A stretch of DNA of 64,000 bases from Planctomicrobium piriforme. GTDB taxonomy: Bacteria; Planctomycetota; Planctomycetia; Pirellulales; UBA1268. This document shows, in pieces, positions 1-64,000 of the stretch. The notes beneath the pieces are model-generated. The model was not told the origin of the DNA. It saw only the letters and a program-made list of their open reading frames with translations, and ran no database searches. Where the stretch lies: the NCBI GenBank assembly GCA_945861585.1, contig CAMAVC010000001.1:5947-69946 (forward strand). The letters run 5' to 3'. Position 1 is the stretch's first letter. The number at the start of each line of letters is the position of its first letter. A program made the position numbers and the translations under genes.

Positions 1-416
1 AGGGCCTCGGCCAGCGCGAAGTCGGTGTCGAGGTGGATCGGGAACGCGATCCCGAACTCGCGGCGGTAGGCCGCGATCTCCGCGGGGTCGTCGCATTCGC
101 AGACGACGCCCACGAACCGGATTCCGGCGCCGGCGAACCGCCGCGCCACGTCCTGGAGCACCGGGCCGTATTCCTGCGCAAGCGGGCAGCCCGGGTGCAG
201 AAACGCAAAGCACACGGCCCGGCCCTCTCGACCGAGCATCGCATCGAAGTCCTGGATGACGTCCGCGGCTGGCAGCACGAGCGTGTCCCCAGCCGGAACG
301 GCCTCCGTGTCAGCCGCCACCGCCGCACCAGCGATGCACAGCCCCACCACCAAGGCGGCCGCCCTCCGGACGGCACGACGCGGCCAGGCAGGATTGGATG
401 CGGGCACTCGTGGCAT
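1..416 (-). CDS. thioredoxin-like (redoxin/AhpC-TSA fold) secreted protein, partial (3' end beyond window start)
   Basis: Absent from the ORF track because it is open at the window edge. My minus-strand translation from ATG at 416 reads MPRVPASNPAWPRRAVRRAAALVVGLCIAGAAVAADTE...GRAVCFAFLHPGCPLAQEYGPVLQDVARRFAGAGIRFVGVVCECDDPAEIAAYRREFGIAFPIHLDTDF with no stops. It has a signal-like N-terminus followed by a redoxin-like layout. Third codon positions are GC-rich. Confidence 0.45.
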   Translation of the reverse strand, partial: MPRVPASNPAWPRRAVRRAAALVVGLCIAGAAVAADTEAVPAGDTLVLPAADVIQDFDAMLGREGRAVCFAFLHPGCPLAQEYGPVLQDVARRFAGAGIRFVGVVCECDDPAEIAAYRREFGIAFPIHLDTDFALAEA

Positions 417-641
417 GCGGTGACCTCAGGCTGACATCTGCTTCAATCTACCAGACCCCCGAAATGACGGCTCGTATCGAGTCGCAGACGTTCCCCGGAG
501 GGTGGCAGACTCTTCTGCCCAGTGGATCAGGATTGCCAAGGTCGATCTACCGCACCGCTGGGTCGCCGAACGGGCGCGGCTGCTCCGCGGCAGAATGCGG
601 CTCTATCGGCTGCTCACCCAGAGCCCTGCGCTCTCAACGCC

Positions 642-1997
642 TCACGGAGTTGCACATGACAGTGCTCGGCCGGCTGCCCTTTTTGTCCGCGCCAGTGCGA
701 CCAATGCTCCGGCGAGCACGGCCATCGCGCCCGGCTCCGGCACCGGCACGACCGGGCCCAGGCCCAACGCTGGAGCGACGCTGCCTGCAAATACGGGAAA
801 CGACATCCCACCGGTCGCAAACAACGCGCCGAGCGCGGCGAACGCCTCGCCACCGCCCCCTTCCGGCAGCGTTTCGTAAAACGACACGCTGAACTGCCCG
901 TTGATCAGGTCGATGAGCATCTCGTCGGCTTGATTGAACAGGTTCATTCCCAGGATGCCGTCGAGGCCCGGTACGCCGATGTCGTACACGTAGACCGGCA
1001 CGTCCAGGAACCGCAGCGTGTCGTCCGCCTCCGCTCCATCGATCGCTGCACCCAAGACAAGCTCGCCGAGCGTAAAGCCGGGAATCGCCACCGGTTCGCC
1101 GGCGGCTCCCTTCACAGAGATGGTTGTCTCGGGATTGCCGAGGTCGAGGCCCAGGCCGGCGGCGAGCCCCGTGGAGATGAGCGATACTTGGGCGCCGGTG
1201 TCGAAAAGCATGCTGCCGGCCGTCACCAACGTGGAGCCGCCCGCCATCCCGAGGCCGACCCCGGCGACCGTGGGGTTTGGCACGACCGTGATGTCGGAGC
1301 CCTCGTTCCCGTAGTTGTCGAGGCCCAGCGGGATCAGCGGAATGACGGCCGGTTGCGTGCTGCCGGCTTTCGCGATCAGCGTTTGCCCGGGCGTCACGAG
1401 ATCGAACGTCGGAATGAACAGTTGTCCTGTCAGCCCGAGTGACGACGCAAAGTCGATCCCCGAAAACGACACATGGGCAGCCGAGCCGCCCGGAAAGGCG
1501 ACGCTGGGCTTGTGGATCGGTGTGCCCGCGAGCGTGGGGAGATTCGGGCTGCCGTCGAGCGAACCGACAAACGCCTGGATGCCGGGCACGGCCCGCGTGG
1601 GAGATGTAGAAACGCTGACATCGAATGTGAACGTGTCCACATCGACATCGATCGTAAAATCCTGAAAGCCACCCACGAGAACCGTGCCCGGTTGGGACAC
1701 GTCGCCGATCACGCGGCCGTTGATCCCCTGGCCCCCTGCCCCACCCGGGTTGAGATGCGGCTGGGGGAAGTATTCATTGGCATAGGCGGCGAAGGAGACC
1801 ACCGCCGCCCCGGTGTCGTAGATGCCGAGATCGAACACCGTGGTCGTGCCGCTCGTGTAGGTCTGCACCGTGAGAATCTGCTGGCCGACGGTGTCGATGC
1901 TCGGATCGAGCGTCCGCGTGATCTCGATGGCGGCGGCCCAGGGAGCGAGCCACATCGCTACGAAGCCGGCAGAGAAGAAGCTCGGACAGCGGCTCAT
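642..1997 (-). CDS. PEP-CTERM-anchored secreted protein with retropepsin-like aspartic peptidase signature(s)
   Basis: Track ORF 642..2156 trimmed to ATG at 1997, giving signal peptide MSRCPSFFSAGFVAMWLAPWAAA. It has two D-T-G-A motifs (IYDTGAAVVSF, MLFDTGAQVSLIS) and a GILGMNLF motif. The C-terminus VPEPGAMAVLAGALVALARTKR is a PEP-CTERM sorting signal. Confidence 0.6.
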   Translation of the reverse strand: MSRCPSFFSAGFVAMWLAPWAAAIEITRTLDPSIDTVGQQILTVQTYTSGTTTVFDLGIYDTGAAVVSFAAYANEYFPQPHLNPGGAGGQGINGRVIGDVSQPGTVLVGGFQDFTIDVDVDTFTFDVSVSTSPTRAVPGIQAFVGSLDGSPNLPTLAGTPIHKPSVAFPGGSAAHVSFSGIDFASSLGLTGQLFIPTFDLVTPGQTLIAKAGSTQPAVIPLIPLGLDNYGNEGSDITVVPNPTVAGVGLGMAGGSTLVTAGSMLFDTGAQVSLISTGLAAGLGLDLGNPETTISVKGAAGEPVAIPGFTLGELVLGAAIDGAEADDTLRFLDVPVYVYDIGVPGLDGILGMNLFNQADEMLIDLINGQFSVSFYETLPEGGGGEAFAALGALFATGGMSFPVFAGSVAPALGLGPVVPVPEPGAMAVLAGALVALARTKRAAGRALSCATP

Positions 1998-2339
1998 CTC
2001 GCGTCTCGGGGCGGGGTTTGCAACGCGGGGGCAGATGCCGGCGAACGGTTCGCCGAACTTTAGCGGAGCGTTCTCCACCCCCATCTCTAGGCAAGAATCG
2101 GCGATGGGGCCGGGGCTGTCAACTCGCCGACATGAGGGTCTTGTGCATCCCCGCACAGGCCCGCGTCGCGATCGCAGTTCGGATCGCCGTAGATTTCTGC
2201 CATCCCCGCCACCGCCGCCAGATACTCGTTGAAGTGGGCATCCATGTTTGAACCCTCCGTGGTTATTGAACTCTACGCGTGTCCGGCCACGAAGTTCACT
2301 TTCGCCCAGCCTGCCTGCCTTGCCCGAGCCGCCAGGAAG

Positions 2340-4433
2340 CTACTCGGCTGTCCAGCGGCTTTCGTAGACGGTGTCGCGGCGCGGCATGATCACCGACCAG
2401 CCGATGAGTTGGCCGTAGGGGTGATCGATCGTGTATCGCGCTGTGAGCGGCTCGACGTCGGCCGGGTCGCCGCGGGGATAGCGGACGAGCTCATACCGCT
2501 GGTAGGGATGATCCTCCGGAAACAAGAGCCAGACCGTGACCAAGTCGGCATCGAACTGCATCACGAACGGCATCCGGCCCGGGGGCAGGGAAGAAAACCG
2601 CACGCCGCCGGTGATCTCGAGCGTGATCGGATCATCGAGCGGGGCCTGCGAAAGATCGCAGTGAAACTCGTAGAACACCGGCGACTCGCCCGGCTCCGCC
2701 GCCGTCACGCGCCGCACGGAGATCGGATACGGGCTCTTCGGCTGGCGGTAGTCGACGTCCTCGATGGCGAGCGCCGTGCGAAAGACCACGCCACGCTTCC
2801 GCCGCGCCGGATCCTTCACCCTGAGCACGACCCGGTCGCGAAAGTGCACGCGGCCCCCCGCATCGGGCCGCAGGCTGCCGGCCCAGGCGCTCCGCAGATC
2901 GTTGATCCGGCTGTAGGAGAGGATCTCGATGCCGGCGTAGTCGTCCGGCGTGGCCGCGGCCGCGGTGGTGACGTCGATTTTTCGCCAGCCGTTGAAGGGA
3001 TCGCTCTCGACCAGGTCGAGCACGATGCGGATGTCGGGATCGCCCTGGGCGATCGAATCGATCACGCTCGTGAGCATCTCGGCCCGCCGATGGAGCCGGT
3101 AGAACCGCACCGGCAGATACACGAAGAGCAGACAGGCGAGTGCCAGATAGAGATACGTGGGCCAGTCCCTCCAGTCGAGCAGCGTCGACCAGACCTTCCG
3201 CTGACTCGATCGCCGCACGCGGGCGGCGAGCAGCGCGCTCGAGTTCGTGGCCGCCGTCCGGGCCGTGCCGGCCATGTGCGTGGCCTCGGCGGAGGTCGTT
3301 CCGCGCGGAACGACGGAAGAGCGGCCCGGCAGCGGCTCCCATGGCGGCCCCTCGGCGACCGGCCTGAGCGCCTGGTCGCCGATCCGCCGATGGAGGCTTC
3401 TCGCCACCTCGTAGCCGTGGGCGACGAGTGCGTTGACTTCCAGGTCGCTGAAGCGGTCGAGATCGGTGCGGATACTCGACACCTCGGCCTGCACGACCGG
3501 GTGCAGGGCATGCGGGTCCTCGTGCGGGTCGACCACGTGCGTGACGGGCACAAAATGGAAGCCCTTACGGTTGCCGAAGTTCTCGCGCTCGAGCTGCCAC
3601 ACCCTGTCCCAAAGGATGTCGGACGCCCGGATCGACTGGGCCACGAATCCGAGCGGCGCGTTGCCGAGAATCTGGAACGGCTTCCCGGCGTCACTCACGA
3701 TCACGCGGTCGTACGTGCGGCCGCCATGCCGTGCGAGCCACGCGAACGCCCGCGTACCGAGGTTGTCGTAGACGCCGCCATCGGTGAACGACTCCGTCGG
3801 AAATTGGCCCTCGTGCACTCCGAGATCGGTGGCCGTGATCTCGACCGGCGGAAAGAACCCTGGAAACGCCGACGAGGCACTGACCACCTTCGCGATGCTC
3901 GCCGTTTGGCCGGCGACGTGTCGGAACGGATCCACTTCGCCCGCCTCGCGCTTTTGGATGTGGAGGCCGTCTCGGTTAAACACCGCCATCACGCCATCGC
4001 TGACGTTCGTCGAGAGCATGTGCAGGGCCGGCTGCTCGGGCAGTTCAAAGAGCCGCCGGTCACCGTAGAGGAACTGGCGATAGGCCCGCTCCAAGAGCGC
4101 ATTGGGTGCGAACTGCGGCGCGTGCCAGCCGGTGAGCTTGGCGGCCAGTCGCAGCGGAAAGAGCAGGGGCAGCCGGCGCACGATCCGGTTGCGGACGTCG
4201 TGCTGCACGAAGTGCACGATCTCCGCGGCCGCCTCGCCAAACGCCCGGTCATCGCCGGTGTAGCGGTCCCAGTTGAGGACGAGGTGGGCCCCCACGATGC
4301 TTCCGCCGGAGACGGCGGCGATGTCGGTGACGAGCGGCAGGGTGCCGTTGTCACGGAGGTAGCGGATCACGCCCAGGTGATAGAGCGTGGCTCGAAATCC
4401 TCCGCCTGAGAGGGCGAGTCCGATGGCGGCCAT
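2340..4433 (-). CDS. patatin-like phospholipase with a central TM helix and an uncharacterised C-terminal domain
   Basis: Track ORF 2340..4934 trimmed to ATG at 4433, which is preceded by AGGAGG. Patatin motifs are present: LSGGGFRA (oxyanion hole), AAVSGGS (nucleophile elbow) and FTDGGVYDNLG (catalytic Asp). A TM segment WPTYLYLALACLLFVYLPV follows, then about 250 aa with no motif I recognise. Confidence 0.8.
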   Translation of the reverse strand: MAAIGLALSGGGFRATLYHLGVIRYLRDNGTLPLVTDIAAVSGGSIVGAHLVLNWDRYTGDDRAFGEAAAEIVHFVQHDVRNRIVRRLPLLFPLRLAAKLTGWHAPQFAPNALLERAYRQFLYGDRRLFELPEQPALHMLSTNVSDGVMAVFNRDGLHIQKREAGEVDPFRHVAGQTASIAKVVSASSAFPGFFPPVEITATDLGVHEGQFPTESFTDGGVYDNLGTRAFAWLARHGGRTYDRVIVSDAGKPFQILGNAPLGFVAQSIRASDILWDRVWQLERENFGNRKGFHFVPVTHVVDPHEDPHALHPVVQAEVSSIRTDLDRFSDLEVNALVAHGYEVARSLHRRIGDQALRPVAEGPPWEPLPGRSSVVPRGTTSAEATHMAGTARTAATNSSALLAARVRRSSQRKVWSTLLDWRDWPTYLYLALACLLFVYLPVRFYRLHRRAEMLTSVIDSIAQGDPDIRIVLDLVESDPFNGWRKIDVTTAAAATPDDYAGIEILSYSRINDLRSAWAGSLRPDAGGRVHFRDRVVLRVKDPARRKRGVVFRTALAIEDVDYRQPKSPYPISVRRVTAAEPGESPVFYEFHCDLSQAPLDDPITLEITGGVRFSSLPPGRMPFVMQFDADLVTVWLLFPEDHPYQRYELVRYPRGDPADVEPLTARYTIDHPYGQLIGWSVIMPRRDTVYESRWTAE

Positions 4434-4559
4434 GGGGCGATGATTCCTCCTGCATCCCTGCGCGTGCGCTCCTACTGTCACCCAGGCTCGTCGGAGCTGG
4501 CAACTGCGTGCGTGCCGCTGGCGTAGGCGACGAACGCCGTCGGCAGTCGACGACGCCCA

Positions 4560-4573
4560 GGGGGGGGGGGGGG
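4560..4573. repeat. G14 homopolymer (C14 on the minus strand) in a divergent intergenic spacer
   Basis: Counted directly: g at 4560 plus 13 g at 4561-4573, followed by cgaaaaa. It lies between the patatin start (4433, -) and the kinase start (4627, +). Confidence 0.95.
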
Positions 4574-4626
4574 CGAAAAACCGCGGTTCATTGGAACCAG
4601 ACGGCTCCCCGGGCGACACTTCTGGC

Positions 4627-6033
4627 ATGTGCCCGCACGTGCGTCCCGACACACTCACCGCCCGGCTTGTCCTGCCCGTCGTCGGGCTCGTGCTCGCAGG
4701 CGTGCTCATCAACGTGGGGTTTGCCGCGTGGCTGGCGACGCGTCGTGCGACCACCGCGGCTCGCGAGCGGCAGGAGCGGGTGGCTGCCGCCCTCTCGGAG
4801 TCGCGTGTCGCCCTCTCTCCCGCCGTGCTCGACGCGCTGCACGCCCTCACCGGCAGCCACTTCCTCGTTTGGAATCCGACGTCGCGGCAGCCCGGTGCCG
4901 CATCGTTCCCCGCCGAGGAGCAGGCCGCGATCACGAACGAGATGCTCGCTGCCGCGATCGAGGCCGGCCGGATCGAGATCGCCGGCGTCCGCTATTCCAT
5001 CGGGGTCGCTCGGGCGCAAGGCGTCCGACCGGAGGGCGTGCTCGTGCTCACGCCGCAGAAGCCGACCCTCGCGGCGACCCTCGAGACCCTCTGGCCGGTG
5101 CTCGCGGTGGCGGCGGGAACGCTCGCGGTGTTCGTGCCGCTCGCGCTTCGCACCACGCGGTCGCTTGCGGGCAGGATCACATCGGTGGAACGACACGTCG
5201 ACCGGATCGCCGCCGGCGAGTTCGGCCAACAACTGGCCGACGCCGGTTCCCGGGACGAGGTCGATCGACTCGTCGCCGGCGTCAATCGGATGAGCACGAC
5301 GCTCGCGAGCCTGCGCACGTCGCTCGTCACAGGCGAGCGACAGCGGCTGCTCGGCCAGTTGGCCGCCGGCTTCGCCCACGAACTACGCAACGCCATCACG
5401 GGCGCCCGGCTCGCCATCGACGTGCACGCCCGCCGCTGCACCCGCTCGTCGGAGACGGCCGACGAGAGCCTCGCCGTCGCCACGCGGCAGTTGGCGATCG
5501 TCGAGGAGGAGGTCCGCGGGCTGCTCGCGCTTGGCAAGCCCACGGCGGCGGCCCGAGGGCCGGTGGCCGTCGACGACCTGCTCGCGGCGGTTCGTGATCT
5601 CACCGCTCCACGTCGCGACCATGCCGGCGTGCGGCTCGAATGCGAAGTCCCGACCGGCATCACACTCCTCGGTCGACCCGATTCGCTGCGGGCGGCGCTC
5701 GTCAACCTCGTGCTCAACGGAATCGAAGCCGCGGGACGCGGCGGAGTGGTGCGACTGACCGGCACGTCGGCCGACGGCCGGATCGATCTCGCCGTGGAGG
5801 ACACCGGCCCCGGTCCGCCGGCCGCGATCCGCGCCTCCCTCGGCGAACCCTTCGTGACGGGCAAGCCCGAGGGGATCGGCCTGGGGCTCGCGATCGCCAA
5901 GGCCGTGGCGGAGGATCACGGCGGCACGCTCGCCTGGGGCCGCAGTCACGACCGCACGCGGTTTGCGATCTCGCTGCCGGCGGAGACACTGAAAGGAACG
6001 TCCGCAGTGCATCCTTCGAGACCGTGCGCATGA
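4627..6033 (+). CDS. sensor histidine kinase (2 TM, HAMP, HisKA, HATPase_c)
   Basis: Contains H-box FAHELRNAITGA, N-box LVNLVLNGIEAA, G-boxes VEDTGPGP and GIGLGLAIAK, and a HAMP-like segment RTTRSLAGRITSVERHVDRIAAGEF. The track start at 4591 is a TTG; ATG at 4627 is preferred. The stop overlaps the next gene's start (ATGA). Confidence 0.85.
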   Translation: MCPHVRPDTLTARLVLPVVGLVLAGVLINVGFAAWLATRRATTAARERQERVAAALSESRVALSPAVLDALHALTGSHFLVWNPTSRQPGAASFPAEEQAAITNEMLAAAIEAGRIEIAGVRYSIGVARAQGVRPEGVLVLTPQKPTLAATLETLWPVLAVAAGTLAVFVPLALRTTRSLAGRITSVERHVDRIAAGEFGQQLADAGSRDEVDRLVAGVNRMSTTLASLRTSLVTGERQRLLGQLAAGFAHELRNAITGARLAIDVHARRCTRSSETADESLAVATRQLAIVEEEVRGLLALGKPTAAARGPVAVDDLLAAVRDLTAPRRDHAGVRLECEVPTGITLLGRPDSLRAALVNLVLNGIEAAGRGGVVRLTGTSADGRIDLAVEDTGPGPPAAIRASLGEPFVTGKPEGIGLGLAIAKAVAEDHGGTLAWGRSHDRTRFAISLPAETLKGTSAVHPSRPCA

Positions 6034-7424
6034 GCCGAATCCTTGTCGTCGACGACGAACCAGCCATCGGCTGGAGCCTGCGCGAGCGGCTCGCGGACGA
6101 CGGGCACGCCGTCGAGGTGGCGGCGTCGGCTGAGGCAGCCCTGGAGACATGCACCCGCTTCGCTCCAGACGCGATGCTGCTCGACGTCCGTCTGCCCGGC
6201 CGCGACGGCCTGACGGCCCTCGCCGACCTTCGGTCCCTCGCTCCGGCGGCGCGGATCGTCGTCATGACGGCATTCGGCGATCTCGAGACGGCCGTGCGGG
6301 CCATGAAGGCAGGAGCCTTTGACTATCTCGTGAAGCCCTTCGACCTCGAACGGGTGACGCAGGTCGTGTCGCGGGCGCTCGCCGAGGCCCCACGCGGAAT
6401 GCACGCCGACACGAGTCCTCCCCTGCCAGAGCCCGGTGTCCGCCTCATCGGCACATCGCCGCCGATGCAGGAGGTGTTCAAGCAGATCGCCCTCGTTGCC
6501 CCGACCGATCTGCCGGTGCTCATCACCGGCGCGACGGGCACCGGCAAGGATCTTGCCGCCCGCGCGATCCATGCACATGGGGCGCGGCATGAGCGGCCGT
6601 TTCTGGCGACGAGCCTGGCCGCCCTCGCCCCGAGCGTGATCGAAAGCGAGCTCTTCGGTCATATCCGTGGGGCCTTCACCGGCGCGACGAGCGACCGGCC
6701 GGGACTCTTCGAACTGGCCGACGGTGGCACGTTGTTCCTCGACGAGATCGGTGAAGCACCGCCCGACCTGCAGGTGAAGCTCCTGCGGGTGCTCGAAACC
6801 CGAGAGATCACTCCCGTCGGTGCGGCCCGGCCGCGCGCCATCGACGTGCGGGTGATCGCGGCGACCAACCGCGACCTCACTGCGGCGCTCGAGGCCGGTG
6901 CCTTTCGCGGCGATCTTTTTCATCGCCTCAATGTGTTCCCGATCTCGATGCCGCCGCTGGCCACCCGGCTGGAAGACCTGCCGGCGCTGGTGGCGACGTT
7001 CGTCCAGCGGATCTCTCCGCAGCGGCCAGCCGTCACGGAGGCGTTTCTCGCCGCCGTCCGTGCGCGGTCGTGGCCCGGCCACGTGCGCGAGCTCAAGCAT
7101 GCCGTCGAGTACGCCTGCGTGGTCGCCCGCGGGGGCGCCCTCCAGCCGGAGCACTTGCCTCCGTCGGCTCAAGGGGACGTCGTGCTCGACGATCTGTCAG
7201 GTCTCGGACACGACGCGGCCCTCACCCGGGCCGTGCAAGGCTGGGTGGCCGACCACTGGCCCGCCCCCGGTGTTGATGCCGGCACGCTCCATGCAGGGCT
7301 GGTCGGGCTGGTCGAGACGGCCCTGATCGAAGAAACGCTGGCCCGTGTGGGCGGCAACCGCACGGCGGCGGCCCGGCTGCTCGGCGTCGACCGGGCGACG
7401 CTGCGCGTCAAGCTCGAGCGGTGA
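6030..7424 (+). CDS. sigma-54-dependent response regulator (NtrC family enhancer-binding protein)
   Basis: Track ORF 5640..7424 trimmed to [11 protein letters not shown] at 6030. It has a receiver domain ([11 protein letters not shown]), an AAA+ domain with Walker [15 protein letters not shown] and ESELFGH motifs, and a C-terminal Fis-type [26 protein letters not shown]. Confidence 0.9.
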
Positions 7425-7535
7425 TCCGCCGCCGCTTTCCCGAGCGTGATTCCGCCCGTAGACTGATTGCCGGTGGAGCCCGACTCAACGTGGCTTCTGG
7501 CCCGATTCCTTTTCCCCGGACGACGGAGAGCCACG

Positions 7536-7964
7536 ATGGACATTCTCGGTGAGATCTTGAAGCAGGTGCTCGAAGGTGCCGCCCAGCAGCAGGCCCCGCA
7601 GCGCGCGCCGCAGCCGCAGCCTCGCGCCCCTCAAGGCGCCCCCTCGGGCATGCCCAACCCCAACGACCTTGCCGAGATCTTCAAGCAGATCTTTGGCGGT
7701 GGCGATGCCCCCAAGCTGCCCGATGTCGTCAAGCAGTTCGAGGAGAAGGGGCTCCGAGACGAAGTCGACTCGTGGGTGCGCACCGGGCCCAACAAGCCCG
7801 TCAGCCGGCGGCAGATCGAAGACGTCTTTGGCGAGCGCGAGCTCGAGGAGATCGCTCGGCAGCGGAATATTGACCGCGAGCGACTCGCCGAAGTACTCGG
7901 CCGCTACATCCCGAAGATCATCGACGAGCTCACGCCGTCGGGCCAGATGCAAGCCCGCCGCTAG
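7536..7964 (+). CDS. YidB-like DUF937 protein
   Basis: Trimmed to MDILGEILKQ. The motif GLRDEVDSWVRTGPNKPVSRRQIEDVFG matches the YidB/DUF937 pattern as I remember it. Confidence 0.65.
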   Translation: MDILGEILKQVLEGAAQQQAPQRAPQPQPRAPQGAPSGMPNPNDLAEIFKQIFGGGDAPKLPDVVKQFEEKGLRDEVDSWVRTGPNKPVSRRQIEDVFGERELEEIARQRNIDRERLAEVLGRYIPKIIDELTPSGQMQARR

Positions 7965-7991
7965 CCGCGGCTCCGACGGACCGGTGCTGCG

Positions 7992-9152
7992 ATGAAGACG
8001 CTCTCCAGTCTGCTCCTGACGATGGCCGTGGTCCAGGGACCCATGGCCGCGATCGCCACGGAGCGCGACTGGGGAGCGGTTCAGCTCGCGTGGCGGGGTG
8101 ATCCGCGGGCCACGGCCGACGCACCGTTCGAGGCCGAGGCGGCCCCTTCCAGGAGGCCGTCGCGGCGCGCCCAGCGCCGGGCGGCGAGCAGGCGCCGGAT
8201 GCCCTTCGACGACCTGCCCGTCGGCGTGGCGCCTCCGGAGACACCGACCGACGCCGGGATGAACGTGGGCGACGTGATCACAAGCCGCCCGCAGGCTCCA
8301 CCGCTCCACGTCGAGTCGACGCTCGAATCGCCGTTTCGCACGCAGACAGGCGACCCTCCGCAGGGCCAGATCATCGTCCATCGCGATCAGCCGTCGCTGC
8401 CGACGGCCGACTCGCGGCAGCGGTTCGACATGTTCCTTCCGGCGGGCTGCGCCGGCGGCGGAATGCCGCTCGTGGTCTGGATTCACGGCACCACGTGGCG
8501 GGATGGCTCCCGCGCCGACTGCCCTGTGCGGTGGCTCGCCGACGAGGGCTACGCAGTCGCAAGCGTCGGCTATCGCCTCACCGATTCGGCCACGTTCCCG
8601 GCGCAGCTCGACGATTGCCGCGCGGCGCTCGACGAGATCCGCCGCACGGCGGAGGTGTGGGGCGTCGACCGCGAGCGGATCGCCGTCGTGGGCTCCGGGG
8701 CCGGCGGCCATCTCGCCGCCCTCGTGGGGCTGGCGGGCGCGGCCGAGACGCGCGTCGCCGCGGTGTGCGCAGTCGCGGCCCCGACCCACCTCACGTCGCT
8801 CGGGCCTGAATACGACAGGCCCTCGTCCATGGCCAGCCTGCTCGTCGGCGGTCCACTCGCGGAGTTTCGCGAGGCTGCCCAGCGGGCCAGTCCACTCTCG
8901 TACATCTCGGCCGACGATCCCCCGTGCCTCGTGATCCACGGCGATCGCGACGAATCGATTCCGATCTCCCAGAGCGTGTCGCTCGATGCGTCGCTGCGTG
9001 CCGCGGGCGTCGACAGCACGCTGGTCGTCCTCGAAGGCACGGGACACCGTCCGGCGCTCGACCGCGCCGCTCCGGCCGGCCGGGCGCTGCTCGAGTTTCT
9101 CGACCGTACGCTCGGCCCGGGCATCCGTGCGGCCGGTGGCGTGAACCCATGA
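7992..9152 (+). CDS. secreted alpha/beta hydrolase (esterase/lipase-like) with atypical nucleophile elbow
   Basis: Has a signal peptide MKTLSSLLLTMAVVQG and an Arg-rich linker. The layout is VVWIHGTTW ... VVGSGAGGHLAA ... VIHGDRDESIP ... GTGHR. This matches the HGG / GDSAGG / Asp / His esterase layout, except that the elbow reads G-S-G-A-G-G. Confidence 0.7.
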   Translation: MKTLSSLLLTMAVVQGPMAAIATERDWGAVQLAWRGDPRATADAPFEAEAAPSRRPSRRAQRRAASRRRMPFDDLPVGVAPPETPTDAGMNVGDVITSRPQAPPLHVESTLESPFRTQTGDPPQGQIIVHRDQPSLPTADSRQRFDMFLPAGCAGGGMPLVVWIHGTTWRDGSRADCPVRWLADEGYAVASVGYRLTDSATFPAQLDDCRAALDEIRRTAEVWGVDRERIAVVGSGAGGHLAALVGLAGAAETRVAAVCAVAAPTHLTSLGPEYDRPSSMASLLVGGPLAEFREAAQRASPLSYISADDPPCLVIHGDRDESIPISQSVSLDASLRAAGVDSTLVVLEGTGHRPALDRAAPAGRALLEFLDRTLGPGIRAAGGVNP

Positions 9153-10012
9153 GTGAGGCGACGCCGCGGGCCGCAGCACGAGTCATGAGCCGCCGCCGGC
9201 TCATGACGGCCGGTGCGACGGTGGCGGTGGGGGTGCCGACCGTCGGCGCCATCGATGGCGTGCTCATCACGCCCCAGCACCTCCACACGACCAACCACGG
9301 GCTGGCCAGTCGTTCCCCTCGGGCCGACGCCATGGTGCGGCTGCTGCAGGTCAGCGACCTCCACCTGCATCGGATCGGCCGCCTCGAAACCCAGCTGCTC
9401 GAAACGCTGCACGACTCGCAGGCCGATGTCATCGTGTTCACGGGCGACATGCTCGACCGGCGGGTCGATCTCTGGCAGCTCGAGACGTTCCTGCGCGAGT
9501 GCCCCCAGGGTGCTCGTCGGTTCGCGATTCTCGGCAACTGGGAGTATGAGGCGGGTGTGCCGCGCGAAGCCCTCGAGCGGCTCTATGACAGCCAAGGCAT
9601 CGAACTGCTCGTGAATCGCTCCGTCGAGCTCTCCACCGCCGGCACCCGGGTACGGATCACCGGCCTCGACGACCTGCGCGCAGGCGCGCCAGACATGATC
9701 GCGGCGCTCCGCGACGCCACGCCGACGCCGAATCACCTCCTCCTCGCCCACTGTCCACTCTCGCGCGACGTCGTCACGATGCCGACAGACCATCCCGTCG
9801 ACCTGCTGCTCGCCGGCCATACGCATGGCGGACAGGTGGCGCCCTTCGGCCTCGCCCTGACCCTGCCGTCAGGGAGCGGCCGCTACGTGGCCGGCTGGTA
9901 TCGCGACGCGGGCCCGCCGATGTATGTCTCGCGCGGCATCGGCACATCGCTCATTCCGGTGCGGCTCGGAGCGACGCCGGAACTCGTCCGCTTCGAGTGG
10001 CGGCTGGCGTGA
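9149..10012 (+). CDS. Tat-signal metallophosphoesterase (calcineurin-like)
   Basis: Trimmed to MSEATPRAAARVMSRRRLMTAGA, a twin-arginine signal. The ATGA overlaps the upstream stop. Motifs: QVSDLHLH, FTGDMLD, GNWEY, LLLAGHTHGGQV. Confidence 0.8.
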   Translation: MSEATPRAAARVMSRRRLMTAGATVAVGVPTVGAIDGVLITPQHLHTTNHGLASRSPRADAMVRLLQVSDLHLHRIGRLETQLLETLHDSQADVIVFTGDMLDRRVDLWQLETFLRECPQGARRFAILGNWEYEAGVPREALERLYDSQGIELLVNRSVELSTAGTRVRITGLDDLRAGAPDMIAALRDATPTPNHLLLAHCPLSRDVVTMPTDHPVDLLLAGHTHGGQVAPFGLALTLPSGSGRYVAGWYRDAGPPMYVSRGIGTSLIPVRLGATPELVRFEWRLA

Positions 10013-10221
10013 TCGGAGCCGGCCGTGCACGCCACCGCATCGCCCGCCCGCACGACCGCGCCATCCCGCACGCGCCACCGTGCTTCTCCCGCCTGTGCAG
10101 TTCCGCAGCAGAGTCGCCGATATCTCGTGGTGCCGTGGGACGGTATCCGGGCCACTCGCTCGCCCGCCCCGTCCAAACCATTCAGCTCGTTCCCTCCAGC
10201 GTCGAACAGGTCTCTGTTTCC

Positions 10222-11091
10222 ATGCCCGACAAGCGCCGCAAGCCTTCGTCCGCCGTCCAGGCCCCGCTCGAGACCTACCTCCGGGAGATCAACGATACGT
10301 CTCTCCTGACCGCCGACGACGAAAAGCGGCTCGCATACGCCATCGCCAAGGGCGACGCCGCCGCGCGGGACCACATGGTGCGGGCCAATCTCCGTCTCGT
10401 GGTGAACATCGCCCGCGGCTACGCCAACCGCGGTCTGCCGCTGCCCGATCTCATCGAGGAAGGCAACCTCGGGCTCCTGCGGGCGGTCGAGGGATTCGAT
10501 CCCCGGGTCGGCACCCGGTTCAGCACGTACGCCAGCTATTGGATCAAGCAGTCGATCAAGCGGGCCCTCATCAACTCGGGCAAGACGATTCGCATCCCGG
10601 CGTACATGGTCGAACTGCTCTCGAAATGGCGGCGGGCCACGGCCCGGCTGCTCGACGTGCTCGGCCGCACTCCGACCCAGGAGGAGGTGGCACGCATGCT
10701 GGGTCTGGCCCGCAAGAAGCTGCCGATCATCAAGAAGGCGATCCATGTGCACCAGGCCGCCCCGCAGACGGAGCAGGCCGACGGCGGCTGGTCGCTCGGC
10801 GAGATCGTCCGCGATGAAAACACGAAATGCCCGGCCGAGGTGCTCCTCGACGAAGACACGTTGCGGCACGTGCTCGACAGGATCGAGAAACTCGACGAGC
10901 GGGCCTCGAAGATCTTGAAGCTTCGCTTTGGGCTGGGTGGCGGAGAACCGATGACCCTCAAGGAGATCGGCACCGTGCTCGGGCTGACCCGCGAACGTGT
11001 GCGGCAGATCGAAGCCGAGACGCTCGCCACGCTCGCGCTGGAGCTCGACGGCGTGCCACGGGCGACCGTACAGTTGCGGCGGGGGGCCTGA
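10222..11091 (+). CDS. RNA polymerase sigma factor, sigma-70 family
   Basis: Trimmed to MPDKRRKPSS. Region 2 is ANLRLVVNIARGY..GLPLPDLIEEGNLGLLRAVEGFD...FSTYASYWIKQSIKRAL. Region 4.2 is TLKEIGTVLGLTRERVRQIEAETL. Confidence 0.85.
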   Translation: MPDKRRKPSSAVQAPLETYLREINDTSLLTADDEKRLAYAIAKGDAAARDHMVRANLRLVVNIARGYANRGLPLPDLIEEGNLGLLRAVEGFDPRVGTRFSTYASYWIKQSIKRALINSGKTIRIPAYMVELLSKWRRATARLLDVLGRTPTQEEVARMLGLARKKLPIIKKAIHVHQAAPQTEQADGGWSLGEIVRDENTKCPAEVLLDEDTLRHVLDRIEKLDERASKILKLRFGLGGGEPMTLKEIGTVLGLTRERVRQIEAETLATLALELDGVPRATVQLRRGA

Positions 11092-11093
11092 CG

Positions 11094-11624
11094 ATGGCCG
11101 CGGATGACAGCGTGGATCTGGCGGCGTTCATTCGGCCGGTCCCCGACTTCCCGAAGCCGGGCATCTTGTTTCGCGACATCACGCCGGCCCTGGCGGAGCC
11201 CAGGGCATTCGCCCTCGCGATCGATCGCATGGCGGCGCCGTGGCGGGGTGAACCGCTCGACGCCATCGCGGCCGTCGAGGCCCGTGGCTTTCTGTTCGCC
11301 GGCCCGCTCGCCCTGGCCCTCGGCGTGGGCGTGATCCCGGTGCGAAAGCCGGGGAAACTGCCCGCCGAGACGATCCATCACGACTACGATCTCGAGTACG
11401 GCCGTGATCGCCTCGAAATGCACAAAGGCGTGCTCGCCCGGGGCTCCCGGGTGCTCGTCGTCGACGACGTTCTGGCCACCGGCGGCACGGCGGCGGCCTG
11501 CATGCGGCTCATCGAGGCGGGCGGGGCGATGGTCGTGGGCGCCGCATTCCTGATCGAGCTCGAGGCCCTCGGCGGCCGGGAACGGCTGACCCCCCACCGG
11601 GTCGAAACCGTGCTGAAGTACTGA
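11094..11624 (+). CDS. apt: adenine phosphoribosyltransferase
   Basis: Has FPKPGILFRDITP, EARGFLF and the PRPP-binding motif VLVVDDVLATGGTA. The start lies 3 nt after the sigma-factor stop. Confidence 0.9.
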   Translation: MAADDSVDLAAFIRPVPDFPKPGILFRDITPALAEPRAFALAIDRMAAPWRGEPLDAIAAVEARGFLFAGPLALALGVGVIPVRKPGKLPAETIHHDYDLEYGRDRLEMHKGVLARGSRVLVVDDVLATGGTAAACMRLIEAGGAMVVGAAFLIELEALGGRERLTPHRVETVLKY

Positions 11625-11669
11625 AGATTTCGGTCAATTTCCCTTCGAGGAACTCGTGAACTACCCTTG

Positions 11670-11756
11670 CGGGAGGTGAGGGGGTCGGCGAACGCTCGAG
11701 GAGCATTGGGCCGCCCCGGCCCACGCGACGAGACTTTTGCCGCCCCCGAACCGGCG
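11670..11756 (+). repeat. intergenic structured repeat, copy A (87 nt); candidate ncRNA or REP-like element
   Basis: Aligns with 50370..50477 with 5 substitutions over 85 shared nt. An outer stem pairs GGGGG(U)CGGCG with UGCCGCCCCC. An inner hairpin reads GGGCCG-CCC-CGGCCC. It lies between the apt stop (11624) and the floA start (11809). Confidence 0.6.
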
Positions 11757-11808
11757 CCCCCACCACGGGAGCGTGCCCTTTCTGGCTTCCGTTCGTATGA
11801 GGTGACGT

Positions 11809-12780
11809 TTGAACCAGGCTCCCGTCCAATTGCCGCTCCCGGTACTCTTCGTTGGCGGCATCGCGCTTGGGCTCTTCGCCCTCACGCTGCTCCTCTTGAT
11901 CTTCAACTACGGGCAACTCTGGTTTCAGGCGTTCTGGTCGAAGGCGCCCGTCACGTTCCTCGAGCTCCTGGGCATGAGCCTGCGGAAGGTGAATGCCCGC
12001 ACGATCGTGCAGGCCAAGATCATGGCCACGCAGGCCGGTGTCGGCCGCGACGCCTCGGTGCGGCGGCTCGAGGCTCATTATCTCGCCGGGGGCGACGTGC
12101 CGCGGGTGATCCGGGCCCTGATCGCCGCCCACCGGGCCGATCTCGACCTCGACTTCGACCGGGCGTGTGCGATCGATCTCGCCGGCCGCGACGTGCTCGA
12201 TGCGGTGCAGACGAGCGTGAACCCCAAGGTGATCGACTGCCCCGACAGTGCCAGCGGCAAGTCGACGCTCTCGGCCGTTGCCAGAAACGGCGTGGAGCTC
12301 AAGATTCGGGCTCGCGTCACGGTGCGCACGAACCTCCAGCAGCTCATCGGGGGAGCCACCGAGGAGACCATCATCGCCCGGGTCGGCGAGGGGATCATCA
12401 CGTCGATCGGCTCGGCGGAGAGCCATTTCGAGGTCATGGAACATCCCGACACGATCTCGAAGGCGGTGCTCCAGCGGGGCCTCGACGCCCAGACGGCGTT
12501 TCAGATCGTGTCGATCGACATCGCCGACATCGAGGTGGGAGAAAACATCGGGGCCAGGCTCCAGGCCGATCAGGCCGAGGCCGACACCCGCGTCGCCCGG
12601 GCCAAGGCCGAGGAACGCCGGGCATTCGCGATCGCCCGTGAGCAGGAAATGAAGGCCTCGACCGCCGAAAACCGCACGCGTGTGCTTCAGGCGGAGTCGC
12701 TGGTGCCCAAGGCGATGGGCGAGGCTTTCCGGGCCGGCCGCATGACGACAGCCCCAGGGAACGCCCGCCCGCCTGCTTGA
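11809..12780 (+). CDS. floA: flotillin-like protein FloA (UPF0365/YqfA family)
   Basis: TTG start preceded by GAGGTG. An N-terminal TM helix is followed by the SPFH-like body [19 protein letters not shown]...[19 protein letters not shown]...[24 protein letters not shown], typical of FloA. Confidence 0.85.
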
Positions 12781-12959
12781 GGCATCCCCCGGCTTGCCCG
12801 GTCGGCCTGTCTTGCCGGACACCGGCGGAATTTTCGCTACGACTCGGGAATTCGGTCAAACCTTGCCGGCTGATAGAGCCGATGTTTCAGGTGTGACCCC
12901 GCCTGCCATGGATGGCCGGCACGCCCCCGACAAGACGGCCGACGGCCAGGGAGATACTG

Positions 12960-13208
12960 ATGGCGCTGCGAAAACTTCGCGTATACACCGGTCCGGATGC
13001 CGCATCGGTCGGGTCGCCCTTGGTGCACGATGCCCACGAGCCCAACACCGTGCGGACGACGCTCGGCGACATCCTGCCGCTGCTCGCCGACGCCGTGGCC
13101 AGCAATCGCACCTGGCTGACTGACTTCGAGGCCGACGAGATCACGATCTCGTCCGACCTCCACGACGTACTCCAGGCCTACCGGCACTTCCGTCGTCCGG
13201 TAGCCTGA
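12960..13208 (+). CDS. hypothetical small protein (82 aa)
   Basis: Track ORF trimmed to MALRKLRVYTGPD. Third codon positions are GC-rich throughout. I recognise no motif. Confidence 0.5.
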   Translation: MALRKLRVYTGPDAASVGSPLVHDAHEPNTVRTTLGDILPLLADAVASNRTWLTDFEADEITISSDLHDVLQAYRHFRRPVA

Positions 13209-13233
13209 CCGAGCCGGCTGGCGTGGGCCGCCT

Positions 13234-13253
13234 GAGGGGGAAATTTTCCCCTC
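13234..13253. promoter_or_regulatory. 20-bp near-perfect palindrome GAGGGGGAAATTTTCCCCTC (candidate operator or hairpin)
   Basis: Read directly. It lies 26 nt after the stop at 13208 and 57 nt upstream of the XRE-cupin regulator start (13310). Confidence 0.35.
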
Positions 13254-13309
13254 TTGCGAGTGGAATCCGGGGATCGCATAGTTGTGCGATCCACCTTGGA
13301 CGCCACACC

Positions 13310-13954
13310 ATGCCCTCCCCGATCAATCTCTCCGATCTCGGCCAGCGCGTCCGCACGGCCCGGCTTGCCCGCCGCCTCACGCTCGAGGAGGTCGTCTCCC
13401 GGGCGGACTTCACCGTGAGCTGGCTATCGAAGCTCGAAAACGGCCAGCTCACGCCGTCGCTCGACGGGCTCGTCAAGCTGGCGGAGGTGCTCGAGTGCGG
13501 CGTCGATGCGCTCGTGGCGGGGCTGTCCGTGCCGCCCCGCTACGTGACGACGAAGAACGGAGCGGGGCGGATCGAGCCGCTCACGAAGGAGCGTCGCAAC
13601 GGCACCATGATCGAGCACCGGGCAGACCAGTGGCGCGACCGGGCGATGCACCCCACGATCATCCACGTCTCGGGCAACGGCACCAAGGGCGCGCCCGACT
13701 GCCACCGTGGCGAGCGCTTTTTGTTCGTGCTCGATGGCAACCTCAAACTCGAATACGGCGACGAGCTGCTCATGTTGTCCGAGGGCGACAGCATCTACCT
13801 CCATGCCGCGACCCCGCACACGCTCATGCCCGCCACCCGCAGCGCGACTGCGAAGGTGCTCAGCGTGATCCACGAGCACGGTTCACCGGCGGCGGTGAAC
13901 GGGGCGAAAGCAGCGACACCGCCACGAGCACGAAAAACCCGAGCGGGATCGTGA
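13310..13954 (+). CDS. XRE-family HTH transcriptional regulator with C-terminal cupin domain
   Basis: Trimmed to MPSPINLSDLGQRVRTARLARRLTLEEVVSRADFTVSWLSKLENGQ (HTH_3). The cupin part is HRGERFLFVLDGNLKLEYGDELLMLSEGDSIYLHAATPH. Confidence 0.8.
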   Translation: MPSPINLSDLGQRVRTARLARRLTLEEVVSRADFTVSWLSKLENGQLTPSLDGLVKLAEVLECGVDALVAGLSVPPRYVTTKNGAGRIEPLTKERRNGTMIEHRADQWRDRAMHPTIIHVSGNGTKGAPDCHRGERFLFVLDGNLKLEYGDELLMLSEGDSIYLHAATPHTLMPATRSATAKVLSVIHEHGSPAAVNGAKAATPPRARKTRAGS

Positions 13955-15623
13955 CGAGCCCCGGCTGGCTGAAGGGCACGAGCGACGCCTCGCGATCCCA
14001 GCCGTAGACCTTCTCGAACGTGTCGGCCGAGAGCAGAATCCAGCCCAGCGAGGCGGCCATCCCGACCGTCACGGCGGCGATGATCCCCTGCTTCGTCGTC
14101 CGCGGCCAGAAGAGCAGCATCACGAGCGCCGGGAGATTGGCGCTGGCGGCGATGTTGAACGCCCAGCCGACGAGAAAGCTGACGTTGAAGCTCCGAAACA
14201 GGATGCCGAGCGCCATCGCCACCACGCCCAGCCCCACGGCTGCGAGCTTGCCACACCGCACTTTTTCGTGATCGGTCATTCGCACGCCACACACGTTCTC
14301 GACGAGGTCGTGGGCCACGGCACCGCTGCCGGCCATGATCAGGCCGCTCACGGTGCCGAGCACCGTCGTGAACGCGATCGCCGAGATGACCGCGAACAAC
14401 GTCGTGCTGAATGACTTGGCCAGGAGCGGGGCCGCCATGTTCGAACTCGTCGGGTCGAGGGCGCCGCTCGTCATCGCACCCAGGCCAAGGTACAGCGTGA
14501 GCACGTAGAAGGCGCCGATGGCGGCGATCCCGACGACGGTGCTCTTGCGTGCAGCCGCGGCGTCTTTGACGGTGTAGTAGCGGATGAGGATGTGCGGGAG
14601 CGACGCCGTGCCACAAAAGAGTGCGAGCATCAGGCTCGCGAAATCGAGCCGATCGGCGAGTTTGCCCGTCGTCAGCCCTGTGAAATAGCCGCCCGGCTTG
14701 AGGAGATCGACGCCCTGCCGTTCGACCGGCGTGTATGTCGTGTGCACGCCCGCCTCGTCGACCCGCTTCGACGGCACCCAGGTCACGATCGATGAATCCT
14801 CGAGCACGCTGAGATACTCGAGCGGCCGCAAGGGTCCGGTGGACGTCTTGCCGGCGTAGCGGTCAGGCAGCCGCAGAATCGTGCCCACCGGCCGCAGGTC
14901 GTGCTCCCGGGACTGCGGCATGCCGTCGACGAGCACGGCGCCATCGGGGCGGACAGTCCGCACCTGCGGCACGAGGCGTTCCGTGCCCGGGCGGCCCGCG
15001 TTCACGGCCAGACCGCGGTCGAGGATCAGCGCCGCGAGCACGCCGCAGAAAAACACGAGCAGCGATCCCTTGATGAACTGCACCCAGGTGGTCGATACCA
15101 TGCCGGCCGTGACGACGATCAACGTCACCGCCACGCCCACGAGCACCACTCCGGCCCAGTGCGGCAGGCCGAGGAGCGGCACGATCAGGTCGCCCGCGCC
15201 CACCATCTGCGGGATCAGGTAGAAGACGCTCACCACGAGGGTCGATATGGCCACGGCGAGCTTGATGCCACGGCTGTTAAAGCGGGCGTCGAGGGCATCA
15301 GCGAACGTGAATCGGCCGAGGGCCTTGATCGGTTCGGCGATCACGAACAGGGCCACGATCCAGCCGGCCAGAAAGCCGATCGAGTAGAGGAAGCCGTCGT
15401 AGCCGTGAAAGGCGATCATCCCGCAGATGCCGAGGAACGACGCCGCCGACAGATAGTCGCCCGCGAAGGCGATGCCGTTCACGAACCAGTGCACCTCGCC
15501 GTGGGCCGCGTAATAGGCCTGGGCCGACTGCCCCTTGCGGCCGAGAAAAAACGACAGCCCGATCACGCCGACGACGAAGCTGGCGAAGATCGCGATCGCA
15601 AGCAGAGAGGATTCGTAGAGCAT
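13860..15623 (-). CDS. actP: cation/acetate symporter, SSS family (ActP-like)
   Basis: The N-terminus MLYESSLLAIAIFASFVVGV...YYAAHGEVHWFVNGIAFAGDYLSAASFLGI and the motif GTASLPHILIRYYTV are ActP-like. A DUF485 partner gene sits immediately upstream. There is a hydrophilic insert of about 100 aa mid-protein. Confidence 0.75.
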   Translation of the reverse strand: MLYESSLLAIAIFASFVVGVIGLSFFLGRKGQSAQAYYAAHGEVHWFVNGIAFAGDYLSAASFLGICGMIAFHGYDGFLYSIGFLAGWIVALFVIAEPIKALGRFTFADALDARFNSRGIKLAVAISTLVVSVFYLIPQMVGAGDLIVPLLGLPHWAGVVLVGVAVTLIVVTAGMVSTTWVQFIKGSLLVFFCGVLAALILDRGLAVNAGRPGTERLVPQVRTVRPDGAVLVDGMPQSREHDLRPVGTILRLPDRYAGKTSTGPLRPLEYLSVLEDSSIVTWVPSKRVDEAGVHTTYTPVERQGVDLLKPGGYFTGLTTGKLADRLDFASLMLALFCGTASLPHILIRYYTVKDAAAARKSTVVGIAAIGAFYVLTLYLGLGAMTSGALDPTSSNMAAPLLAKSFSTTLFAVISAIAFTTVLGTVSGLIMAGSGAVAHDLVENVCGVRMTDHEKVRCGKLAAVGLGVVAMALGILFRSFNVSFLVGWAFNIAASANLPALVMLLFWPRTTKQGIIAAVTVGMAASLGWILLSADTFEKVYGWDREASLVPFSQPGLVTIPLGFFVLVAVSLLSPRSPPPVNRARGSR

Positions 15624-15636
15624 CCGTGTTGTTCCG

Positions 15637-15861
15637 CTACCGCCCCGGGCGGACGACGAGGGACAGGAGGGCGAGGCCGAAGGCCGCCGCGATCAGGCCC
15701 ATGCCGGAGGCGATCGCGAGGTTGACACCGCCGAACGGCCGTAGCGAGAGCAGATCGGGGCGAAAGAGCACGAGCCCCATGAAGCCGGCATAGAGCGCCA
15801 CGTAGATCCAGAAGAACACAAGGCCCAGCCGTCGGCCCGGTGATTCTTCGGGAGATGCCAT
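15637..15861 (-). CDS. DUF485 (YjcH-like) small inner-membrane protein
   Basis: Trimmed to MASPEESPGRRLGLVFFWIYVALYAGFMGLVLF. It has two TM helices and occupies the classic position upstream of actP. Confidence 0.75.
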   Translation of the reverse strand: MASPEESPGRRLGLVFFWIYVALYAGFMGLVLFRPDLLSLRPFGGVNLAIASGMGLIAAAFGLALLSLVVRPGR

Positions 15862-15943
15862 GCGATCCGCTCCACCCATTGCCTGTTCAAAGCACGGCGG
15901 TAGTGTATCGGCCTGCAACCACGTGTCCCAGCACAGCCGCTCG

Positions 15944-17314
15944 TCAGTGGGCCGCGGCCGCCTTCCGACGCTTGGGCCCATTCCAATCGTGCGCCCGCCA
16001 CCAGTCGGGACCCTCGGCCTCGATCTCCGCCGTGTGGGACCTCAGCCGATCCAGCATGCCGGCCAGGCGTTCCGGCTCCGCGGCCGCGAGGTCGTGTGCC
16101 TCGGCCCGGTCGGTCGCGAGGTTGTAGAGTTCGGGGCGCTCGAAGGCCTCATCCGTCACGATCTTCCACTCCCCCTCGCGGTATGCCACTCTCCCGCCCC
16201 ACCGCCAATACAAGGGCTCGGGCCTGTCGATCTCGGCCCCGGCGAGCGCCGGCAACAGATTGACTCCGTCGAGCGGCCGGCCATCCCGAGGTTCGACGCC
16301 CGTGGCCGCAAGCACGGTCGGGAAAAAGTCGCTGCCGATGACGGGAACATCGCTCTCCGTGCCTGGCTGGATTCTCCCCGGCCAGCGGACGATCCCCGGC
16401 ACGCGATGCCCGCCCTCGTACATCGACCGCTTTCGCTCCCGGAGACCGCCCGTCAGGCCCCGGCCGGGCCCCTTCACGCCATCCCCCTCCGGCCCGTTGT
16501 CGCTCGTGAAAAACACGAGCGTCGAATCGGTAGCACCGATCTCATCGAGCGTCTTCATGAGCGTGCCAAAGGCGTCGTCGAGCTGCGTCACGTTGGCCCG
16601 GTAGGTCCGCTCCTCTTGATCGGCGATCGTGGTGTGCAGCTTCTCATAGCGCTCGGCCGACGCGATCGGATAGTGGGGCTCGTGCGTCCACACCGCCAGA
16701 AAAAATGGCTTTGCCGGGTCCCGTTTGGTCTTCAGCCAGGTCGTCGCCTCCTGCGCGACGAACGGCGCCGAATAGTCGTCGACCGTGCCGACGGCCTGCC
16801 CGTTTCGCACGAAGTTCTTGGGGAAGGCGTGGCTCGGCGCGGCATTGTTCTGGGTGGCAAGCCACCAGTCGTACCCATGGTCGTTGGGCTGCGGCTGGTC
16901 CGGGGCGTTGAACATCCCGTTCAAGTGCCATTTGCCGACGTGGCAGGTGTCGTAGCCTGCGTCCTTCAGCAGCCGTGGCAGGGCGATCTCGCTCGTGCGC
17001 AGATGGATCGGGCTCTTCTCAGGAATCCACGTGAACACACCGTTCCGAAATGGCGTGCGGCCCGTGAGCAGGCTCGACCTTGACGGCGAGCAGACACTCG
17101 ACGCCGAATGGCAATCGGTGAGCCGCAGGCCCTCTCCCGCAAAGCGATCGAGATTGGGCGTGATCGCCGCGGTGTTGCCATAGCAGCCCAGTTCGCCGTA
17201 TCCGAGATCGTCGGCGAGAAAGAGCACGATGTTGGGTCGCGCATCGGCCGCGACAGCCGCGGGGGCTACGAGGCAGGCAAGGAGTGCGATCAACTCGAAG
17301 CAGGCGGTCTTCAT
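15944..17314 (-). CDS. arylsulfatase (Cys-type, S1 family)
   Basis: Signal peptide, then PNIVLFLADDLGYGELGCYG and the active-site motif SVCSPSRSSLLTGR. Confidence 0.9.
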   Translation of the reverse strand: MKTACFELIALLACLVAPAAVAADARPNIVLFLADDLGYGELGCYGNTAAITPNLDRFAGEGLRLTDCHSASSVCSPSRSSLLTGRTPFRNGVFTWIPEKSPIHLRTSEIALPRLLKDAGYDTCHVGKWHLNGMFNAPDQPQPNDHGYDWWLATQNNAAPSHAFPKNFVRNGQAVGTVDDYSAPFVAQEATTWLKTKRDPAKPFFLAVWTHEPHYPIASAERYEKLHTTIADQEERTYRANVTQLDDAFGTLMKTLDEIGATDSTLVFFTSDNGPEGDGVKGPGRGLTGGLRERKRSMYEGGHRVPGIVRWPGRIQPGTESDVPVIGSDFFPTVLAATGVEPRDGRPLDGVNLLPALAGAEIDRPEPLYWRWGGRVAYREGEWKIVTDEAFERPELYNLATDRAEAHDLAAAEPERLAGMLDRLRSHTAEIEAEGPDWWRAHDWNGPKRRKAAAAH

Positions 17315-18861
17315 GGGGCTTTCGTCTCCTGCGGCTGGTCGGAGAATCGGAACGGATCGTCATGCCGCCGCATTTCGGCCACGAGCAGCTTCTCCATCTC
17401 GGCCCGCCTCGCGGCGTGCGCCGGATCGTCGGCCAGGTTTTTGTGTGTGGGCTGCGGAGCCTGAGGCAGGAGCGCCGCCACGGATGGAGCGTGGTGCTCC
17501 GCGAGGATCTCATGTGGATTGTCGGCGAGATTGAAGAACTGCGTGTGCAGGCCGCCGGAGGGCGACTCATACTTGATCAGTTTCCAGTCGCCATGCCGCA
17601 CGCTGCGCATGCCCGGCTTCTGGCCGCCGCAGTAGACGCCGTAGAGCACGTCGCGGACCGTCTGCTGACGCCCCTCGAGCACCGGCCGAAAGCTCGTGCC
17701 TTCGTTCGACGCCGGCGGCTCGATCCCGCAGATGTCGCAGAGCGTGGCGAGCGAGTCGCCGAGGTACACGTTGCCCCGCACGCGGCTCCCCGGCTGCACG
17801 CCCGGCCCTTTCACGACCAACGGCACCCGCCAGGTGTGCTCGTAGAGATTCTGCTTGCCCTGCAGGCCGTGGCGGCCGATCGCGATCCCGTGGTCCGAGG
17901 TGTAGAAGATCCACGTGTTCTCCAGTTCGCCCATCGCCTTGAGCTTGTCGAACACGCGGCCGATCTGCCGGTCGATGTGCTCGCTGCAGGCGAACTCGCG
18001 GCCGCGCTCATTGCAGATCGTGCGCTCGTCGCGGTTCGTCCACACGCCGCTCACGTCGATCTCGTCGCGGACGTCCATGTGGCCGTGGTCGAAGGGGTGC
18101 TGTGGCAGCCAATTCGTGGGCAGCGACGGCTGCCGTGGATCGGCAGATGGGAGCGACGCCTTCTCGGCATGGTTGGTGGCACCATACTTCGCGAGCAACT
18201 CCGGCGTGCCATCCCGCGTGTCGTGCGGGTGGGAGAAACCGAAGTAGATCAGGAACGGATCAGTGTCCTTCGTCCGCTCGCGTTCCTCGAGATAGGCCAT
18301 CACCTGGTCGCCGTGCCAGGCACTGCCGCCGTCCGCAGTACCATCCCGCTTCGTCGCGTCACGCCGCACGGTGAACAGGGCGTCGGCGGCCTCGTAGGCG
18401 TTGCCCTCTTTGCACGTGCGCATCGTGTCGTACCCGGCGGCGTTGAAGATCGGGGCCATCGTGAACCGCTCGAGCGCAGGCGGACAGTGCGGCATCGCAC
18501 CGGCGGTCGATGCATCGCCCTTCTTCCGCTTCGGCGTGCCCGGCCCGATCGGCAGATGCCACACCGACCGGCCGCTCATCACCATGTGCCGGCTCGGCGT
18601 GCAGACCGCGCCCGAAAACGAACCCATGTGGTAGGCGGCATCGAACACCATGCCTTCGGCAGCGAGCCGCTCGAGCACTGGCGCATGGAGCGTTGACGAC
18701 GGTTCGTAAAACCGGAAGTCAAACGGCGACTGGTCGTCGGCGATGATGTAGAGGATGTTCGGTCGCTTCGGCCCGGGCTCCACCGCGCCGCACGGTATGG
18801 CCAGCATCGCGCCCACGAGGGCCACGAGTCCGCTGATTCGCATGGGGAATCCTTCGCTCAT
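17311..18861 (-). CDS. sulfatase (Cys-type)
   Basis: Trimmed to MSEGFPMRISGLVALVGAM. ATGA overlaps occur at both ends (17311-17314 and 18858-18861). Motifs: PNILYIIADDQSP and AVCTPSRHMVMSGR. Confidence 0.85.
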   Translation of the reverse strand: MSEGFPMRISGLVALVGAMLAIPCGAVEPGPKRPNILYIIADDQSPFDFRFYEPSSTLHAPVLERLAAEGMVFDAAYHMGSFSGAVCTPSRHMVMSGRSVWHLPIGPGTPKRKKGDASTAGAMPHCPPALERFTMAPIFNAAGYDTMRTCKEGNAYEAADALFTVRRDATKRDGTADGGSAWHGDQVMAYLEERERTKDTDPFLIYFGFSHPHDTRDGTPELLAKYGATNHAEKASLPSADPRQPSLPTNWLPQHPFDHGHMDVRDEIDVSGVWTNRDERTICNERGREFACSEHIDRQIGRVFDKLKAMGELENTWIFYTSDHGIAIGRHGLQGKQNLYEHTWRVPLVVKGPGVQPGSRVRGNVYLGDSLATLCDICGIEPPASNEGTSFRPVLEGRQQTVRDVLYGVYCGGQKPGMRSVRHGDWKLIKYESPSGGLHTQFFNLADNPHEILAEHHAPSVAALLPQAPQPTHKNLADDPAHAARRAEMEKLLVAEMRRHDDPFRFSDQPQETKAP

Positions 18862-21800
18862 GGGGACTTCGTCAGCACGTCGAGGAGGTAGTCCTCGACC
18901 TTGGCGTGCTCGACGCCGGGCGCGGCGGGATAGGCCAGTTCGCACGGCACGCCCACGGCATCGCACCGTTCCTTGAGCTTGACGCCGAAGTTCGCGGTGT
19001 GGGTCGGATCCTTCTGGGGCTGCCCAAGTGCCGGGGCGGACCCATACCAGAGATAGACCGGCGGGTCGTCCGGTGTCACGAGCGCGTAGGGTGAGTACAG
19101 GTTGATCACGGGCAACAGCCGATCACGAGCGGCGAGGAAGTTGGCGAACTGGCTGTCACGCTGCCCAGGGCTCGACATGACCCCGAAGGCATGGCCGCCG
19201 TAGCGGCTGTTGGGCGTCCACTCCTTCATCTGCACCGGGTCGAGCGTCGTCTGGGCCCCGCTCACCGCCGCCGCAGTGAGCCTGGTCGACTCCCGCGCCA
19301 CGGGATCGGCGCTCGACTGATCGGCCATGTCGTCGTGGAAGGCGAGCCACAGGCTCGTGCATGCACCGGCCGAACCGCCGCTCGCAGCGATCCGCCGGGG
19401 ATCGATCTGCCATTCAGCCGCCTTGCTCCGCACCGTCTGCAGGGCCCGCGCGGCGTCGGTGAGCGGCGCCTTCACGGGCGGCTCGATACCCTCGTCCATC
19501 GCCTCCCTGATGAACCGATACTCGACGCTCGCCACCGATACACCCGCCTCGAGCAGCTTCGGCAGCATCGAGGCCAGGCCGCTCAGCCGGTCGCCCCCCT
19601 GCCAGCCGCCGCCATGGACGAAGAACAGCAGCGGAGCGGGATGCTCGGCCGTGGCCGTGGGGCTTTTCCAGAAGTGCATCCGCTGCTTCGGGTGCGGGCC
19701 ATAAGGCACGTCGGAGAGCGTCGGTGGCGGGGCGAATTGCCGGTCGTACGCCTTTCTGAACGGATTCTCGGACGGCCCGTCGAGGTCCTCGTTGACGAGA
19801 TCCTGCTGCACGCTCTGCCACCAGGCGTCGTACTCGGCGGCAAGTCGCGCGACGATGTCAGGGTGCTCCTTCGCCACATCGGTCTGCTCACCGGGATCGG
19901 CCGCGATGTCGTAGAGCTCCCAGGTGTCTGGCTTATTCTTCACGTTCACGAGGCTCCACTGGCCTTCGCGGATCCGGCAGTTGCGGTAGGCGCTCTCCGC
20001 CGCCTTGCCGCGGTCCCAGCGGCCGACGTGCGTCACGAGCGGACGGTCGGGCCAGGCGATCCGAGCGCCTCGCAAGAGCGGCGCGAAACTCCGGCCCTCC
20101 ACCTTCTCCGCGACAGTCGGCGGGATCTCGACCGCGGCGAGGTCGCAGAGCGTGGGCAAGACGTCGATGTGGGCCACGAGCGACGGCATGTCCATGCCGG
20201 CCGGCAGGCCTCCCTTCCACCGCCAGAAACTTGGCACGCGGGTACCACCACGGTAGGGCGAGCCTTTGTGGGCCCGCATGCCGGCGTTGCACACCGCCGC
20301 ACCCGCCGCCGTGCCGTTGTCGGTCGTGAACACGACGAGCGTGTCGTCGGCGATCCCCCACGCGTCGAGCTTGGCGAGCAGCCGGCCGACGTTTGTGTCG
20401 ATGTTTTCGATCATGCCGTAGAACTTCGCGATCTCGGCCCGCTGTTTCTCGTTCTTGACGCCGGCCGCGTCGAGCCGGGCGAGGTAGGGTGCGTCGGAGC
20501 CGGGCGGGCAGTCGTAGGGGGCGTGCGGGGCATTGGTCGCCACATAGCAGAAGAACGGCGCGTCGGCCTTGCGCTTCATGTCGATCCAGTCGAGCGCTGC
20601 ATCGAAGAACACGTCGGTGCAGTAGCCCTTCGTCTTCACGAACGTGCCGTCGCTGCGGACCACTGGGTCGATATAGGTGTTGCCGGGCGCGTCGCCGCAG
20701 CTGCCCGGATACGACTGCCCGATTCCGCCGCCGCCATGGATGAAGACGCGGTCGAACCCGCGCTTCCCAGGCTGGTAGGCATCCTCGTCGCCCAGATGCC
20801 ACTTGCCGAAGATGCCGGTCGTGTAGCCGGCGGTTTTCAGGATCTGTGGCAGCGTCGTCGCCGAGAGCGCGAGCCGCTCCCGCTCCAGGATCGTGTGCGT
20901 CACGCCCGAGCGGAACTCGTGCCGGCCGGTCATGAGCGCCGCGCGGGTCGGCGCACAGGTGGGGCTCGCGTGAAACTCGGTGAGCCGTACGCTCTCGCCG
21001 TGCATCCGGTCGAGGTGCGGCGTCTTCACGACCGGATTGCCGTGGGCGGCGATGTCGCCGTAGCCCTGGTCGTCGGTGATCACGTAGATGATGTTCGGCT
21101 GCTTCGTCCGCGCCTTCGCGCGGGGCGGCGCCTCCTCGCCGGCGAGCACCCGGCACTCGTCCGCGATCCTGTTCCAGGTCGCCTCGAGGTCCTTCACGCG
21201 CGCAGGCTCCGCCGCGGCGAGGTTCCGCGTTTCGCAGCGGTCGGTCGCGAGGTCATAGAGTTCCCAGGGCGTGTGTTTCGCGGCCACGAGCTTCCAGTCG
21301 CCGACCCGCACCGCACGGTGTGCGTCGTGGCACCACCAGAGCGCGTCGTGTGCAGGCGGGGCGGATGGGTCGGCGAGCGCTTTGGCGAAACTGCGCCCCT
21401 GGAAGGCCGGCACGGGCGCGCCTTCGTGCTCCGCAGGCGCCGCCACGCCCGCGAGTTCGAGTACCGTCGGCACCACGTCGATCACGTGCACGGGCTGCGT
21501 GCGGAGTGCGCCTTTCGCCGCGATCCCCTGCGGCCAGTGGGCGATCCAGGGCGTGGCGATCCCGCCTTCGTGGACCCACGTCTTGTGCCTGCGGAACGGC
21601 GTATTCGCACAGCTCGACCAGCCGGGCCCGAGGCACAAAAATGTCTTCCGCGAGCCGGGCTGGGCAGCAGGGTCGTGCCCCTCGCCACGGATCATGATCT
21701 CGGCCGAGGCACCGTTGTCGCTCGCGAACAGGATGAGCGTGTTCTCGAGGGCCCCCATCGCCTCGAGTTGCGCGACGATCCGGCCGACCTCACGATCCAT

Positions 21801-22712
21801 CGACTCGATCATCGCGGCATGGATCGCCATCTTCGCGGCCTGAAACTCCCGCTGCTCCGGCGTGAGCTCGGCCCACGGCAGCGGCCGATCGACCTCGCCC
21901 GCTCCGAGCCGGGCGAGCGTGTCGGACTTCGGCTGGTAAGGCGGCCCCACCTCCCGTTCGGGCTCGGCCGCCGGCGTGGTCGAGATCCCCAGCCGCCGCA
22001 GCCGCGCGGCCCGCGCCTGCCGCACCGCATCCCAGCCAACGTGGTAGCGATCGCGATACATCGCGATCACGTCCGGCGGCGCCTGAAGCGGAAAGTGGGG
22101 GGCCGTGAACGCGACATAGTGGAAGAACGGCTTGCCTGCCGGGTGGGCGGCTGCGTGCTTTCCGAGGCAGTTCACCGCATGGTCGCCGATCGCGCTCGTG
22201 GCATAGAACGCCTCCTGCTCGGGGACCGGTTGACCATCCTCGGTGACGCCGCCGGCGTCGAAAAAGTTACTCTGGCCGACGCCGCTCACGTCGAGCGATC
22301 GTGCGAAGCCCTGCTCGCGCGGGTCGCCGTCGATGTGCCACTTGCCCGAGTGGTAGCTCACGTAGCCGGCCGGTGCGAGAAGCTCAGGCAGGAGGCGGGC
22401 CCACGCTGGCCGCGTGCCGCCGCTGCCCCCCTTGCCGCCGGGCAGCGCGTCCCGCCGCGTCGCCTGGGCGTAATAGCCCGTGAGCAGGGCCGCCCGCGAC
22501 GGCCAACACCGCGCCGTGTTGTAGCCCTGCGTGAACCTGAGGCCGCCGGCCGCGAGCCGGTCGAGATTCGGTGTATCGATCTCGCCGCCGTAGCAGCCGA
22601 GATCGGAAAATCCGAGGTCGTCGGCGAGGATTACGACGACGTTCGGCGGGGCCGCATCGGCCACGCCACCCATCAGCCATGCGCCGAGCAACGCCACTGT
22701 TGCAAACCGCAT
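18858..22712 (-). CDS. tri-domain fusion: sulfatase - sulfatase - alpha/beta hydrolase (esterase)
   Basis: Trimmed to MRFATVALLGAWLMGGVADA, preceded by GGAGGG. Domain 1 has ILADDLGFSDLGCYG and ARCWPSRAALLTGY. Domain 2 has IIYVITDDQGYGD and PTCAPTRAALMTGR. Domain 3 has LLFFVHGGGWQGGD and ASGGSAGACTSLW. Confidence 0.85.
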   Translation of the reverse strand: MRFATVALLGAWLMGGVADAAPPNVVVILADDLGFSDLGCYGGEIDTPNLDRLAAGGLRFTQGYNTARCWPSRAALLTGYYAQATRRDALPGGKGGSGGTRPAWARLLPELLAPAGYVSYHSGKWHIDGDPREQGFARSLDVSGVGQSNFFDAGGVTEDGQPVPEQEAFYATSAIGDHAVNCLGKHAAAHPAGKPFFHYVAFTAPHFPLQAPPDVIAMYRDRYHVGWDAVRQARAARLRRLGISTTPAAEPEREVGPPYQPKSDTLARLGAGEVDRPLPWAELTPEQREFQAAKMAIHAAMIESMDREVGRIVAQLEAMGALENTLILFASDNGASAEIMIRGEGHDPAAQPGSRKTFLCLGPGWSSCANTPFRRHKTWVHEGGIATPWIAHWPQGIAAKGALRTQPVHVIDVVPTVLELAGVAAPAEHEGAPVPAFQGRSFAKALADPSAPPAHDALWWCHDAHRAVRVGDWKLVAAKHTPWELYDLATDRCETRNLAAAEPARVKDLEATWNRIADECRVLAGEEAPPRAKARTKQPNIIYVITDDQGYGDIAAHGNPVVKTPHLDRMHGESVRLTEFHASPTCAPTRAALMTGRHEFRSGVTHTILERERLALSATTLPQILKTAGYTTGIFGKWHLGDEDAYQPGKRGFDRVFIHGGGGIGQSYPGSCGDAPGNTYIDPVVRSDGTFVKTKGYCTDVFFDAALDWIDMKRKADAPFFCYVATNAPHAPYDCPPGSDAPYLARLDAAGVKNEKQRAEIAKFYGMIENIDTNVGRLLAKLDAWGIADDTLVVFTTDNGTAAGAAVCNAGMRAHKGSPYRGGTRVPSFWRWKGGLPAGMDMPSLVAHIDVLPTLCDLAAVEIPPTVAEKVEGRSFAPLLRGARIAWPDRPLVTHVGRWDRGKAAESAYRNCRIREGQWSLVNVKNKPDTWELYDIAADPGEQTDVAKEHPDIVARLAAEYDAWWQSVQQDLVNEDLDGPSENPFRKAYDRQFAPPPTLSDVPYGPHPKQRMHFWKSPTATAEHPAPLLFFVHGGGWQGGDRLSGLASMLPKLLEAGVSVASVEYRFIREAMDEGIEPPVKAPLTDAARALQTVRSKAAEWQIDPRRIAASGGSAGACTSLWLAFHDDMADQSSADPVARESTRLTAAAVSGAQTTLDPVQMKEWTPNSRYGGHAFGVMSSPGQRDSQFANFLAARDRLLPVINLYSPYALVTPDDPPVYLWYGSAPALGQPQKDPTHTANFGVKLKERCDAVGVPCELAYPAAPGVEHAKVEDYLLDVLTKSP

Positions 22713-22758
22713 CGAATGAGCCCTCCTGTCATCAGGTCGGTGACCGTTCTGCAGACCG

Positions 22759-23901
22759 TCACGGTTTCTCGATCTCGGCGACGACCTTTGCGTAGGCGGC
22801 GGCCCGTTCCTCGGGCTTGAGGCCGCGCAACTCCAGCAGCATCGGCCGCAGGCCCACGGCCCACGCCGGATTCTTCGCGATCCTGGCGTCGGCCTTCGCC
22901 CGCAGCGCATCGGCATCGAGGCTTCCGGCGGCTGCCGCCGCGGCCACGACGCTGCGCACGTATTCCGCCGCCTGCACCTCGGGGTTCGGCGTCGCCGATG
23001 CGGTTACTCGGCCGAGCGCCCAGGCGATCCCCTGCTCCATGTGTTGCTTGAACATCGGATCGTTCCAGGTCGCGTCGTTGTGGCCGAAGTTCGTGGCAAA
23101 GACGCGTCCCTGGCCGTAGTCGCGCACCCATGCCACCGGCACGTGCCAAGGCTCCTTGGGGGAGCTCGCCGCCATGTCGAGGCTCAGGAGCACGCGCAGG
23201 TTTTCAGGCTTGTACCGCGGGTCGTATTGGTAGATCTCGTCCTTCCAGCGAAACCGCTCGGGGAACATCGTCACGACAGGGTGCCCGGTGTCGTGGACGA
23301 CGAAGCCGTGCTCGCCACCGGCATTCCACGGGTGGCCGGCAAAATAGCCGCCCACCATCTCGCAGTAGGCGTCGGAACTCTTGAGCGTGTCGGTGGCGGC
23401 ATGGAAGCCGATGAAGGCCTTCCCTGATTTGATCCAGGCGAGAAACGCATCCAGATCGGGAATCGGGAGTTCACCCGTCGTGCTCGCAAAGATCACGCCG
23501 TCGAAGAGGGCGAGCGATTCCGGCGCGAACGCCTTCGCAACCTGCTCGCGGAGCGTCGCCTGCCAGGGGGCGTCGTCCTTCTTGAACTGCTCCTGCGCCG
23601 TCTTGAACGTCGCCTCCTCGGCGGCCCAGGCCGCGTCGGTGGTGTCCTTGCCCCGCTTGGGAGCCTTCGGCGCCGCCGGGCGGCCGGGCGGCATTCTGAG
23701 GTAGTCGACATGGAACAGGCCGCTCGAGCGGCCCAGTTCCTCGAGCACGCCCTCGGCCGTTGCGATCGAGGCATGCCGAAACCCCGTGGTGACCGTGACG
23801 ACGAGCAGGCGGGCGGGCTTGGGGGCGTCAGCCGCCGTGGCGGCACACGCAGTCAGCGCACCGGCGATGACTCCGAGAACCATGAGTGACACAGAGCGCA
23901 T
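22759..23901 (-). CDS. ThuA-like (trehalose-utilisation) domain protein, secreted
   Basis: Trimmed to MRSVSLMVLGVIAGALTACAA, preceded by GAGGAA. ThuA-like motifs: LLVVTVTTGFRHASI, FIGFHAATDT, GYFAGHPW, VFATNFGHNDATW. Confidence 0.75.
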   Translation of the reverse strand: MRSVSLMVLGVIAGALTACAATAADAPKPARLLVVTVTTGFRHASIATAEGVLEELGRSSGLFHVDYLRMPPGRPAAPKAPKRGKDTTDAAWAAEEATFKTAQEQFKKDDAPWQATLREQVAKAFAPESLALFDGVIFASTTGELPIPDLDAFLAWIKSGKAFIGFHAATDTLKSSDAYCEMVGGYFAGHPWNAGGEHGFVVHDTGHPVVTMFPERFRWKDEIYQYDPRYKPENLRVLLSLDMAASSPKEPWHVPVAWVRDYGQGRVFATNFGHNDATWNDPMFKQHMEQGIAWALGRVTASATPNPEVQAAEYVRSVVAAAAAAGSLDADALRAKADARIAKNPAWAVGLRPMLLELRGLKPEERAAAYAKVVAEIEKP

Positions 23902-23944
23902 AGAGGTTCCTCGCATGACGTTCACGATCAGGGATCGCCTCAGT

Positions 23945-26689
23945 CTATCCGGCCTTGCGGCGCGGCACCGTGGCGGGGGCGAATGGATCGACCGGCTGGG
24001 GGTTCGGCGTGGGCATCGTAGCCCCCACCTGCCTCCGCCACGCCGCGAGCCGGGCCGCCAGCTCCGCGGCCCGCGCCGGCCGGTCGCCCGCCAGATTGCG
24101 CCGCTCGCCAGGATCGCTCGCGAGGTCGAAGAGCTCCATCTTCCCATCCTCGAAATGCTCCACGATTTTTTCGTTTCCCGACACGAGCGCCGCCGCCGGT
24201 CGCCCGCCCTGGTTGGAGTAGTGCGGATAGTGCCAGACCAGATCACGCGGGCCGAGCGTGTCGGCGCCCGCGAGCACCGGGCGCAGACTCATGCCGTCGA
24301 GCGGAGCATCGTCACGGGCAGGTGTCTCGGCCACATCGATGAGCGTCGCCGCAATGTCGAGCGTAGTGACGGGCAGGTCGCTCGTCGTGCCGGGCCCCAC
24401 GACGCGCGGCCAGCGCACGATGAGCGGCACGCGGATCCCTCCCTCGTACACGAACCCCTTGCCGGCCCGCAGCGGCAGGTTCGACGTGGGCGCGCCCTCG
24501 GCGGTCGAGAGGCCACCGTTGTCACTCGTGAACACGACGAGTGTGTTCTCCTGCTGGCCCGCCTTCGACACCGCAGCGAGCACCGTCGCCACCGTCTCGT
24601 CCATCTCGCGGATCATGCCGGCATACACGGGATGATTCTGCACCTGCCGCGCGGCCGGATCGCCCGGCACAGGTGGCGGCACGTCGAATCTCGGGCCCAC
24701 GCCGACGGCTCGCCGCCCCTCCTCGGCGGCGAGTTCGGGCCGCGTGATCAAGGGCACGTGCACGGAATGCATCGGCACGTAGCAGAAGAACGGCCGATCG
24801 CGGTTCGACTCGACGAACGCCGCCGCCTGCGCCGCGATCGCCCGGGCGTGCAGCGGATCGTCGGCCGGACCGCTCCCCGGGCCCACGGTCGTCGAGCCGG
24901 TCACGTCGAAGCCATGGGCCGGGATGTCGGCGGGCGGCCCGAGGTGCCACTTGCCGAACACGCCGGTCGCGTAGCCCGCGTCGCGCAGGCGTTCGGCCAC
25001 GGTGACTTCGCTCGCCGGCAGCGCATGGAGATAGGCGGCGGGCACGAGGCTGCCGCGGCGGTCGCCGGCGATGAAGTTCGTGATCTTGACCCGTGCGGGA
25101 TGCCGACCGGTGACGAGTGCCGCCCGCGTCGGCGAGCAGACGGGGGCCGCCGCATAGCCGCGGGTGAAGAGCATGCCTTCGGCTGCGAGCCGGTCGATCG
25201 CGGGCGAGCGGTGGAACGTGCTGCCGGTGCAGCCGAGGTCGTGCGCACCGAGATCGTCGGCCAGGAACACGACGACGTTCGGCGGGCGGCCGCCGCCAGT
25301 CGCCGTCGCGGCGGCCGGAGATGCGCCCGGCGTCTGCTTCGCCGGGTTCCACCAGGCATCGAGGCTCGTGCGGAGCTCGGCGACGACATCGGGATGCGCG
25401 GCCGCGATATTCGTCGTTTCGTCGGGATCGGCGACCACGTCGAAGAGTTCGATTTCGCCCCGCTCGTACAGGGCCCGCGAGTGGGGATCGATCCGCTTCG
25501 CTTCCTCCGCGGGGAGAACGCCGCCCGCACCCGCCGTCGTCGGCACGATCAGCTTCCAGCGGTCGCGCACCGTCCACCGCCAGAGCAGACTCTCGGCCGG
25601 GTCGTCGAGATCGACGAGCGTGTGCGTGAAACACTCGCCGAACACCTGCCGCCGCGCGGACACAGCCTTGTCATCGAGCAGGTTGACGCCGGGGAGCCCG
25701 GCCGGCGGCTCGATGCCACAAGCGGCGAGCACGGTGGGCAGGATGTCGATGGCGCTCGCGAGCGCCTCGCTCGTGCCCGGCCGGATCGTGCCCGGACGCC
25801 GCAGCATGATCGGCGTCCGCAGGCCGCCGTCATACGGCGACAGTTTCGACCGTGGTGCGAACCGCGGCGAGTCGGGGCTCTGAATCCAGCCGTTGTCGGT
25901 GATGTAGACGACGAGCGTGTTCGCCGAGAGTTGCTCGCGGTCGAGGTGGTTGAGCAGATCACCGACCGTGCGGTCGAACCGCTCGACGCTTCCCCAGTAG
26001 CGGGCCACGTGGGCGCTGTCGGTCTTCGCTTGATAATGCTCCACGAGGGCAGGTGAGGGATCGTGCGGATCGTGCGGCAGCATCGGCGCGTACCACACGA
26101 AGAACGGCTTGCCCACTGCACGGGAGCGGCCGATGAAGTCGTAGATCGGCTGCATCGAGTTGCGGCCGATCGAGAGCCCTTCGTCGCCGTGCCGCTTGCC
26201 CTTCGTCATCCCCTCCGTAAAACCACCCCGCGAAAAATCCCCCTGCCACCACTTTCCAGTCTGAAGGCTTGCGTAGCCCGACGCTCCCAAGAGGCGCGGG
26301 AGCGTCGGCCACTCCTCGAGGTGCCGATTCATCCGCTCGCGCCCGGCCGCGAACGTGTCTTTGCCACGAGGTGGATCGTTGCCGACGACACGGTGCTCGT
26401 GCGGATACCGCCCCGTGATGATCGTGGCCAGGCTCGGGCAGCAGAGGCTGCTCGTGACATAGCCTCTGCGGTAGACGAGGCTCTCGCGGGCGAGCCGGTC
26501 GAGGTGGGGCGTGCGCACATGGGGATGCCCCATGAAGGCGTAGTCGCGCCAGTGTTGGTCGTCGGAAACGATGAACACCACGTTCGGTGGCGGATCCTCG
26601 GCGACGGCTCTCCCCTGGCCGGTGAGGCCGAGGCCCGCCAGACATGCACCCACCCATTTCCAGCGAGTCGCTTGTGACCACGGTGCCAT
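23945..26689 (-). CDS. double sulfatase fusion (two S1 catalytic domains)
   Basis: Trimmed to MAPWSQATRWKWVGACLAGLG. Domain 1 has VVFIVSDDQHWRDY and the atypical motif SLCCPSLATIITGR. Domain 2 has VVVFLADDLGAHDLGC and PVCSPTRAALVTGR. Confidence 0.85.
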   Translation of the reverse strand: MAPWSQATRWKWVGACLAGLGLTGQGRAVAEDPPPNVVFIVSDDQHWRDYAFMGHPHVRTPHLDRLARESLVYRRGYVTSSLCCPSLATIITGRYPHEHRVVGNDPPRGKDTFAAGRERMNRHLEEWPTLPRLLGASGYASLQTGKWWQGDFSRGGFTEGMTKGKRHGDEGLSIGRNSMQPIYDFIGRSRAVGKPFFVWYAPMLPHDPHDPSPALVEHYQAKTDSAHVARYWGSVERFDRTVGDLLNHLDREQLSANTLVVYITDNGWIQSPDSPRFAPRSKLSPYDGGLRTPIMLRRPGTIRPGTSEALASAIDILPTVLAACGIEPPAGLPGVNLLDDKAVSARRQVFGECFTHTLVDLDDPAESLLWRWTVRDRWKLIVPTTAGAGGVLPAEEAKRIDPHSRALYERGEIELFDVVADPDETTNIAAAHPDVVAELRTSLDAWWNPAKQTPGASPAAATATGGGRPPNVVVFLADDLGAHDLGCTGSTFHRSPAIDRLAAEGMLFTRGYAAAPVCSPTRAALVTGRHPARVKITNFIAGDRRGSLVPAAYLHALPASEVTVAERLRDAGYATGVFGKWHLGPPADIPAHGFDVTGSTTVGPGSGPADDPLHARAIAAQAAAFVESNRDRPFFCYVPMHSVHVPLITRPELAAEEGRRAVGVGPRFDVPPPVPGDPAARQVQNHPVYAGMIREMDETVATVLAAVSKAGQQENTLVVFTSDNGGLSTAEGAPTSNLPLRAGKGFVYEGGIRVPLIVRWPRVVGPGTTSDLPVTTLDIAATLIDVAETPARDDAPLDGMSLRPVLAGADTLGPRDLVWHYPHYSNQGGRPAAALVSGNEKIVEHFEDGKMELFDLASDPGERRNLAGDRPARAAELAARLAAWRRQVGATMPTPNPQPVDPFAPATVPRRKAG

Positions 26690-26833
26690 CGGGACTGTCT
26701 CCGCCTGATTGGTGAGCACGGCCGCGGCGACATTGCGGTGGCGCGCGACACGGCTGATGATTGTTGCAGTCCGGGTGGGAACACTCCACCGGCCCCGGTT
26801 CAACGACCCAGTCTCGTGAAGGTTTTCCACCGT

Positions 26834-29800
26834 ATGGATCGATTCAATGTGATCGTCGGCTTGTTCGCGAGTGTCGTCTCGGCATGCCTGACGACTGCTC
26901 AGGCCGGCTCGATCACCGCCGCCGAAATCGCTCCGCAGCCGTTCGGCCCCGCGTTTCCCGCGCTCGATGGGTGGGCGACGGGAGCCTGGTGGAAGGATTC
27001 TGCCGCCACAACGGCGCAGCCCGACGTGAAGGGTGGCCGGCCGTTCGCCGTCGACGTGCCGCGGGGCGACGTGATCGCGTTTGCCCTCTACACCGTAACC
27101 GTGCGGCCGGAGTCGCGCGGCACGTTGAAACTTTCCGCGCAACTCTTCCCCTTGAAGCCGAGCGAGGCCCGCGAGGCCCGGCTCGAGATCCGACGCGGGG
27201 ATGCCTGGGTCGAAGCCGCTCGGGCGCAGGTTCATTATCCGGGCTGGGATGTCAACTTCCGCGTCGCCGGCTGGGACTCGTCGCGCGACTGGCCCTACCG
27301 CGTCCGGCACGGCGACGAAGCGATCTTCGAGGGGCTCATCCGCCGTGACCCGGCCGACAAGCCCGAGATCACGGTGGCCGTCATGTCGTGTAACTCGTCA
27401 CGGACGACGGGAGCCCGCGATGAACTCGTGACCGGCCTGCGTAAGGCCGATCCCGACCTACTCTTCTTCGCCGGCGACCAGACCTACCGCCACACGCAGC
27501 ACACGGTCGGCTGGATCGAGTTCGGCCTCCAGTTTCGCGACGTGATCCGCGACCGGCCCACCGTGACGATCCCCGACGATCACGACGTCGGCCACGGCAA
27601 TCTGTGGGGCGCCGGCGGCAAGCAGGCCACGCGCAAGGACGGCGCCGACGGCGGCTATTTCTATCCCGCCGACTACGTGAACATGGTGCAGCGGCAGCAG
27701 ACCTGGCACCTGCCCGACCCGGTCGATCCCGCGCCGGTCGGTCAGGGCATCGGCGTGTTCTTCACGCGGCTCGTCCTTGGCGGCCTCGACTGCGCGATCC
27801 TCGAAGACCGCAAGTTCAAGACCGGCCCCTTGGGGGCGATCCCCCAGATGGGCCCGCGGCCCGACCACATCACCGATCCGACGTACGACCGCGCGAGCAT
27901 CGACAAGCCGGGCCTCGAACTCCTCGGCCCACGGCAAGTGGCCTGGCTCGAGCGATGGAGCCGCGACTGGCAAGGTGTCCGCGCCAAAACGGCGCTTTCG
28001 GCCACGGCATTCGCGGGCGCCGTCCACCTCCACGGCAGCCCCGACAACCGGCTCCTCGCCGACCTCGACTGCAACGGCTGGCCGCAAAGCGGCCGCAATC
28101 AGGCACTCAAACTCTTGAAGGCGGCGCATGCCAGCCACCTCTGCGGCGACCAGCACCTCGCCGTCGTCATGAAACATGGCATCGAGCGGCACGGCGACGG
28201 GCCCTGGTCGTTCACGTCGCCGGCGCTCGTGAACACGATCTATGGCCGCTGGTGGCATCCGCTCGACGAGCGGCCGGGCGCGAATCCGGTGCCGGGCAGC
28301 CCGCTCCCCTGGACCGGCGATTACGAAGACGGCCTCGGTAACACGATCTCGATCGTCGCCTACGCCAACCCGGAAGATGTGAAGGATGAAAAGAAGCGAG
28401 GTGACGGCTACGGAATCGCCCGCTTCGACTTCACGAAGGACACGATCACATTCGAGTGCTGGCCACGGTTTCCCTCGGTCGGTGCGGACGGCAGCGCCCG
28501 GCAGTATCCCGGCTGGCCCGTGACGGTGCCGCTTGAGCGGCCAGCCCCCGCGGAGAAACCCGCTGCGGCGGTCGGCGCCTCCACGGCTCCGGCACAGCCC
28601 AACGTGATCGTGGTGCTCGTCGACGACATGGGCTGGCGCGATCTTTCCTGCCAGGGGAGCCCGTATTTCGAGACGCCGCACATCGACCGGCTCGCCGCGA
28701 GCGGCATGCGGTTCACGCACGGCTATTCGGCCTGCACCGTCTGCTCGCCGACCCGGGCTGCGATGCTCATGGGGCAGTATCCCGCCCGGCTGCACATCAC
28801 CGACTGGATTCCCGGCCATCAGCGGCCACATGCGAAGCTGAGCATCCCCGACTGGCAGAAATTCCTGCCGCTCGAAACGGTGACGGTGGCCGAGCGTCTG
28901 CAATCAGCCGGCTACGCCACGGCCAGCATCGGCAAGTGGCATCTCGGCGGCGACGCGTATTTCCCCGAGCATCAGGGCTTCGACCGCAACATCGGCGGCT
29001 CCGACCGCGGCCAGCCGCCGAGCTCCTTTTCGCCATACAAGATCCCCACGCTCCCCGACGGCCCCGTGGGCGAATATCTCACCGACCGGGAGGCGGCCGA
29101 GGCAGTGAGCTTCATCGAGGCCCACCGCGACCGGCCGTTTTTTCTCTATCTGCCGCACTACGCCGTCCACACGCCCATCCAGGCGAAGCCTGCCGTGAAG
29201 GCGAAGTATGCAGCCAAGGATGCCGGCGGACTCGCGGTCAACAACGCTGGCTACGCCGCGATGGTCGAGAGCGTCGACGACGCACTGGGAACGATCCTCG
29301 CCGCGCTCGACCGGCTCGGGATCCGCGACCGCACGGCGATCGTGTTCACGAGCGACAACGGTGGGCTCGTGAGTTCGACCGACAACGCGCCCGCCCGCGC
29401 CGGCAAAGGCTCGGCCTACGAGGGGGGCGTGCGCGTGCCGTTCATCGTGTCGTGGCCGGGGGTGACCAGGCCCGGGACGACGAGTGCCGAGCCGGTGATC
29501 ACGCCCGACATTCCGGCCACGATCCTCGATCTCACGGGCGCGGGCCCGGAGCCCGGCCAGCCGCTCGACGGCGTGAGCCTCGCGCCAGCGCTCCGCGGCG
29601 AGCCGCTCGGCCGCGACGCGCTCTATTGGCACTATCCGCACTACCACCCCGGCGGGGCGACGCCCCATAGCGCCGTCCGCGCGGGCGACTGGCGGCTCGT
29701 GCGGTTCTACGAAGACGGCCGCCGGGAGCTCTATAACCTCCGCGCCGACGAGGGAGAGACGACGGACCTTGCGGCGCGCGAGCCCGACCGCGTCACGGAC

Positions 29801-31348
29801 CTCACTGAAAAACTCGACGCCTGGCTGGCCAGCGTCGGCGCGCAGCTGCCGACGCCGAACCCCGCCCACGACCCGGCCCGTGACACGACGGCCCGCAGGC
29901 CAAAGCGGGGCCGGCACGACACTCAGCCCGCTGTGCAAAAAACGCCCAACGTCCTGTTCCTCATCGCCGACGATGCGTCGTGCCACTTCGGCTGCTACGG
30001 GTGCGGCTGGGCGCGCACGCCCGCGGTCGACCGGCTCGCCCGCGACGGGCTCGTGTTCGACAACGCCTACGTGCCGACGTCGAAGTGCGCACCCTGTCGG
30101 GCCGCGATCCTCACCGGCCGCAACCCCTGGCAGCTCGAGGCGGCGGCGAATCATTGGCCGACGTTCCCGCCGGAGTATCGCGCGTTCACCGAGGTGCTCG
30201 CGGCCACCGGCGTCGCCTGCGGCGGGGCCGGGAAGGTGTGGGGGCCCGGCGTGGCGCAGACGGCCGGCGGGGACAAGCGGACGTGGGGGCTGGCGACGGT
30301 GAGGCGCGGCAAGGGGAGCGACGCCGGCGCGGGGTTCCAGGCGTTTCTCGCCACCCGCAAGCCCGGGCAGCCGTTTTTCTATTGGTTTGGCAGCACGAAC
30401 CCGCATCGGAAATACGAGCCCGACGCCGGTTTGGCCGCCGGCAAGAAGCCCACCGACATCGACCGCGTGCCCGCCTGCTGGCCCGACACCGACATCGTGC
30501 GCCGCGACATGCTCGACTACGCCACCGAGATCGAGGCCTTCGACGCGGAAGTGGGATCGCTCCTCGCCGCGCTCGACGCCGCCGGCGAGGCGGAAAACAC
30601 GGTCGTGATCGTGACGAGCGACCATGGAATGCCGTTCCCACGGATCAAGGGGCACACCTTCGACCTCGCCCACCGCGTGCCGCTCGTGATGCGCTGGCCG
30701 GCGGGGATCGTGCATCCCGGCCGCCATGTCGAGGCGTTCGTGAGCGCGATCGACTTCGCTCCCACGATCCTCGACCTCGAGCGGGTCGATGGCGTGGCCG
30801 GCGGCATGCGGCCGATGATGGGCGCGAGCCTCGCCGATCTCCTCCGCGACGCGCCCGCGCACCCGCGCGACCGCGTCATTCTCGGCCGCGAGCGCAACGA
30901 CGTCCGCTGCCGGCCGGGCACCGAATCGGGCCTCGGCTACCCCGCGCGGGCGATCCGCCGCGGCAACCTGTTCTACGTCCACAACTTCGCCCCCGACCGC
31001 TGGCCCTGCGGCGACCCCGACCTCGGGCTCGCCGATACCGACGCCGGTCCGACGAAAACGCTCATCGAGGCCGTCGGAGAGGGCGATCACTTCTGGCAGC
31101 TCTGCTTCGGGAAACGGCCGGCCGACGAACTCTACGACCTCGCGACCGATCCCGACTGCGTGAAGAACCTCGCCGCCGACCCCGCGCGTTCCCGCGAGGT
31201 ACGCCGGCTCAAAGAAGAGCTCTTCGCCGAACTCACGCGGCAGGCAGACCCGCGGCTGCTCGGCCGCGGCGACGCGTTCGATCACTACCCGTCGCCCCAG
31301 CCCGTGCCCGGCGCGAACCCCGCCCCGGCTAGGCCAGCACCGCCTTGA
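26834..31348 (+). CDS. tri-domain fusion: PhoD-like metallophosphatase domain - sulfatase - sulfatase
   Basis: Trimmed to MDRFNVIVGLFASVVSACLTTAQA. The N-terminal domain has VAVMSCNSS, FFAGDQTYRH and IPDDHDVGHGNLWG. Sulfatase 1 has VIVVLVDDMGWRD and TVCSPTRAAMLMGQ. Sulfatase 2 has VLFLIADDASCH and SKCAPCRAAILTGR. Confidence 0.8.
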   Translation: MDRFNVIVGLFASVVSACLTTAQAGSITAAEIAPQPFGPAFPALDGWATGAWWKDSAATTAQPDVKGGRPFAVDVPRGDVIAFALYTVTVRPESRGTLKLSAQLFPLKPSEAREARLEIRRGDAWVEAARAQVHYPGWDVNFRVAGWDSSRDWPYRVRHGDEAIFEGLIRRDPADKPEITVAVMSCNSSRTTGARDELVTGLRKADPDLLFFAGDQTYRHTQHTVGWIEFGLQFRDVIRDRPTVTIPDDHDVGHGNLWGAGGKQATRKDGADGGYFYPADYVNMVQRQQTWHLPDPVDPAPVGQGIGVFFTRLVLGGLDCAILEDRKFKTGPLGAIPQMGPRPDHITDPTYDRASIDKPGLELLGPRQVAWLERWSRDWQGVRAKTALSATAFAGAVHLHGSPDNRLLADLDCNGWPQSGRNQALKLLKAAHASHLCGDQHLAVVMKHGIERHGDGPWSFTSPALVNTIYGRWWHPLDERPGANPVPGSPLPWTGDYEDGLGNTISIVAYANPEDVKDEKKRGDGYGIARFDFTKDTITFECWPRFPSVGADGSARQYPGWPVTVPLERPAPAEKPAAAVGASTAPAQPNVIVVLVDDMGWRDLSCQGSPYFETPHIDRLAASGMRFTHGYSACTVCSPTRAAMLMGQYPARLHITDWIPGHQRPHAKLSIPDWQKFLPLETVTVAERLQSAGYATASIGKWHLGGDAYFPEHQGFDRNIGGSDRGQPPSSFSPYKIPTLPDGPVGEYLTDREAAEAVSFIEAHRDRPFFLYLPHYAVHTPIQAKPAVKAKYAAKDAGGLAVNNAGYAAMVESVDDALGTILAALDRLGIRDRTAIVFTSDNGGLVSSTDNAPARAGKGSAYEGGVRVPFIVSWPGVTRPGTTSAEPVITPDIPATILDLTGAGPEPGQPLDGVSLAPALRGEPLGRDALYWHYPHYHPGGATPHSAVRAGDWRLVRFYEDGRRELYNLRADEGETTDLAAREPDRVTDLTEKLDAWLASVGAQLPTPNPAHDPARDTTARRPKRGRHDTQPAVQKTPNVLFLIADDASCHFGCYGCGWARTPAVDRLARDGLVFDNAYVPTSKCAPCRAAILTGRNPWQLEAAANHWPTFPPEYRAFTEVLAATGVACGGAGKVWGPGVAQTAGGDKRTWGLATVRRGKGSDAGAGFQAFLATRKPGQPFFYWFGSTNPHRKYEPDAGLAAGKKPTDIDRVPACWPDTDIVRRDMLDYATEIEAFDAEVGSLLAALDAAGEAENTVVIVTSDHGMPFPRIKGHTFDLAHRVPLVMRWPAGIVHPGRHVEAFVSAIDFAPTILDLERVDGVAGGMRPMMGASLADLLRDAPAHPRDRVILGRERNDVRCRPGTESGLGYPARAIRRGNLFYVHNFAPDRWPCGDPDLGLADTDAGPTKTLIEAVGEGDHFWQLCFGKRPADELYDLATDPDCVKNLAADPARSREVRRLKEELFAELTRQADPRLLGRGDAFDHYPSPQPVPGANPAPARPAPP

Positions 31349-32621
31349 TCGGCTTGCCGCCGCCCCCGATCTTGAATGGGCGGCCGTTGGGGGCCATGAA
31401 CTCCTTGTCGTGCGGCAGGCCGCAGGCCGCGGCCACCGTCGAGAGAAAGTCGGGCACGCTGACGGCGTCCTTGTCGGGCTTGTGGCCGCGTTCGTCGCTC
31501 GCGCCGAACACGGCCCCCCCCTTCACGCCGGCGCCGGCCAATGCGCAGGAGAACACGGCCGGATGGTGGTCGCGGCCTGCGTTCTCGTTGATCCGCGGCG
31601 TCCGGCCGAACTCCGTGGCGAGCACGACGAGCGTCGAAGCGAGCAGCCCACGCTCCTCGAGGTCGGCGATGAGCGCGCTCATGCCGGCGTCGAGGTTGCC
31701 CGCCGCCTCCGGCAGCTCCTCGAAGATCTCGCGGTGCATGTCCCACTTGCCATATTCGACCTCCACGCACCGCACCCCGGCCTCGACGAGCCGCCGGGCG
31801 AGCAGGCAGCCCTGGCCGAACGTCGAACTGCCGTAGCGCTCGCGCGTCTGCTCCGATTCCTTCGCGATGTCGAAGGCCTCAAGATCAACGCTGCCGAGCA
31901 GCCGCACGGCGTCCTTGTACATCTGGTTGTAGGCTTCGAGCTGCGGGCCGGCGTACCTCCGCTTGAAGTCGGCATCGATCTTGTCGGCAAGGGCGAGCCG
32001 GCGGTTAAAGTTCTTCTCCGTGAGATACGCGGGCCGCACGGTGTTCTCGAGCCCAAGCTCCGGGTCGGCCACCGGCACGGGCGTGACCGACGGATCGAGA
32101 AATCCCGCGCCGGGGTGCTCGTTGCCGTTGCCGACGAGCACGTAGCCGGGAAGTTCGCGGCTCGCCTTGCCCTGCACGTGGAGCGCCCAGGAGCCGAGCG
32201 ACGGGTGGCGGATGCTACCGAGCACGGGGTACGCCGTGCGCATCACGTACTGACCCTGCTGATGATCGCCCGTCTCGGTGGTCATGGACCGGATCACGGC
32301 CAGCCGGTCCGACTGCGCAGCGAGCCGCGGCAGATGCTCGCCGAACATCACGCCCGGCGTCTTCGTCTGGATGGGCTTCGTCTCCCCCTGCTCCTCGCGG
32401 CCCGGCTTGGGGTCGAACGTGTCGAGGTGGCTCATCGCGCCCCGCATCGAGAGGATGATCAGGTTCATCCCCGCTGTTTTCGATCCGCTCGCGGCCGCCG
32501 CCAGGCTGCTCCCCAGCCCGTCGAGCAACGTCACCCCCAGCGTGGTCCGGGCGAGGCGGCCGAACATGGCCCGCCGTGCGACCCGCTCGTCGAGCCAGTC
32601 GGTCGTGTTTCGCATTCGCAT
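31329..32621 (-). CDS. DUF1501 protein (sulfatase-like fold, Tat signal)
   Basis: Trimmed to MRMRNTTDWLDERVARRAMFGRLA, preceded by GGGAGG. Motifs: SHLDTFDPKP and NENAGRDHHP. Confidence 0.9.
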   Translation of the reverse strand: MRMRNTTDWLDERVARRAMFGRLARTTLGVTLLDGLGSSLAAAASGSKTAGMNLIILSMRGAMSHLDTFDPKPGREEQGETKPIQTKTPGVMFGEHLPRLAAQSDRLAVIRSMTTETGDHQQGQYVMRTAYPVLGSIRHPSLGSWALHVQGKASRELPGYVLVGNGNEHPGAGFLDPSVTPVPVADPELGLENTVRPAYLTEKNFNRRLALADKIDADFKRRYAGPQLEAYNQMYKDAVRLLGSVDLEAFDIAKESEQTRERYGSSTFGQGCLLARRLVEAGVRCVEVEYGKWDMHREIFEELPEAAGNLDAGMSALIADLEERGLLASTLVVLATEFGRTPRINENAGRDHHPAVFSCALAGAGVKGGAVFGASDERGHKPDKDAVSVPDFLSTVAAACGLPHDKEFMAPNGRPFKIGGGGKPIKAVLA

Positions 32622-32653
32622 GGCATGCCTCCCAATCGCGCTCACGTGCTTCG

Positions 32654-34627
32654 TCACTGGATGAACAGAAATTCCCGCGTGTTGAGGAGCGCCCAGATCA
32701 CGTTGCCGCATCCGGTCGCCCGATCCTCGGCCGACATGATCTCCTGCACGGCGAGCGCCCGCTCCTCGGCGCTCGGGCGGCGCGAGAGCACCGCCAGAAA
32801 GACGACGTCGATCGCCTCCCGGGGTGCGTGGCTCGTGACCTCGTCGTAGATCACGGAGCCCCGCTCGAGCATCGCATGCGTGATCGGGCCGTTGAACATC
32901 GCCAGGATCTGCGGGACCGTCGCCACGGTCCGCCCACCTTCGATCGTCTCCCGGTCGCTCTGGCCGAACTGTCGGAGAAAGTGCCCGAGCGGCAGCGGCG
33001 TGGGCAGTTCGCTCGCCCGCACGAGCTCCAGGCCGCGGTAGCCGCAGATCTCCATCATGCGCCGCTTGGCGGGCCCCTTGCCATATCGCGACGCGAAGGC
33101 CTCGAGCCCGCGATCAACGTCGGTGAGCGAGGCGGTGCGGAGGTCGAGGTCGAGGACGGCGGCGACCTCCTTCGTGGTGGGCCGCTCGACCGACCATGGA
33201 TTGCGGGCCACGAGCGTGAGAATGGAATCCCACAGTTGCTCGGAGGTCATCCGCGTGAGCGCGGGCCCGGTGAAGCGGAACGGTGCGGCCGACATGGCAT
33301 CGTGGAGCACGGCCCGGCGCTGATACGCCTCGGTTGAAACGACGAGCCGTACGAACTCCCGGAGATCGAACTCCAGCCGCAGCATCTCGTCGGTGAGATG
33401 CTCGAGCAACGCAGGGAAGCTCGCGGGATTGTCCTCCTTGAAATCATCGACCGGCTCGACGAGGCCGATACCCATCAGTTTTTTCCAGAGCCGATTGGCG
33501 ATCGTGCGGGCGAACTGCCGGTTGTCGCGCGACACGATCCAGGCGGCGAACTGCTCCCGCCCGTCGGCTTGCGTCGCGGTTTCGGGCACCTCGCCCCAGA
33601 GCACCTGCGGGCTCACGGCCGCCAGCGGCTTGGCGTCGTCATACTGATAGTCGTGGGGCAGGAGCAGTTTTTTGTCGGCGAAGGCCACGCTCGTGACGTT
33701 GGCCCGGAGATACTGGGCCACCGCCGCTTTGTTGCGCTGGCTGCGATCCCGGTTTGCCATCTGCAGATCGCGAGCGGCTCGGGCGAGCTCTCCGGCGCCC
33801 TGCATGGGCATCCGCTTCTGCTTTTTTCCCTGGCCGTTCCCGCCGGGCCGGGTCTGGATGCCCGCGGTGAACGCGGCCAGTTCGTAGAACTCGCGTTGCG
33901 TCCAGTGGTCGAAGGGGTGGTCGTGGCACTGCGCACAGCCGATCTGCGTGCCGAGGAACACCCGCACGGTGTTGTCCACGTACGGGAGCGGCATCCCCTC
34001 GTCGCGCAGCTGAAACCCGACGGCGGGGTTTTCCCAGAGCCGGCCGTTGGCGGTGAGCATCTCGCGGGCCCACGCGTCGTAAGGCTTGTTTGTGCGGATC
34101 GCCTCCTTCACGTAGTGCAAATACGGCTCGAAGACGAGATGCTTGTCGGGCCGCTCCTGCAGCCGGAGGATGTCGGCCCAATAGTTGTAGAAGTGGCTGA
34201 CGTAGTCGGGGCTCTCGAGCAGCGCGTCGACGAGATCGCCCCGCTTGTCGGCCGCCGCGGAGTCGAGGAATGCCACCACTTCGTCGTGGGTCGGAATCCT
34301 GCCCCCGAGCTCGAGATAGGCGCGCCGCACGAACGCCTCGTCGGCCAAGGGTGGGGACGGCGAGACACCGTGCTCCAGCCAGTGCCCGGCGAGCAGGCCG
34401 TCGATCCGGCTGGCAGCCTCCCGGATCTCCCCGCGTGTGCCCCGGTCGACAGGCACGACCTTCATGACCGACCGCGGCGGCGGCTGCGTCACCGCCTCCG
34501 GCAGCCGCATCATCGCCACGGCCCGCTTGGGACGTTCGCGCGTCTTGCCTTCCGCGCCGAGGGTTGCGGCGAGTCCGGCGAGCGCGACGAACGCCACTCC
34601 GACTCGAATCTGCCACGGACGCATCAT
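32654..34627 (-). CDS. DUF1549/DUF1553 protein (PSD1-type)
   Basis: Motifs: FVRRAYLELGGRIPT, FLGTQIGCAQCHDHPFD, NRLWKKLMGIGLVEPVDD. It sits directly upstream of DUF1501, the standard planctomycete pairing. Confidence 0.9.
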   Translation of the reverse strand: MMRPWQIRVGVAFVALAGLAATLGAEGKTRERPKRAVAMMRLPEAVTQPPPRSVMKVVPVDRGTRGEIREAASRIDGLLAGHWLEHGVSPSPPLADEAFVRRAYLELGGRIPTHDEVVAFLDSAAADKRGDLVDALLESPDYVSHFYNYWADILRLQERPDKHLVFEPYLHYVKEAIRTNKPYDAWAREMLTANGRLWENPAVGFQLRDEGMPLPYVDNTVRVFLGTQIGCAQCHDHPFDHWTQREFYELAAFTAGIQTRPGGNGQGKKQKRMPMQGAGELARAARDLQMANRDRSQRNKAAVAQYLRANVTSVAFADKKLLLPHDYQYDDAKPLAAVSPQVLWGEVPETATQADGREQFAAWIVSRDNRQFARTIANRLWKKLMGIGLVEPVDDFKEDNPASFPALLEHLTDEMLRLEFDLREFVRLVVSTEAYQRRAVLHDAMSAAPFRFTGPALTRMTSEQLWDSILTLVARNPWSVERPTTKEVAAVLDLDLRTASLTDVDRGLEAFASRYGKGPAKRRMMEICGYRGLELVRASELPTPLPLGHFLRQFGQSDRETIEGGRTVATVPQILAMFNGPITHAMLERGSVIYDEVTSHAPREAIDVVFLAVLSRRPSAEERALAVQEIMSAEDRATGCGNVIWALLNTREFLFIQ

Positions 34628-34864
34628 CGGATCACCTACGGAAGGATGGGGGCATCACGATCGATGAGGCGAAAAGGCGGGCGACCATGCGTGAGACCTT
34701 TCAGATTCAAGGGCGAAAAACACCAAGACGGCGGCGGCTCCTCCTTTTGAACGACCAGCCGGGCCGGAAGTTCCGGGAGGAGACGCGAGCCGCCGCTCGC
34801 GGCGGGCTCCCCGGGCGGTATTGTATGAGGGTCGGCGTTTATTCCTCTCTCCCCGAGGCCCCTG

Positions 34865-37800
34865 ATGCGCCCCACGACGTCCGTCGTTTCCTCCATGCTC
34901 GCATCCATCGCGCTGCTGGCCCCGCCGGGCCAAGCCGCGGACCCCGCCGCACCCGCCTGGCGGCAGCGTCTCGAAATCATGCCCCTCGCCTCGGCCCCCC
35001 ACGGCACCGCGGCGGCTTCTGCCACCCCCGCCCTGGCACCGTGGATCTGGGGGCCCGACGAGCGGCGCGAATACCGGCTGACAAAGTCGTTCCGTGGCAA
35101 CGCCACGGCGGCGGTCCTCGTGGCCACCTGCGACAACCGGATGCAGCTGTTCATCAACGGCACCGAGGTCGCGGCCAGCGACACCTGGGAAAAACCCCTT
35201 GCGATCGATGTCACCAGGCACCTCCGTGACGGCGACAACGAACTCGTGGCAGTCGTCGGCAACGCCGGCGGTCTCGCCGGATTCTCCTGCCGTCTCGTGC
35301 TCACCGATCCCGACGGCGGCGTGCGGGTGGTCGAAAGCGATGCTTCGTGGAGCGCCTTCGATACGCTTTCGCCGCCGAACCCCGTCGCGCTGCGGGTGGT
35401 CGCCGAGCCGGGCAAAGGCCCATGGGGCGACGTACTCGCCGGCGCAGCGAGCAGGCCGACAGATACGCCGCCGTTCACCGTGCCCGCCGGATTCCGCGTG
35501 GAGCGGCTCGTCGTCGTGCCGCGCGACGAACTCGGATCATGGGTTGCGCTCACGACCGACTCCAAGGGACGCATCATCGCCAGCGACCAGGGCGACAAGG
35601 GGCTCGTGCGGATCACACCCGCGCCGCTCGATGGCTCCGGCGAGACGCTCGTCGAAAAGATCCCCGTGCCGCTCTCGAGCGCCCAGGGGCTTCTCTGGGC
35701 GTTCGACTCGCTGTACGTCGTGTGCAATGGCGGCCCCGGTAGTGGGCTGTATCGCGTCACCGATGCGAATGCCGACGACACGCTCGACACGGTCGAGAAG
35801 CTCCGCGTGTTCTCCGGCGGCGGCGAACATGGCCCCCACAACATCCTGTTGTCTCCCGACGGGCAGCGGCTGTTCATCATCTGCGGCAACCACACAAAGA
35901 CGCCGTTCGAGGTGAAGAACGTCACCGAACCGCAGACGATGGGGGGCATTCGCTCGACGCAGCGCCGGGTCGAACTGCCGGCGGAGGCGACGAGCCGGCT
36001 GCCCGCCAACTGGGACGAAGACCAGATCATTCCCCGGCTGTGGGATGCCAACGGGCATGCTGCGGGGATCCTCGCTCCCGGCGGCTATGTCGTCAGCACC
36101 GACCGCGACGGCAAGGCATGGGAAATCTGGACCGCCGGCTACCGCAATCCGTACGACTTCGCCTTCAACGCCGACGGCGAGATGTTCGTGTACGACGCCG
36201 ACATGGAATGGGACTTCGGCACGCCGTGGTATCGCCCCACCCGCGTCAACCACGCCCCGAGCGGCAGCGACCTCGGCTGGCGGAGCGGCTCGGGCAAGTG
36301 GCAGGCGTCGTTCCCCGACAGCCTGCCGGCCCTCGTGGATATCGGGCCGGGCTCGCCCGTAGGTGTGGCATTCGGCTCTGGCACGAAGTTCCCCGCGAAG
36401 TACCAGAAGGCCCTGTACGTCTGCGACTGGACGTTCGGCACGATGTATGCCATCCACCTCGAGCCCTCGGGCTCGACCTACGCGGGCAAGAAAGAGGAGT
36501 TCGTGTCGCGCACGCCGCTGCCGCTCACCGACGTGACGGTCGGCCGCGATGGCGCCCTCTACTTCGCCGTCGGCGGCCGCGGCGGCCAGAGCGAACTCTA
36601 TCGCGTCGTCTATGCCGGCTCCGAATCGACGGCGGCGGTCGACGCCCGCGCGACGGCCGGTACCGCCGAGCGAACGCTGCGCCGCGACCTCGAGGCCCTC
36701 CATCGGCGCTCGGACGATCCGGCTGCGGCGATCGCCCGGGCCCTCCCACACCTCTCGAACCCCGACCGATTCATCCGCTCCGCCGCCCGCGTGGCACTCG
36801 AGCACCAGCCAATCGAGCTCTGGCAGACCAAGGCGCTCGCCGCCACCGATCCGCATGCCATCATCGCGGCCGCCATCGCCGTGGCCCACCAGGCTGAGCC
36901 AGCGGCCGCGCCGGAGGTGCTCGCCGCCCTCGATCGGATCGACCCCCAGGCCCTCGACGTCCCCGGCCGGATCGACCTCGCGCGGGCCTACGAGCTCGCG
37001 ATCGTCCGCCTCGGCGAACCCTCGGCCGAGGCCAAGGCTCGGATCGCCAGCCGCCTTGGGCCGCTGTTTCCCTCGGGCGATTTCGACCTCGATCGCGAAC
37101 TGTCGAGCCTCCTCGTGGCCCTGCGGGCGCCGGGCATCGTGCCCAAGCTCGTGGGCATGCTCGCCGCACCGACGCAATCGGCCGCCACCACGAACCTCGC
37201 CCCGAGCGAGGCCGATCTCCGACAGTTGCTCGAGCGCAATGCCCAGTACGGCAACGCCGTCCGCGCCTCGCTCGAGAAGCGTGCCGACCTGCTCCAGATC
37301 CATTACGCCTATGTCCTGCGGACCGTGGGCGAGAAGGATGCGTGGGCCCCTGCCGATCGCAGGGGCTACTACGAGTGGTTTGCCCGGGCACGGGACTGGG
37401 CCGGCGGCAACAGCTTCCGGAAGTTCCTCACGAACATCGAGAACGAAAGCCTGGCGCATCTCACCGACACCGAAAAAATGGCGCTCGAGACGCTCGGGGT
37501 TCGCAAGCCCTACGTGCCGCCGCCGCTGCCGAAGCCGGAGGGCCCGGGCAGAGCGTGGTCGGTGGACGAGGTGCTGGCGCTGGCCGCCAGGCCGGATGCC
37601 GAAGGCCTCGCGAAGGGCCGCGACTTCGAACACGGCAAACGCACCTTCGCAGCGGCCCGGTGCATCGTCTGCCATCGCTATGGCGAGGAGGGCGGCGCCA
37701 CGGGGCCTGATCTCACGCAAGTAGCCGGCCGGTTTCAGCTCAAGGACCTCGTTGAGGCGATCGTCCATCCGAGCAAGGTGGTGTCCGACCAATACAAGGC

Positions 37801-38068
37801 GAGCATCGTGCAGACGGCCGACGGCAAGGTGGTGAGCGGGCGGATCGTGAACGAGTCGCCGGAGGCGATCACGATCGTCACCGACCCCGAGGACGCGACG
37901 AAGTTCGTGACACTCGCCCGGGCCGACATCGAGGAGATCCTGCCGGCAGCCGAGTCGCTGATGCCGAAGGGGCTCCTCGACCAGCTCAACGACCGCGAGG
38001 TGCTCGACCTCCTGGCCTACACCCTGGCCCGCGACAGGCCGCAAGACGCCCGCTTCAAGAAAAAATAG
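34865..38068 (+). CDS. PVC-type heme-binding CxxCH protein (dehydrogenase-like beta-propeller + HEAT-like repeats + C-terminal cytochrome c)
   Basis: Has a signal peptide and a propeller-type segment FRVERLVVVPRDELGSWVALTTDSKGRIIASDQGDKGLVRI. The C-terminal motif AAARCIVCHRYGEEGGATGPDLT is a CxxCH heme site. Confidence 0.8.
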   Translation: MRPTTSVVSSMLASIALLAPPGQAADPAAPAWRQRLEIMPLASAPHGTAAASATPALAPWIWGPDERREYRLTKSFRGNATAAVLVATCDNRMQLFINGTEVAASDTWEKPLAIDVTRHLRDGDNELVAVVGNAGGLAGFSCRLVLTDPDGGVRVVESDASWSAFDTLSPPNPVALRVVAEPGKGPWGDVLAGAASRPTDTPPFTVPAGFRVERLVVVPRDELGSWVALTTDSKGRIIASDQGDKGLVRITPAPLDGSGETLVEKIPVPLSSAQGLLWAFDSLYVVCNGGPGSGLYRVTDANADDTLDTVEKLRVFSGGGEHGPHNILLSPDGQRLFIICGNHTKTPFEVKNVTEPQTMGGIRSTQRRVELPAEATSRLPANWDEDQIIPRLWDANGHAAGILAPGGYVVSTDRDGKAWEIWTAGYRNPYDFAFNADGEMFVYDADMEWDFGTPWYRPTRVNHAPSGSDLGWRSGSGKWQASFPDSLPALVDIGPGSPVGVAFGSGTKFPAKYQKALYVCDWTFGTMYAIHLEPSGSTYAGKKEEFVSRTPLPLTDVTVGRDGALYFAVGGRGGQSELYRVVYAGSESTAAVDARATAGTAERTLRRDLEALHRRSDDPAAAIARALPHLSNPDRFIRSAARVALEHQPIELWQTKALAATDPHAIIAAAIAVAHQAEPAAAPEVLAALDRIDPQALDVPGRIDLARAYELAIVRLGEPSAEAKARIASRLGPLFPSGDFDLDRELSSLLVALRAPGIVPKLVGMLAAPTQSAATTNLAPSEADLRQLLERNAQYGNAVRASLEKRADLLQIHYAYVLRTVGEKDAWAPADRRGYYEWFARARDWAGGNSFRKFLTNIENESLAHLTDTEKMALETLGVRKPYVPPPLPKPEGPGRAWSVDEVLALAARPDAEGLAKGRDFEHGKRTFAAARCIVCHRYGEEGGATGPDLTQVAGRFQLKDLVEAIVHPSKVVSDQYKASIVQTADGKVVSGRIVNESPEAITIVTDPEDATKFVTLARADIEEILPAAESLMPKGLLDQLNDREVLDLLAYTLARDRPQDARFKKK

Positions 38069-38105
38069 CCTGCCTCACGATCCGGCATGGCATCCTGCGG
38101 CCTCC

Positions 38106-39263
38106 ATGAAGCCACACCTCCATTCCGCATTTGCATCCTGCCCCGACCGACGGGAGACGGGCTCGGAGAAATGGGACCGCTGGGCGGACCGCGACGTGCT
38201 CCCGGTGTGGGTGGCCGACATGGATTTTCGCACGCCGGAAGTCGTGCTCGACGCCATCCGGGCGCGTGTCGACCACGGCGTGTTCGGCTACACGCACGAG
38301 CCTCCCGGATTTCGCCCCGCACTCGCAGATCACTGCGCCCGTCGTCACGGCTGGCAGGTTGATCCCGACTGGATCGTCGCCGTACCGGGTGTCGTGACGG
38401 CGCTCGCGCTCACGGCACGGCTGTGTGCGGAGCCCGCTGACGGCATCCTCACGTTCACGCCTGTGTACCCGCCATTCCTCACCCTGCCGGGGCCCGCCGG
38501 CCGGGCCTGCGTGCGGGTGCCGCTCATGCGGGGATCGACCGCGTGGTCGATCGACTTCGACGCCCTCGACGAGGCCGCAGGCACGTCGTTGCCGAAACTT
38601 CTCTGGCTCTGCCATCCGCACAACCCCACGGGCACCGTGTTTTCTCGCACCGATCTTTTGCAACTGGCCGAGCTGACCGACCGCCACGGGATCACGGTCG
38701 TCAGCGACGAGATCTGGGCCGACCTCGTGCTCGACGATGATGCGGGGCATGTTCCATTCGCGAGCCTCGATCATCCGGCGGCCCAGCGGGCGATCACGCT
38801 CGTCGCGCCGTCGAAGACGTGGAATCTTGCCGGGCTCGGCTGTGCCGCCGCGATCATTCGCGACGAATCACTCCGCCGTCGCTGGCGGAGTGTCGGCGGG
38901 GGCCTCGTGCCGATGGTCAATCCGCTCGGCTATGCCGCCGCCGAGGCAGCCTGGCGGCACGGTGACGCCTGGCGGTGCGAACTGCTCGCGCTGTTGCGCC
39001 ACCACCGCGGGCTTGTGCTCGAACGCGTCGCACTGATCCCAGGTCTTTCCTGTCTGCCCTGGCAGGCGACCTATCTGGCCTGGATCGACTGCCGGGCGAC
39101 GGGATGCGCAGATCCGCAGGTCGCCTGCGAGGCTGCCGGGCTCGGTCCGTCCGACGGTCGCGATTTCGGCCTCCCGGGATTCATCCGCCTGAACACCGCC
39201 TGCCCGACGGATCGGCTCCTCGTGGCGCTCGACAGGTTGGCTCAGGCATTTCCGGCTGCGTGA
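38106..39263 (+). CDS. PLP-dependent C-S lyase / aminotransferase class I-II (MalY/PatB-like)
   Basis: Motifs: GSEKWDR, LPVWVADMDF, and VAPSKTWNLAGLG with the PLP lysine. Confidence 0.8.
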   Translation: MKPHLHSAFASCPDRRETGSEKWDRWADRDVLPVWVADMDFRTPEVVLDAIRARVDHGVFGYTHEPPGFRPALADHCARRHGWQVDPDWIVAVPGVVTALALTARLCAEPADGILTFTPVYPPFLTLPGPAGRACVRVPLMRGSTAWSIDFDALDEAAGTSLPKLLWLCHPHNPTGTVFSRTDLLQLAELTDRHGITVVSDEIWADLVLDDDAGHVPFASLDHPAAQRAITLVAPSKTWNLAGLGCAAAIIRDESLRRRWRSVGGGLVPMVNPLGYAAAEAAWRHGDAWRCELLALLRHHRGLVLERVALIPGLSCLPWQATYLAWIDCRATGCADPQVACEAAGLGPSDGRDFGLPGFIRLNTACPTDRLLVALDRLAQAFPAA

Positions 39264-39408
39264 CCTCGGCAAGTGGCGAAGGTTCGGTGACGGGGGCCGA
39301 GTTTGCAGCTGCCGTCGGCTCTGATCCGGCTGCGGTTCCCGATGCAGTGGCCCCCTTCCCGCAGCCGATGCTCCCGATGAGGAATTCAGTCTCCGCGGGA
39401 GCGACGCC

Positions 39409-39711
39409 ATGGCAGGGAAGAAGAAAAGTTCGAAAAGCATGAGTTACACCCAACGGATCGCCCAGGTCGCCACCGTCGGCATGCCTGCGCCGGTGCAGCA
39501 GGTGGCCATGTCGAAGATCGGCTCCCGAATTCTTCTCCTGTTGATTCCGATCCTGATCGCCACAGGCGTGATCACTGTCTCGTTCTCGGGCGGCATTCCC
39601 TCGGTGACTTTCAATCGCGACCGGGCTCAGGCCGTGGGCCGTGAGCTCGGAGCCGACGCGATGCGGGCCGCCGAACGCGTGCGGCAGGCCAACGACCCCA
39701 CGTATCGGTAG
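39409..39711 (+). CDS. hypothetical small membrane protein
   Basis: Lys-rich N-terminus and one TM helix (ILLLLIPILIATGVITVSF). Codon bias looks coding. Confidence 0.5.
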   Translation: MAGKKKSSKSMSYTQRIAQVATVGMPAPVQQVAMSKIGSRILLLLIPILIATGVITVSFSGGIPSVTFNRDRAQAVGRELGADAMRAAERVRQANDPTYR

Positions 39712-39760
39712 CGGATTGCTATACTTCGCGGGCTTCCATCACCCCCAGGAGCCCCGATCG

Positions 39761-40237
39761 ATGCGTCGCCTCTGCGTGTCCGCCGTCGTCTGCTGCCTGT
39801 CCGTCTTCACCCTCGCCTCCCGGGAGACTCTCATGGCCGCCGACGTGCCCCATCCCCAATTGCCGGCTGGTGCCGGTGCGATCGACGCTGCCGCTCCGAA
39901 GGCGTTCGCCACGACGGGATCCGGCCTGCAATACCGCGTGCTCCGTCAGGGAGCCGGGGCGAATCCAAAAGCCGCGAACACCGTGAAGGTGAACTATCAC
40001 GGCTGGCTCGACGACGGGAAAGTGTTCGACAGTTCCTACCAGCGTGGTGAAGCGATCGAGTTTCCGCTCAACGGAGTGATCCCGGGCTGGACCGAGGGTA
40101 TGCAGCTCGTCGGTGAGGGTGGCATGATCGAACTCTTGATTCCCGCCAACCTCGGCTATGGTGTCCGCGGCGCACCGCCGGTGATTCCTCCCAACGCCAC
40201 GCTGCACTTTCTCGTCGAACTCCTCGACGTCCGGTAG
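39761..40237 (+). CDS. FKBP-type peptidyl-prolyl cis-trans isomerase, secreted
   Basis: Trimmed to MRRLCVSAVVCCLSVFTLA, preceded by AGGAG. Motifs: VNYHGWLDDGKVFDSSY, GVIPGWTEGMQLVGEGG, IPANLGYG. Confidence 0.9.
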   Translation: MRRLCVSAVVCCLSVFTLASRETLMAADVPHPQLPAGAGAIDAAAPKAFATTGSGLQYRVLRQGAGANPKAANTVKVNYHGWLDDGKVFDSSYQRGEAIEFPLNGVIPGWTEGMQLVGEGGMIELLIPANLGYGVRGAPPVIPPNATLHFLVELLDVR

Positions 40238-40755
40238 CCGTCGGATCGCTGTCACCGTGGTGCCGGCCGATCGCACGGCGCTGAAACCGTCACCCGTCCC
40301 GCCATCTGGATGGCGCGCGACAGACCGTCTGCTTCCGCCGAATTGCAGGGCCGGCCAGCGGACGCCCACGATCGAGCCGTTCGTCCACCAACCCCTCTCG
40401 GGGCTGCACTCGCATCCCAATCCGCCTCGTTCCGACATCGAATCAACACTTTTCCAACGCCCCTGAAATGCTCTTCATCACTCTGCCATGAAACGGTTTA
40501 CGGCTCCCACGACATCGTGTGCGAGTGCTCGAAGAGGGCCTCGTTACTGTTCCTTTTTCTCGTGTTCTTGATCCCTGTCTTCTGTTCTCTCAATCTCTTT
40601 TGAGAAGATCAGGAAGAAGTTTCGCTCCTCTCGCCCGAGATCGGCGAAACGGAGGCGTTTTCAGGGGATTTCCGTCGGCCCTGTGTCGGGTACAGTAAGG
40701 GTTCTGTCACTGCGGCTAGCGTGACAGTTCCCTTGGAAAGGACCGTTCCAGCCCG

Positions 40756-41868
40756 ATGAAAGTGCGTTGTTCCCGTGAGCCGCTCCTTGCCGCCCTGCAG
40801 AGTGCGTCGGCTGTGGTGCCCGCTCGGTCGCCCAAGCCCGTCCTCACAAATGTCAAGCTCGAAGCGACGAGTGATTCAGCCGTGCTGTCGGCCACGGATC
40901 TCGAGGTTGGCATCCGCACCGAGATCGAGGGAGTCGAGACCTTGGCGCCGGGCGCTGCGCTGTTGCCGAGTGCGCGGCTTTCAGCGATCGTCCGCGAGAG
41001 CGCCCCGGGCACCGTCTTCGAACTATCCGCCGATGGCACGGCCACGCTCGTGAAGGCTCCCCGCAGCGAATTCCGGCTCCCCGGAGAAGACCCGCTCGAG
41101 TTTCCATCCGTCGCCACGTTTCCCGACGAACCGTGCTTCGAATTGTCGACTCCGCTTGTGCGGGAGCTCGTCAAACGCACCGTATTCGCAACCGACAACG
41201 AGTCGAGCCGCTTCGCCCTGGGGGGTGTCCTGTTGGAACTCTCCACGCGCGCCGTGACCGCCGTCGGCACCGACGGCCGCCGGCTCGCCAAGATGGAGGG
41301 CCCGGCAGCCGGGTTCAACGGCAGCCCGTCGGATGCCCAGCCGATCGTGCCGGCCCGGGCGATGCAACTCGTCGAACGGTGTCTCGCGGCGGCCGACGCG
41401 CCGGTGCACGTGGCCGTTCGACCGGCGGAAATTCTCGTCAGGACGGGTGCCACCACGATTTCGGCACGGCTCGTCGAGGGGCGGTTTCCGCGGTGGCGAG
41501 ACGTTTTTCCCGAGCGTCCTGAGGCGGTGCGGGTGAGCCTCGTCACAGGACCGCTGTTGGCGGCCGTTCGTCAGGCGGCGATCGTGACCAGCGAGCAGTC
41601 GAAGGGGGTCGATTTCGTGTTCGAGCCGGGCCGGCTCGTACTCTCGGGCCGCTCCGCCGAGAGCGGCGAGAGCCGGATCGAACTGCCGATCGACCACGCC
41701 GGCGAGGCCGTGAAGATCAAGCTCGATCCCCGATTCATGAGTGATTTTCTGCGTGTGCTCGATGGCGGTGTGACGGTGTCGGTGGAACTCACCGATCCGC
41801 AGAGCGCCTGCGTGTGCCGCACCGACGACGGCTACGGCTATGTGATCATGCCCTTGGCCGCCGACTGA
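40756..41868 (+). CDS. dnaN: DNA polymerase III beta sliding clamp
   Basis: Typical DnaN throughout: LLAALQSASAVVPARSPKPVLTNVKLEA ... RFALGGVLLE ... GRFPRWRDVFP ... YGYVIMPL. Confidence 0.95.
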   Translation: MKVRCSREPLLAALQSASAVVPARSPKPVLTNVKLEATSDSAVLSATDLEVGIRTEIEGVETLAPGAALLPSARLSAIVRESAPGTVFELSADGTATLVKAPRSEFRLPGEDPLEFPSVATFPDEPCFELSTPLVRELVKRTVFATDNESSRFALGGVLLELSTRAVTAVGTDGRRLAKMEGPAAGFNGSPSDAQPIVPARAMQLVERCLAAADAPVHVAVRPAEILVRTGATTISARLVEGRFPRWRDVFPERPEAVRVSLVTGPLLAAVRQAAIVTSEQSKGVDFVFEPGRLVLSGRSAESGESRIELPIDHAGEAVKIKLDPRFMSDFLRVLDGGVTVSVELTDPQSACVCRTDDGYGYVIMPLAAD

Positions 41869-41871
41869 ACC

Positions 41872-42231
41872 ATGGCGACGGCGATGATGAAGAATACATC
41901 CGGCGGTCCGCGATCGATCGGTGGACTCATGTCGCGGCTTCTGGCCCGCACGGGCTACGACCAGCAGCAGACTGCCGGAGCACTCGTCGACGCCTGGGAC
42001 CAGGCTGTGCCGGCCGTATTCCGCCGGGCCTCGCAGCCGGGGCTTGTGAAGCGCGGCGTGCTCGAGGTGTTCGTGAGCCACTCGGCCCTCGTTCAGGAGA
42101 TGGGTTTTTACAAGCGGGAGATCCTCGCCAAGCTCACGGCGAGCGTGCCGGGCGAGGGAATTACCGACATCCGCTGCCGCGTGCTCGCCGATGCCGGACG
42201 ATCGACACCGACCAACGACAGGGGACCTTGA
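41872..42231 (+). CDS. DUF721 domain protein (DciA-like)
   Basis: 119 aa, with 3-nt gaps to dnaN and gyrB. The segment GVLEVFVSHSALVQEMGFYKREILAKL matches the DUF721 pattern as I remember it. Confidence 0.7.
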   Translation: MATAMMKNTSGGPRSIGGLMSRLLARTGYDQQQTAGALVDAWDQAVPAVFRRASQPGLVKRGVLEVFVSHSALVQEMGFYKREILAKLTASVPGEGITDIRCRVLADAGRSTPTNDRGP

Positions 42232-44715
<2,484 letters not shown>

Positions 44716-44733
44716 GACAGGCTTCAGCCTGTC
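44716..44733 (+). terminator. palindromic hairpin GACAGGCT-TC-AGCCTGTC immediately after the gyrB stop (member of a repeat family)
   Basis: Read directly. It begins 1 nt after the TAG at 44713-44715. The identical 18-mer recurs at 62528-62545, and a variant GGCAGGCT-CG-AGCCTGCC occurs at 47255-47272. No U-tract follows. Confidence 0.5.
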
Positions 44734-45020
44734 ATGGCTGCGTGGGGCAAGCGTCCCGCTTGCCGTGCGTAGCCCTCCAAAGTGCGCCGGCTCGGGGCTA
44801 CCCCGTACCGTCTCGCCGGTCGTTCGCTGTGGGCCTCCAGCCCTCCGCTCACTCGGATGTGCCTGCGCTGCCTGGAGCGCATTCGCTGCGCCATCCATGG
44901 CTTCGCTGGTCACATACGCCGTCACAACGGCAGGGGCAGCCCCGAGCCTCCCGCATTCGATGATGAGGAAGCCCGAGGCGTAAGCCGAGAGGATGCCCCG
45001 ACGATCTCGTACGTGCGCCG

Positions 45021-45914
45021 TCACGCCCGGCGTTGAAATGCGCTGGGGGAGACTCCGGCGACGCGCTTGAAAGCCCGGGAGAACTGCGCGGCGTCGGTGA
45101 AGCCCAGGCGGGCGGCGGCCTGTTGCACCTGGAGGCCTTCGTGCGTGAGCAGGTCGGCGGCGAGGGTCATCCGTTGGCGCAGGAGTTCCTGGTAGGGGCT
45201 CGTGGTCCCGTAGCGACGGAAGAGGCGGCAGGCGTAGGCCGTAGAAATGCCAAACTCACCAGCAGCCTGTTCGATCGATACGAGCCGCTCGCGATCTTTG
45301 GCCAGGAATTGCTGGAACCGCACGAATGTCGAGAAGGCGACGCCGTCGGGTGTGTCGGTGGGCTGTGCGAGCTCCTGGATCTTCGTGAGCAACACGCCGA
45401 TAAGCTGCGAGCAGAGGGCCTGGCTGTGCGTCGAGTGGGCGAGGCCGCACTGCTGGAGGAGATCGAAAATCGCCCGGATCTCACGCGGTCGCCCGACGGT
45501 GGCGTGGCTTCCCGGGGTGAGCCGGGCGGCGCGGAGCAGGCGCGCGGCGTCGCGGCCCACGAAATCGACGTAGTATTTCCGCAGCCTATGCCGGCGGTCG
45601 GTGTGAATGGCGTGCGCGATGCCCGGGCCGTAGGAAAAAACGGAGCCGGTGGCGAGCGGCGTCACGCTGCCGTCGAGCGAGAGCGTGCCCCGGCCTGCAG
45701 CGACGAATTCGACGCAACAGTAGGGAAAATCATCGCGGGCCACGAGGTAATCGCCCCGCACCTGCTCCTCACCACCGCACACGACCGTGAGCGGCCCACG
45801 GTGGGCGGGCCGCAGGTCGAGGAAGTAGCGGCGGGCCGTCACGACCTGCCGCGAGACGAATGCCGGCAGAGGCTGGCGTGGTCGGCCCGACGGGTGGAGC
45901 TGCGGCGTAGTCAT
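45021..45914 (-). CDS. AraC-family transcriptional regulator
   Basis: C-terminal double HTH: FGISTAYACRLFRRYGTTSPYQ ... AAARLGFTDAAQFSRAFKRVAGVSPSAF. The track start at 45923 is a TTG; ATG at 45914 is preferred. Confidence 0.85.
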   Translation of the reverse strand: MTTPQLHPSGRPRQPLPAFVSRQVVTARRYFLDLRPAHRGPLTVVCGGEEQVRGDYLVARDDFPYCCVEFVAAGRGTLSLDGSVTPLATGSVFSYGPGIAHAIHTDRRHRLRKYYVDFVGRDAARLLRAARLTPGSHATVGRPREIRAIFDLLQQCGLAHSTHSQALCSQLIGVLLTKIQELAQPTDTPDGVAFSTFVRFQQFLAKDRERLVSIEQAAGEFGISTAYACRLFRRYGTTSPYQELLRQRMTLAADLLTHEGLQVQQAAARLGFTDAAQFSRAFKRVAGVSPSAFQRRA

Positions 45915-45917
45915 TGA

Positions 45918-45948
45918 GGTCAAGAATAGTCATGCGACGGTCAAGAAT
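45918..45948. promoter_or_regulatory. two direct repeats GGTCAAGAATnnTCAT spaced 21 bp (candidate AraC-type operator)
   Basis: GGTCAAGAAT occurs at 45918-45927 and 45939-45948, each followed by nnTCAT. The repeats lie in the low-GC divergent spacer between the AraC gene and the UxaE-like gene (ATG 45990). Confidence 0.4.
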
Positions 45949-45989
45949 CATCATTCCAAGCCATCGACTACGCGGGATATGCTGCCGGC

Positions 45990-47240
45990 ATGAAACTGCT
46001 TCCCAGACTATCGTTCGGGGTCGGCGATCGTTTCGCCCGCGAGGCCGAGGCGCAACTCGCCGCCTTTGAAATGCTCGCGGCGCGGGGCGTCGTCGTCGCC
46101 CCAGTGTGGAACAAGTCGAACCGTGAGCATTCGTTCATCGGCAGTGAGCCCGCGAGCGTGCGGGCGGCGGCGGCCCGGGCCGTGGCGGCCCGACAGTGGC
46201 CGCACCCGTGGTTCGTCGATGCCGACCACATCCGCCTCGAGACGGTCGACCGGTTTCTCAAGTCGAGTGATTTTTTCACGATCGACGTCGCCGATTCGAT
46301 CGGCAAGGCGGCTCCCCTGGCCGACGTGAAGGCGTTCGTTGCCCGTCACCCCGAGTTGGCGAAGCCGCTGGCCGTGCCGGGGATCACGAAGGTGATCCGC
46401 TTGTCGGAGGATGCCGTGGCGAGGATCGCCGGCACCTATCTGCTTGCCTGCCGGGAGGCCGGCGCGATCTGGCGGCACATCGAGCAGGCCCGCGGGGGCG
46501 ACATCGTCATCGAGGTCAGCATGGATGAGACCGACGAGCCGCAGACTCCGCCGGAGCTGCTCGTGATTCTCGCGCTCCTCGCCGAGGAGAAGATTCCACT
46601 GCAGACGATCGCGCCCAAGTTCACCGGCCGGTTCAACAAGGGCGTGGACTACGTCGGCGATCTCGTCCGGTTCGAACAGGAGTTTTCCGACGACATCGCC
46701 GTGTGCGCCTTCGCTGCTGCCCACTACGGGCTCCCGCCGTCACTCAAACTGTCGGTGCATTCCGGGAGTGACAAGTTCTCGCTCTATCCGGTGATCCGCC
46801 GGACGCTCGCCCGCACCGGCGCCGGCGTCCACCTGAAGACGGCGGGCACGACGTGGCTCGAGGAGATGATCGGCCTGGCCGAGGCTGGCGGCGACGGCCT
46901 GGCGCTCGCCAAGGAGATCTATGCCTCTGCCCTCGATCACATCGACGAGTTCTGTGCGCCCTACGCCGCCGTGATCGACATCGACCGTTCGCAGTTGCCG
47001 TCGGCCGCCGAGGTGGCGGTCTGGAGCGGACCGCGCTTCGCGGCAGCCGTGCGGCACGTGCCCGTGAACCAGGCGTTCAACCCGCACATGCGGCAGTTGC
47101 TGCACGTCTCGTTCAAGGTGGCCGCCAAGCACGGGGCCCGGTATATCGACCTGCTCCGGGTGAACCGGGAGATCGTGGCGCAGCAGGTCACCGACAACAT
47201 CTTCGACCGCCACCTCGTCCCCTTGTTTGTGGACGTGTAG
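45990..47240 (+). CDS. UxaE-family (tagaturonate/fructuronate) epimerase-like protein
   Basis: The motifs KFTGRFNKGVDYVGDL, SVHSGSDKFSLYP, HLKTAGTTWLEE and RQLLHVSFK parallel the Thermotoga UxaE motifs as I recall them. Confidence 0.6.
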   Translation: MKLLPRLSFGVGDRFAREAEAQLAAFEMLAARGVVVAPVWNKSNREHSFIGSEPASVRAAAARAVAARQWPHPWFVDADHIRLETVDRFLKSSDFFTIDVADSIGKAAPLADVKAFVARHPELAKPLAVPGITKVIRLSEDAVARIAGTYLLACREAGAIWRHIEQARGGDIVIEVSMDETDEPQTPPELLVILALLAEEKIPLQTIAPKFTGRFNKGVDYVGDLVRFEQEFSDDIAVCAFAAAHYGLPPSLKLSVHSGSDKFSLYPVIRRTLARTGAGVHLKTAGTTWLEEMIGLAEAGGDGLALAKEIYASALDHIDEFCAPYAAVIDIDRSQLPSAAEVAVWSGPRFAAAVRHVPVNQAFNPHMRQLLHVSFKVAAKHGARYIDLLRVNREIVAQQVTDNIFDRHLVPLFVDV

Positions 47241-47254
47241 TCTTCGATCCGGAA

Positions 47255-47272
47255 GGCAGGCTCGAGCCTGCC
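47255..47272 (+). repeat. 18-nt perfect palindrome GGCAGGCTCGAGCCTGCC in an intra-operon spacer
   Basis: Read directly. It begins 15 nt after the stop at 47240 and ends 9 nt before the next ATG (47281). Confidence 0.5.
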
Positions 47273-47280
47273 GGAAGCCC

Positions 47281-48096
47281 ATGCGATCCGCAGTCACTGT
47301 CTGCCTGGTGCCTGAAGCCCGCCAGGGGCCATTCGTCTTCCATGAAGGCCTCGACGCTGGCTGTCGCGCCGCCGTCGAGCTCGGATTCGACGGCGTGGAG
47401 ATCTTTCCCGAATCGGCGGCGGGCTTCGAAGGTTCCGGCCTTGCGCACTGTCTCGCAACCCACGGGCTCACGCTCGCTGCCGTGGGCAGCGGCGCCGGGT
47501 GGGTGAAGCACAAGCTTCATCTGTGTCATCCCGAACCCACGGTCCGCGCCCAGGCCGTCTCGTTCGTCGGCGATCTCGTCGATCGGGCCGGCGAGCTGGG
47601 GGCGCCGGTGATCGTCGGTTCGATGCAGGGCCGCAGCGAAGGTGCCATGGCCAGGGAGCAGGCGATCCCCCTCTTGGTTGAGGCTCTCCACGTGCTCGGC
47701 GACCGCGCCGCCCGGCATGGCCAGGTGCTGCTCTACGAGCCCCTCAACCGCTACGAGACGAATCTTTTCAATCGCCAGGCTGACGCGGCGGAGTGTATCA
47801 AGGCTCACGGCCTCACGACCGTCAAACTCCTCTGCGACCTCTTTCACATGAATATCGAAGAGGCGGACATGCCGGCGGCGCTCGTGGGCTGTGGCGATCT
47901 GGTCGGCCACGTTCATTGGGCGGATTCCAACCGGCGGGCGATCGGCTTCGGTCACACCGCAGTCGGGCCGGTCGTCGCCGCGCTCGCACGAATCGACTAT
48001 CACGGCTTCCTGTCGGCCGAGGTGTTTCCGGACCCGACGTCGCTCACCGCCGCCCGGCAGAGCGTCGAGAGTTTTCGCGCGTTCACGAAAGGCTGA
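47281..48096 (+). CDS. sugar phosphate isomerase/epimerase (xylose isomerase-like TIM barrel)
   Basis: Trimmed to MRSAVTVCLVPE. Motifs: GFDGVEIFPE, LLYEPLNRYETNL, LCDLFHMNIEE, HVHWADSNR. Confidence 0.75.
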   Translation: MRSAVTVCLVPEARQGPFVFHEGLDAGCRAAVELGFDGVEIFPESAAGFEGSGLAHCLATHGLTLAAVGSGAGWVKHKLHLCHPEPTVRAQAVSFVGDLVDRAGELGAPVIVGSMQGRSEGAMAREQAIPLLVEALHVLGDRAARHGQVLLYEPLNRYETNLFNRQADAAECIKAHGLTTVKLLCDLFHMNIEEADMPAALVGCGDLVGHVHWADSNRRAIGFGHTAVGPVVAALARIDYHGFLSAEVFPDPTSLTAARQSVESFRAFTKG

Positions 48097-48099
48097 CCC

Positions 48100-48555
48100 A
48101 TGCTCAACGGCCCCCTGCTCCACCCCGACATCCTGCGGATTCTCGCACAGGCGGGGCATCACTCGAAGGTGCTGATCGCCGACGGCAACTATCCGGCGGC
48201 CAACAAGCGCGGGCCCCGGGCGGCGCTCGTGTCGCTCCAGCTTATGCCGGGCGTGCCGACCGTGGCCCAGGTGTTGGAGGCGATCCTCGGCGCGGTGCGG
48301 ATCGACGAAGTGCACACGATGGGCGTCGATCGGAGCGATTCGTATGCTGCCGCGACGCCGGGAGATCCCGCGGTGTGGGCCGACTACCGGCGGATTCTCG
48401 CCGTCGCGAACTCGCCCTGCGAACTCACGCCGATCGTGAAGTGGGATTTCTACAAGGCCGTGGCTTCGGACGACCACGTGCTCACGATTCAGACCGCCGA
48501 CACGCAGCCGTGGGCGAATCTTCTGCTTTCGGTCGGCTGCCGCACGTTCGGGTGA
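48100..48555 (+). CDS. RbsD/FucU-family sugar mutarotase
   Basis: MLNGPLLHPDILRILAQAGHHSKVLIADGNYPA matches the FucU/RbsD N-terminus. Length is 151 aa. Confidence 0.8.
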   Translation: MLNGPLLHPDILRILAQAGHHSKVLIADGNYPAANKRGPRAALVSLQLMPGVPTVAQVLEAILGAVRIDEVHTMGVDRSDSYAAATPGDPAVWADYRRILAVANSPCELTPIVKWDFYKAVASDDHVLTIQTADTQPWANLLLSVGCRTFG

Positions 48556-48559
48556 CACG

Positions 48560-49492
48560 ATGCACACACGCCCACTCGGCACGACCGGCCTCGACGTCCC
48601 GATCCTCGCCTTCGGCGCGAGTTCGCTGGGGCAGGAGTTCCGTTCGATCACGCTCGACGAAGCCCTGGGAAGCGTCCGGGCCGCGCTCGAGTGCGGCATG
48701 CGGCTGATCGACACGAGCCCGTTCTACGGCCGAGGCATGAGCGAGGTGCTGCTCGGCGTGGCGTTGCGATCCATCCCACGGAATGAGTACCTCTTGTGCA
48801 CGAAGCTCGGCCGCTACGATCTCTCCCACTTCGATTTCTCGGCGAAGCGGGTGGCCGAGAGTGTCGACGTGTCGCTCCATCGGCTCGGCACCGACCATCT
48901 CGACATCGTTCTCTGCCATGACGTCGAGTTCGTCCCGCTCCGGCAGATCGTGGACGAGACGCTTCCGGCCTTGCGGCGCGCCCAACAGGCGGGCAAGGCG
49001 AGGTTCATCGGCTTCAGCGGCTATCCCCAGAAGATCTTCCGCGCCCTCTGTGACGAAGCAGCGGTGGACTGCGTGCTCAATTACAACCAATACACCCTGC
49101 AGAACACGCGGTTTGCCGACGAGACGATTCCGTATCTCGAGGCGAAGGGGGTCGGCGTGATGAGTGCCGGCCCATTCAGTGCGCGGCTGCTCACCGACGC
49201 TCCGCTGCCCGCGTGGCTCAAGGAGCCGGAGGCGGTGAAGGCGGCGGCCAGGCAGGCGGCCGATCTGTGCCGGGCCCGCGGCAGTTCGATCGCGAAGCTC
49301 GCGCTGCAGTTTGCAATCGCCAATCCGCGGATCGCGACGACGATCGCGGGGAGCGCAAACCCCGTGAACATCCGGGCCTGGGCCGAGTGGGCAGCCGAGC
49401 CGCTCGACCAGGAACTCCTCCGCGACGTGCGGGCGATCTTTGCCCGAGTGAAGAACATCGGGCACGTGGAGGGCCTGCCGGAGAACAACTAG
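48560..49492 (+). CDS. aldo/keto reductase (aldose/L-fucose 1-dehydrogenase-like)
   Basis: Motifs: LGTTGLDVPILAFGASSLG, IDTSPFYGRGMSE, LCTKLGRY, LDIVLCHD. Confidence 0.85.
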   Translation: MHTRPLGTTGLDVPILAFGASSLGQEFRSITLDEALGSVRAALECGMRLIDTSPFYGRGMSEVLLGVALRSIPRNEYLLCTKLGRYDLSHFDFSAKRVAESVDVSLHRLGTDHLDIVLCHDVEFVPLRQIVDETLPALRRAQQAGKARFIGFSGYPQKIFRALCDEAAVDCVLNYNQYTLQNTRFADETIPYLEAKGVGVMSAGPFSARLLTDAPLPAWLKEPEAVKAAARQAADLCRARGSSIAKLALQFAIANPRIATTIAGSANPVNIRAWAEWAAEPLDQELLRDVRAIFARVKNIGHVEGLPENN

Positions 49493-49519
49493 CGCCGTGG
49501 TCGCGCGGCCTTTGATGCC

Positions 49520-50362
49520 ATGAGAATCGACTCCCACCAGCATTTCTGGAACTATTCCGCCGCCGAATACCCGTGGATCGGCGCGGGGATGGAGCGGCTG
49601 GCCTGCGACCACCTGCCGGCCGACCTCGAGACCGTCGCACGGCCGGTGGGCGTCGTGGGGAGCGTGGCCGTGCAGGCGCGTCAGTCGCTCGCGGAGACCC
49701 GCTGGCTGCTCAGCTTGGCCAAGAAGCATCCGTTCATCCGCGGCGTCGTGGGCTGGGTGGATCTACGGAGCGAACGTGTCGCCGACGACCTGGCGATTCT
49801 GGCTCATGACGAACAATTCGTAGGCGTGCGGCATGTCGTGCAGGATGAGCCCGATCCGCGGTTTGTGCTCGGGGAGGCCTTCGTGCGGGGCGTGCGGGCG
49901 CTCCACCGGTTCGGGCTCACGTACGACCTTCTGATCTATCCGAATCAGTTGCCGGCAGCGATCGACCTGGTGGGCCTGCTTCCCGAACAGCTGTTCGTGC
50001 TCGACCATCTGGCCAAGCCGCGGATCAAGCTGCCGCCGAAGGCAGATGAGATTGCGGACTGGCGGCGCGGCATAGAGACCCTCGCCCGGCACGACAACGT
50101 GTGCTGCAAGCTGTCGGGGCTCGTCACGGAGGTGGCCTGGCGGCAGTGGCAGCCGGCGGATTTCACGCCGGTTCTCGACATCGCCCTCGCCGCCTTCGGC
50201 CCAGACCGGCTGATGTTCGGCAGCGACTGGCCCGTGTGCCTGCTCTCTGCCGAGTATGCGGAAGTTGCTGGAATCATCGACGACTTTATCTCGACACTCA
50301 CTCCCGCCGAGCAATCGCTGATCTGGGCAGACACGGCCTGCCGTGTGTATCGAATACGATGA
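49520..50362 (+). CDS. amidohydrolase-2 family lactonase (L-fuconolactonase-like)
   Basis: Motifs: MRIDSHQHFWNY, VAVQARQSLAET, LDHLAKPRIK, MFGSDWPVCLL. Confidence 0.8.
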   Translation: MRIDSHQHFWNYSAAEYPWIGAGMERLACDHLPADLETVARPVGVVGSVAVQARQSLAETRWLLSLAKKHPFIRGVVGWVDLRSERVADDLAILAHDEQFVGVRHVVQDEPDPRFVLGEAFVRGVRALHRFGLTYDLLIYPNQLPAAIDLVGLLPEQLFVLDHLAKPRIKLPPKADEIADWRRGIETLARHDNVCCKLSGLVTEVAWRQWQPADFTPVLDIALAAFGPDRLMFGSDWPVCLLSAEYAEVAGIIDDFISTLTPAEQSLIWADTACRVYRIR

Positions 50363-50369
50363 CTGGAAA

Positions 50370-50477
50370 CGGGAGGCGAGGGGGTCGGCGAACGCTCGAG
50401 GAGCATTGGGCTGCCGCAGCCCACGCGACAATCCGAAGGACCGCACAGCGGCGACTTTTGCCGCCCCCGAGCCGGCG
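50370..50477 (+). repeat. intergenic structured repeat, copy B (108 nt; has a 21-nt insertion relative to copy A)
   Basis: Same element as 11670..11756. The inner hairpin here is GGGCUG-CCG-CAGCCC. It begins 8 nt after the stop at 50362 and ends 33 nt before the ATG at 50511. Confidence 0.6.
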
Positions 50478-50510
50478 GAACACCTCCTTGGAAAGAGACC
50501 TGATTGTCTG

Positions 50511-51542
50511 ATGCAAGCGATCCTGCTCGAACAGCCAAAAACATTTCGTTTCATCGACATCCCTGAGCCACCGCCTCCCGGACCGGGCGAGGCGGTCGTG
50601 CGCGTGCATGCGGTAGGCATCTGCGGCACCGACTATGGCGGCTACCTCGGGAAGATGCCCTTCTTCAGCTACCCGCGGATTCCCGGACACGAACTGGGGG
50701 TCGAGGTGGTGGCCGTGGGGCCAGGTGTCACGAACGTCCGGCCGGGCGACCGCTGCTGTGTCGAGCCCTACATCAACTGCCAGCGGTGCTCTTCGTGCCA
50801 GCGCGGGCTCACCAACTGTTGCGAGCACCACCAGACGGTCGGCGTGCACTGTGACGGCGGCCTGCGCCCGCTGTTCACCGTGCCGGCCCGCAAGCTCCAT
50901 CCGTCGCCGCGGCTCTCGCACGCCCAAAATGCCCTCGTCGAGACGCTCGCGATCGGCTGCCATGCGGTCGATCGGGCTGCACCCCAGCAGAAAGAGACGG
51001 TGCTCGTGATCGGTGCGGGGCCGATCGGCCTTTCGGCGCTCGAGTTTGCGAAGCTCACGGGGGCCCGCGTGATCGTGATGGACATGGCCGCCAGCCGCCT
51101 CGCATTCGTCCGCGAGAGCATGGGCGTCGCCGACACGGTGGCCGCCAGCGGCACGGCAGCCGACGAGGCCGAGATTGCGAGCCTCACCGCCGGCCGGATG
51201 TGTGACGTCGTGATCGACGCCACGGGGAGCAACGCGAGCATGGCAGGCGCGCTCAGGTTGTGTAGCTTCGGTGGCCGGCTCGTGTACGTCGGCATCACGC
51301 AGGCCGAGGTCTCGTTTCCGCATGCGCCGGTGATGCACCGCCGGGAGCTCACGCTCCTCGCCAGCCGCAATGCGCTGTCGCGGGATTTCACCCGGATCAT
51401 CAGCCTCATCGAGGAGGGCCGGATCGACACGCAGCCGTGGATCACGCACCACGTGCCGTTCGCCGACACGATCCGGGCCTTTCCGGGTTTCCTCGAGCCG
51501 GGGAGCGGCGTGATCAAGGCCGTGATCGAGATGCCCGTCTGA
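50511..51542 (+). CDS. zinc-dependent alcohol/polyol dehydrogenase (MDR family)
   Basis: Trimmed to MQAILLEQPKTF. Motifs: GICGTDYGGY, GHELGVEVV, structural-zinc Cys cluster CQRCSSCQRGLTNCC, and LVIGAGPIGL. Confidence 0.85.
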   Translation: MQAILLEQPKTFRFIDIPEPPPPGPGEAVVRVHAVGICGTDYGGYLGKMPFFSYPRIPGHELGVEVVAVGPGVTNVRPGDRCCVEPYINCQRCSSCQRGLTNCCEHHQTVGVHCDGGLRPLFTVPARKLHPSPRLSHAQNALVETLAIGCHAVDRAAPQQKETVLVIGAGPIGLSALEFAKLTGARVIVMDMAASRLAFVRESMGVADTVAASGTAADEAEIASLTAGRMCDVVIDATGSNASMAGALRLCSFGGRLVYVGITQAEVSFPHAPVMHRRELTLLASRNALSRDFTRIISLIEEGRIDTQPWITHHVPFADTIRAFPGFLEPGSGVIKAVIEMPV

Positions 51543-51653
51543 TGCCCGGCCCACCCGCGGCGGCGGCAGGGGCGAGGGTTGTCGCGGGTCCAAGCGTCAG
51601 GTTGAATATCGGCTCGCTTCGTATCCGTCCGTTTCCGCGAGGAGTCACACCGC

Positions 51654-52859
51654 ATGCCCAAAAAATCCGTCGCCGACCTCGACCCGCGTGGAAAAGCCGT
51701 TCTTGTGCGGGTCGACTTCAACGTGCCGCAGGACGACTCCGGCGCGATCACCGACGACCGCCGGATCAAGATGGCCCTGCCGACGATCCGGTCGATCCTC
51801 GACCGCGGTGGCAAGGCGATCCTCATGTCGCACCTGGGCCGGCCTGCCGGCAAGGGCCTGGAGCCGGCGTTCTCGCTGGCCCCGGTCGCGAAGCGGCTCG
51901 GCGAACTCCTCGGCAAGCCCGTGCTGCTCGCCAGCGACACCGGCGGCGCCGACTCCCAGGCCAAGGCCAAGGCCCTTCCGGCCGGCGGCGTGCTCGTCCT
52001 TGAGAACGTCCGCTTCAACAAGGGTGAGAAGAAGGGGGATGACGCGACCTACGTTGCAGGCCTCGCCAGCCTCGCCGATGCCTACGTGAATGACGCGTTC
52101 GGCACCTGTCACCGCACCGAGGCGAGCATGCACGCCGTGCCCATGGCGCTGAAGGCGCTCGGCAAGCCGGCCGTGTCGGGCTTTCTCGTCGAGAAGGAGA
52201 TTCAATACCTGTCCGACGCGATCGCACGGCCAAAGCGGCCGTTCGTGGCGATCCTCGGGGGCAAGAAGGTGAGCGACAAGATCGCCGTGATTCAAAACCT
52301 GCTCTCGATCTGCGACCACGTGCTGATCGGCGGCGCGATGGCCTACACGTTTTCGCTCGCCCAGGGTGGCCGCACGGGGAAATCACTCGTCGAGCCCGAC
52401 AAGCTCGACCTCGCGAAGGAACTCCTCGCGCACGGCAACGGCAAGCTCGTACTGCCTGTCGACACGCATTGCGCCGATGATTTTTCATCGGGGGCGAACA
52501 AGAAAATTGTCAGGGCGGGCGAGATTCCCGACGGCTTCGAGGGTCTCGACATCGGGCCTGAAACGGCGCAGAAGTATGCCGGGATCATCCGCTCGGCAGG
52601 CACGGTCGTGTGGAACGGGCCGATGGGCGTGTTCGAGATGCCGCCCTTCGACGCCGGCACCAAGGCCGTGGCCGACGCCGTGGCCGACGCCACCGTGAAG
52701 GGTGCGATCACGATCATCGGTGGCGGCGACTCGGCAGCGGCCGTTGAGCAGCTTGGCTACGCCGACAAGGTCAGCCACGTATCAACCGGCGGCGGCGCCT
52801 CCCTCGAGATGCTCGAGGGCAAGGCGTTCGCCACGGTCGCCGTCCTCGACGACAAGTGA
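51654..52859 (+). CDS. pgk: phosphoglycerate kinase
   Basis: Motifs: [41 protein letters not shown]. Confidence 0.95.
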
Positions 52860-52908
52860 TCCGGGGCTCCTGCAGTGAACCTCCGCAGTGAACCGGGTTA
52901 CCGCTGGG

Positions 52909-54063
52909 CTACCGCTGGGCCGTGTCGGTGACAGCCGGCCGCTGGGCAGCGATCCGTTCGCCAACCTGCGTGACATACGACTGATCGTGGCGGCTGAGTC
53001 GCTCCAGCGGCACGGTCGTGTAATGACCGTTGCTCTTGAGGATCCGAATCCGATCAGGATGCACCTCCACGAGCCGGCCGATCGTCTGATGACGGCCGGT
53101 CGCATCGATCCACCGGCGGACGGGCTCGGGAGAAGCGTCGAGGACCGCGAACGGATCGTCCTCCGCCTTCTCGGTCTTTTCTTCTGCAGGCGCTTCGTCT
53201 GCGGATTCCTTGGCCGCGGGGGCCTTGTCGTCGGCGGGCGTGCCGGCCTCTGGCTCACCAAACAGATCCTCGACCGGCTCTTCGGCGGGTGCCTTCTTCA
53301 TCGGCGCCGGCTTTTCCGCTGCCGGCTCTTCGGCGGCTGGTTCATCCTCGGCCTCATCGAACAGATTCTCTTCGGCCGGCTTCGGCGCGGGCTTCTTGGG
53401 GGCGGGCTCGGGGGCCGGTTCGACCGGGACAGGCGGTTCATCCTGAGGAGCGGGCTTCTCGTCAGCGGCCTTCTTCATGGGGGGCTCCGCCACCGCGTTC
53501 TCGATCTGATCCTGCTCGGCTGATTCGGCGAGAATCTCGGCAGCGGTTTTGAACTGCGGTTCAGCGGCCGGCGCAGCCGGTGGTTTCGCCGCCTCGATCG
53601 CGGCCTTCTCGATGCGTTCCTGCTCGGCCGACTCGGCGAGAATCTCAGCGGCAGATTTGAACTGAGGCTGCGGCGTTGGCGGCGTCGCGGGCGCGGGCGC
53701 GAGCGGCTTCTCCGCGGAGACCGGGGCGATCGGCTCGAGCGGCTGCAGTGGCTCCGTGACGGGCTGCGGAACGACCTGTTTCGGCGTTTCAACGATCGCG
53801 GGTGCGGCCGACTGAGGGGCAGGGAAGTGCGGCTGCTCGACGACCGGCCCCAGTTCGGCCTCGGGTGTCGAGTCGACGATCACTGCGCGTGCCGACCCGT
53901 CACAGGGCACGCAGTGGTGCGAAGCATGGCGGACGACACGGCAGGTCACCACCCGGCAGCGCGGGCGGCATCTGTTCCGCAGAAACCGGCAGGCCGATGC
54001 CGAGTCGATCGAGAGGAGAACCGTGAGAACGCCCACCACGAGCACGCGCAACCAACGACGCAC
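52909..54063 (-). CDS. secreted Pro/Ala/Glu-rich protein with C-terminal SHD1-like domain
   Basis: GTG start preceded by AGAGGTG. It has a signal or TM segment, then a Cys/Arg-rich stretch CRFLRNRCRPRCRVVTCRVVRHASHHCVPC. The internal repeat PQFK[ST]AAEILAESAEQ occurs twice. The C-terminal RRWIDATGRHQTIGRLVEVHPDRIRILKSNGHYTTVPLERLSRHDQ resembles SHD1. Confidence 0.7.
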   Translation of the reverse strand: MRRWLRVLVVGVLTVLLSIDSASACRFLRNRCRPRCRVVTCRVVRHASHHCVPCDGSARAVIVDSTPEAELGPVVEQPHFPAPQSAAPAIVETPKQVVPQPVTEPLQPLEPIAPVSAEKPLAPAPATPPTPQPQFKSAAEILAESAEQERIEKAAIEAAKPPAAPAAEPQFKTAAEILAESAEQDQIENAVAEPPMKKAADEKPAPQDEPPVPVEPAPEPAPKKPAPKPAEENLFDEAEDEPAAEEPAAEKPAPMKKAPAEEPVEDLFGEPEAGTPADDKAPAAKESADEAPAEEKTEKAEDDPFAVLDASPEPVRRWIDATGRHQTIGRLVEVHPDRIRILKSNGHYTTVPLERLSRHDQSYVTQVGERIAAQRPAVTDTAQR

Positions 54064-54258
54064 GAGACACCTCTGCAGGAAAAATAGGGATCAGAGCCGG
54101 ACGCTCGAGAACGCTACGTCACGCTCGGCTCGTATGCTAATTCCGGGGGAAGACCCGGGCAAACCCGTAGCAGCCGTGTCCCCGCAGGACCGGCAGAGCC
54201 GCTCCAACCACACTCGGGGCGGCCTGGGTGAGGAGCCTTTTCCGTGGCGGAAAATGAC

Positions 54259-54293
54259 GGAGGCCGTGGCAGCTTGGGTCTGCCACGGCCTCC
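54259..54293 (-). terminator. strong hairpin (14-bp perfect stem, 7-nt loop) followed on the minus strand by a T4 run
   Basis: GGAGGCCGTGGCAG-cttgggt-CTGCCACGGCCTCC, read directly. The minus strand continues GTCATTTTCC. It lies 243 nt downstream of the nrdJ stop and upstream of the SHD1 gene promoter region. Confidence 0.45.
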
Positions 54294-54461
54294 GGTAGAT
54301 CGAACCTGCCGTCCGCCTGCGAACGGGGTAAACATTGCGAGACTGATGCGGATCGGGCCGTGACGGGCACGTGCTTTTCAAAGGATCCGGATCAACGCGT
54401 TGGGGTTGGCACCTCCGACGGAATGCGGCGACAGGTCGAATTTCGATGACGGAGAAATCGG

Positions 54462-54477
54462 CCGGGGCCGGCCCCGG
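54462..54477 (-). terminator. 16-nt GC palindrome CCGGGGCCGGCCCCGG about 60 nt after the nrdJ stop
   Basis: Read directly. The minus strand continues CCGATTTCTCC, a weak T-tract. Confidence 0.3.
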
Positions 54478-54535
54478 GCTCCACGCCATCACACCTGCCG
54501 TCGCATATCCGTCACAACCCGCCCAAGCCGACCCG

Positions 54536-57500
54536 TCACGAGCATCCCATGCTGTTGCCGCAGTTGTGGCAAAGGTAGCAGTTACCATTCCGCACCGTGA
54601 TCGAGCCGCAGTTGTCACACGCCGGGGCGTCGATCTGGAACTTGGCAAACTGCGTCTGCCGGTCGGCCGGGCTGGCGTTCGGGTCGGCGGCCATTTTCAG
54701 GCCCGCCCGCTCCAGCAGTGCCGCCGATGCCGTGACCTTCGCCGGGGCCGCCTTGACGGCCGTGGCGGTCGTGGCGGTCGCGTGGCCGTTGGTACCGGCC
54801 GGGTGCTTGCCACGGCTCGTCGTCGCTTCGCCGTTGGTGCGGGCCTTTCCTTGCCCATCGGCCAGCCCGCTCGCCGTCGTGGCGGCGGGCTTACGCTCAC
54901 TTTCGGCGTCGTCACCCGCAGCGGCCTCCTCGCCGCCGCCGTAGCCACCAGGCCGGTTCGCTTCGCGATAGCCCGGGATGAACTCGGTGCCCATCCAGCG
55001 GAAGAGATAGTCGACGAGGCTCTTCGCCACCGGGATGTCGGGGTTCTTCGTGTAGCCCCACGGTTCGAAGCGGGTGTGTGAGAACTTCTTCACATACACC
55101 TCGAGCGGCACGCCATATTGAAGGCTCATCGACACGCTCGTGCCGAAGGCGTCCATGAGGCCGCCGATCGTGCTGCCCTCCTTGGCCATCGTGATGAACA
55201 ACTCGCCCGGGCGGCCGTCGTCGTAGAGGCCGACCGTGATGTAGCCCTCGTGGCCGCCCACGTTGAACTTGTGGGTCACGCTGCGACGGGTATCGGGCAG
55301 GCGTTCCCGCCGCGGGGCCGCCGTGACCTTCGCCGCGGCCTTGTCGCTCTCACTGCTCGTGTTGAGCGGCTGGCTTTCCTTCGAGCCGTCGCGGTAGATG
55401 GCCAGTGCCTTGAGGCCGAGCCGCCAGCCTTCCATGTAGGCTCCGGAAATGTCGGCCGGCGTCGTCTCCCGTGGCATGTTCACCGTCTTGGAGATCGCGC
55501 CCGAGATGAATGGCTGGGCCGCCGCCATCATCTTCACGTGCGCCTCCCAGGCGATGCTCCGCTTGCCGAGCCGCGGCTTGAATGCACAGTCGAACACCGA
55601 CAGATGCTGATCTTTGAGCGCCGGAGCCCCTTCGATCGTGTCATTCTTGTCGATGAACGACAGAATGCCCTCGACGGCCGGTTCGTCGTAGCCGAGCGTG
55701 CGCAGTGCGAGCGGTACGGTCTGGTTGACGATCTTGAGCATGCCGCCACCGGCGAGCTGCTTGTACTTGACGAGCGCGATGTCGGGCTCGATGCCCGTCG
55801 TGTCGCAGTCCATCAGGAAGCTGATCGTACCGGTCGGGGCGAGCACCGTGGCCTGGGCATTGCGGTAGCCGTGCTTGCGGCCACCCGAGAGCACTTCGTC
55901 CCAGATCTGCCGAGCGGCATCGTGCAGATGCTTCGGGCAGGAGGGGTCGATCTTCTCGACGGCGCTCCTGTGCATCTGCATGACGTTGAGCATCGGCTCC
56001 CGGTTGGCGGCGAAGCCCTCGAAGGGCCCGACCGCCGCGGCTAGTTCGGCACTCGTGCGATTGGCGGTGCCGTGGAGGATCGCCGTGAGCGCCCCGCAGA
56101 GGCCGCGGCCGGCGTCGCTATCGTAGGCCAGGCCGTCGGCCATGAGCAGGCTGCCGAGGTTTGAATAGCCGAGCCCGAGCGGCCGGTAGAGATGGCTATT
56201 TTTCGCGATTCGGCGGGTCGGATAGCTCGCGTGATCGACGAGAATCTCCTGGGCCACCAAGAAGATCCGGCAGGCCGCCGAGAACCGTTCGACGTCGAAG
56301 TGACCGTCGGGCTTGCGGAACTTCATCAGGTTGATGCTCGCCAGATTGCAGGCCGTGTCGTCCAGAAACATGTATTCCGAGCACGGATTGCTGGCGTTGA
56401 TCCGGCCCGCGGTCGGGCAGGTGTGCCAGCGGTTGATCGTGGTGTCGTATTGCACGCCCGGATCACCGCACTGCCAGGCACACTCGGCCATCCGGGTCAT
56501 CACCTCGCGGGCCTTGAAACTCGGGCCAGCCTTCGAGGGATCGGTGACCCAGCGGGTGGTCCAGGTGTCGTCGCGGTCGGCCGCCTCCATGAAATCGTCG
56601 GTGAGGCGGACCGAGAGGTTTGCATTCTGGAACAGGATCGAGCTGTAGGCCTCACCGTTGAAGTTGGAGTCGTAGCCCCCCTTCTCGATCAGCACGCGGG
56701 CCTTCTTCTCCTCCTTCGACTTGCACTCGATGAATTCCATGATGTCGGGATGCGTCACCTTCAGCGACTGCATCTTGGCGGCGCGGCGGGTCTTGCCGCC
56801 GCTCTTCACCACGGCCGCCACCTGGTCGTAGACCCTCATGAACGAGAGCGGGCCCGACGGCTTGCCGCCGCCGGCGAGCTTTTCCCGCTGGCTGCGGAGC
56901 GTGGAGAGGTCGGTGCCGGTGCCGGAGCCGAATTTGAAGAGCATGGCCTCGCTGCGGGCGAGTTCCATGATGTCTTCCATGTTGTCCTGCACGCTCTGGA
57001 TGAAGCAGGCGCTGCCCTGGGGATACTCATAGGGGTTGTCCGGCACCGCGACGTCGTGTTTGGCCTCGTCCCAACGCCAGTTGCAGGGCGCGCCCTTCAC
57101 GCCGTATTGGTGAAACAGGCCCACGTTGAACCACACCGGCGAGTTGAAGGCACCGTGCTGGTGGACGCAGAGCCAGGCCAGGTCGCGGTAGAAGTTCTCG
57201 CCGTCTTGCTTCGTCTTGAAATAGCCGTCCTTGATGCCCCAATCGGCGATCGTGCGGGCGACGCGGTGGACGAGCTGCTTCACCGAGTGCTCGCGCTCGG
57301 GCGTGTGGATCTCGCCGTAGAAATACTTGCTCACCACGACGTTCGTCGCCAGCTGGCTCCAGGCAGCTGGAATCTCGCAGGCCGGCTGCTCGAAGAGCAC
57401 CTTGCCGTCTTCGCCCTTGATGGCGGCGGTGCGCAGCTCCCACTCCGTGGTATCGAACGGACTCTCAGCCTCCACCGGGCAGAACGTCGGCTGGATGGCG

Positions 57501-57595
57501 AGCGGCTGCCGGGGGGCACTGCCGCTGGTCGCCGGGCCGGTGGTGTCCGGGGAGGCCGTGGTCGCGAAGCCGGCGGTGGGGTCGAACGCTGCCAT
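54536..57595 (-). CDS. nrdJ: adenosylcobalamin-dependent ribonucleotide reductase, class II
   Basis: Motifs: NVVVSKYFYG, SNPCSEYMFLDDTACNLASINL, and the C-terminal Cys cluster CDNCGSITVRNGNCYLCHNCGNSMGCS. AAGGAG lies upstream of the ATG. Confidence 0.92.
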   Translation of the reverse strand: MAAFDPTAGFATTASPDTTGPATSGSAPRQPLAIQPTFCPVEAESPFDTTEWELRTAAIKGEDGKVLFEQPACEIPAAWSQLATNVVVSKYFYGEIHTPEREHSVKQLVHRVARTIADWGIKDGYFKTKQDGENFYRDLAWLCVHQHGAFNSPVWFNVGLFHQYGVKGAPCNWRWDEAKHDVAVPDNPYEYPQGSACFIQSVQDNMEDIMELARSEAMLFKFGSGTGTDLSTLRSQREKLAGGGKPSGPLSFMRVYDQVAAVVKSGGKTRRAAKMQSLKVTHPDIMEFIECKSKEEKKARVLIEKGGYDSNFNGEAYSSILFQNANLSVRLTDDFMEAADRDDTWTTRWVTDPSKAGPSFKAREVMTRMAECAWQCGDPGVQYDTTINRWHTCPTAGRINASNPCSEYMFLDDTACNLASINLMKFRKPDGHFDVERFSAACRIFLVAQEILVDHASYPTRRIAKNSHLYRPLGLGYSNLGSLLMADGLAYDSDAGRGLCGALTAILHGTANRTSAELAAAVGPFEGFAANREPMLNVMQMHRSAVEKIDPSCPKHLHDAARQIWDEVLSGGRKHGYRNAQATVLAPTGTISFLMDCDTTGIEPDIALVKYKQLAGGGMLKIVNQTVPLALRTLGYDEPAVEGILSFIDKNDTIEGAPALKDQHLSVFDCAFKPRLGKRSIAWEAHVKMMAAAQPFISGAISKTVNMPRETTPADISGAYMEGWRLGLKALAIYRDGSKESQPLNTSSESDKAAAKVTAAPRRERLPDTRRSVTHKFNVGGHEGYITVGLYDDGRPGELFITMAKEGSTIGGLMDAFGTSVSMSLQYGVPLEVYVKKFSHTRFEPWGYTKNPDIPVAKSLVDYLFRWMGTEFIPGYREANRPGGYGGGEEAAAGDDAESERKPAATTASGLADGQGKARTNGEATTSRGKHPAGTNGHATATTATAVKAAPAKVTASAALLERAGLKMAADPNASPADRQTQFAKFQIDAPACDNCGSITVRNGNCYLCHNCGNSMGCS

Positions 57596-57634
57596 GAGGC
57601 GGAAACTCCTTGCGAGGAAAGTGTCGAGCCGAGA

Positions 57635-57644
57635 AAGTATACTT
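57635..57644. promoter_or_regulatory. 10-bp perfect palindrome AAGTATACTT in an AT-rich patch about 40 nt upstream of the nrdJ start (candidate operator)
   Basis: Read directly. Context on the plus strand is gagAAAGTATACTTCCgtatagttatcgtg. I found only one such box. Confidence 0.25.
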
Positions 57645-58038
57645 CCGTATAGTTATCGTGCAAACCCTATCGGCCGGGTGAGGGGCCGGGGTTGAGGCGG
57701 TCAGCCGGCGAAAAAACGGGGAACCCGCGATTCAAAGAGAGCAGCTCCTTCTGCATGCTATCGCAAGATGTTGTGGCGGTCTTCCCGCGGACCACTCCAT
57801 ATGGCCGGGGCGTGAATGTAGCGTGAGCCCTTTGTGAGTCAAGCAGGTTTTGGCGGGGGTCCGGAAACCCCGTGGAATCTGGGTCCGTCGCGTGAGCGGG
57901 GCCGCGTGCAGGCGTGATAGCATGTTCCACCCAGGGGAGGGGTTTTCGCTGCGAGGCCTCGCCCGTCGCGGTGTGGCCTGCGAAAATGCTCCGCGTCATC
58001 CTCGCCTCAACCGGCTCGCTTCCCTCGGAGTTTCCGCC

Positions 58039-58596
58039 ATGCCCCACCTCCCTCCGCTCCACCATCAGCTCGACGGGGTCCGCGTCCTCACGCTCGTCGG
58101 TGACGACTACGAAGACCTGGAACTGTGGTATCCGAAACTGCGGCTCGAGGAGGCTGGTGCCCATGTCACCGTGGCCGGCGCGATGCAGGGCCGCACGTAT
58201 CCGGGCAAGCATGGCTACCCCTGCACGAGTGATGCCGCGATCAGCGACATGGAAGCCGCCGATTTCCACGGCATCGTGATTCCCGGCGGCTGGATGCCAG
58301 ACAAGCTGCGCCGCGATGAAAAAGTGCTCGAGCTCGTGCGTGAGTTTTCTGCGCACGGCAAGCTCGTGGCGGCGATCTGCCACGGCGGCTGGATTCCGAT
58401 TTCGGCGGGGGTCTACCGGGGCGTTCGCGTCACCGGCAGCCCCGGCATCAAAGACGACCTCATGAATGCCGGAGCGATCTGGGAAGACACCCCCGTGGTC
58501 ATCGATCGCCACCATGTGACGAGCCGCAAACCGGCCGATCTGCCGGCGTTCATGGCCGCGATCGTGGAGGTTCTCGCCGGCGTCGCGGTCGGCTGA
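58039..58596 (+). CDS. DJ-1/PfpI family protein
   Basis: Trimmed to MPHLPPLHHQLDGVRVLTLVGDDYEDLE. It has the nucleophile elbow AAICHGG and the motif IVIPGG. Confidence 0.85.
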   Translation: MPHLPPLHHQLDGVRVLTLVGDDYEDLELWYPKLRLEEAGAHVTVAGAMQGRTYPGKHGYPCTSDAAISDMEAADFHGIVIPGGWMPDKLRRDEKVLELVREFSAHGKLVAAICHGGWIPISAGVYRGVRVTGSPGIKDDLMNAGAIWEDTPVVIDRHHVTSRKPADLPAFMAAIVEVLAGVAVG

Positions 58597-58632
58597 CGGG
58601 GCCATGTGGCGTGTCGGCCGCAGGTGTAGACT

Positions 58633-59160
58633 GTGCCCATGGCACGACGAGCCAGCCACCACGGCACAGACGACATCCAGGCGGTGCAGGCCCGCATCCG
58701 CGGGGCAGGCCTCAGATGTACCGCCGCGCGGGTCGCAGTGCTTCAGTATCTGACCTCGGCCACCGGTCCGCTGACGCACGCGGAGGTCTCGGAGGCCGTC
58801 GGGCCCAGCAAAGGTTTCGACCGAGCCACGATCTATCGCAACCTCACCGAACTCACCGAAGCGGGCTTGGTCTCGCGCGTTGAGCTCGGCGACCACGTGT
58901 GGCGATTCGAGCTCAAGCGGCCCGGCCATGCGCATACGAAGGGGGAGGACCATCCACACTTCCTCTGCACGAGCTGCGGCGAGGTCTCCTGCCTCGACGA
59001 CGTGGACGTGGCGATCACGCCGAAGCCGGGCCGGCGCGGGAAGTCTGGCGCGGGCCGCACGCCCCGAGGAGCGTCACGGGCTGCCGCCGACGCGAAAGGC
59101 GCTGGCATCCGCTCGGTGACCGAGGTGTTGCTCAAAGGGCAGTGCGGCAACTGCGGGTGA
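58633..59160 (+). CDS. Fur-family metalloregulator (Fur/Zur/PerR type)
   Basis: Winged-helix segment: LRCTAARVAVLQYLTSATGPLTHAEV...ATIYRNLTELTEAGLV. HPHFLCTSCGEVSC and the C-terminal CGNCG give two CxxC pairs. Confidence 0.8.
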   Translation: MPMARRASHHGTDDIQAVQARIRGAGLRCTAARVAVLQYLTSATGPLTHAEVSEAVGPSKGFDRATIYRNLTELTEAGLVSRVELGDHVWRFELKRPGHAHTKGEDHPHFLCTSCGEVSCLDDVDVAITPKPGRRGKSGAGRTPRGASRAAADAKGAGIRSVTEVLLKGQCGNCG

Positions 59161-59166
59161 GAGAGC

Positions 59167-59982
59167 GTGCATCACTCGCCCGAAGGACGTCCGGTCGCCC
59201 CGCCGTATCCCCTCGTCAGCCCGCTGCCCCAGGCGATCTCGATCGTGATGCCATTCACGGCATCGCCCCGCGAGGTCGAGGCCCTGTCGGCCTGGGACAA
59301 GGCGATGATCGTCCTGTTTGCATGCGATCCACGCGTTCACGATCGCGCGCTGCAGTTGGGATATACGTCGATTCTGCACCAGGGTGCGACGGCGGGCGTG
59401 ATCCAGCCCGGTAGCGACAAGCCGTTCGTCCGGGACATGCTCGAGGCGGTTCTGAGGAAGTCCCCCGGCGCGGCGTGGTACGGCATCGCCAACTCCGACA
59501 TCCGGCCCTGTCCCCACGCCTTCGACAGCCTCTGCCGCGCCAACATCTACCACCGGATCTCGGTCGACGAGTGGGACGACCCGCACGGCCTGCCCTACTA
59601 CAACGGCGAGGACATGTTCGTGATGAACGAGGGCGTGACGCGGCAACTGGCCGCACGTATTCCTCACCTGGTCATCGGCGCGCCCTATTGGGACTCGTGG
59701 GTGGCGGCATATCTGAAGATCGCACACGACGCGCCGCGGTACTACGACCGGATCTTCCACAAGAAACACCCGATCGGCCATTCCCTGCACTCCGCGGAAG
59801 CGGCGCACAACCAGCGGCAGATCCGTTCCGACACCCACTGGAAACTCTACTGGAACAACAGGGCCCTGTTCAGCCACGAGGCGCTTCGCGACGCGGCGCA
59901 GATGCCGCTGCACTACACCGGGCCGACGACTGGAGGCCGCGGAGAAACTCCGCCATGCTCTGGGCCGTCGCCTGCCACGTGA
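59167..59982 (+). CDS. hypothetical protein (possible GT-A-like glycosyltransferase; weak)
   Basis: GTG start 7 nt after the Fur stop. Codon bias is strongly coding. ISIVMPF near the N-terminus and NGEDMFVM are reminiscent of GT-A proteins, but I cannot assign a family. Confidence 0.5.
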   Translation: MHHSPEGRPVAPPYPLVSPLPQAISIVMPFTASPREVEALSAWDKAMIVLFACDPRVHDRALQLGYTSILHQGATAGVIQPGSDKPFVRDMLEAVLRKSPGAAWYGIANSDIRPCPHAFDSLCRANIYHRISVDEWDDPHGLPYYNGEDMFVMNEGVTRQLAARIPHLVIGAPYWDSWVAAYLKIAHDAPRYYDRIFHKKHPIGHSLHSAEAAHNQRQIRSDTHWKLYWNNRALFSHEALRDAAQMPLHYTGPTTGGRGETPPCSGPSPAT

Positions 59983-60985
59983 ACCGCGCGGCGCGCTCGA
60001 TACCGTGCCGGCCATGCTCGTTTCTGGCCGCCCCGTCATGGAGCAGGCGAGCCATCTCCTGGGCAAACCCGGCCACGTTTCGGGGCGCCACGTAGATCGC
60101 CGCCTCGCCGCAGACTTCCGCGATCGCCGCCGCAGGCGTCGTCAGGACCGGCGTGCCGCAGGCCATCGCCTCGAGGGGCGGCAGGCCGAAGCCCTCGTAG
60201 AGCGACGGGTATGCGAGCGCGACGGCACCCGTGTAGGCGGCCTGGAGTTCGTGGTCGTCGAGATGCACGACGACCACGGGCGTGTCAGCCGCGAGCGCAG
60301 CCAATTCCGGCTCCAGTGCCGGGCGGCCGCCGCAGCAGAGGATGGCGAAGTCCCGGCGCAGGCTGCCGAGGTGCACAAGGGCGCGGAACACGAGCAGGGC
60401 GTTCTTGTAGTCGGTGCGGGTTCCACTGAGCATGATGTAGGGGCGCTCGAGGCCATATCGTCGCCTGAACGCCGTCACCGCGTCAGCCGGAGCGGGCGCG
60501 AAGTCCGTGCCGCAATGGGCCACGAGCCCCGGCACACCGTGCAGCCGTGGGTGGAACCACAGCAGGTCGACCGCCGATGTGTGCGAGATCGCGATGAACG
60601 CCCGGGCCGCGCGGATGGCCCGCGTCTTCTGCCGCCAGACCGGCTGGTCGAGGTCGAAGTTCAGCACCTCGGGGATCATGTCGTAGCACATGAACAGCGA
60701 CGGCGTGTGGAGCGGTGTGGTGTAATACGTCGACAGGAACCAGCCGGCGTTGACATGATCGCACACCCGCTGGAGCAGTTCGGCGTCGTGGTCGGGGTGG
60801 GTCAGCCGCTGGCGGGGCGCCCGCACGACGCGCAGGCCGGGGATCGGCGGCAGGGTGCCGCCACGGTCGACGACCACGAACTCCTCGGCGAAGGGCCCCT
60901 GCCCCCAAAGCGTCAGGATTCGCTGCCATTGCCGCGCGATCCCGGTCTGGCCGTGCTGAAAGAACACCGCGTCGAGGACGAACAT
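59870..60985 (-). CDS. glycosyltransferase family 1 (GT-B)
   Basis: Has the motif PSLYEGFGLPPLEAMACGTPVLTT. The 3' end overlaps the convergent gene by 113 nt. Confidence 0.85.
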   Translation of the reverse strand: MFVLDAVFFQHGQTGIARQWQRILTLWGQGPFAEEFVVVDRGGTLPPIPGLRVVRAPRQRLTHPDHDAELLQRVCDHVNAGWFLSTYYTTPLHTPSLFMCYDMIPEVLNFDLDQPVWRQKTRAIRAARAFIAISHTSAVDLLWFHPRLHGVPGLVAHCGTDFAPAPADAVTAFRRRYGLERPYIMLSGTRTDYKNALLVFRALVHLGSLRRDFAILCCGGRPALEPELAALAADTPVVVVHLDDHELQAAYTGAVALAYPSLYEGFGLPPLEAMACGTPVLTTPAAAIAEVCGEAAIYVAPRNVAGFAQEMARLLHDGAARNEHGRHGIERAARFTWQATAQSMAEFLRGLQSSARCSAAASAPRREAPRG

Positions 60986-61181
60986 CGGACGACATGCCTC
61001 TCCAGCAGCCGGTTCCGGGGGTGGCCCGCGTCAACAAAAATCAGACAGCGCCGCGGTTCGCCAGGCGGCGATAATGCACAGAGCATAACGAGGCCACCAC
61101 TTCCCCCACTGGAAACGTTCCAGCCACTCGTAAAAGGACCGATGCCCGATGGCTCCTAGGCCCGTTGGTGATCGTTTTTCC

Positions 61182-62498
61182 ATGAGGCCGTTCGGATCGC
61201 GGCGGCTCTCGCGCCGCGCGGCGCTGCGTGCCACCGGCGCCGGGATCGCCCTCCCGCTCCTCGACGCGATGCTGCCAGGTTTCGCGGCAGCCGCACCGGA
61301 CGGTCGCGGGCCGGGCTCAGTTCCGCAGCGGATGGTCGCCATTCACGCGGCCCTCGGGATGATGCCGCAGTTTTTCTTTCCGGCAAAGCCGGTCGGAGGG
61401 GACCCGGCCCCGGCGCCCGCGAGCCCCTATCTCGATCTGCTCGCATCCCACCGCGGCCGATTCACCGTCTTCTCGGGGCTCTCGCATCCGTCTGTCGACG
61501 GCAACCATCACGCCGGCCAGTGCTTCCTCACTGGCGCCCCACACCCGGGCCAGCCCACGTTCAAGAACTCGATCTCGCTCGATCAGGTGGCCGCCGAGAC
61601 GATCGGCCTCGACACGCGGTTTCCGTTCCTCGCGCTCTCTGTGCAGAAGGGGGAGCAGTATTCCAACACGCTCGCCGTGTCGCGGAGCGGCGTGGACATC
61701 CCGTCCCAGACGAGCCCCAAGCGGCTCTACCGGGCCATGTTCGTGGCTGGCACTCCCGAGGAGAAAGCGGCGACGCTGCGGCGAATCGAGGCCGGCGGCA
61801 GCGTGCTCGATCTGGTCCTCGACAAGAAGGCCCGGCTCGAGAAAGCCGTCGGGCCCGAGGACCGAAGCCGCCTCGACCAGTATTTTTCGAGTGTCCGTGA
61901 ACTGGAGAGCCGGCTCGAGAAGGCGATCGAGTGGGAGAACCGCCCCAAGCCCGCCGTTGAATGGAAAGAGCCCGACGACATCGCAGATGCCAACCGTGTG
62001 ATCGAGAAGTCGAAGCTCATGTTCGACATGGCGAGGCTCGCGCTCCAGACTGACTCGACGCGGGTGATCACGCTCTCGCTGAGCACGTTTTCCGTCGTGC
62101 CCCACGTGCCCGGCGTGAAGAACGAAACCCACGGCCTCACGCACCACGGCAACGAGCCGGAGAAGATCGCCGAATTGAAGAAGATCGAGGAAGCCCAGAT
62201 GGCCGCCCTCGGCTCTCTCCTTCAGAGCCTCCGCGACACGCCCGACGGCGGCGGCACGCTCCTCGACCACACCCAGCTCCTCTACGGCAGCTGCCTGGGC
62301 AACGCCAACTCCCACTCGAATCAGAATCTGCCGATCATCCTCGCCGGCGGCGGCTACCGGCATCCGGGCCACCTCGCGTTCGACGAAAGGAAGAACGAGC
62401 CGCTCGCGAACCTCTACCTGACGATGCTCCAGCGGCTCGGCGTCGAGACCGACCGATTTGCCTCGAGCACGGGCACACTCCGCGGCCTCGACGCGTGA
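61182..62498 (+). CDS. DUF1552 protein (Tat signal)
   Basis: Trimmed to MRPFGSRRLSRRAALRATGAGIALPLLDAM. The remainder is typical of planctomycete DUF1552 as I remember it (GLSHP..., THGLTHHG). Confidence 0.8.
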   Translation: MRPFGSRRLSRRAALRATGAGIALPLLDAMLPGFAAAAPDGRGPGSVPQRMVAIHAALGMMPQFFFPAKPVGGDPAPAPASPYLDLLASHRGRFTVFSGLSHPSVDGNHHAGQCFLTGAPHPGQPTFKNSISLDQVAAETIGLDTRFPFLALSVQKGEQYSNTLAVSRSGVDIPSQTSPKRLYRAMFVAGTPEEKAATLRRIEAGGSVLDLVLDKKARLEKAVGPEDRSRLDQYFSSVRELESRLEKAIEWENRPKPAVEWKEPDDIADANRVIEKSKLMFDMARLALQTDSTRVITLSLSTFSVVPHVPGVKNETHGLTHHGNEPEKIAELKKIEEAQMAALGSLLQSLRDTPDGGGTLLDHTQLLYGSCLGNANSHSNQNLPIILAGGGYRHPGHLAFDERKNEPLANLYLTMLQRLGVETDRFASSTGTLRGLDA

Positions 62499-62527
62499 GG
62501 GGCATCGCGCAGCCCCTGACTCCGTAC

Positions 62528-62545
62528 GACAGGCTTCAGCCTGTC
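62528..62545. terminator. palindromic hairpin GACAGGCT-TC-AGCCTGTC between convergent genes
   Basis: Identical 18-mer to 44716-44733. It is flanked by a further small hairpin, GGGGC-atcgcgca-GCCCC, at 62499-62516. Confidence 0.5.
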
Positions 62546-62575
62546 AGATGCTGCCGCCCCACTGCGGCGACCATT

Positions 62576-63973
62576 TCATGATCTCGTAGCGGCTGCCCTG
62601 CGCCGCTGCTTTCTGCCCGGTCCGCCCGCCGGCCTGTCACTGACGGGAGCCTGCTCCGCGTTCCAACTGTCGTAGAGCTGTTGTAGCTCCGCGACCCGTT
62701 CGGGACGTGTGGCGGCGAGATCCTTTTGCTCGCCGATGTCAGTTGCGAGGTCGTAGAGCTCAGGCTTGCCGGAGCCCCCCTTCGACACGACGAGCTTCCA
62801 GTCGCCGCTGCGGATGGCCCACTGGCCGACGAACCGCCAAAACATCGTCTCGTGCGGCCGCGACGGCACCTTCCCCGTCAGGTGTGGCACGAGATCGACG
62901 CCATCGATCGAGTCGGCGGCTGCGATCGGCTTGCCCGCGGCCGCCATCACGGTCGGCACGACGTCGAGGTTCATGACGGGCAGGTCGTAGGTCTTGCCGC
63001 CGGGAATCGTTCCCTTCCACTGCACGAGGAACGGCACGCGTGGCCCGCCCTCGTACGTCATCATCTTGAAGCCGCGGAGCGGCCCGTTCTGCGACGAGGT
63101 TTGGCCCGTCGGACCGCCGTTGTCGGCGATGAAGAAGATGAGTGTCTTCTCCTCCTGCCCGAGTTCTCGTACCGTCGAGAGCACGCGACCCACGGCGTCG
63201 TCCATCGCCGAGAGCATCGCGGCGAACGTCCGCCGTTTCACTTCGGTGATTCCCGGGAACCGGTCGAGGTACTTTTTCGGCGCTTCAAGCGGCGCGTGCT
63301 GGGCGTTGAACGGCAGGTAGAGGAAGCAGGGGCCGGCGGCATGGGCCTTGAGCCAGTCCACGGCGCGGTCGGCGTAGGCATCGGTCGTGTAGAAGTCGTC
63401 GTCCTCGATCGCGACGACGTCGGCCGACGTTTGCGAATCGATGAAGCCCTTGGGGTGGTAGAAGGGCGTGTTGGCCAGAGTCCCGTAAAACTCGTCGAAT
63501 CCGCGGGCCGTCGGCCGGCGGTTGGGCGAGTCGCCGAGATGCCACTTGCCGACGCAGGCCGTGGAATAGCCGAGCCCCTTCAAGCGAGTTGCCAGCGTCG
63601 TCTCGTTGAGGAAGCCGCTCGAGTTGTGATCTTGGTTCGTCTCGTGGCCAAACCGGGTCGGGTAGCGGCCGGTCATCAGTCCGGCCCGCGACGGGCTGCA
63701 GTAGGTCGCGGCGACGTAGTCCTGCGTGCACCGCATGCCGCTCGTGGCGAGCGAGTCGATGTGGGGCGTGGGGATTTCGGGATTGCCCTGGCAGCCGAGT
63801 TCACCCCAGCCGAGGTCGTCGGCGTAGAAGATGATCACGTTCGGCGCGGCCTCGAGCGACGGGGCTGACCAGCCGCCGCCGGCCAAGCGAGCGAGGACCG
63901 CGAGGCGGGCGAGAACGGGCAGCGAAAACAGATGACGCCACTGCGGCATAACGCGATGCTCCGAGGGGTTCAC
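62576..63973 (-). CDS. arylsulfatase (Cys-type)
   Basis: Motifs: PNVIIFYADDLGWGELGCQG and TYCSPSRAGLMTGR. The track start is a non-ATG codon; the alternative MPQWRHLFSLPVLARLA is 8 codons in. My manual base count near the window end is off by 1 from the track, so I kept the track coordinates. Confidence 0.85.
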   Translation of the reverse strand: MNPSEHRVMPQWRHLFSLPVLARLAVLARLAGGGWSAPSLEAAPNVIIFYADDLGWGELGCQGNPEIPTPHIDSLATSGMRCTQDYVAATYCSPSRAGLMTGRYPTRFGHETNQDHNSSGFLNETTLATRLKGLGYSTACVGKWHLGDSPNRRPTARGFDEFYGTLANTPFYHPKGFIDSQTSADVVAIEDDDFYTTDAYADRAVDWLKAHAAGPCFLYLPFNAQHAPLEAPKKYLDRFPGITEVKRRTFAAMLSAMDDAVGRVLSTVRELGQEEKTLIFFIADNGGPTGQTSSQNGPLRGFKMMTYEGGPRVPFLVQWKGTIPGGKTYDLPVMNLDVVPTVMAAAGKPIAAADSIDGVDLVPHLTGKVPSRPHETMFWRFVGQWAIRSGDWKLVVSKGGSGKPELYDLATDIGEQKDLAATRPERVAELQQLYDSWNAEQAPVSDRPAGGPGRKQRRRAAATRS

Positions 63974-64000
63974 GAGCCGAGATCGGTCCTTCCTTGACGT

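Follow-up and report, generated by a model that had tools for sequence, protein, structure and literature searches.

The window, by which we mean the entire 64-kb stretch of DNA that was analysed, has a G+C content of 67.6% and contains a patatin-like phospholipase gene that is transcribed divergently from the genes of a two-component system. The phospholipase (PF01734, 697 aa) is encoded on the minus strand, at 2340 to 4433. The sensor histidine kinase (468 aa, plus strand, 4627 to 6033) consists of an N-terminal transmembrane segment followed by HAMP, HisKA and HATPase_c domains, and the next gene on the plus strand (6030 to 7424), whose start overlaps the kinase stop codon, encodes an NtrC-type response regulator with a receiver domain, a sigma-54 interaction AAA+ domain and a Fis-type HTH. 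These identities agree with those proposed in an initial annotation of this DNA. Full-length orthologues of the kinase occur across Planctomycetia. The C-terminal ~270 aa of the patatin-like protein have no Pfam match and are preceded by a hydrophobic segment; many Planctomycetia retain the full-length architecture of this protein, down to ~58% identity. Neither Rfam nor tRNA scans of the window yielded a match.

The spacer between the divergent genes (4434 to 4626) measures 193 nt and contains an uninterrupted run of 14 G at positions 4560 to 4573 (C14 on the minus strand), flanked by CCCA on its left and CGAAAAACC on its right. Its last G lies 54 nt upstream of the kinase ATG at 4627 and 18 nt upstream of a TTG at 4591; its first is 127 nt from the patatin ATG (4433, minus strand). 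The exact letters, the length of the spacer and all three distances were confirmed as initially annotated, as was the rank of the tract as the longest homopolymer in the window. No other homopolymer in the window exceeds 8, the runner-up being one C8, and an examination of the 64 kb by TRF disclosed no further notable simple repeat. The number of G runs of at least 14 expected in 64 kb is ~0.0007 in a first-order Markov model and ~0.01 in an independent-base model. In 490 kb from 80 related Planctomycetia genomes (GTDB species with orthologous kinases) the longest G/C run is 8 and occurs once. A 460-aa minus-strand ORF (31329 to 32711), which we take to be DUF1501-like, contains the C8 of the window (31514 to 31521; G8 on the coding strand). 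The C8 codes for Gly-Gly there and is a potential frameshift-prone site.

Length of the G tract in strains and sister lineages

The tract was compared in eleven sequences, namely the window and ten metagenome assemblies of the same species that are 99.4-99.98% identical. The assemblies were retrieved by searching for exact copies of the patatin and kinase proteins and of members of their clusters; the response-regulator protein, searched in the same way, gave no match. Judged by the names of homologues, the organism belongs to Planctomycetota, class Planctomycetia, and probably to Pirellulales; the names given to samples and isolates of the related assemblies point to freshwater lakes as the source habitat. 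Tract lengths were read from the consensus metagenome assemblies, and seven alleles were found among the 11 sequences. G14 is present in the window, in L001, which equals L014 (ENA ERZ27280231), and in L015 (Logan ERR3719141). G12 occurs in L003 (JGI 3300071646), G11 in L016 (ERZ18671093) and L111 (ERZ19025747), G10 in L110 (ERZ19025640), G9 in L109 (JGI 3300071636), and G8 in L113 (JGI 3300071641) and L114 (JGI 3300071649). The seventh allele, GGGAGGGGG (G3AG5), is interrupted and was found in L002, which equals L112 (JGI 3300071637). At least 8 G are thus kept in all eight haplotypes of the species, the interrupted one having 9 positions. The lengths are distributed evenly over the range 8 to 14, and no helical phase is favoured.

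In a 4.4-kb alignment of the 11 sequences, pairwise SNP differences ranged from 0 to 26 and the sole internal gap columns were 4560 to 4565. Pairwise alignments of 10.4 kb contained one gap each, again at the tract. Length changes stepwise, with small steps between close pairs: L110 and L111 are 8 SNPs and 1 G apart, the window and L003 9 SNPs and 2 G. Three assemblies that differ by 0-1 SNP all have G14 (3/3), but they are weak replicates because they possibly stem from the same sample. The tract in the window and those of the strains reach or exceed the length of uninterrupted run, about 8-9 bases, that characterizes slippage sites, and in these near-identical genomes the length differs while the flanks are devoid of indels. 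The initial annotation's suggestion of a site of slipped-strand mispairing is borne out by this pattern: 8 to 14 G in near-identical strains at the only indel site of the 4.4-10.4 kb alignments. Judged by these alignments, the tract appears to be a slippage hotspot, that is, a hypermutable mononucleotide repeat, and the length polymorphism is very probably real and biological.

Tract length was also compared in relatives, as the initial annotation had proposed, and G5 or G6 was found at the same position, invariant within each lineage. In a sister lineage represented by L023 and L104-L107, the run is G6 in 5/5 assemblies; this lineage shares the patatin-kinase junction, and its spacer is ~94% identical outside the tract. 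In the lineage L017-L022, whose kinase gene is 89% identical to that of the window at the nucleotide level, the run is G5 in 6/6 Logan sequencing-run assemblies. Since the sisters are fixed at G5 or G6, the long tract is most simply read as a lineage-specific expansion that is now hypermutable. Instability thus seems to be length-dependent, as replication slippage predicts. An ancestral run of 5-6 G upstream of the kinase/NtrC-type regulator operon would have expanded in the window species and passed the length at which replication slippage becomes frequent; gains and losses of G's would then have produced the present range of 8 to 14. When metagenome contigs were scanned with a gapped DNA pattern covering the surroundings of the tract, only three unrelated chance matches were returned.

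The putative kinase promoter and elements near the tract

Alignment of the 45 nt that precede the kinase ATG at 16 orthologous loci defined a bipartite module. It is composed of (T/G/A)TGGAAC (4591 to 4597), 16 nt, CGACACTT (4614 to 4621), 5 nt and the ATG at 4627, and its internal spacing is fixed at all 16 loci. Written as hexamers, it reads TTGGAA, an 18-nt spacer, GACACT, 6 nt and ATG. The -35-like element TTGGAA(C) contains an invariant TGG. The -10-like element GACACT (4615 to 4620, plus strand) is nearly invariant as GA(C/A)ACT, and its positions 2 (A) and 6 (T) are fully invariant; distant orthologues have TAGAAT, TAGACT or TAGAGT (TAGANT) 6-8 nt before the ATG. The kinase site is the only zero-mismatch occurrence of TGGAAC-N16-CGACAC in the window, and a scan of the window for this pattern gave 11 matches against 6.9 expected, hence no enrichment beyond the kinase site. 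A -10-like hexamer a few nt before the ATG is the usual layout of leaderless genes. Because the layout here is of this type, transcription is predicted to start at or within a few bases of A4627, and the module is probably the kinase promoter.

An ECF-type reading of the module (GGAAC-N16-CGAC) fits the same bases as the sigma-70-like reading, and the relative position of the tract would be the same either way. A strict sigma-70 scan found no promoter in the tract/kinase upstream region. A sigma-54 promoter was considered and rejected: TGGCAC-N5-TTGC does not occur near the locus, nor is it enriched in the window, and in two candidates noticed on manual reading, TGGAAC...GGCT and TGGCAA...TGCG, the distance between the two parts is one base less than strict -24/-12 spacing demands. 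The motif TAGANT/GANNNT is present 6-8 nt before the start of the kinase orthologues L049, L052, L054, L062, L070, L072, L079, L100 and L102 and also before several ORFs of the window (7473, 12822, 58639), which suggests that leaderless transcription may be common in the planctomycete clade to which the window belongs.

Relative to the inferred kinase start (A of the ATG at 4627), the tract extends from about -67 to -54, and 17 nt separate it from the -35-like hexamer. Just after it, at 4576 to 4580 (about -51 to -47), lies a run of five A's on the plus strand, the counterparts of which are AAATA in L017 and AATAA in L104; L027 has A6 at a similar position. This position falls in the zone of UP elements, and the A5 tract may be such an element. 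Between the A tract and the -35-like hexamer there is a perfect 10-bp palindrome, AACCGCGGTT (4579 to 4588), which L017 retains in part, as ACCACGGT; this palindrome may be an operator, one that tract length would not affect. On the other side of the G tract, a dyad CGTCG-N8-CGACG with an internal GTCGAC palindrome (4538 to 4555) is a candidate regulator-binding site, such that the tract is situated between this dyad and the -35-like element. The arms of the dyad are kept in L017 (CGTCGTCAGTTTACGACG), where the inner spacer has diverged. Conservation of the dyad extends to two diverged lineages, and it is absent from the more distant orthologues, whose DNA shows no conservation upstream of the -35-like element. 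The dyad may bind a regulator. A terminator-like hairpin on the minus strand (4599 to 4584) was discarded, as it has a weak stem of 5-6 bp, is not conserved in L017 and ends no gene.

The putative patatin promoter (4474 to 4503, minus strand) comprises a -35-like TTGCCA (4503 to 4498), an 18-nt spacer and a -10-like GACAGT (4479 to 4474), with an AGGAGG Shine-Dalgarno sequence further downstream. This block is conserved in L007, L017 and L104. The tract lies 57-99 bp from it, ~60 bp behind its -35 element and ~90-105 bp upstream of the inferred patatin transcription start. Because L007 keeps the patatin block but has no tract, the tract appears to be dispensable for patatin.

Gene callers place the kinase start differently, yielding proteins of 468, 479 or 505 aa (clusters P0246, P0125, P0128, P0132). 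With some tract alleles, GTG codons further upstream (4508, 4512) come into frame with the kinase by way of a poly-Gly stretch, and other called starts are an NTG inside the -35-like element; both kinds of extended start look like annotation artefacts. The practical lesson is that starts called around such a tract are inconsistent.

Possible effects of tract length on the kinase operon

The best explanation of these observations, to which we assign a probability of about one half, is a hypermutable tract outside the core promoter that would exert a graded upstream effect on the kinase operon. Since the core module and the A tract both lie downstream of the G tract, the -35/-10 geometry is not altered by tract length. 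Each G gained or lost would instead move all upstream DNA by 1 bp, and thereby by ~34 degrees, relative to the kinase core promoter. The elements displaced in this way would include the dyad and the divergent patatin promoter. The centre of the dyad (4546.5) would be at -71.5 from the inferred start with G5, at -72.5 with G6, at -74.5 with G8, at -77.5 with G11 and at -80.5 with G14. G14 would accordingly be almost one helical turn past the ancestral state and G9-G11 on the opposite face of the helix. A factor bound upstream, or the alpha subunit of RNA polymerase, could be realigned with the polymerase as the length changes, and if a regulator binds the dyad, the output would be graded and roughly periodic with tract length. 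The outcome would be a heritable and reversible change in the degree of transcription of the two-component operon but no on/off switch. That operon expression changes measurably with tract length is itself somewhat less likely than not.

A further step would be to regard the variability itself as selected, so that the tract forms a contingency locus, which is unlikely. In its specific form the proposal is somewhat more doubtful: a selected poly-G tract would stochastically reset a sigma-54-dependent two-component system, such that clonal cells differ in sensor level. Activity would then recur roughly once per helical turn: G5-6 and G14-16 would occupy the same face of the helix and G9-11 the opposite one. 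In organisms that depend on contingency loci, long repeats are usually numerous across the genome and enriched at surface or restriction-modification genes; in the 64 kb of the window, as distinct from the whole genome, there is one.

Nearly as likely as the graded upstream effect is a neutral microsatellite, in which chance expansion of the G5-6 run created a real slippage hotspot whose length has no effect and drifts. This would account for the location of the tract outside the conserved core promoter module, in a region that more distant orthologues do not conserve, and for L007, which possesses patatin and a promoter-like block but no tract at all. The even coverage of lengths from 8 to 14 without phase preference points in the same direction, and the interrupted allele G3AG5 is what would be expected of a decaying repeat. 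Arguing mildly against neutrality is the finding that runs of more than 8 are otherwise absent from ~554 kb of the clade, yet all eight haplotypes keep at least 8 G; the absence of other such runs suggests that long runs are normally removed. Moreover, the tract lies within ~20 bp of the promoter, between the conserved dyad and the A tract, and spacing changes at such positions often matter in other bacteria.

The remaining explanations have far less in their favour. Long G runs are error-prone in short-read data, and the evidence comes from metagenome assemblies throughout, so that a constant true length obscured by sequencing or assembly errors has to be considered. The initial annotation had called the tract assembly-prone, and one-base errors at 12-14 G are indeed possible, but a range of 8 to 14 far exceeds the usual one-base error, and different lengths track different SNP haplotypes. 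Three near-identical assemblies agree on G14, the G5/G6 tracts are reproducible in 11/11 assemblies, and one allele has an internal A, all of which makes a purely technical origin very improbable. Equally improbable is a classical on/off phase variation brought about by changes in -35/-10 spacing or by frameshifts of an N-terminally extended kinase. The length and instability of the tract match those of known switches, extended kinases have been called (a 505-aa cluster member and 479-aa homologues that begin at the NTG equivalent to 4591), and at the 16 loci the invariant TGG is preceded by T, G or A, never by C. However, all of the bipartite module (4591 to 4620), whose internal spacing does not vary, is downstream of the tract, which speaks against the change of promoter spacing initially envisaged. 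An effect through a UTR, the other route envisaged, does not fit either, as the arrangement at the kinase is of the leaderless type and the putative patatin promoter faces away from the tract; this promoter, 57-99 bp distant, is retained where the tract is absent. The TTG at 4591 had been regarded as an alternative start, a reading rejected here on three grounds. In L043 the -35- and -10-like elements are jointly offset by 1 nt with respect to the ATG, which would be a frameshift if the segment were coding and is incompatible with a coding sequence. The ACT of GACACT is invariant, which would be unexpected of a codon, the more so of one that ends in T in a GC-rich genome, and in distant orthologues (~63% identity) the stop codon of the upstream gene directly precedes the ATG. 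Codon-phase entropies of 0.86, 0.92 and 0.87 for the three phases favour neither reading. In translational phase variation the repeat resides inside the coding sequence; here it lies outside, and the start at 4627 is conserved across orthologues. The least probable explanation is a structural DNA element, a G-quadruplex or other non-B DNA, which the initial annotation had likewise raised. That the G's all lie on one strand and between divergent promoters would be compatible with it, but an intramolecular three-tetrad form from a single run needs at least 15 G, whereas the alleles mostly have 8-12 and at most 14. No further G runs are adjacent to the tract, and the sister lineages have only G5-6.

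Among known systems, the promoter-spacer repeats of Neisseria and Haemophilus (porA poly-G, opc poly-C, hif TA) are located between the -35 and -10 hexamers or overlap them. They resemble the tract described here in being simple repeats in promoter regions that are subject to slipped-strand mispairing and sometimes lie between divergent genes (hifA/hifB). They differ in position, because the tract here is neither between nor overlapping the -35/-10-like elements, both of which are downstream of it. If tract length has an effect, it would most likely be graded and comparable to that of the poly-C tract of Bordetella fim or of the espA tract of M. tuberculosis. Both belong, like nadA, to a class in which the repeat lies between an upstream regulator site and the binding site of RNA polymerase; the tract here would occupy such a position if a regulator binds the dyad. 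In M. tuberculosis, a homopolymer lying ~48 bp upstream of an espA transcription start acquires indels that lower expression by ~40% (PMC10334774). Like this A7 tract, the G tract is a homopolymer a few tens of bp upstream of the start, outside the core promoter, in a high-GC organism, but it is longer than the M. tuberculosis tracts, which are short (~7-10 bases). The recurrent changes of the latter were established from a phylogeny of 31,428 isolates and validated experimentally (PMC10334774), in contrast to the 11 metagenome-derived sequences available here.

In B. pertussis, the length of the fim3 poly-C tract sets the alignment between BvgA and RNA polymerase, and 11-16 C are found within single cultures (PMC10172299). 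The similarities of the present tract to fim2/fim3 include a G:C homopolymer of similar length (11-16 in fim, 8-14 here) in the promoter region of a high-GC organism, single-base slippage and, as proposed here, alignment of an upstream-bound regulator with RNA polymerase by tract length. The fim tract is located between the BvgA site and the -10 element, where one base decides between on and off, whereas the tract here is upstream of the -35-like element. In fim the regulator is BvgA, and here it would act at a candidate dyad known from sequence. Mixed lengths of fim occur within one culture, and those of the present tract are known between assemblies. Finally, fim controls a surface antigen of Bordetella; here the downstream genes specify a signalling system, and the host is a free-living freshwater planctomycete.

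To our knowledge, work on phase variation by repeats has been confined almost entirely to host-adapted pathogens. A full-text literature search for planctomycete phase variation yielded no relevant paper for the phylum, and a search for planctomycete promoter maps found nothing relevant. The tract is a clean natural case in an uncultured environmental bacterium, stable at G5-6 in the sisters and variable from 8 to 14 in the window species, and it illustrates that metagenome assemblies can uncover hypermutable loci without cultures. Should the operon be tuned by tract length, the known range of mutational bet-hedging would come to include free-living Planctomycetota and regulatory genes. If the variability proved to be selected, Planctomycetota would have their first reported repeat-based bet-hedging switch, an unusual one in that it would act on a signalling module in place of a surface structure.

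History of the spacer and its neighbourhood

In most relatives (L017, L025-L029, L035) the kinase gene is divergent from a P-type cation ATPase gene. The gene order in L017 (173 to 3000) is patatin, ATPase (2.6 kb) and kinase. Window positions 4434 to ~4518 align to the patatin side of the L017 sequence and positions ~4527 to 4626 to the kinase side. Since the two halves of the spacer match either side of the L017 arrangement, the ATPase gene seems to have been cleanly deleted from the window lineage, with the junction at approximately 4519 to 4527 according to the L017 alignment. The G tract lies in the kinase-proximal part of the spacer and travels with the kinase. Because most relatives have the kinase divergent from the ATPase, the latter may have been the ancestral target of the two-component system.

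The kinase gene appears to have a mosaic ancestry. Compared with L104/L023, the patatin gene of the window is 93.7% identical and the spacer ~94% outside the tract, but the kinase gene only 81%; compared with L017, the kinase gene is 89% identical. The similarity to L104 drops right at the kinase start codon, which suggests an allele replacement by recombination.

A different rearrangement is found in L007 (ENA ERZ28594647), in which window positions 4508-7430, comprising the tract, the kinase and the regulator, are replaced by 1.25 kb that encode an N_methyl/SBP_bac_10 (DUF1559-type) protein. The boundaries of the replacement are sharp (4507/4508 and 7430/7431). The L007 flanks are ~92.7% identical to the window, and the patatin gene is 93% identical at the nucleotide level. 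Downstream of patatin, L007 contains a HicB/HicA toxin-antitoxin pair and a DUF2442 gene (5714 to 6154) where the window has an aspartyl-protease-like gene, such that the neighbourhood on this side appears to be variable as well.

Follow-up and report, generated by a model that had tools for sequence, protein, structure and literature searches.

The ERIC (or IRU) elements of Enterobacteria and Vibrio are imperfect palindromes of about 127 bp. It is well established that they are intergenic, probably co-transcribed, and fold into a long imperfect hairpin with a conserved centre, that their size variants derive from insertions at fixed internal sites, that they are conserved across genera, and that their behaviour depends on orientation. 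The Correia/NEMIS elements of Neisseria and the RUP and BOX elements of pneumococcus are small and non-coding, carry terminal inverted repeats (TIRs), use TA-type targets, and form RNA hairpins in mRNAs, and no transposase lies beside their copies. BOX and RUP show an orientation bias relative to genes. A role as a barrier in mRNA has precedents in the REP sequences of E. coli malEFG and in ERIC of Yersinia. To our knowledge, almost no non-coding RNA elements or small mobile repeats have been described in planctomycetes. REPs are simple palindromes of 20–40 nt, often arranged as inverted doublets (PMC3733652; PMC2817692; PMC3116915). Those tagged with GTAG occur downstream of genes, between co-directional or convergent ORFs, with G(T)AG located 5′ of a GC-rich stem, and the planctomycete Rhodopirellula baltica has multiple REP families and tyrosine transposases (PMC3733652).

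Here, we describe a repeat that occurs twice in a 64,000-nt stretch of Planctomicrobium piriforme DNA (the window). Judged by analogy, its behaviour appears closest to that of the ERIC, Correia, and BOX/RUP elements. The properties listed above for ERIC/IRU, with co-transcription again only probable, recur in the planctomycete repeat, but the two have no sequence similarity and come from different phyla, and the planctomycete core also occurs without outer arms and contains tandem G.A and K-turn-like loops. Of the properties listed for Correia/NEMIS and RUP/BOX, the small non-coding form, the lack of a transposase beside the copies, and the orientation bias recur here; TIRs and putative TA-type targets are seen in part of the family, and hairpins would likewise form in mRNAs. 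There, however, the conserved part is the TIRs, whereas here the central 85 nt are nearly invariant and the arms decay. With the REP/BIME and GTAG REP systems that have a RAYT, the repeat shares its genomic placement, the tag, and a plausible role as a 3′ mRNA barrier, and the phylum fits because R. baltica has GTAG families. In contrast to REPs, it is a multi-helix rod of 85–126 nt whose asymmetric loops are conserved and whose tandem arrays are direct, and a RAYT was not found near its copies. Thus, it has only some of the features of any one subclass: it is too large and complex for a classical REP, its neighbourhoods yielded no RAYT, and TIRs occur in only part of the family. It is apparently an undescribed family of small mobile repeats of freshwater Pirellulales, which belongs to a familiar class (REP/MITE-type) and is not a new kind of RNA.

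Copy A is located at positions 11670–11754 and copy B at 50370–50475, 38.7 kb apart, both on the + strand between housekeeping genes of the + strand, just as they had been located in an earlier sequence-only reading of the window. Copy A consists of the 85-nt core and matches our covariance model with 109 bits over the full model length. It lies downstream of apt (adenine phosphoribosyltransferase-like, Pribosyltran; 11094–11624, + strand, start approximate; PF00156 on the orthologue) and upstream of floA (PF12127; 11809–12780, + strand). Copy B is a 106-nt size variant (64 bits) between an Amidohydro_2 family gene (49520–50362, + strand), previously termed lactonase-like, and the gene of a zinc-binding alcohol dehydrogenase (ADH; 50511–51542, + strand, start ATG at 50511). 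Its helix 1 starts 12 nt past the TGA stop of the upstream gene (50360–50362). The identities of the flanking genes agree with precomputed Pfam matches on orthologues (Pribosyltran, FloA, Amidohydro_2, and Zn-ADH). Within the 64-kb window, a 32-mer taken from the element has exactly two matches (none expected from shuffles), and the covariance model recognizes copies A and B only, the next-best position scoring 15.7 bits.

According to the pairwise alignment, the unit common to both copies extends from CGGGAGG to GAGCCGG; the conserved unit measures 85 nt instead of the 87 nt assumed at first. In copy B, a module of 23 nt that is predicted to form extra small hairpins (AATCCGAAGGACCGCACAGCGGC; 50430–50452, + strand) replaces the GA of the 85-nt form, a net gain of 21 nt. 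The cores differ by six substitutions and not by five as initially counted, and four of the six form two compensatory pairs. Two of them turn a C-G pair of the apical hairpin into U-A and another falls in the apical loop, which had been recognized correctly. In the outermost helix, U11677-A11750 of copy A is a C-G pair in copy B, and the last substitution abuts the insertion. The outermost compensatory pair and the 23-nt module are absent from the text of the sequence-only reading; the span it gave for copy B implies the latter. The ends claimed to be discrete are fairly so, but copy B retains about 18 nt of weak similarity to the family arms on each side.

Further copies were found in large numbers. 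A 20-mer of the core, compared with species-representative genomes, gave at least 112 loci in more than 30 species, with several copies per genome, and copies without this 20-mer were recovered with nhmmer and the covariance model. Among the matches listed, nearly all are from metagenome-assembled genomes of Planctomycetia/Pirellulales from lakes and similar habitats, and the locus closest to the window is L080 (Pirellulales bacterium GLSM_20803). A pattern specific to divergent forms added at least 120 metagenome contigs and two subfamilies with the same outer stems and a different apical sequence. With 115 covariance-model matches in the genome set and 121 in the metagenome set, the family has more than 230 copies across more than 30 species genomes of Pirellulales/Planctomycetia plus metagenome contigs. 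In the viral contigs searched, the element was not found.

There are three main size classes of 87, 108, and 117 nt (a measure that includes two extra nucleotides), which differ by extra hairpins at one site; the module of copy B recurs at this same site in unrelated copies. The element ranges from 85 to 126 nt, or up to 160 nt when extended forms are counted. Head-to-tail arrays of 2–5 units with a spacing of 97–160 nt are present at loci L122, L176, L180, L210, and L200, and these arrays are direct, not inverted. Rfam 15 gave nothing at the gathering score for the whole window and no match overlapping the core at E ≤ 10 for copies A and B. For a full extended copy, the overlapping matches were at chance level (E of 3.3 and 8.8, with bits far below gathering). 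This agrees with the earlier impression that no named RNA family applies. The "Rhodopirellula-1" motif, for which the table of the respective paper gives no Rfam accession (Weinberg 2010), lies outside this sequence comparison. In the literature searched, the core sequence was not found, and keyword searches led to general work on REPs and MITEs only. We rejected a coding reading of the element because substitutions across the family are compensatory rather than codon-like. An integron attC site, which would have RYYYAAC and GTTRRRY boxes at its ends and belong to an array of promoterless cassettes, was rejected too, as GTTRRRY is missing at the 3′ end in the sequences examined and the window copies are 38.7 kb apart.

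Folded as the + strand, copy A (−56.6 kcal mol−1, z = −2.4) combines the outer stem and the inner hairpin proposed by the sequence-only reading with three more short helices. From the base upwards, the predicted features, all on the + strand, are helix 1 (11675–11677 with 11750–11752), a tandem G.A/A.G (11678–79 opposite 11748–49), helix 2 (11680–84 and 11686–92 with 11736–47, with U11685 bulged and a conserved G11690.U11738), helix 4 (11694–98 with 11729–34), a K-turn-like loop with AGGA (11699–11702) opposite GA (11727–28), helix 5 (11703–04 with 11725–26), and the apical hairpin (11707–13 with 11717–23, loop 11714–16). The model describes the core as a rod-like hairpin of five stacked helices with one site that accepts extra hairpins. 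Both proposed elements, i.e., the outer stem GGGGG-U-CGGCG/UGCCGCCCCC with its bulged U and the inner hairpin GGGCCG-CCC-CGGCCC (GGGCUG-CCG-CAGCCC in copy B), are contained in the minimum-free-energy folds and are supported by covariation across the family.

Plain MAFFT alignment followed by RNAalifold gave a poor consensus with misaligned 4G/5G length variants; therefore, model-based alignments were used. For this, the fold of copy A was imposed on a gapless seed of 26 sequences (model R1), and pairs were counted in 110 distinct sequences of the genome set and in 104 distinct sequences of the metagenome set, which belong mostly to the other subfamilies. Paired states account for 97% and 94% of the cells, respectively. 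Alignments fitted to a model favour structure; nonetheless, the gap to both controls is large, as 17 of 29 pairs (genome) and 15 of 29 (metagenome) changed on both sides, compared to 5.1 ± 1.4 and 7.5 ± 1.4 upon shuffling of columns and 3–6 and 4–9 when the partner was slid by 1–3 columns. Cells changed on both sides numbered 72 in the genome set and 128 in the metagenome set (37 ± 8 in shuffles of the latter). Some individual copies have several compensated changes within one stem; fully compensated stems occur in L063 (GGCACGGAGG/CCUCCGUGCC), L084 (GAGUGAAU/GUUCACUC), and L015 (GGGGA/UCCCC, present in L040 as well). The extra hairpins are compensated as well (CCGC/GCGG vs. CUCGC/GCGAG, and UCCGCCG/CGGCGGA vs. 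UCCACCG/CGGUGGA). Helix 4 is the weakest, and its last pair differs between the subfamilies (main, G-C; second, G.G; third, C-G). Hence, further copies vary and yet keep the proposed stems, and covariation in two separate sets strongly supports the fold of the core.

Two of the internal loops are noteworthy. Between helices 1 and 2, some copies have Watson–Crick pairs in place of the tandem G.A/A.G. The second internal loop combines GA-GC with GC-GA on the opposite strand, beside a variable bulge of 2–3 nt, and its GA dinucleotides are invariant in all three subfamilies. A canonical K-turn consists of a canonical stem, a 3-nt bulge, tandem sheared G.A/A.G pairs, and a non-canonical stem. By its sequence, the second loop resembles this motif, as an invariant tandem G.A/A.G beside a short variable bulge leads from a Watson–Crick stem to a short GC stem. 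The likeness is no more than a resemblance, since the bulge measures 2 nt in two subfamilies (main and third), and in the second it has 3 nt accompanied by an unpaired G.

Which strand is structured can be read from the G.U pair of helix 2, which is conserved in 99 of 110 genome and 102 of 104 metagenome sequences, and from the minor-state cells, where G.U or U.G (52) outnumber A.C or C.A (24). As a conserved G.U would be an A.C mismatch on the opposite strand, the structured strand is the + strand of the window, i.e., the gene-sense strand. This fits RNA, but it also fits single-stranded DNA (ssDNA) of the top strand.

The sites of both window copies are empty in close relatives, which identifies the copies as lineage-specific insertions. 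The apt-floA spacer has 184 nt in the window and 74, 73, and 67 nt in L113, L114, and L116, respectively, and the floA products of the relatives compared are 97–91% identical. In the alignment of the spacers, the difference is a single insertion of about 110 nt (blast gap difference 110–117 nt) at approximately 11675–11790 (+ strand), which comprises the core and a 3′ tail of about 30 nt (CGCCCCCACCACGGGAGCGTGCCCTTTCTGG). Its left junction lies exactly between CGGGA and GGTGAGG, and there is no left arm. CGGGA is present on both sides of copy A; as it is not general in the family, we dropped it as a candidate target-site duplication. The spacer between the Amidohydro_2 and ADH genes has 148 nt in the window, L120, L080, and L010, all of which carry the orthologue of copy B, and 9 nt in L118, where the element is absent. 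The corresponding spacers of L117 (58 nt) and L119 (59 nt) contain a different small GTAG-tagged hairpin at the stop codon. By blast of flanks among all loci, more pairs of filled and empty sites were identified for L076, L020, L086, and L028. The window also holds, at about 23906–23942, an empty site that matches the L076 copy. For a full-length extended copy (L086 against L037), a clean empty-site junction could not be aligned.

In about one third of the family members, the core is embedded in a unit of about 160 bp with TIRs that end in CTAG. In this extended unit, the core is flanked by arms of about 50 nt (left) and about 27 nt (right). The ends of the unit, CTAGAGCGCATCCGAGAT... and ...ATCTCGGATGCGCTCTAG, are good terminal inverted repeats, and the full unit folds as one rod (−79 kcal mol−1, z = −3.8). 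Extended copies have CTAG, sometimes CTAA or TTAG, at both ends, and adjacent tandem units share one CTAG. Such ends look like the signature of a putative target duplication, either of TA (IS630/Tc1-mariner) or of YTAR (IS5 group). Unlike the core, the arms vary from lineage to lineage. Recognizable arms are absent from the window copies: nhmmer aligns copy A over the core only, and the alignment of copy B runs about 18 nt beyond the core on each side. MITE arms without a core were not found among the loci examined. No cognate transposase was found near about 240 copies, and the two nearest genes on either side of about 220 copies include no recurrent ORF of this kind; this search covered the neighbourhoods of the elements, in assemblies that are broken by repeats.

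The family is small, non-coding, multi-copy, and present or absent at orthologous sites, as is expected of a MITE. A REP/MITE-like repeat was among the options offered at the outset, and the empty sites, the TIR-bounded extended copies, and the placement after stop codons all speak for it. Terminal repeats of the MITE type occur in relatives only and are lacking in the window copies. They had been named as an observation that would overturn the structured-element claim, but as the core is more conserved than the TIR arms, they refine this claim rather than refute it.

To characterize the genomic context, we counted neighbours within 150–200 nt on the basis of gene calls from a crude, self-trained codon model. 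It was trained on ORFs with GC3 > GC1, as the high GC content led a position-specific model to mix up sense and antisense ORFs. With orthologous copies included, so that the counts are not independent, the upstream gene is on the same strand as the element in 47 cases and on the opposite strand in 10 (genome set), and in 48 and 10 cases (metagenome set). Between co-directional genes, 27 copies are sense and 4 antisense in the genome set (p = 3e-5) and 11 and 2 in the metagenome set (38:6 in total). Many upstream ORFs end 46–48 nt before the core and many convergent ORFs 27–28 nt after it, as CTAG in GC-rich DNA is mostly supplied by TAG stops. A palindromic CTAG target thus explains the placement after stop codons, but not the orientation bias between co-directional genes, which points to a strand-specific effect. 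In the clustering of neighbour proteins, the element was trimmed, as ORFs that read through it share its translation. Among the genes compared (two to the left and two to the right of about 220 copies), no recurrent neighbour family was found except for one abundant planctomycete gene pair, presumably DUF1553-like/DUF1501-like, which brackets seven loci.

The core is strongly conserved at orthologous positions. Between the window and L080, 105 of 106 core positions are identical, compared to 129 of 177 (73%) fourfold-degenerate sites of the ADH gene; for L010, the values are 104 of 106 and 173 of 197 (88%). L079 and L107 share 85 of 85 core positions and 118 of 153 (77%) fourfold sites of the downstream gene, and within the L079 set (L083, L102, and L107), the arms are 77–83% identical. 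Overall, the core is 98–100% identical where fourfold sites are 73–88% identical. Hence, its rate of change is at least 20 times lower than that of near-neutral sites and is also below that of its own arms. As arms and flanks decay and the core does not, the core is held either by selection or by conversion between selected copies. Several orthologous loci carry different size variants (85 vs. 106, 115, or 126 nt), which shows that conversion between copies or re-insertion occurs. Such events could explain part of the conservation in situ without any host function. Even with conversion, however, the family consensus itself must be under selection.

Several readings of what the core does after insertion were weighed. 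That it is a riboswitch or another cis-regulatory leader of the downstream gene would suit its conserved loops with a variable stem site and the many copies that end 25–60 nt ahead of a start codon on the same strand. But the downstream genes are unrelated (floA, ADH, epimerase, DUF1501-like, and others) and in about half of the cases lie on the other strand, and close relatives differ in the presence of the element at the same locus. Hence, this reading is largely refuted and hardly credible, and the option of a 5′ UTR regulator raised earlier is not supported, as a common downstream gene is missing. Only slightly more plausible, and still very improbable, is a stand-alone small RNA or protein-sponge RNA with its own promoter, whose tandem arrays (2–5 units head to tail in L122, L176, L180, L210, and L200) would titrate an RNA-binding protein, possibly via the GGA-containing loops and the tandem G.A motifs, which are invariant. 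Against it, neither window copy showed a sigma-70-like promoter within it or ahead of it, the copies are mostly single and occupy short intergenic spacers, and their orientation follows the upstream gene, as co-transcription predicts. A non-canonical terminator or insulator without a U-tract, in which a mobile element would have distributed a GC-rich rod that halts RNA polymerase where genes end, is improbable too. It would account for the position of the copies, as in the metagenome set the upstream gene is sense in 83% and the downstream gene convergent in 63% (40 convergent, 23 co-directional), and divergent contexts, i.e., promoter regions, hold only two copies in each set; the core region is also a very stable hairpin (−57 kcal mol−1). 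But no U-run follows the stem, and the scan for consensus terminators (hairpin plus U-run), an option named by the sequence-only reading, returned nothing for either copy, the only U4 lying within the stem. For a simple terminator, the invariant internal-loop sequence would be superfluous. Moreover, copy B and the seven loci within the abundant gene pair lie between tightly linked genes that are probably transcribed together, and several species have retained them. At the site of copy B, the flanking genes are 9 nt apart in L118 and the copy is kept in four genomes, which makes a strong terminator unlikely. Copies are likely tolerated inside operons, as the gene arrangement suggests.

The main rival is a purely selfish ssDNA substrate without host function, moved in trans by an HUH/Y1 transposase (RAYT/TIRYT or IS200/IS605-like). 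We consider it possible, albeit unlikely. It takes the hairpin as the structure that the transposase recognizes, the 5′ G(T/G)AG as a tag, and the conservation as the result of staying recognizable and of conversion between copies. Covariation and conserved unpaired bases are expected from strand-specific ssDNA transposition as well, the structure is specific for the top strand and tolerates G.T, and the insertion of copy A involved neither TIR arms nor a clear duplication. About one third of the copies have GTAG immediately 5′ of the stem, and in L042, L050, and L091, the upstream gene ends with the TAG of this tag as its stop codon. The same genomes contain a bona fide GTAG-REP hairpin family that behaves likewise, and R. 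baltica is reported to have several families of GTAG REPs together with many tyrosine transposases (PMC3733652). The most common tag, however, is GGAG (about 47 of 115 copies) and not GTAG (about 37), with CGAG in about 11, and an 85-nt element with conserved asymmetric internal loops is not a palindrome of 20–40 nt. A Y1-like ORF was not found beside or near some 240 copies; the test, with an E. coli RayT sequence as the tblastn query (best E = 0.03, inside a 1142-aa ORF), is a weak one. A core identity of 98–100% against 73–88% at fourfold sites would require frequent conversion, and the 38:6 sense bias is stronger than an effect of the replication strand should produce. Thus, the selfish reading explains covariation, strand, tag, and arm-less insertion equally well, and conservation and orientation less easily.

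We therefore favour, with moderate confidence, a non-autonomous REP/MITE-like mobile repeat whose constrained, structured core probably acts in the 3′ or intercistronic regions of mRNAs. The family would spread by insertion just after stop codons, and part of it has probably moved as the CTAG-ended unit of about 160 bp, with a target style like that of IS630/Tc1-mariner (TA) or IS5-group (YTAR) transposases. The window copies would be later, lineage-specific insertions without arms, and it is this arm-less insertion that the MITE mechanism leaves unexplained. After insertion, arms and flanks would decay and the core would be kept by selection or by conversion among selected copies. Transcribed along with the upstream gene at its 3′ end, or between cistrons, the core would fold there and, bound by a protein, may serve as a barrier or processing site and thereby determine mRNA decay or how strongly the neighbouring genes are expressed relative to each other. 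Such a protein-bound barrier or processing element at mRNA 3′ ends or between cistrons is the most likely function, as suggested by analogy together with the orientation and G.U evidence.

In freshwater Pirellulales, this family is abundant; it breaks metagenome assemblies, and its fold has unusually clear comparative support. Adding it to RNA and repeat libraries would avoid its rediscovery as a candidate riboswitch or sRNA, and it may be used as a lineage marker. With its tightly held core and decaying arms, it lends itself well to the question of whether a mobile repeat was co-opted for mRNA control. A more far-reaching reading, which we regard as speculative and rather doubtful, is that the core is a domesticated protein-binding RNA module that was seeded by mobile elements and now forms a post-transcriptional network in freshwater Pirellulales. 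The signatures of such a module would be a core that changes more than 20 times more slowly than fourfold sites and the strong depletion of antisense copies between co-directional genes. If this is true, each genome would contain dozens of such sites in 3′ UTRs and between cistrons, a counterpart of the regulatory RNA derived from transposons in eukaryotes.

Orthologous spacers differ in whether they hold the studied 85-nt element. The spacer at about window 23906-23942 (minus strand) is without a copy, whereas its ortholog in L076 (Planctomycetia bacterium ELA673; L numbers denote comparison loci from other genomes or metagenomes) is occupied. Head-to-tail arrays of the element are found in L122 (2082-2350), L176 (1047-1450), L180 (12332-12731), L210 (3654-3985), and L200 (4000-4241), each with 2-5 units at a regular spacing of 97-160 nt. 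The number of copies in an array varies among related contigs, as L176 carries four tandem copies and L220 two. A truncated copy lies on the minus strand of L043 (around 5000-5019). It ends after the apical hairpin, where a sulfatase-like ORF is joined to it by its 5′ end with nothing in between, and the translation reads ...NIIYVMTDDQSYGD... This fusion probably arose when DNA at the element was deleted or rearranged.

Two further dispersed repeats occur in the window. The hairpin GTAGGACAGGCTTCAGCCTGTC (window 44712-44733) belongs to a separate REP family marked by an unpaired GTAG directly 5′ of the stem, and it is located directly at the TAG stop of a plus-strand gene that ends at about 44715. 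Members of this family were also found in the related loci L015, L028, L036, L037, L073 (three copies), L077, L090, L093, L103, L110, L115, L117, and L119, and the TAG of the tag is often also a stop codon. The L119 locus has a compensatory variant of the hairpin, GTCAGGCC..GGCCTGAC. In L115, L117, and L119, a hairpin of this family is present in the spacers in which copies A (apt-floA) and B (Amidohydro_2-to-ADH) lie in the window.

The second repeat, of about 165 nt (window 44787-44951), has terminal inverted repeats GGCTCGGGGCTACCCC / GGGGCAGCCCCGAGCC, the arms of which lie at 44789-44804 and 44933-44948. By blastn, it matches at least 17 other loci at 70-80% identity, and some loci carry inverted pairs. 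Its end sequence GGCTCGGGG is similar to the outer stem of the 85-nt element, and in L005 and L042, a core copy of that element is located ~15 nt downstream of the right end of the repeat. At 15.9-31 kb and 62.5-64 kb of the window, most of the remaining direct repeats are not non-coding but are conserved coding motifs common to several paralogous genes, probably sulfatases.

Among the matches listed, several element-bearing genomes (L014, L016, L024, L029, L034, L037, and others) are labeled 'Candidatus Kuenenia' and one Chitinophagaceae. Because the sequences flanking the element match Pirellulales loci, these labels seem to stem from mistakes in binning or taxonomy.

Core sizes also differ at orthologous loci (L091/L050, L042/L009, L071/L094, L035/L111, and L036/L110), with 85 nt versus 106, 115, or 126 nt. 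Hence, either the extra hairpin was acquired or deleted in situ, or the copies of the element convert one another.
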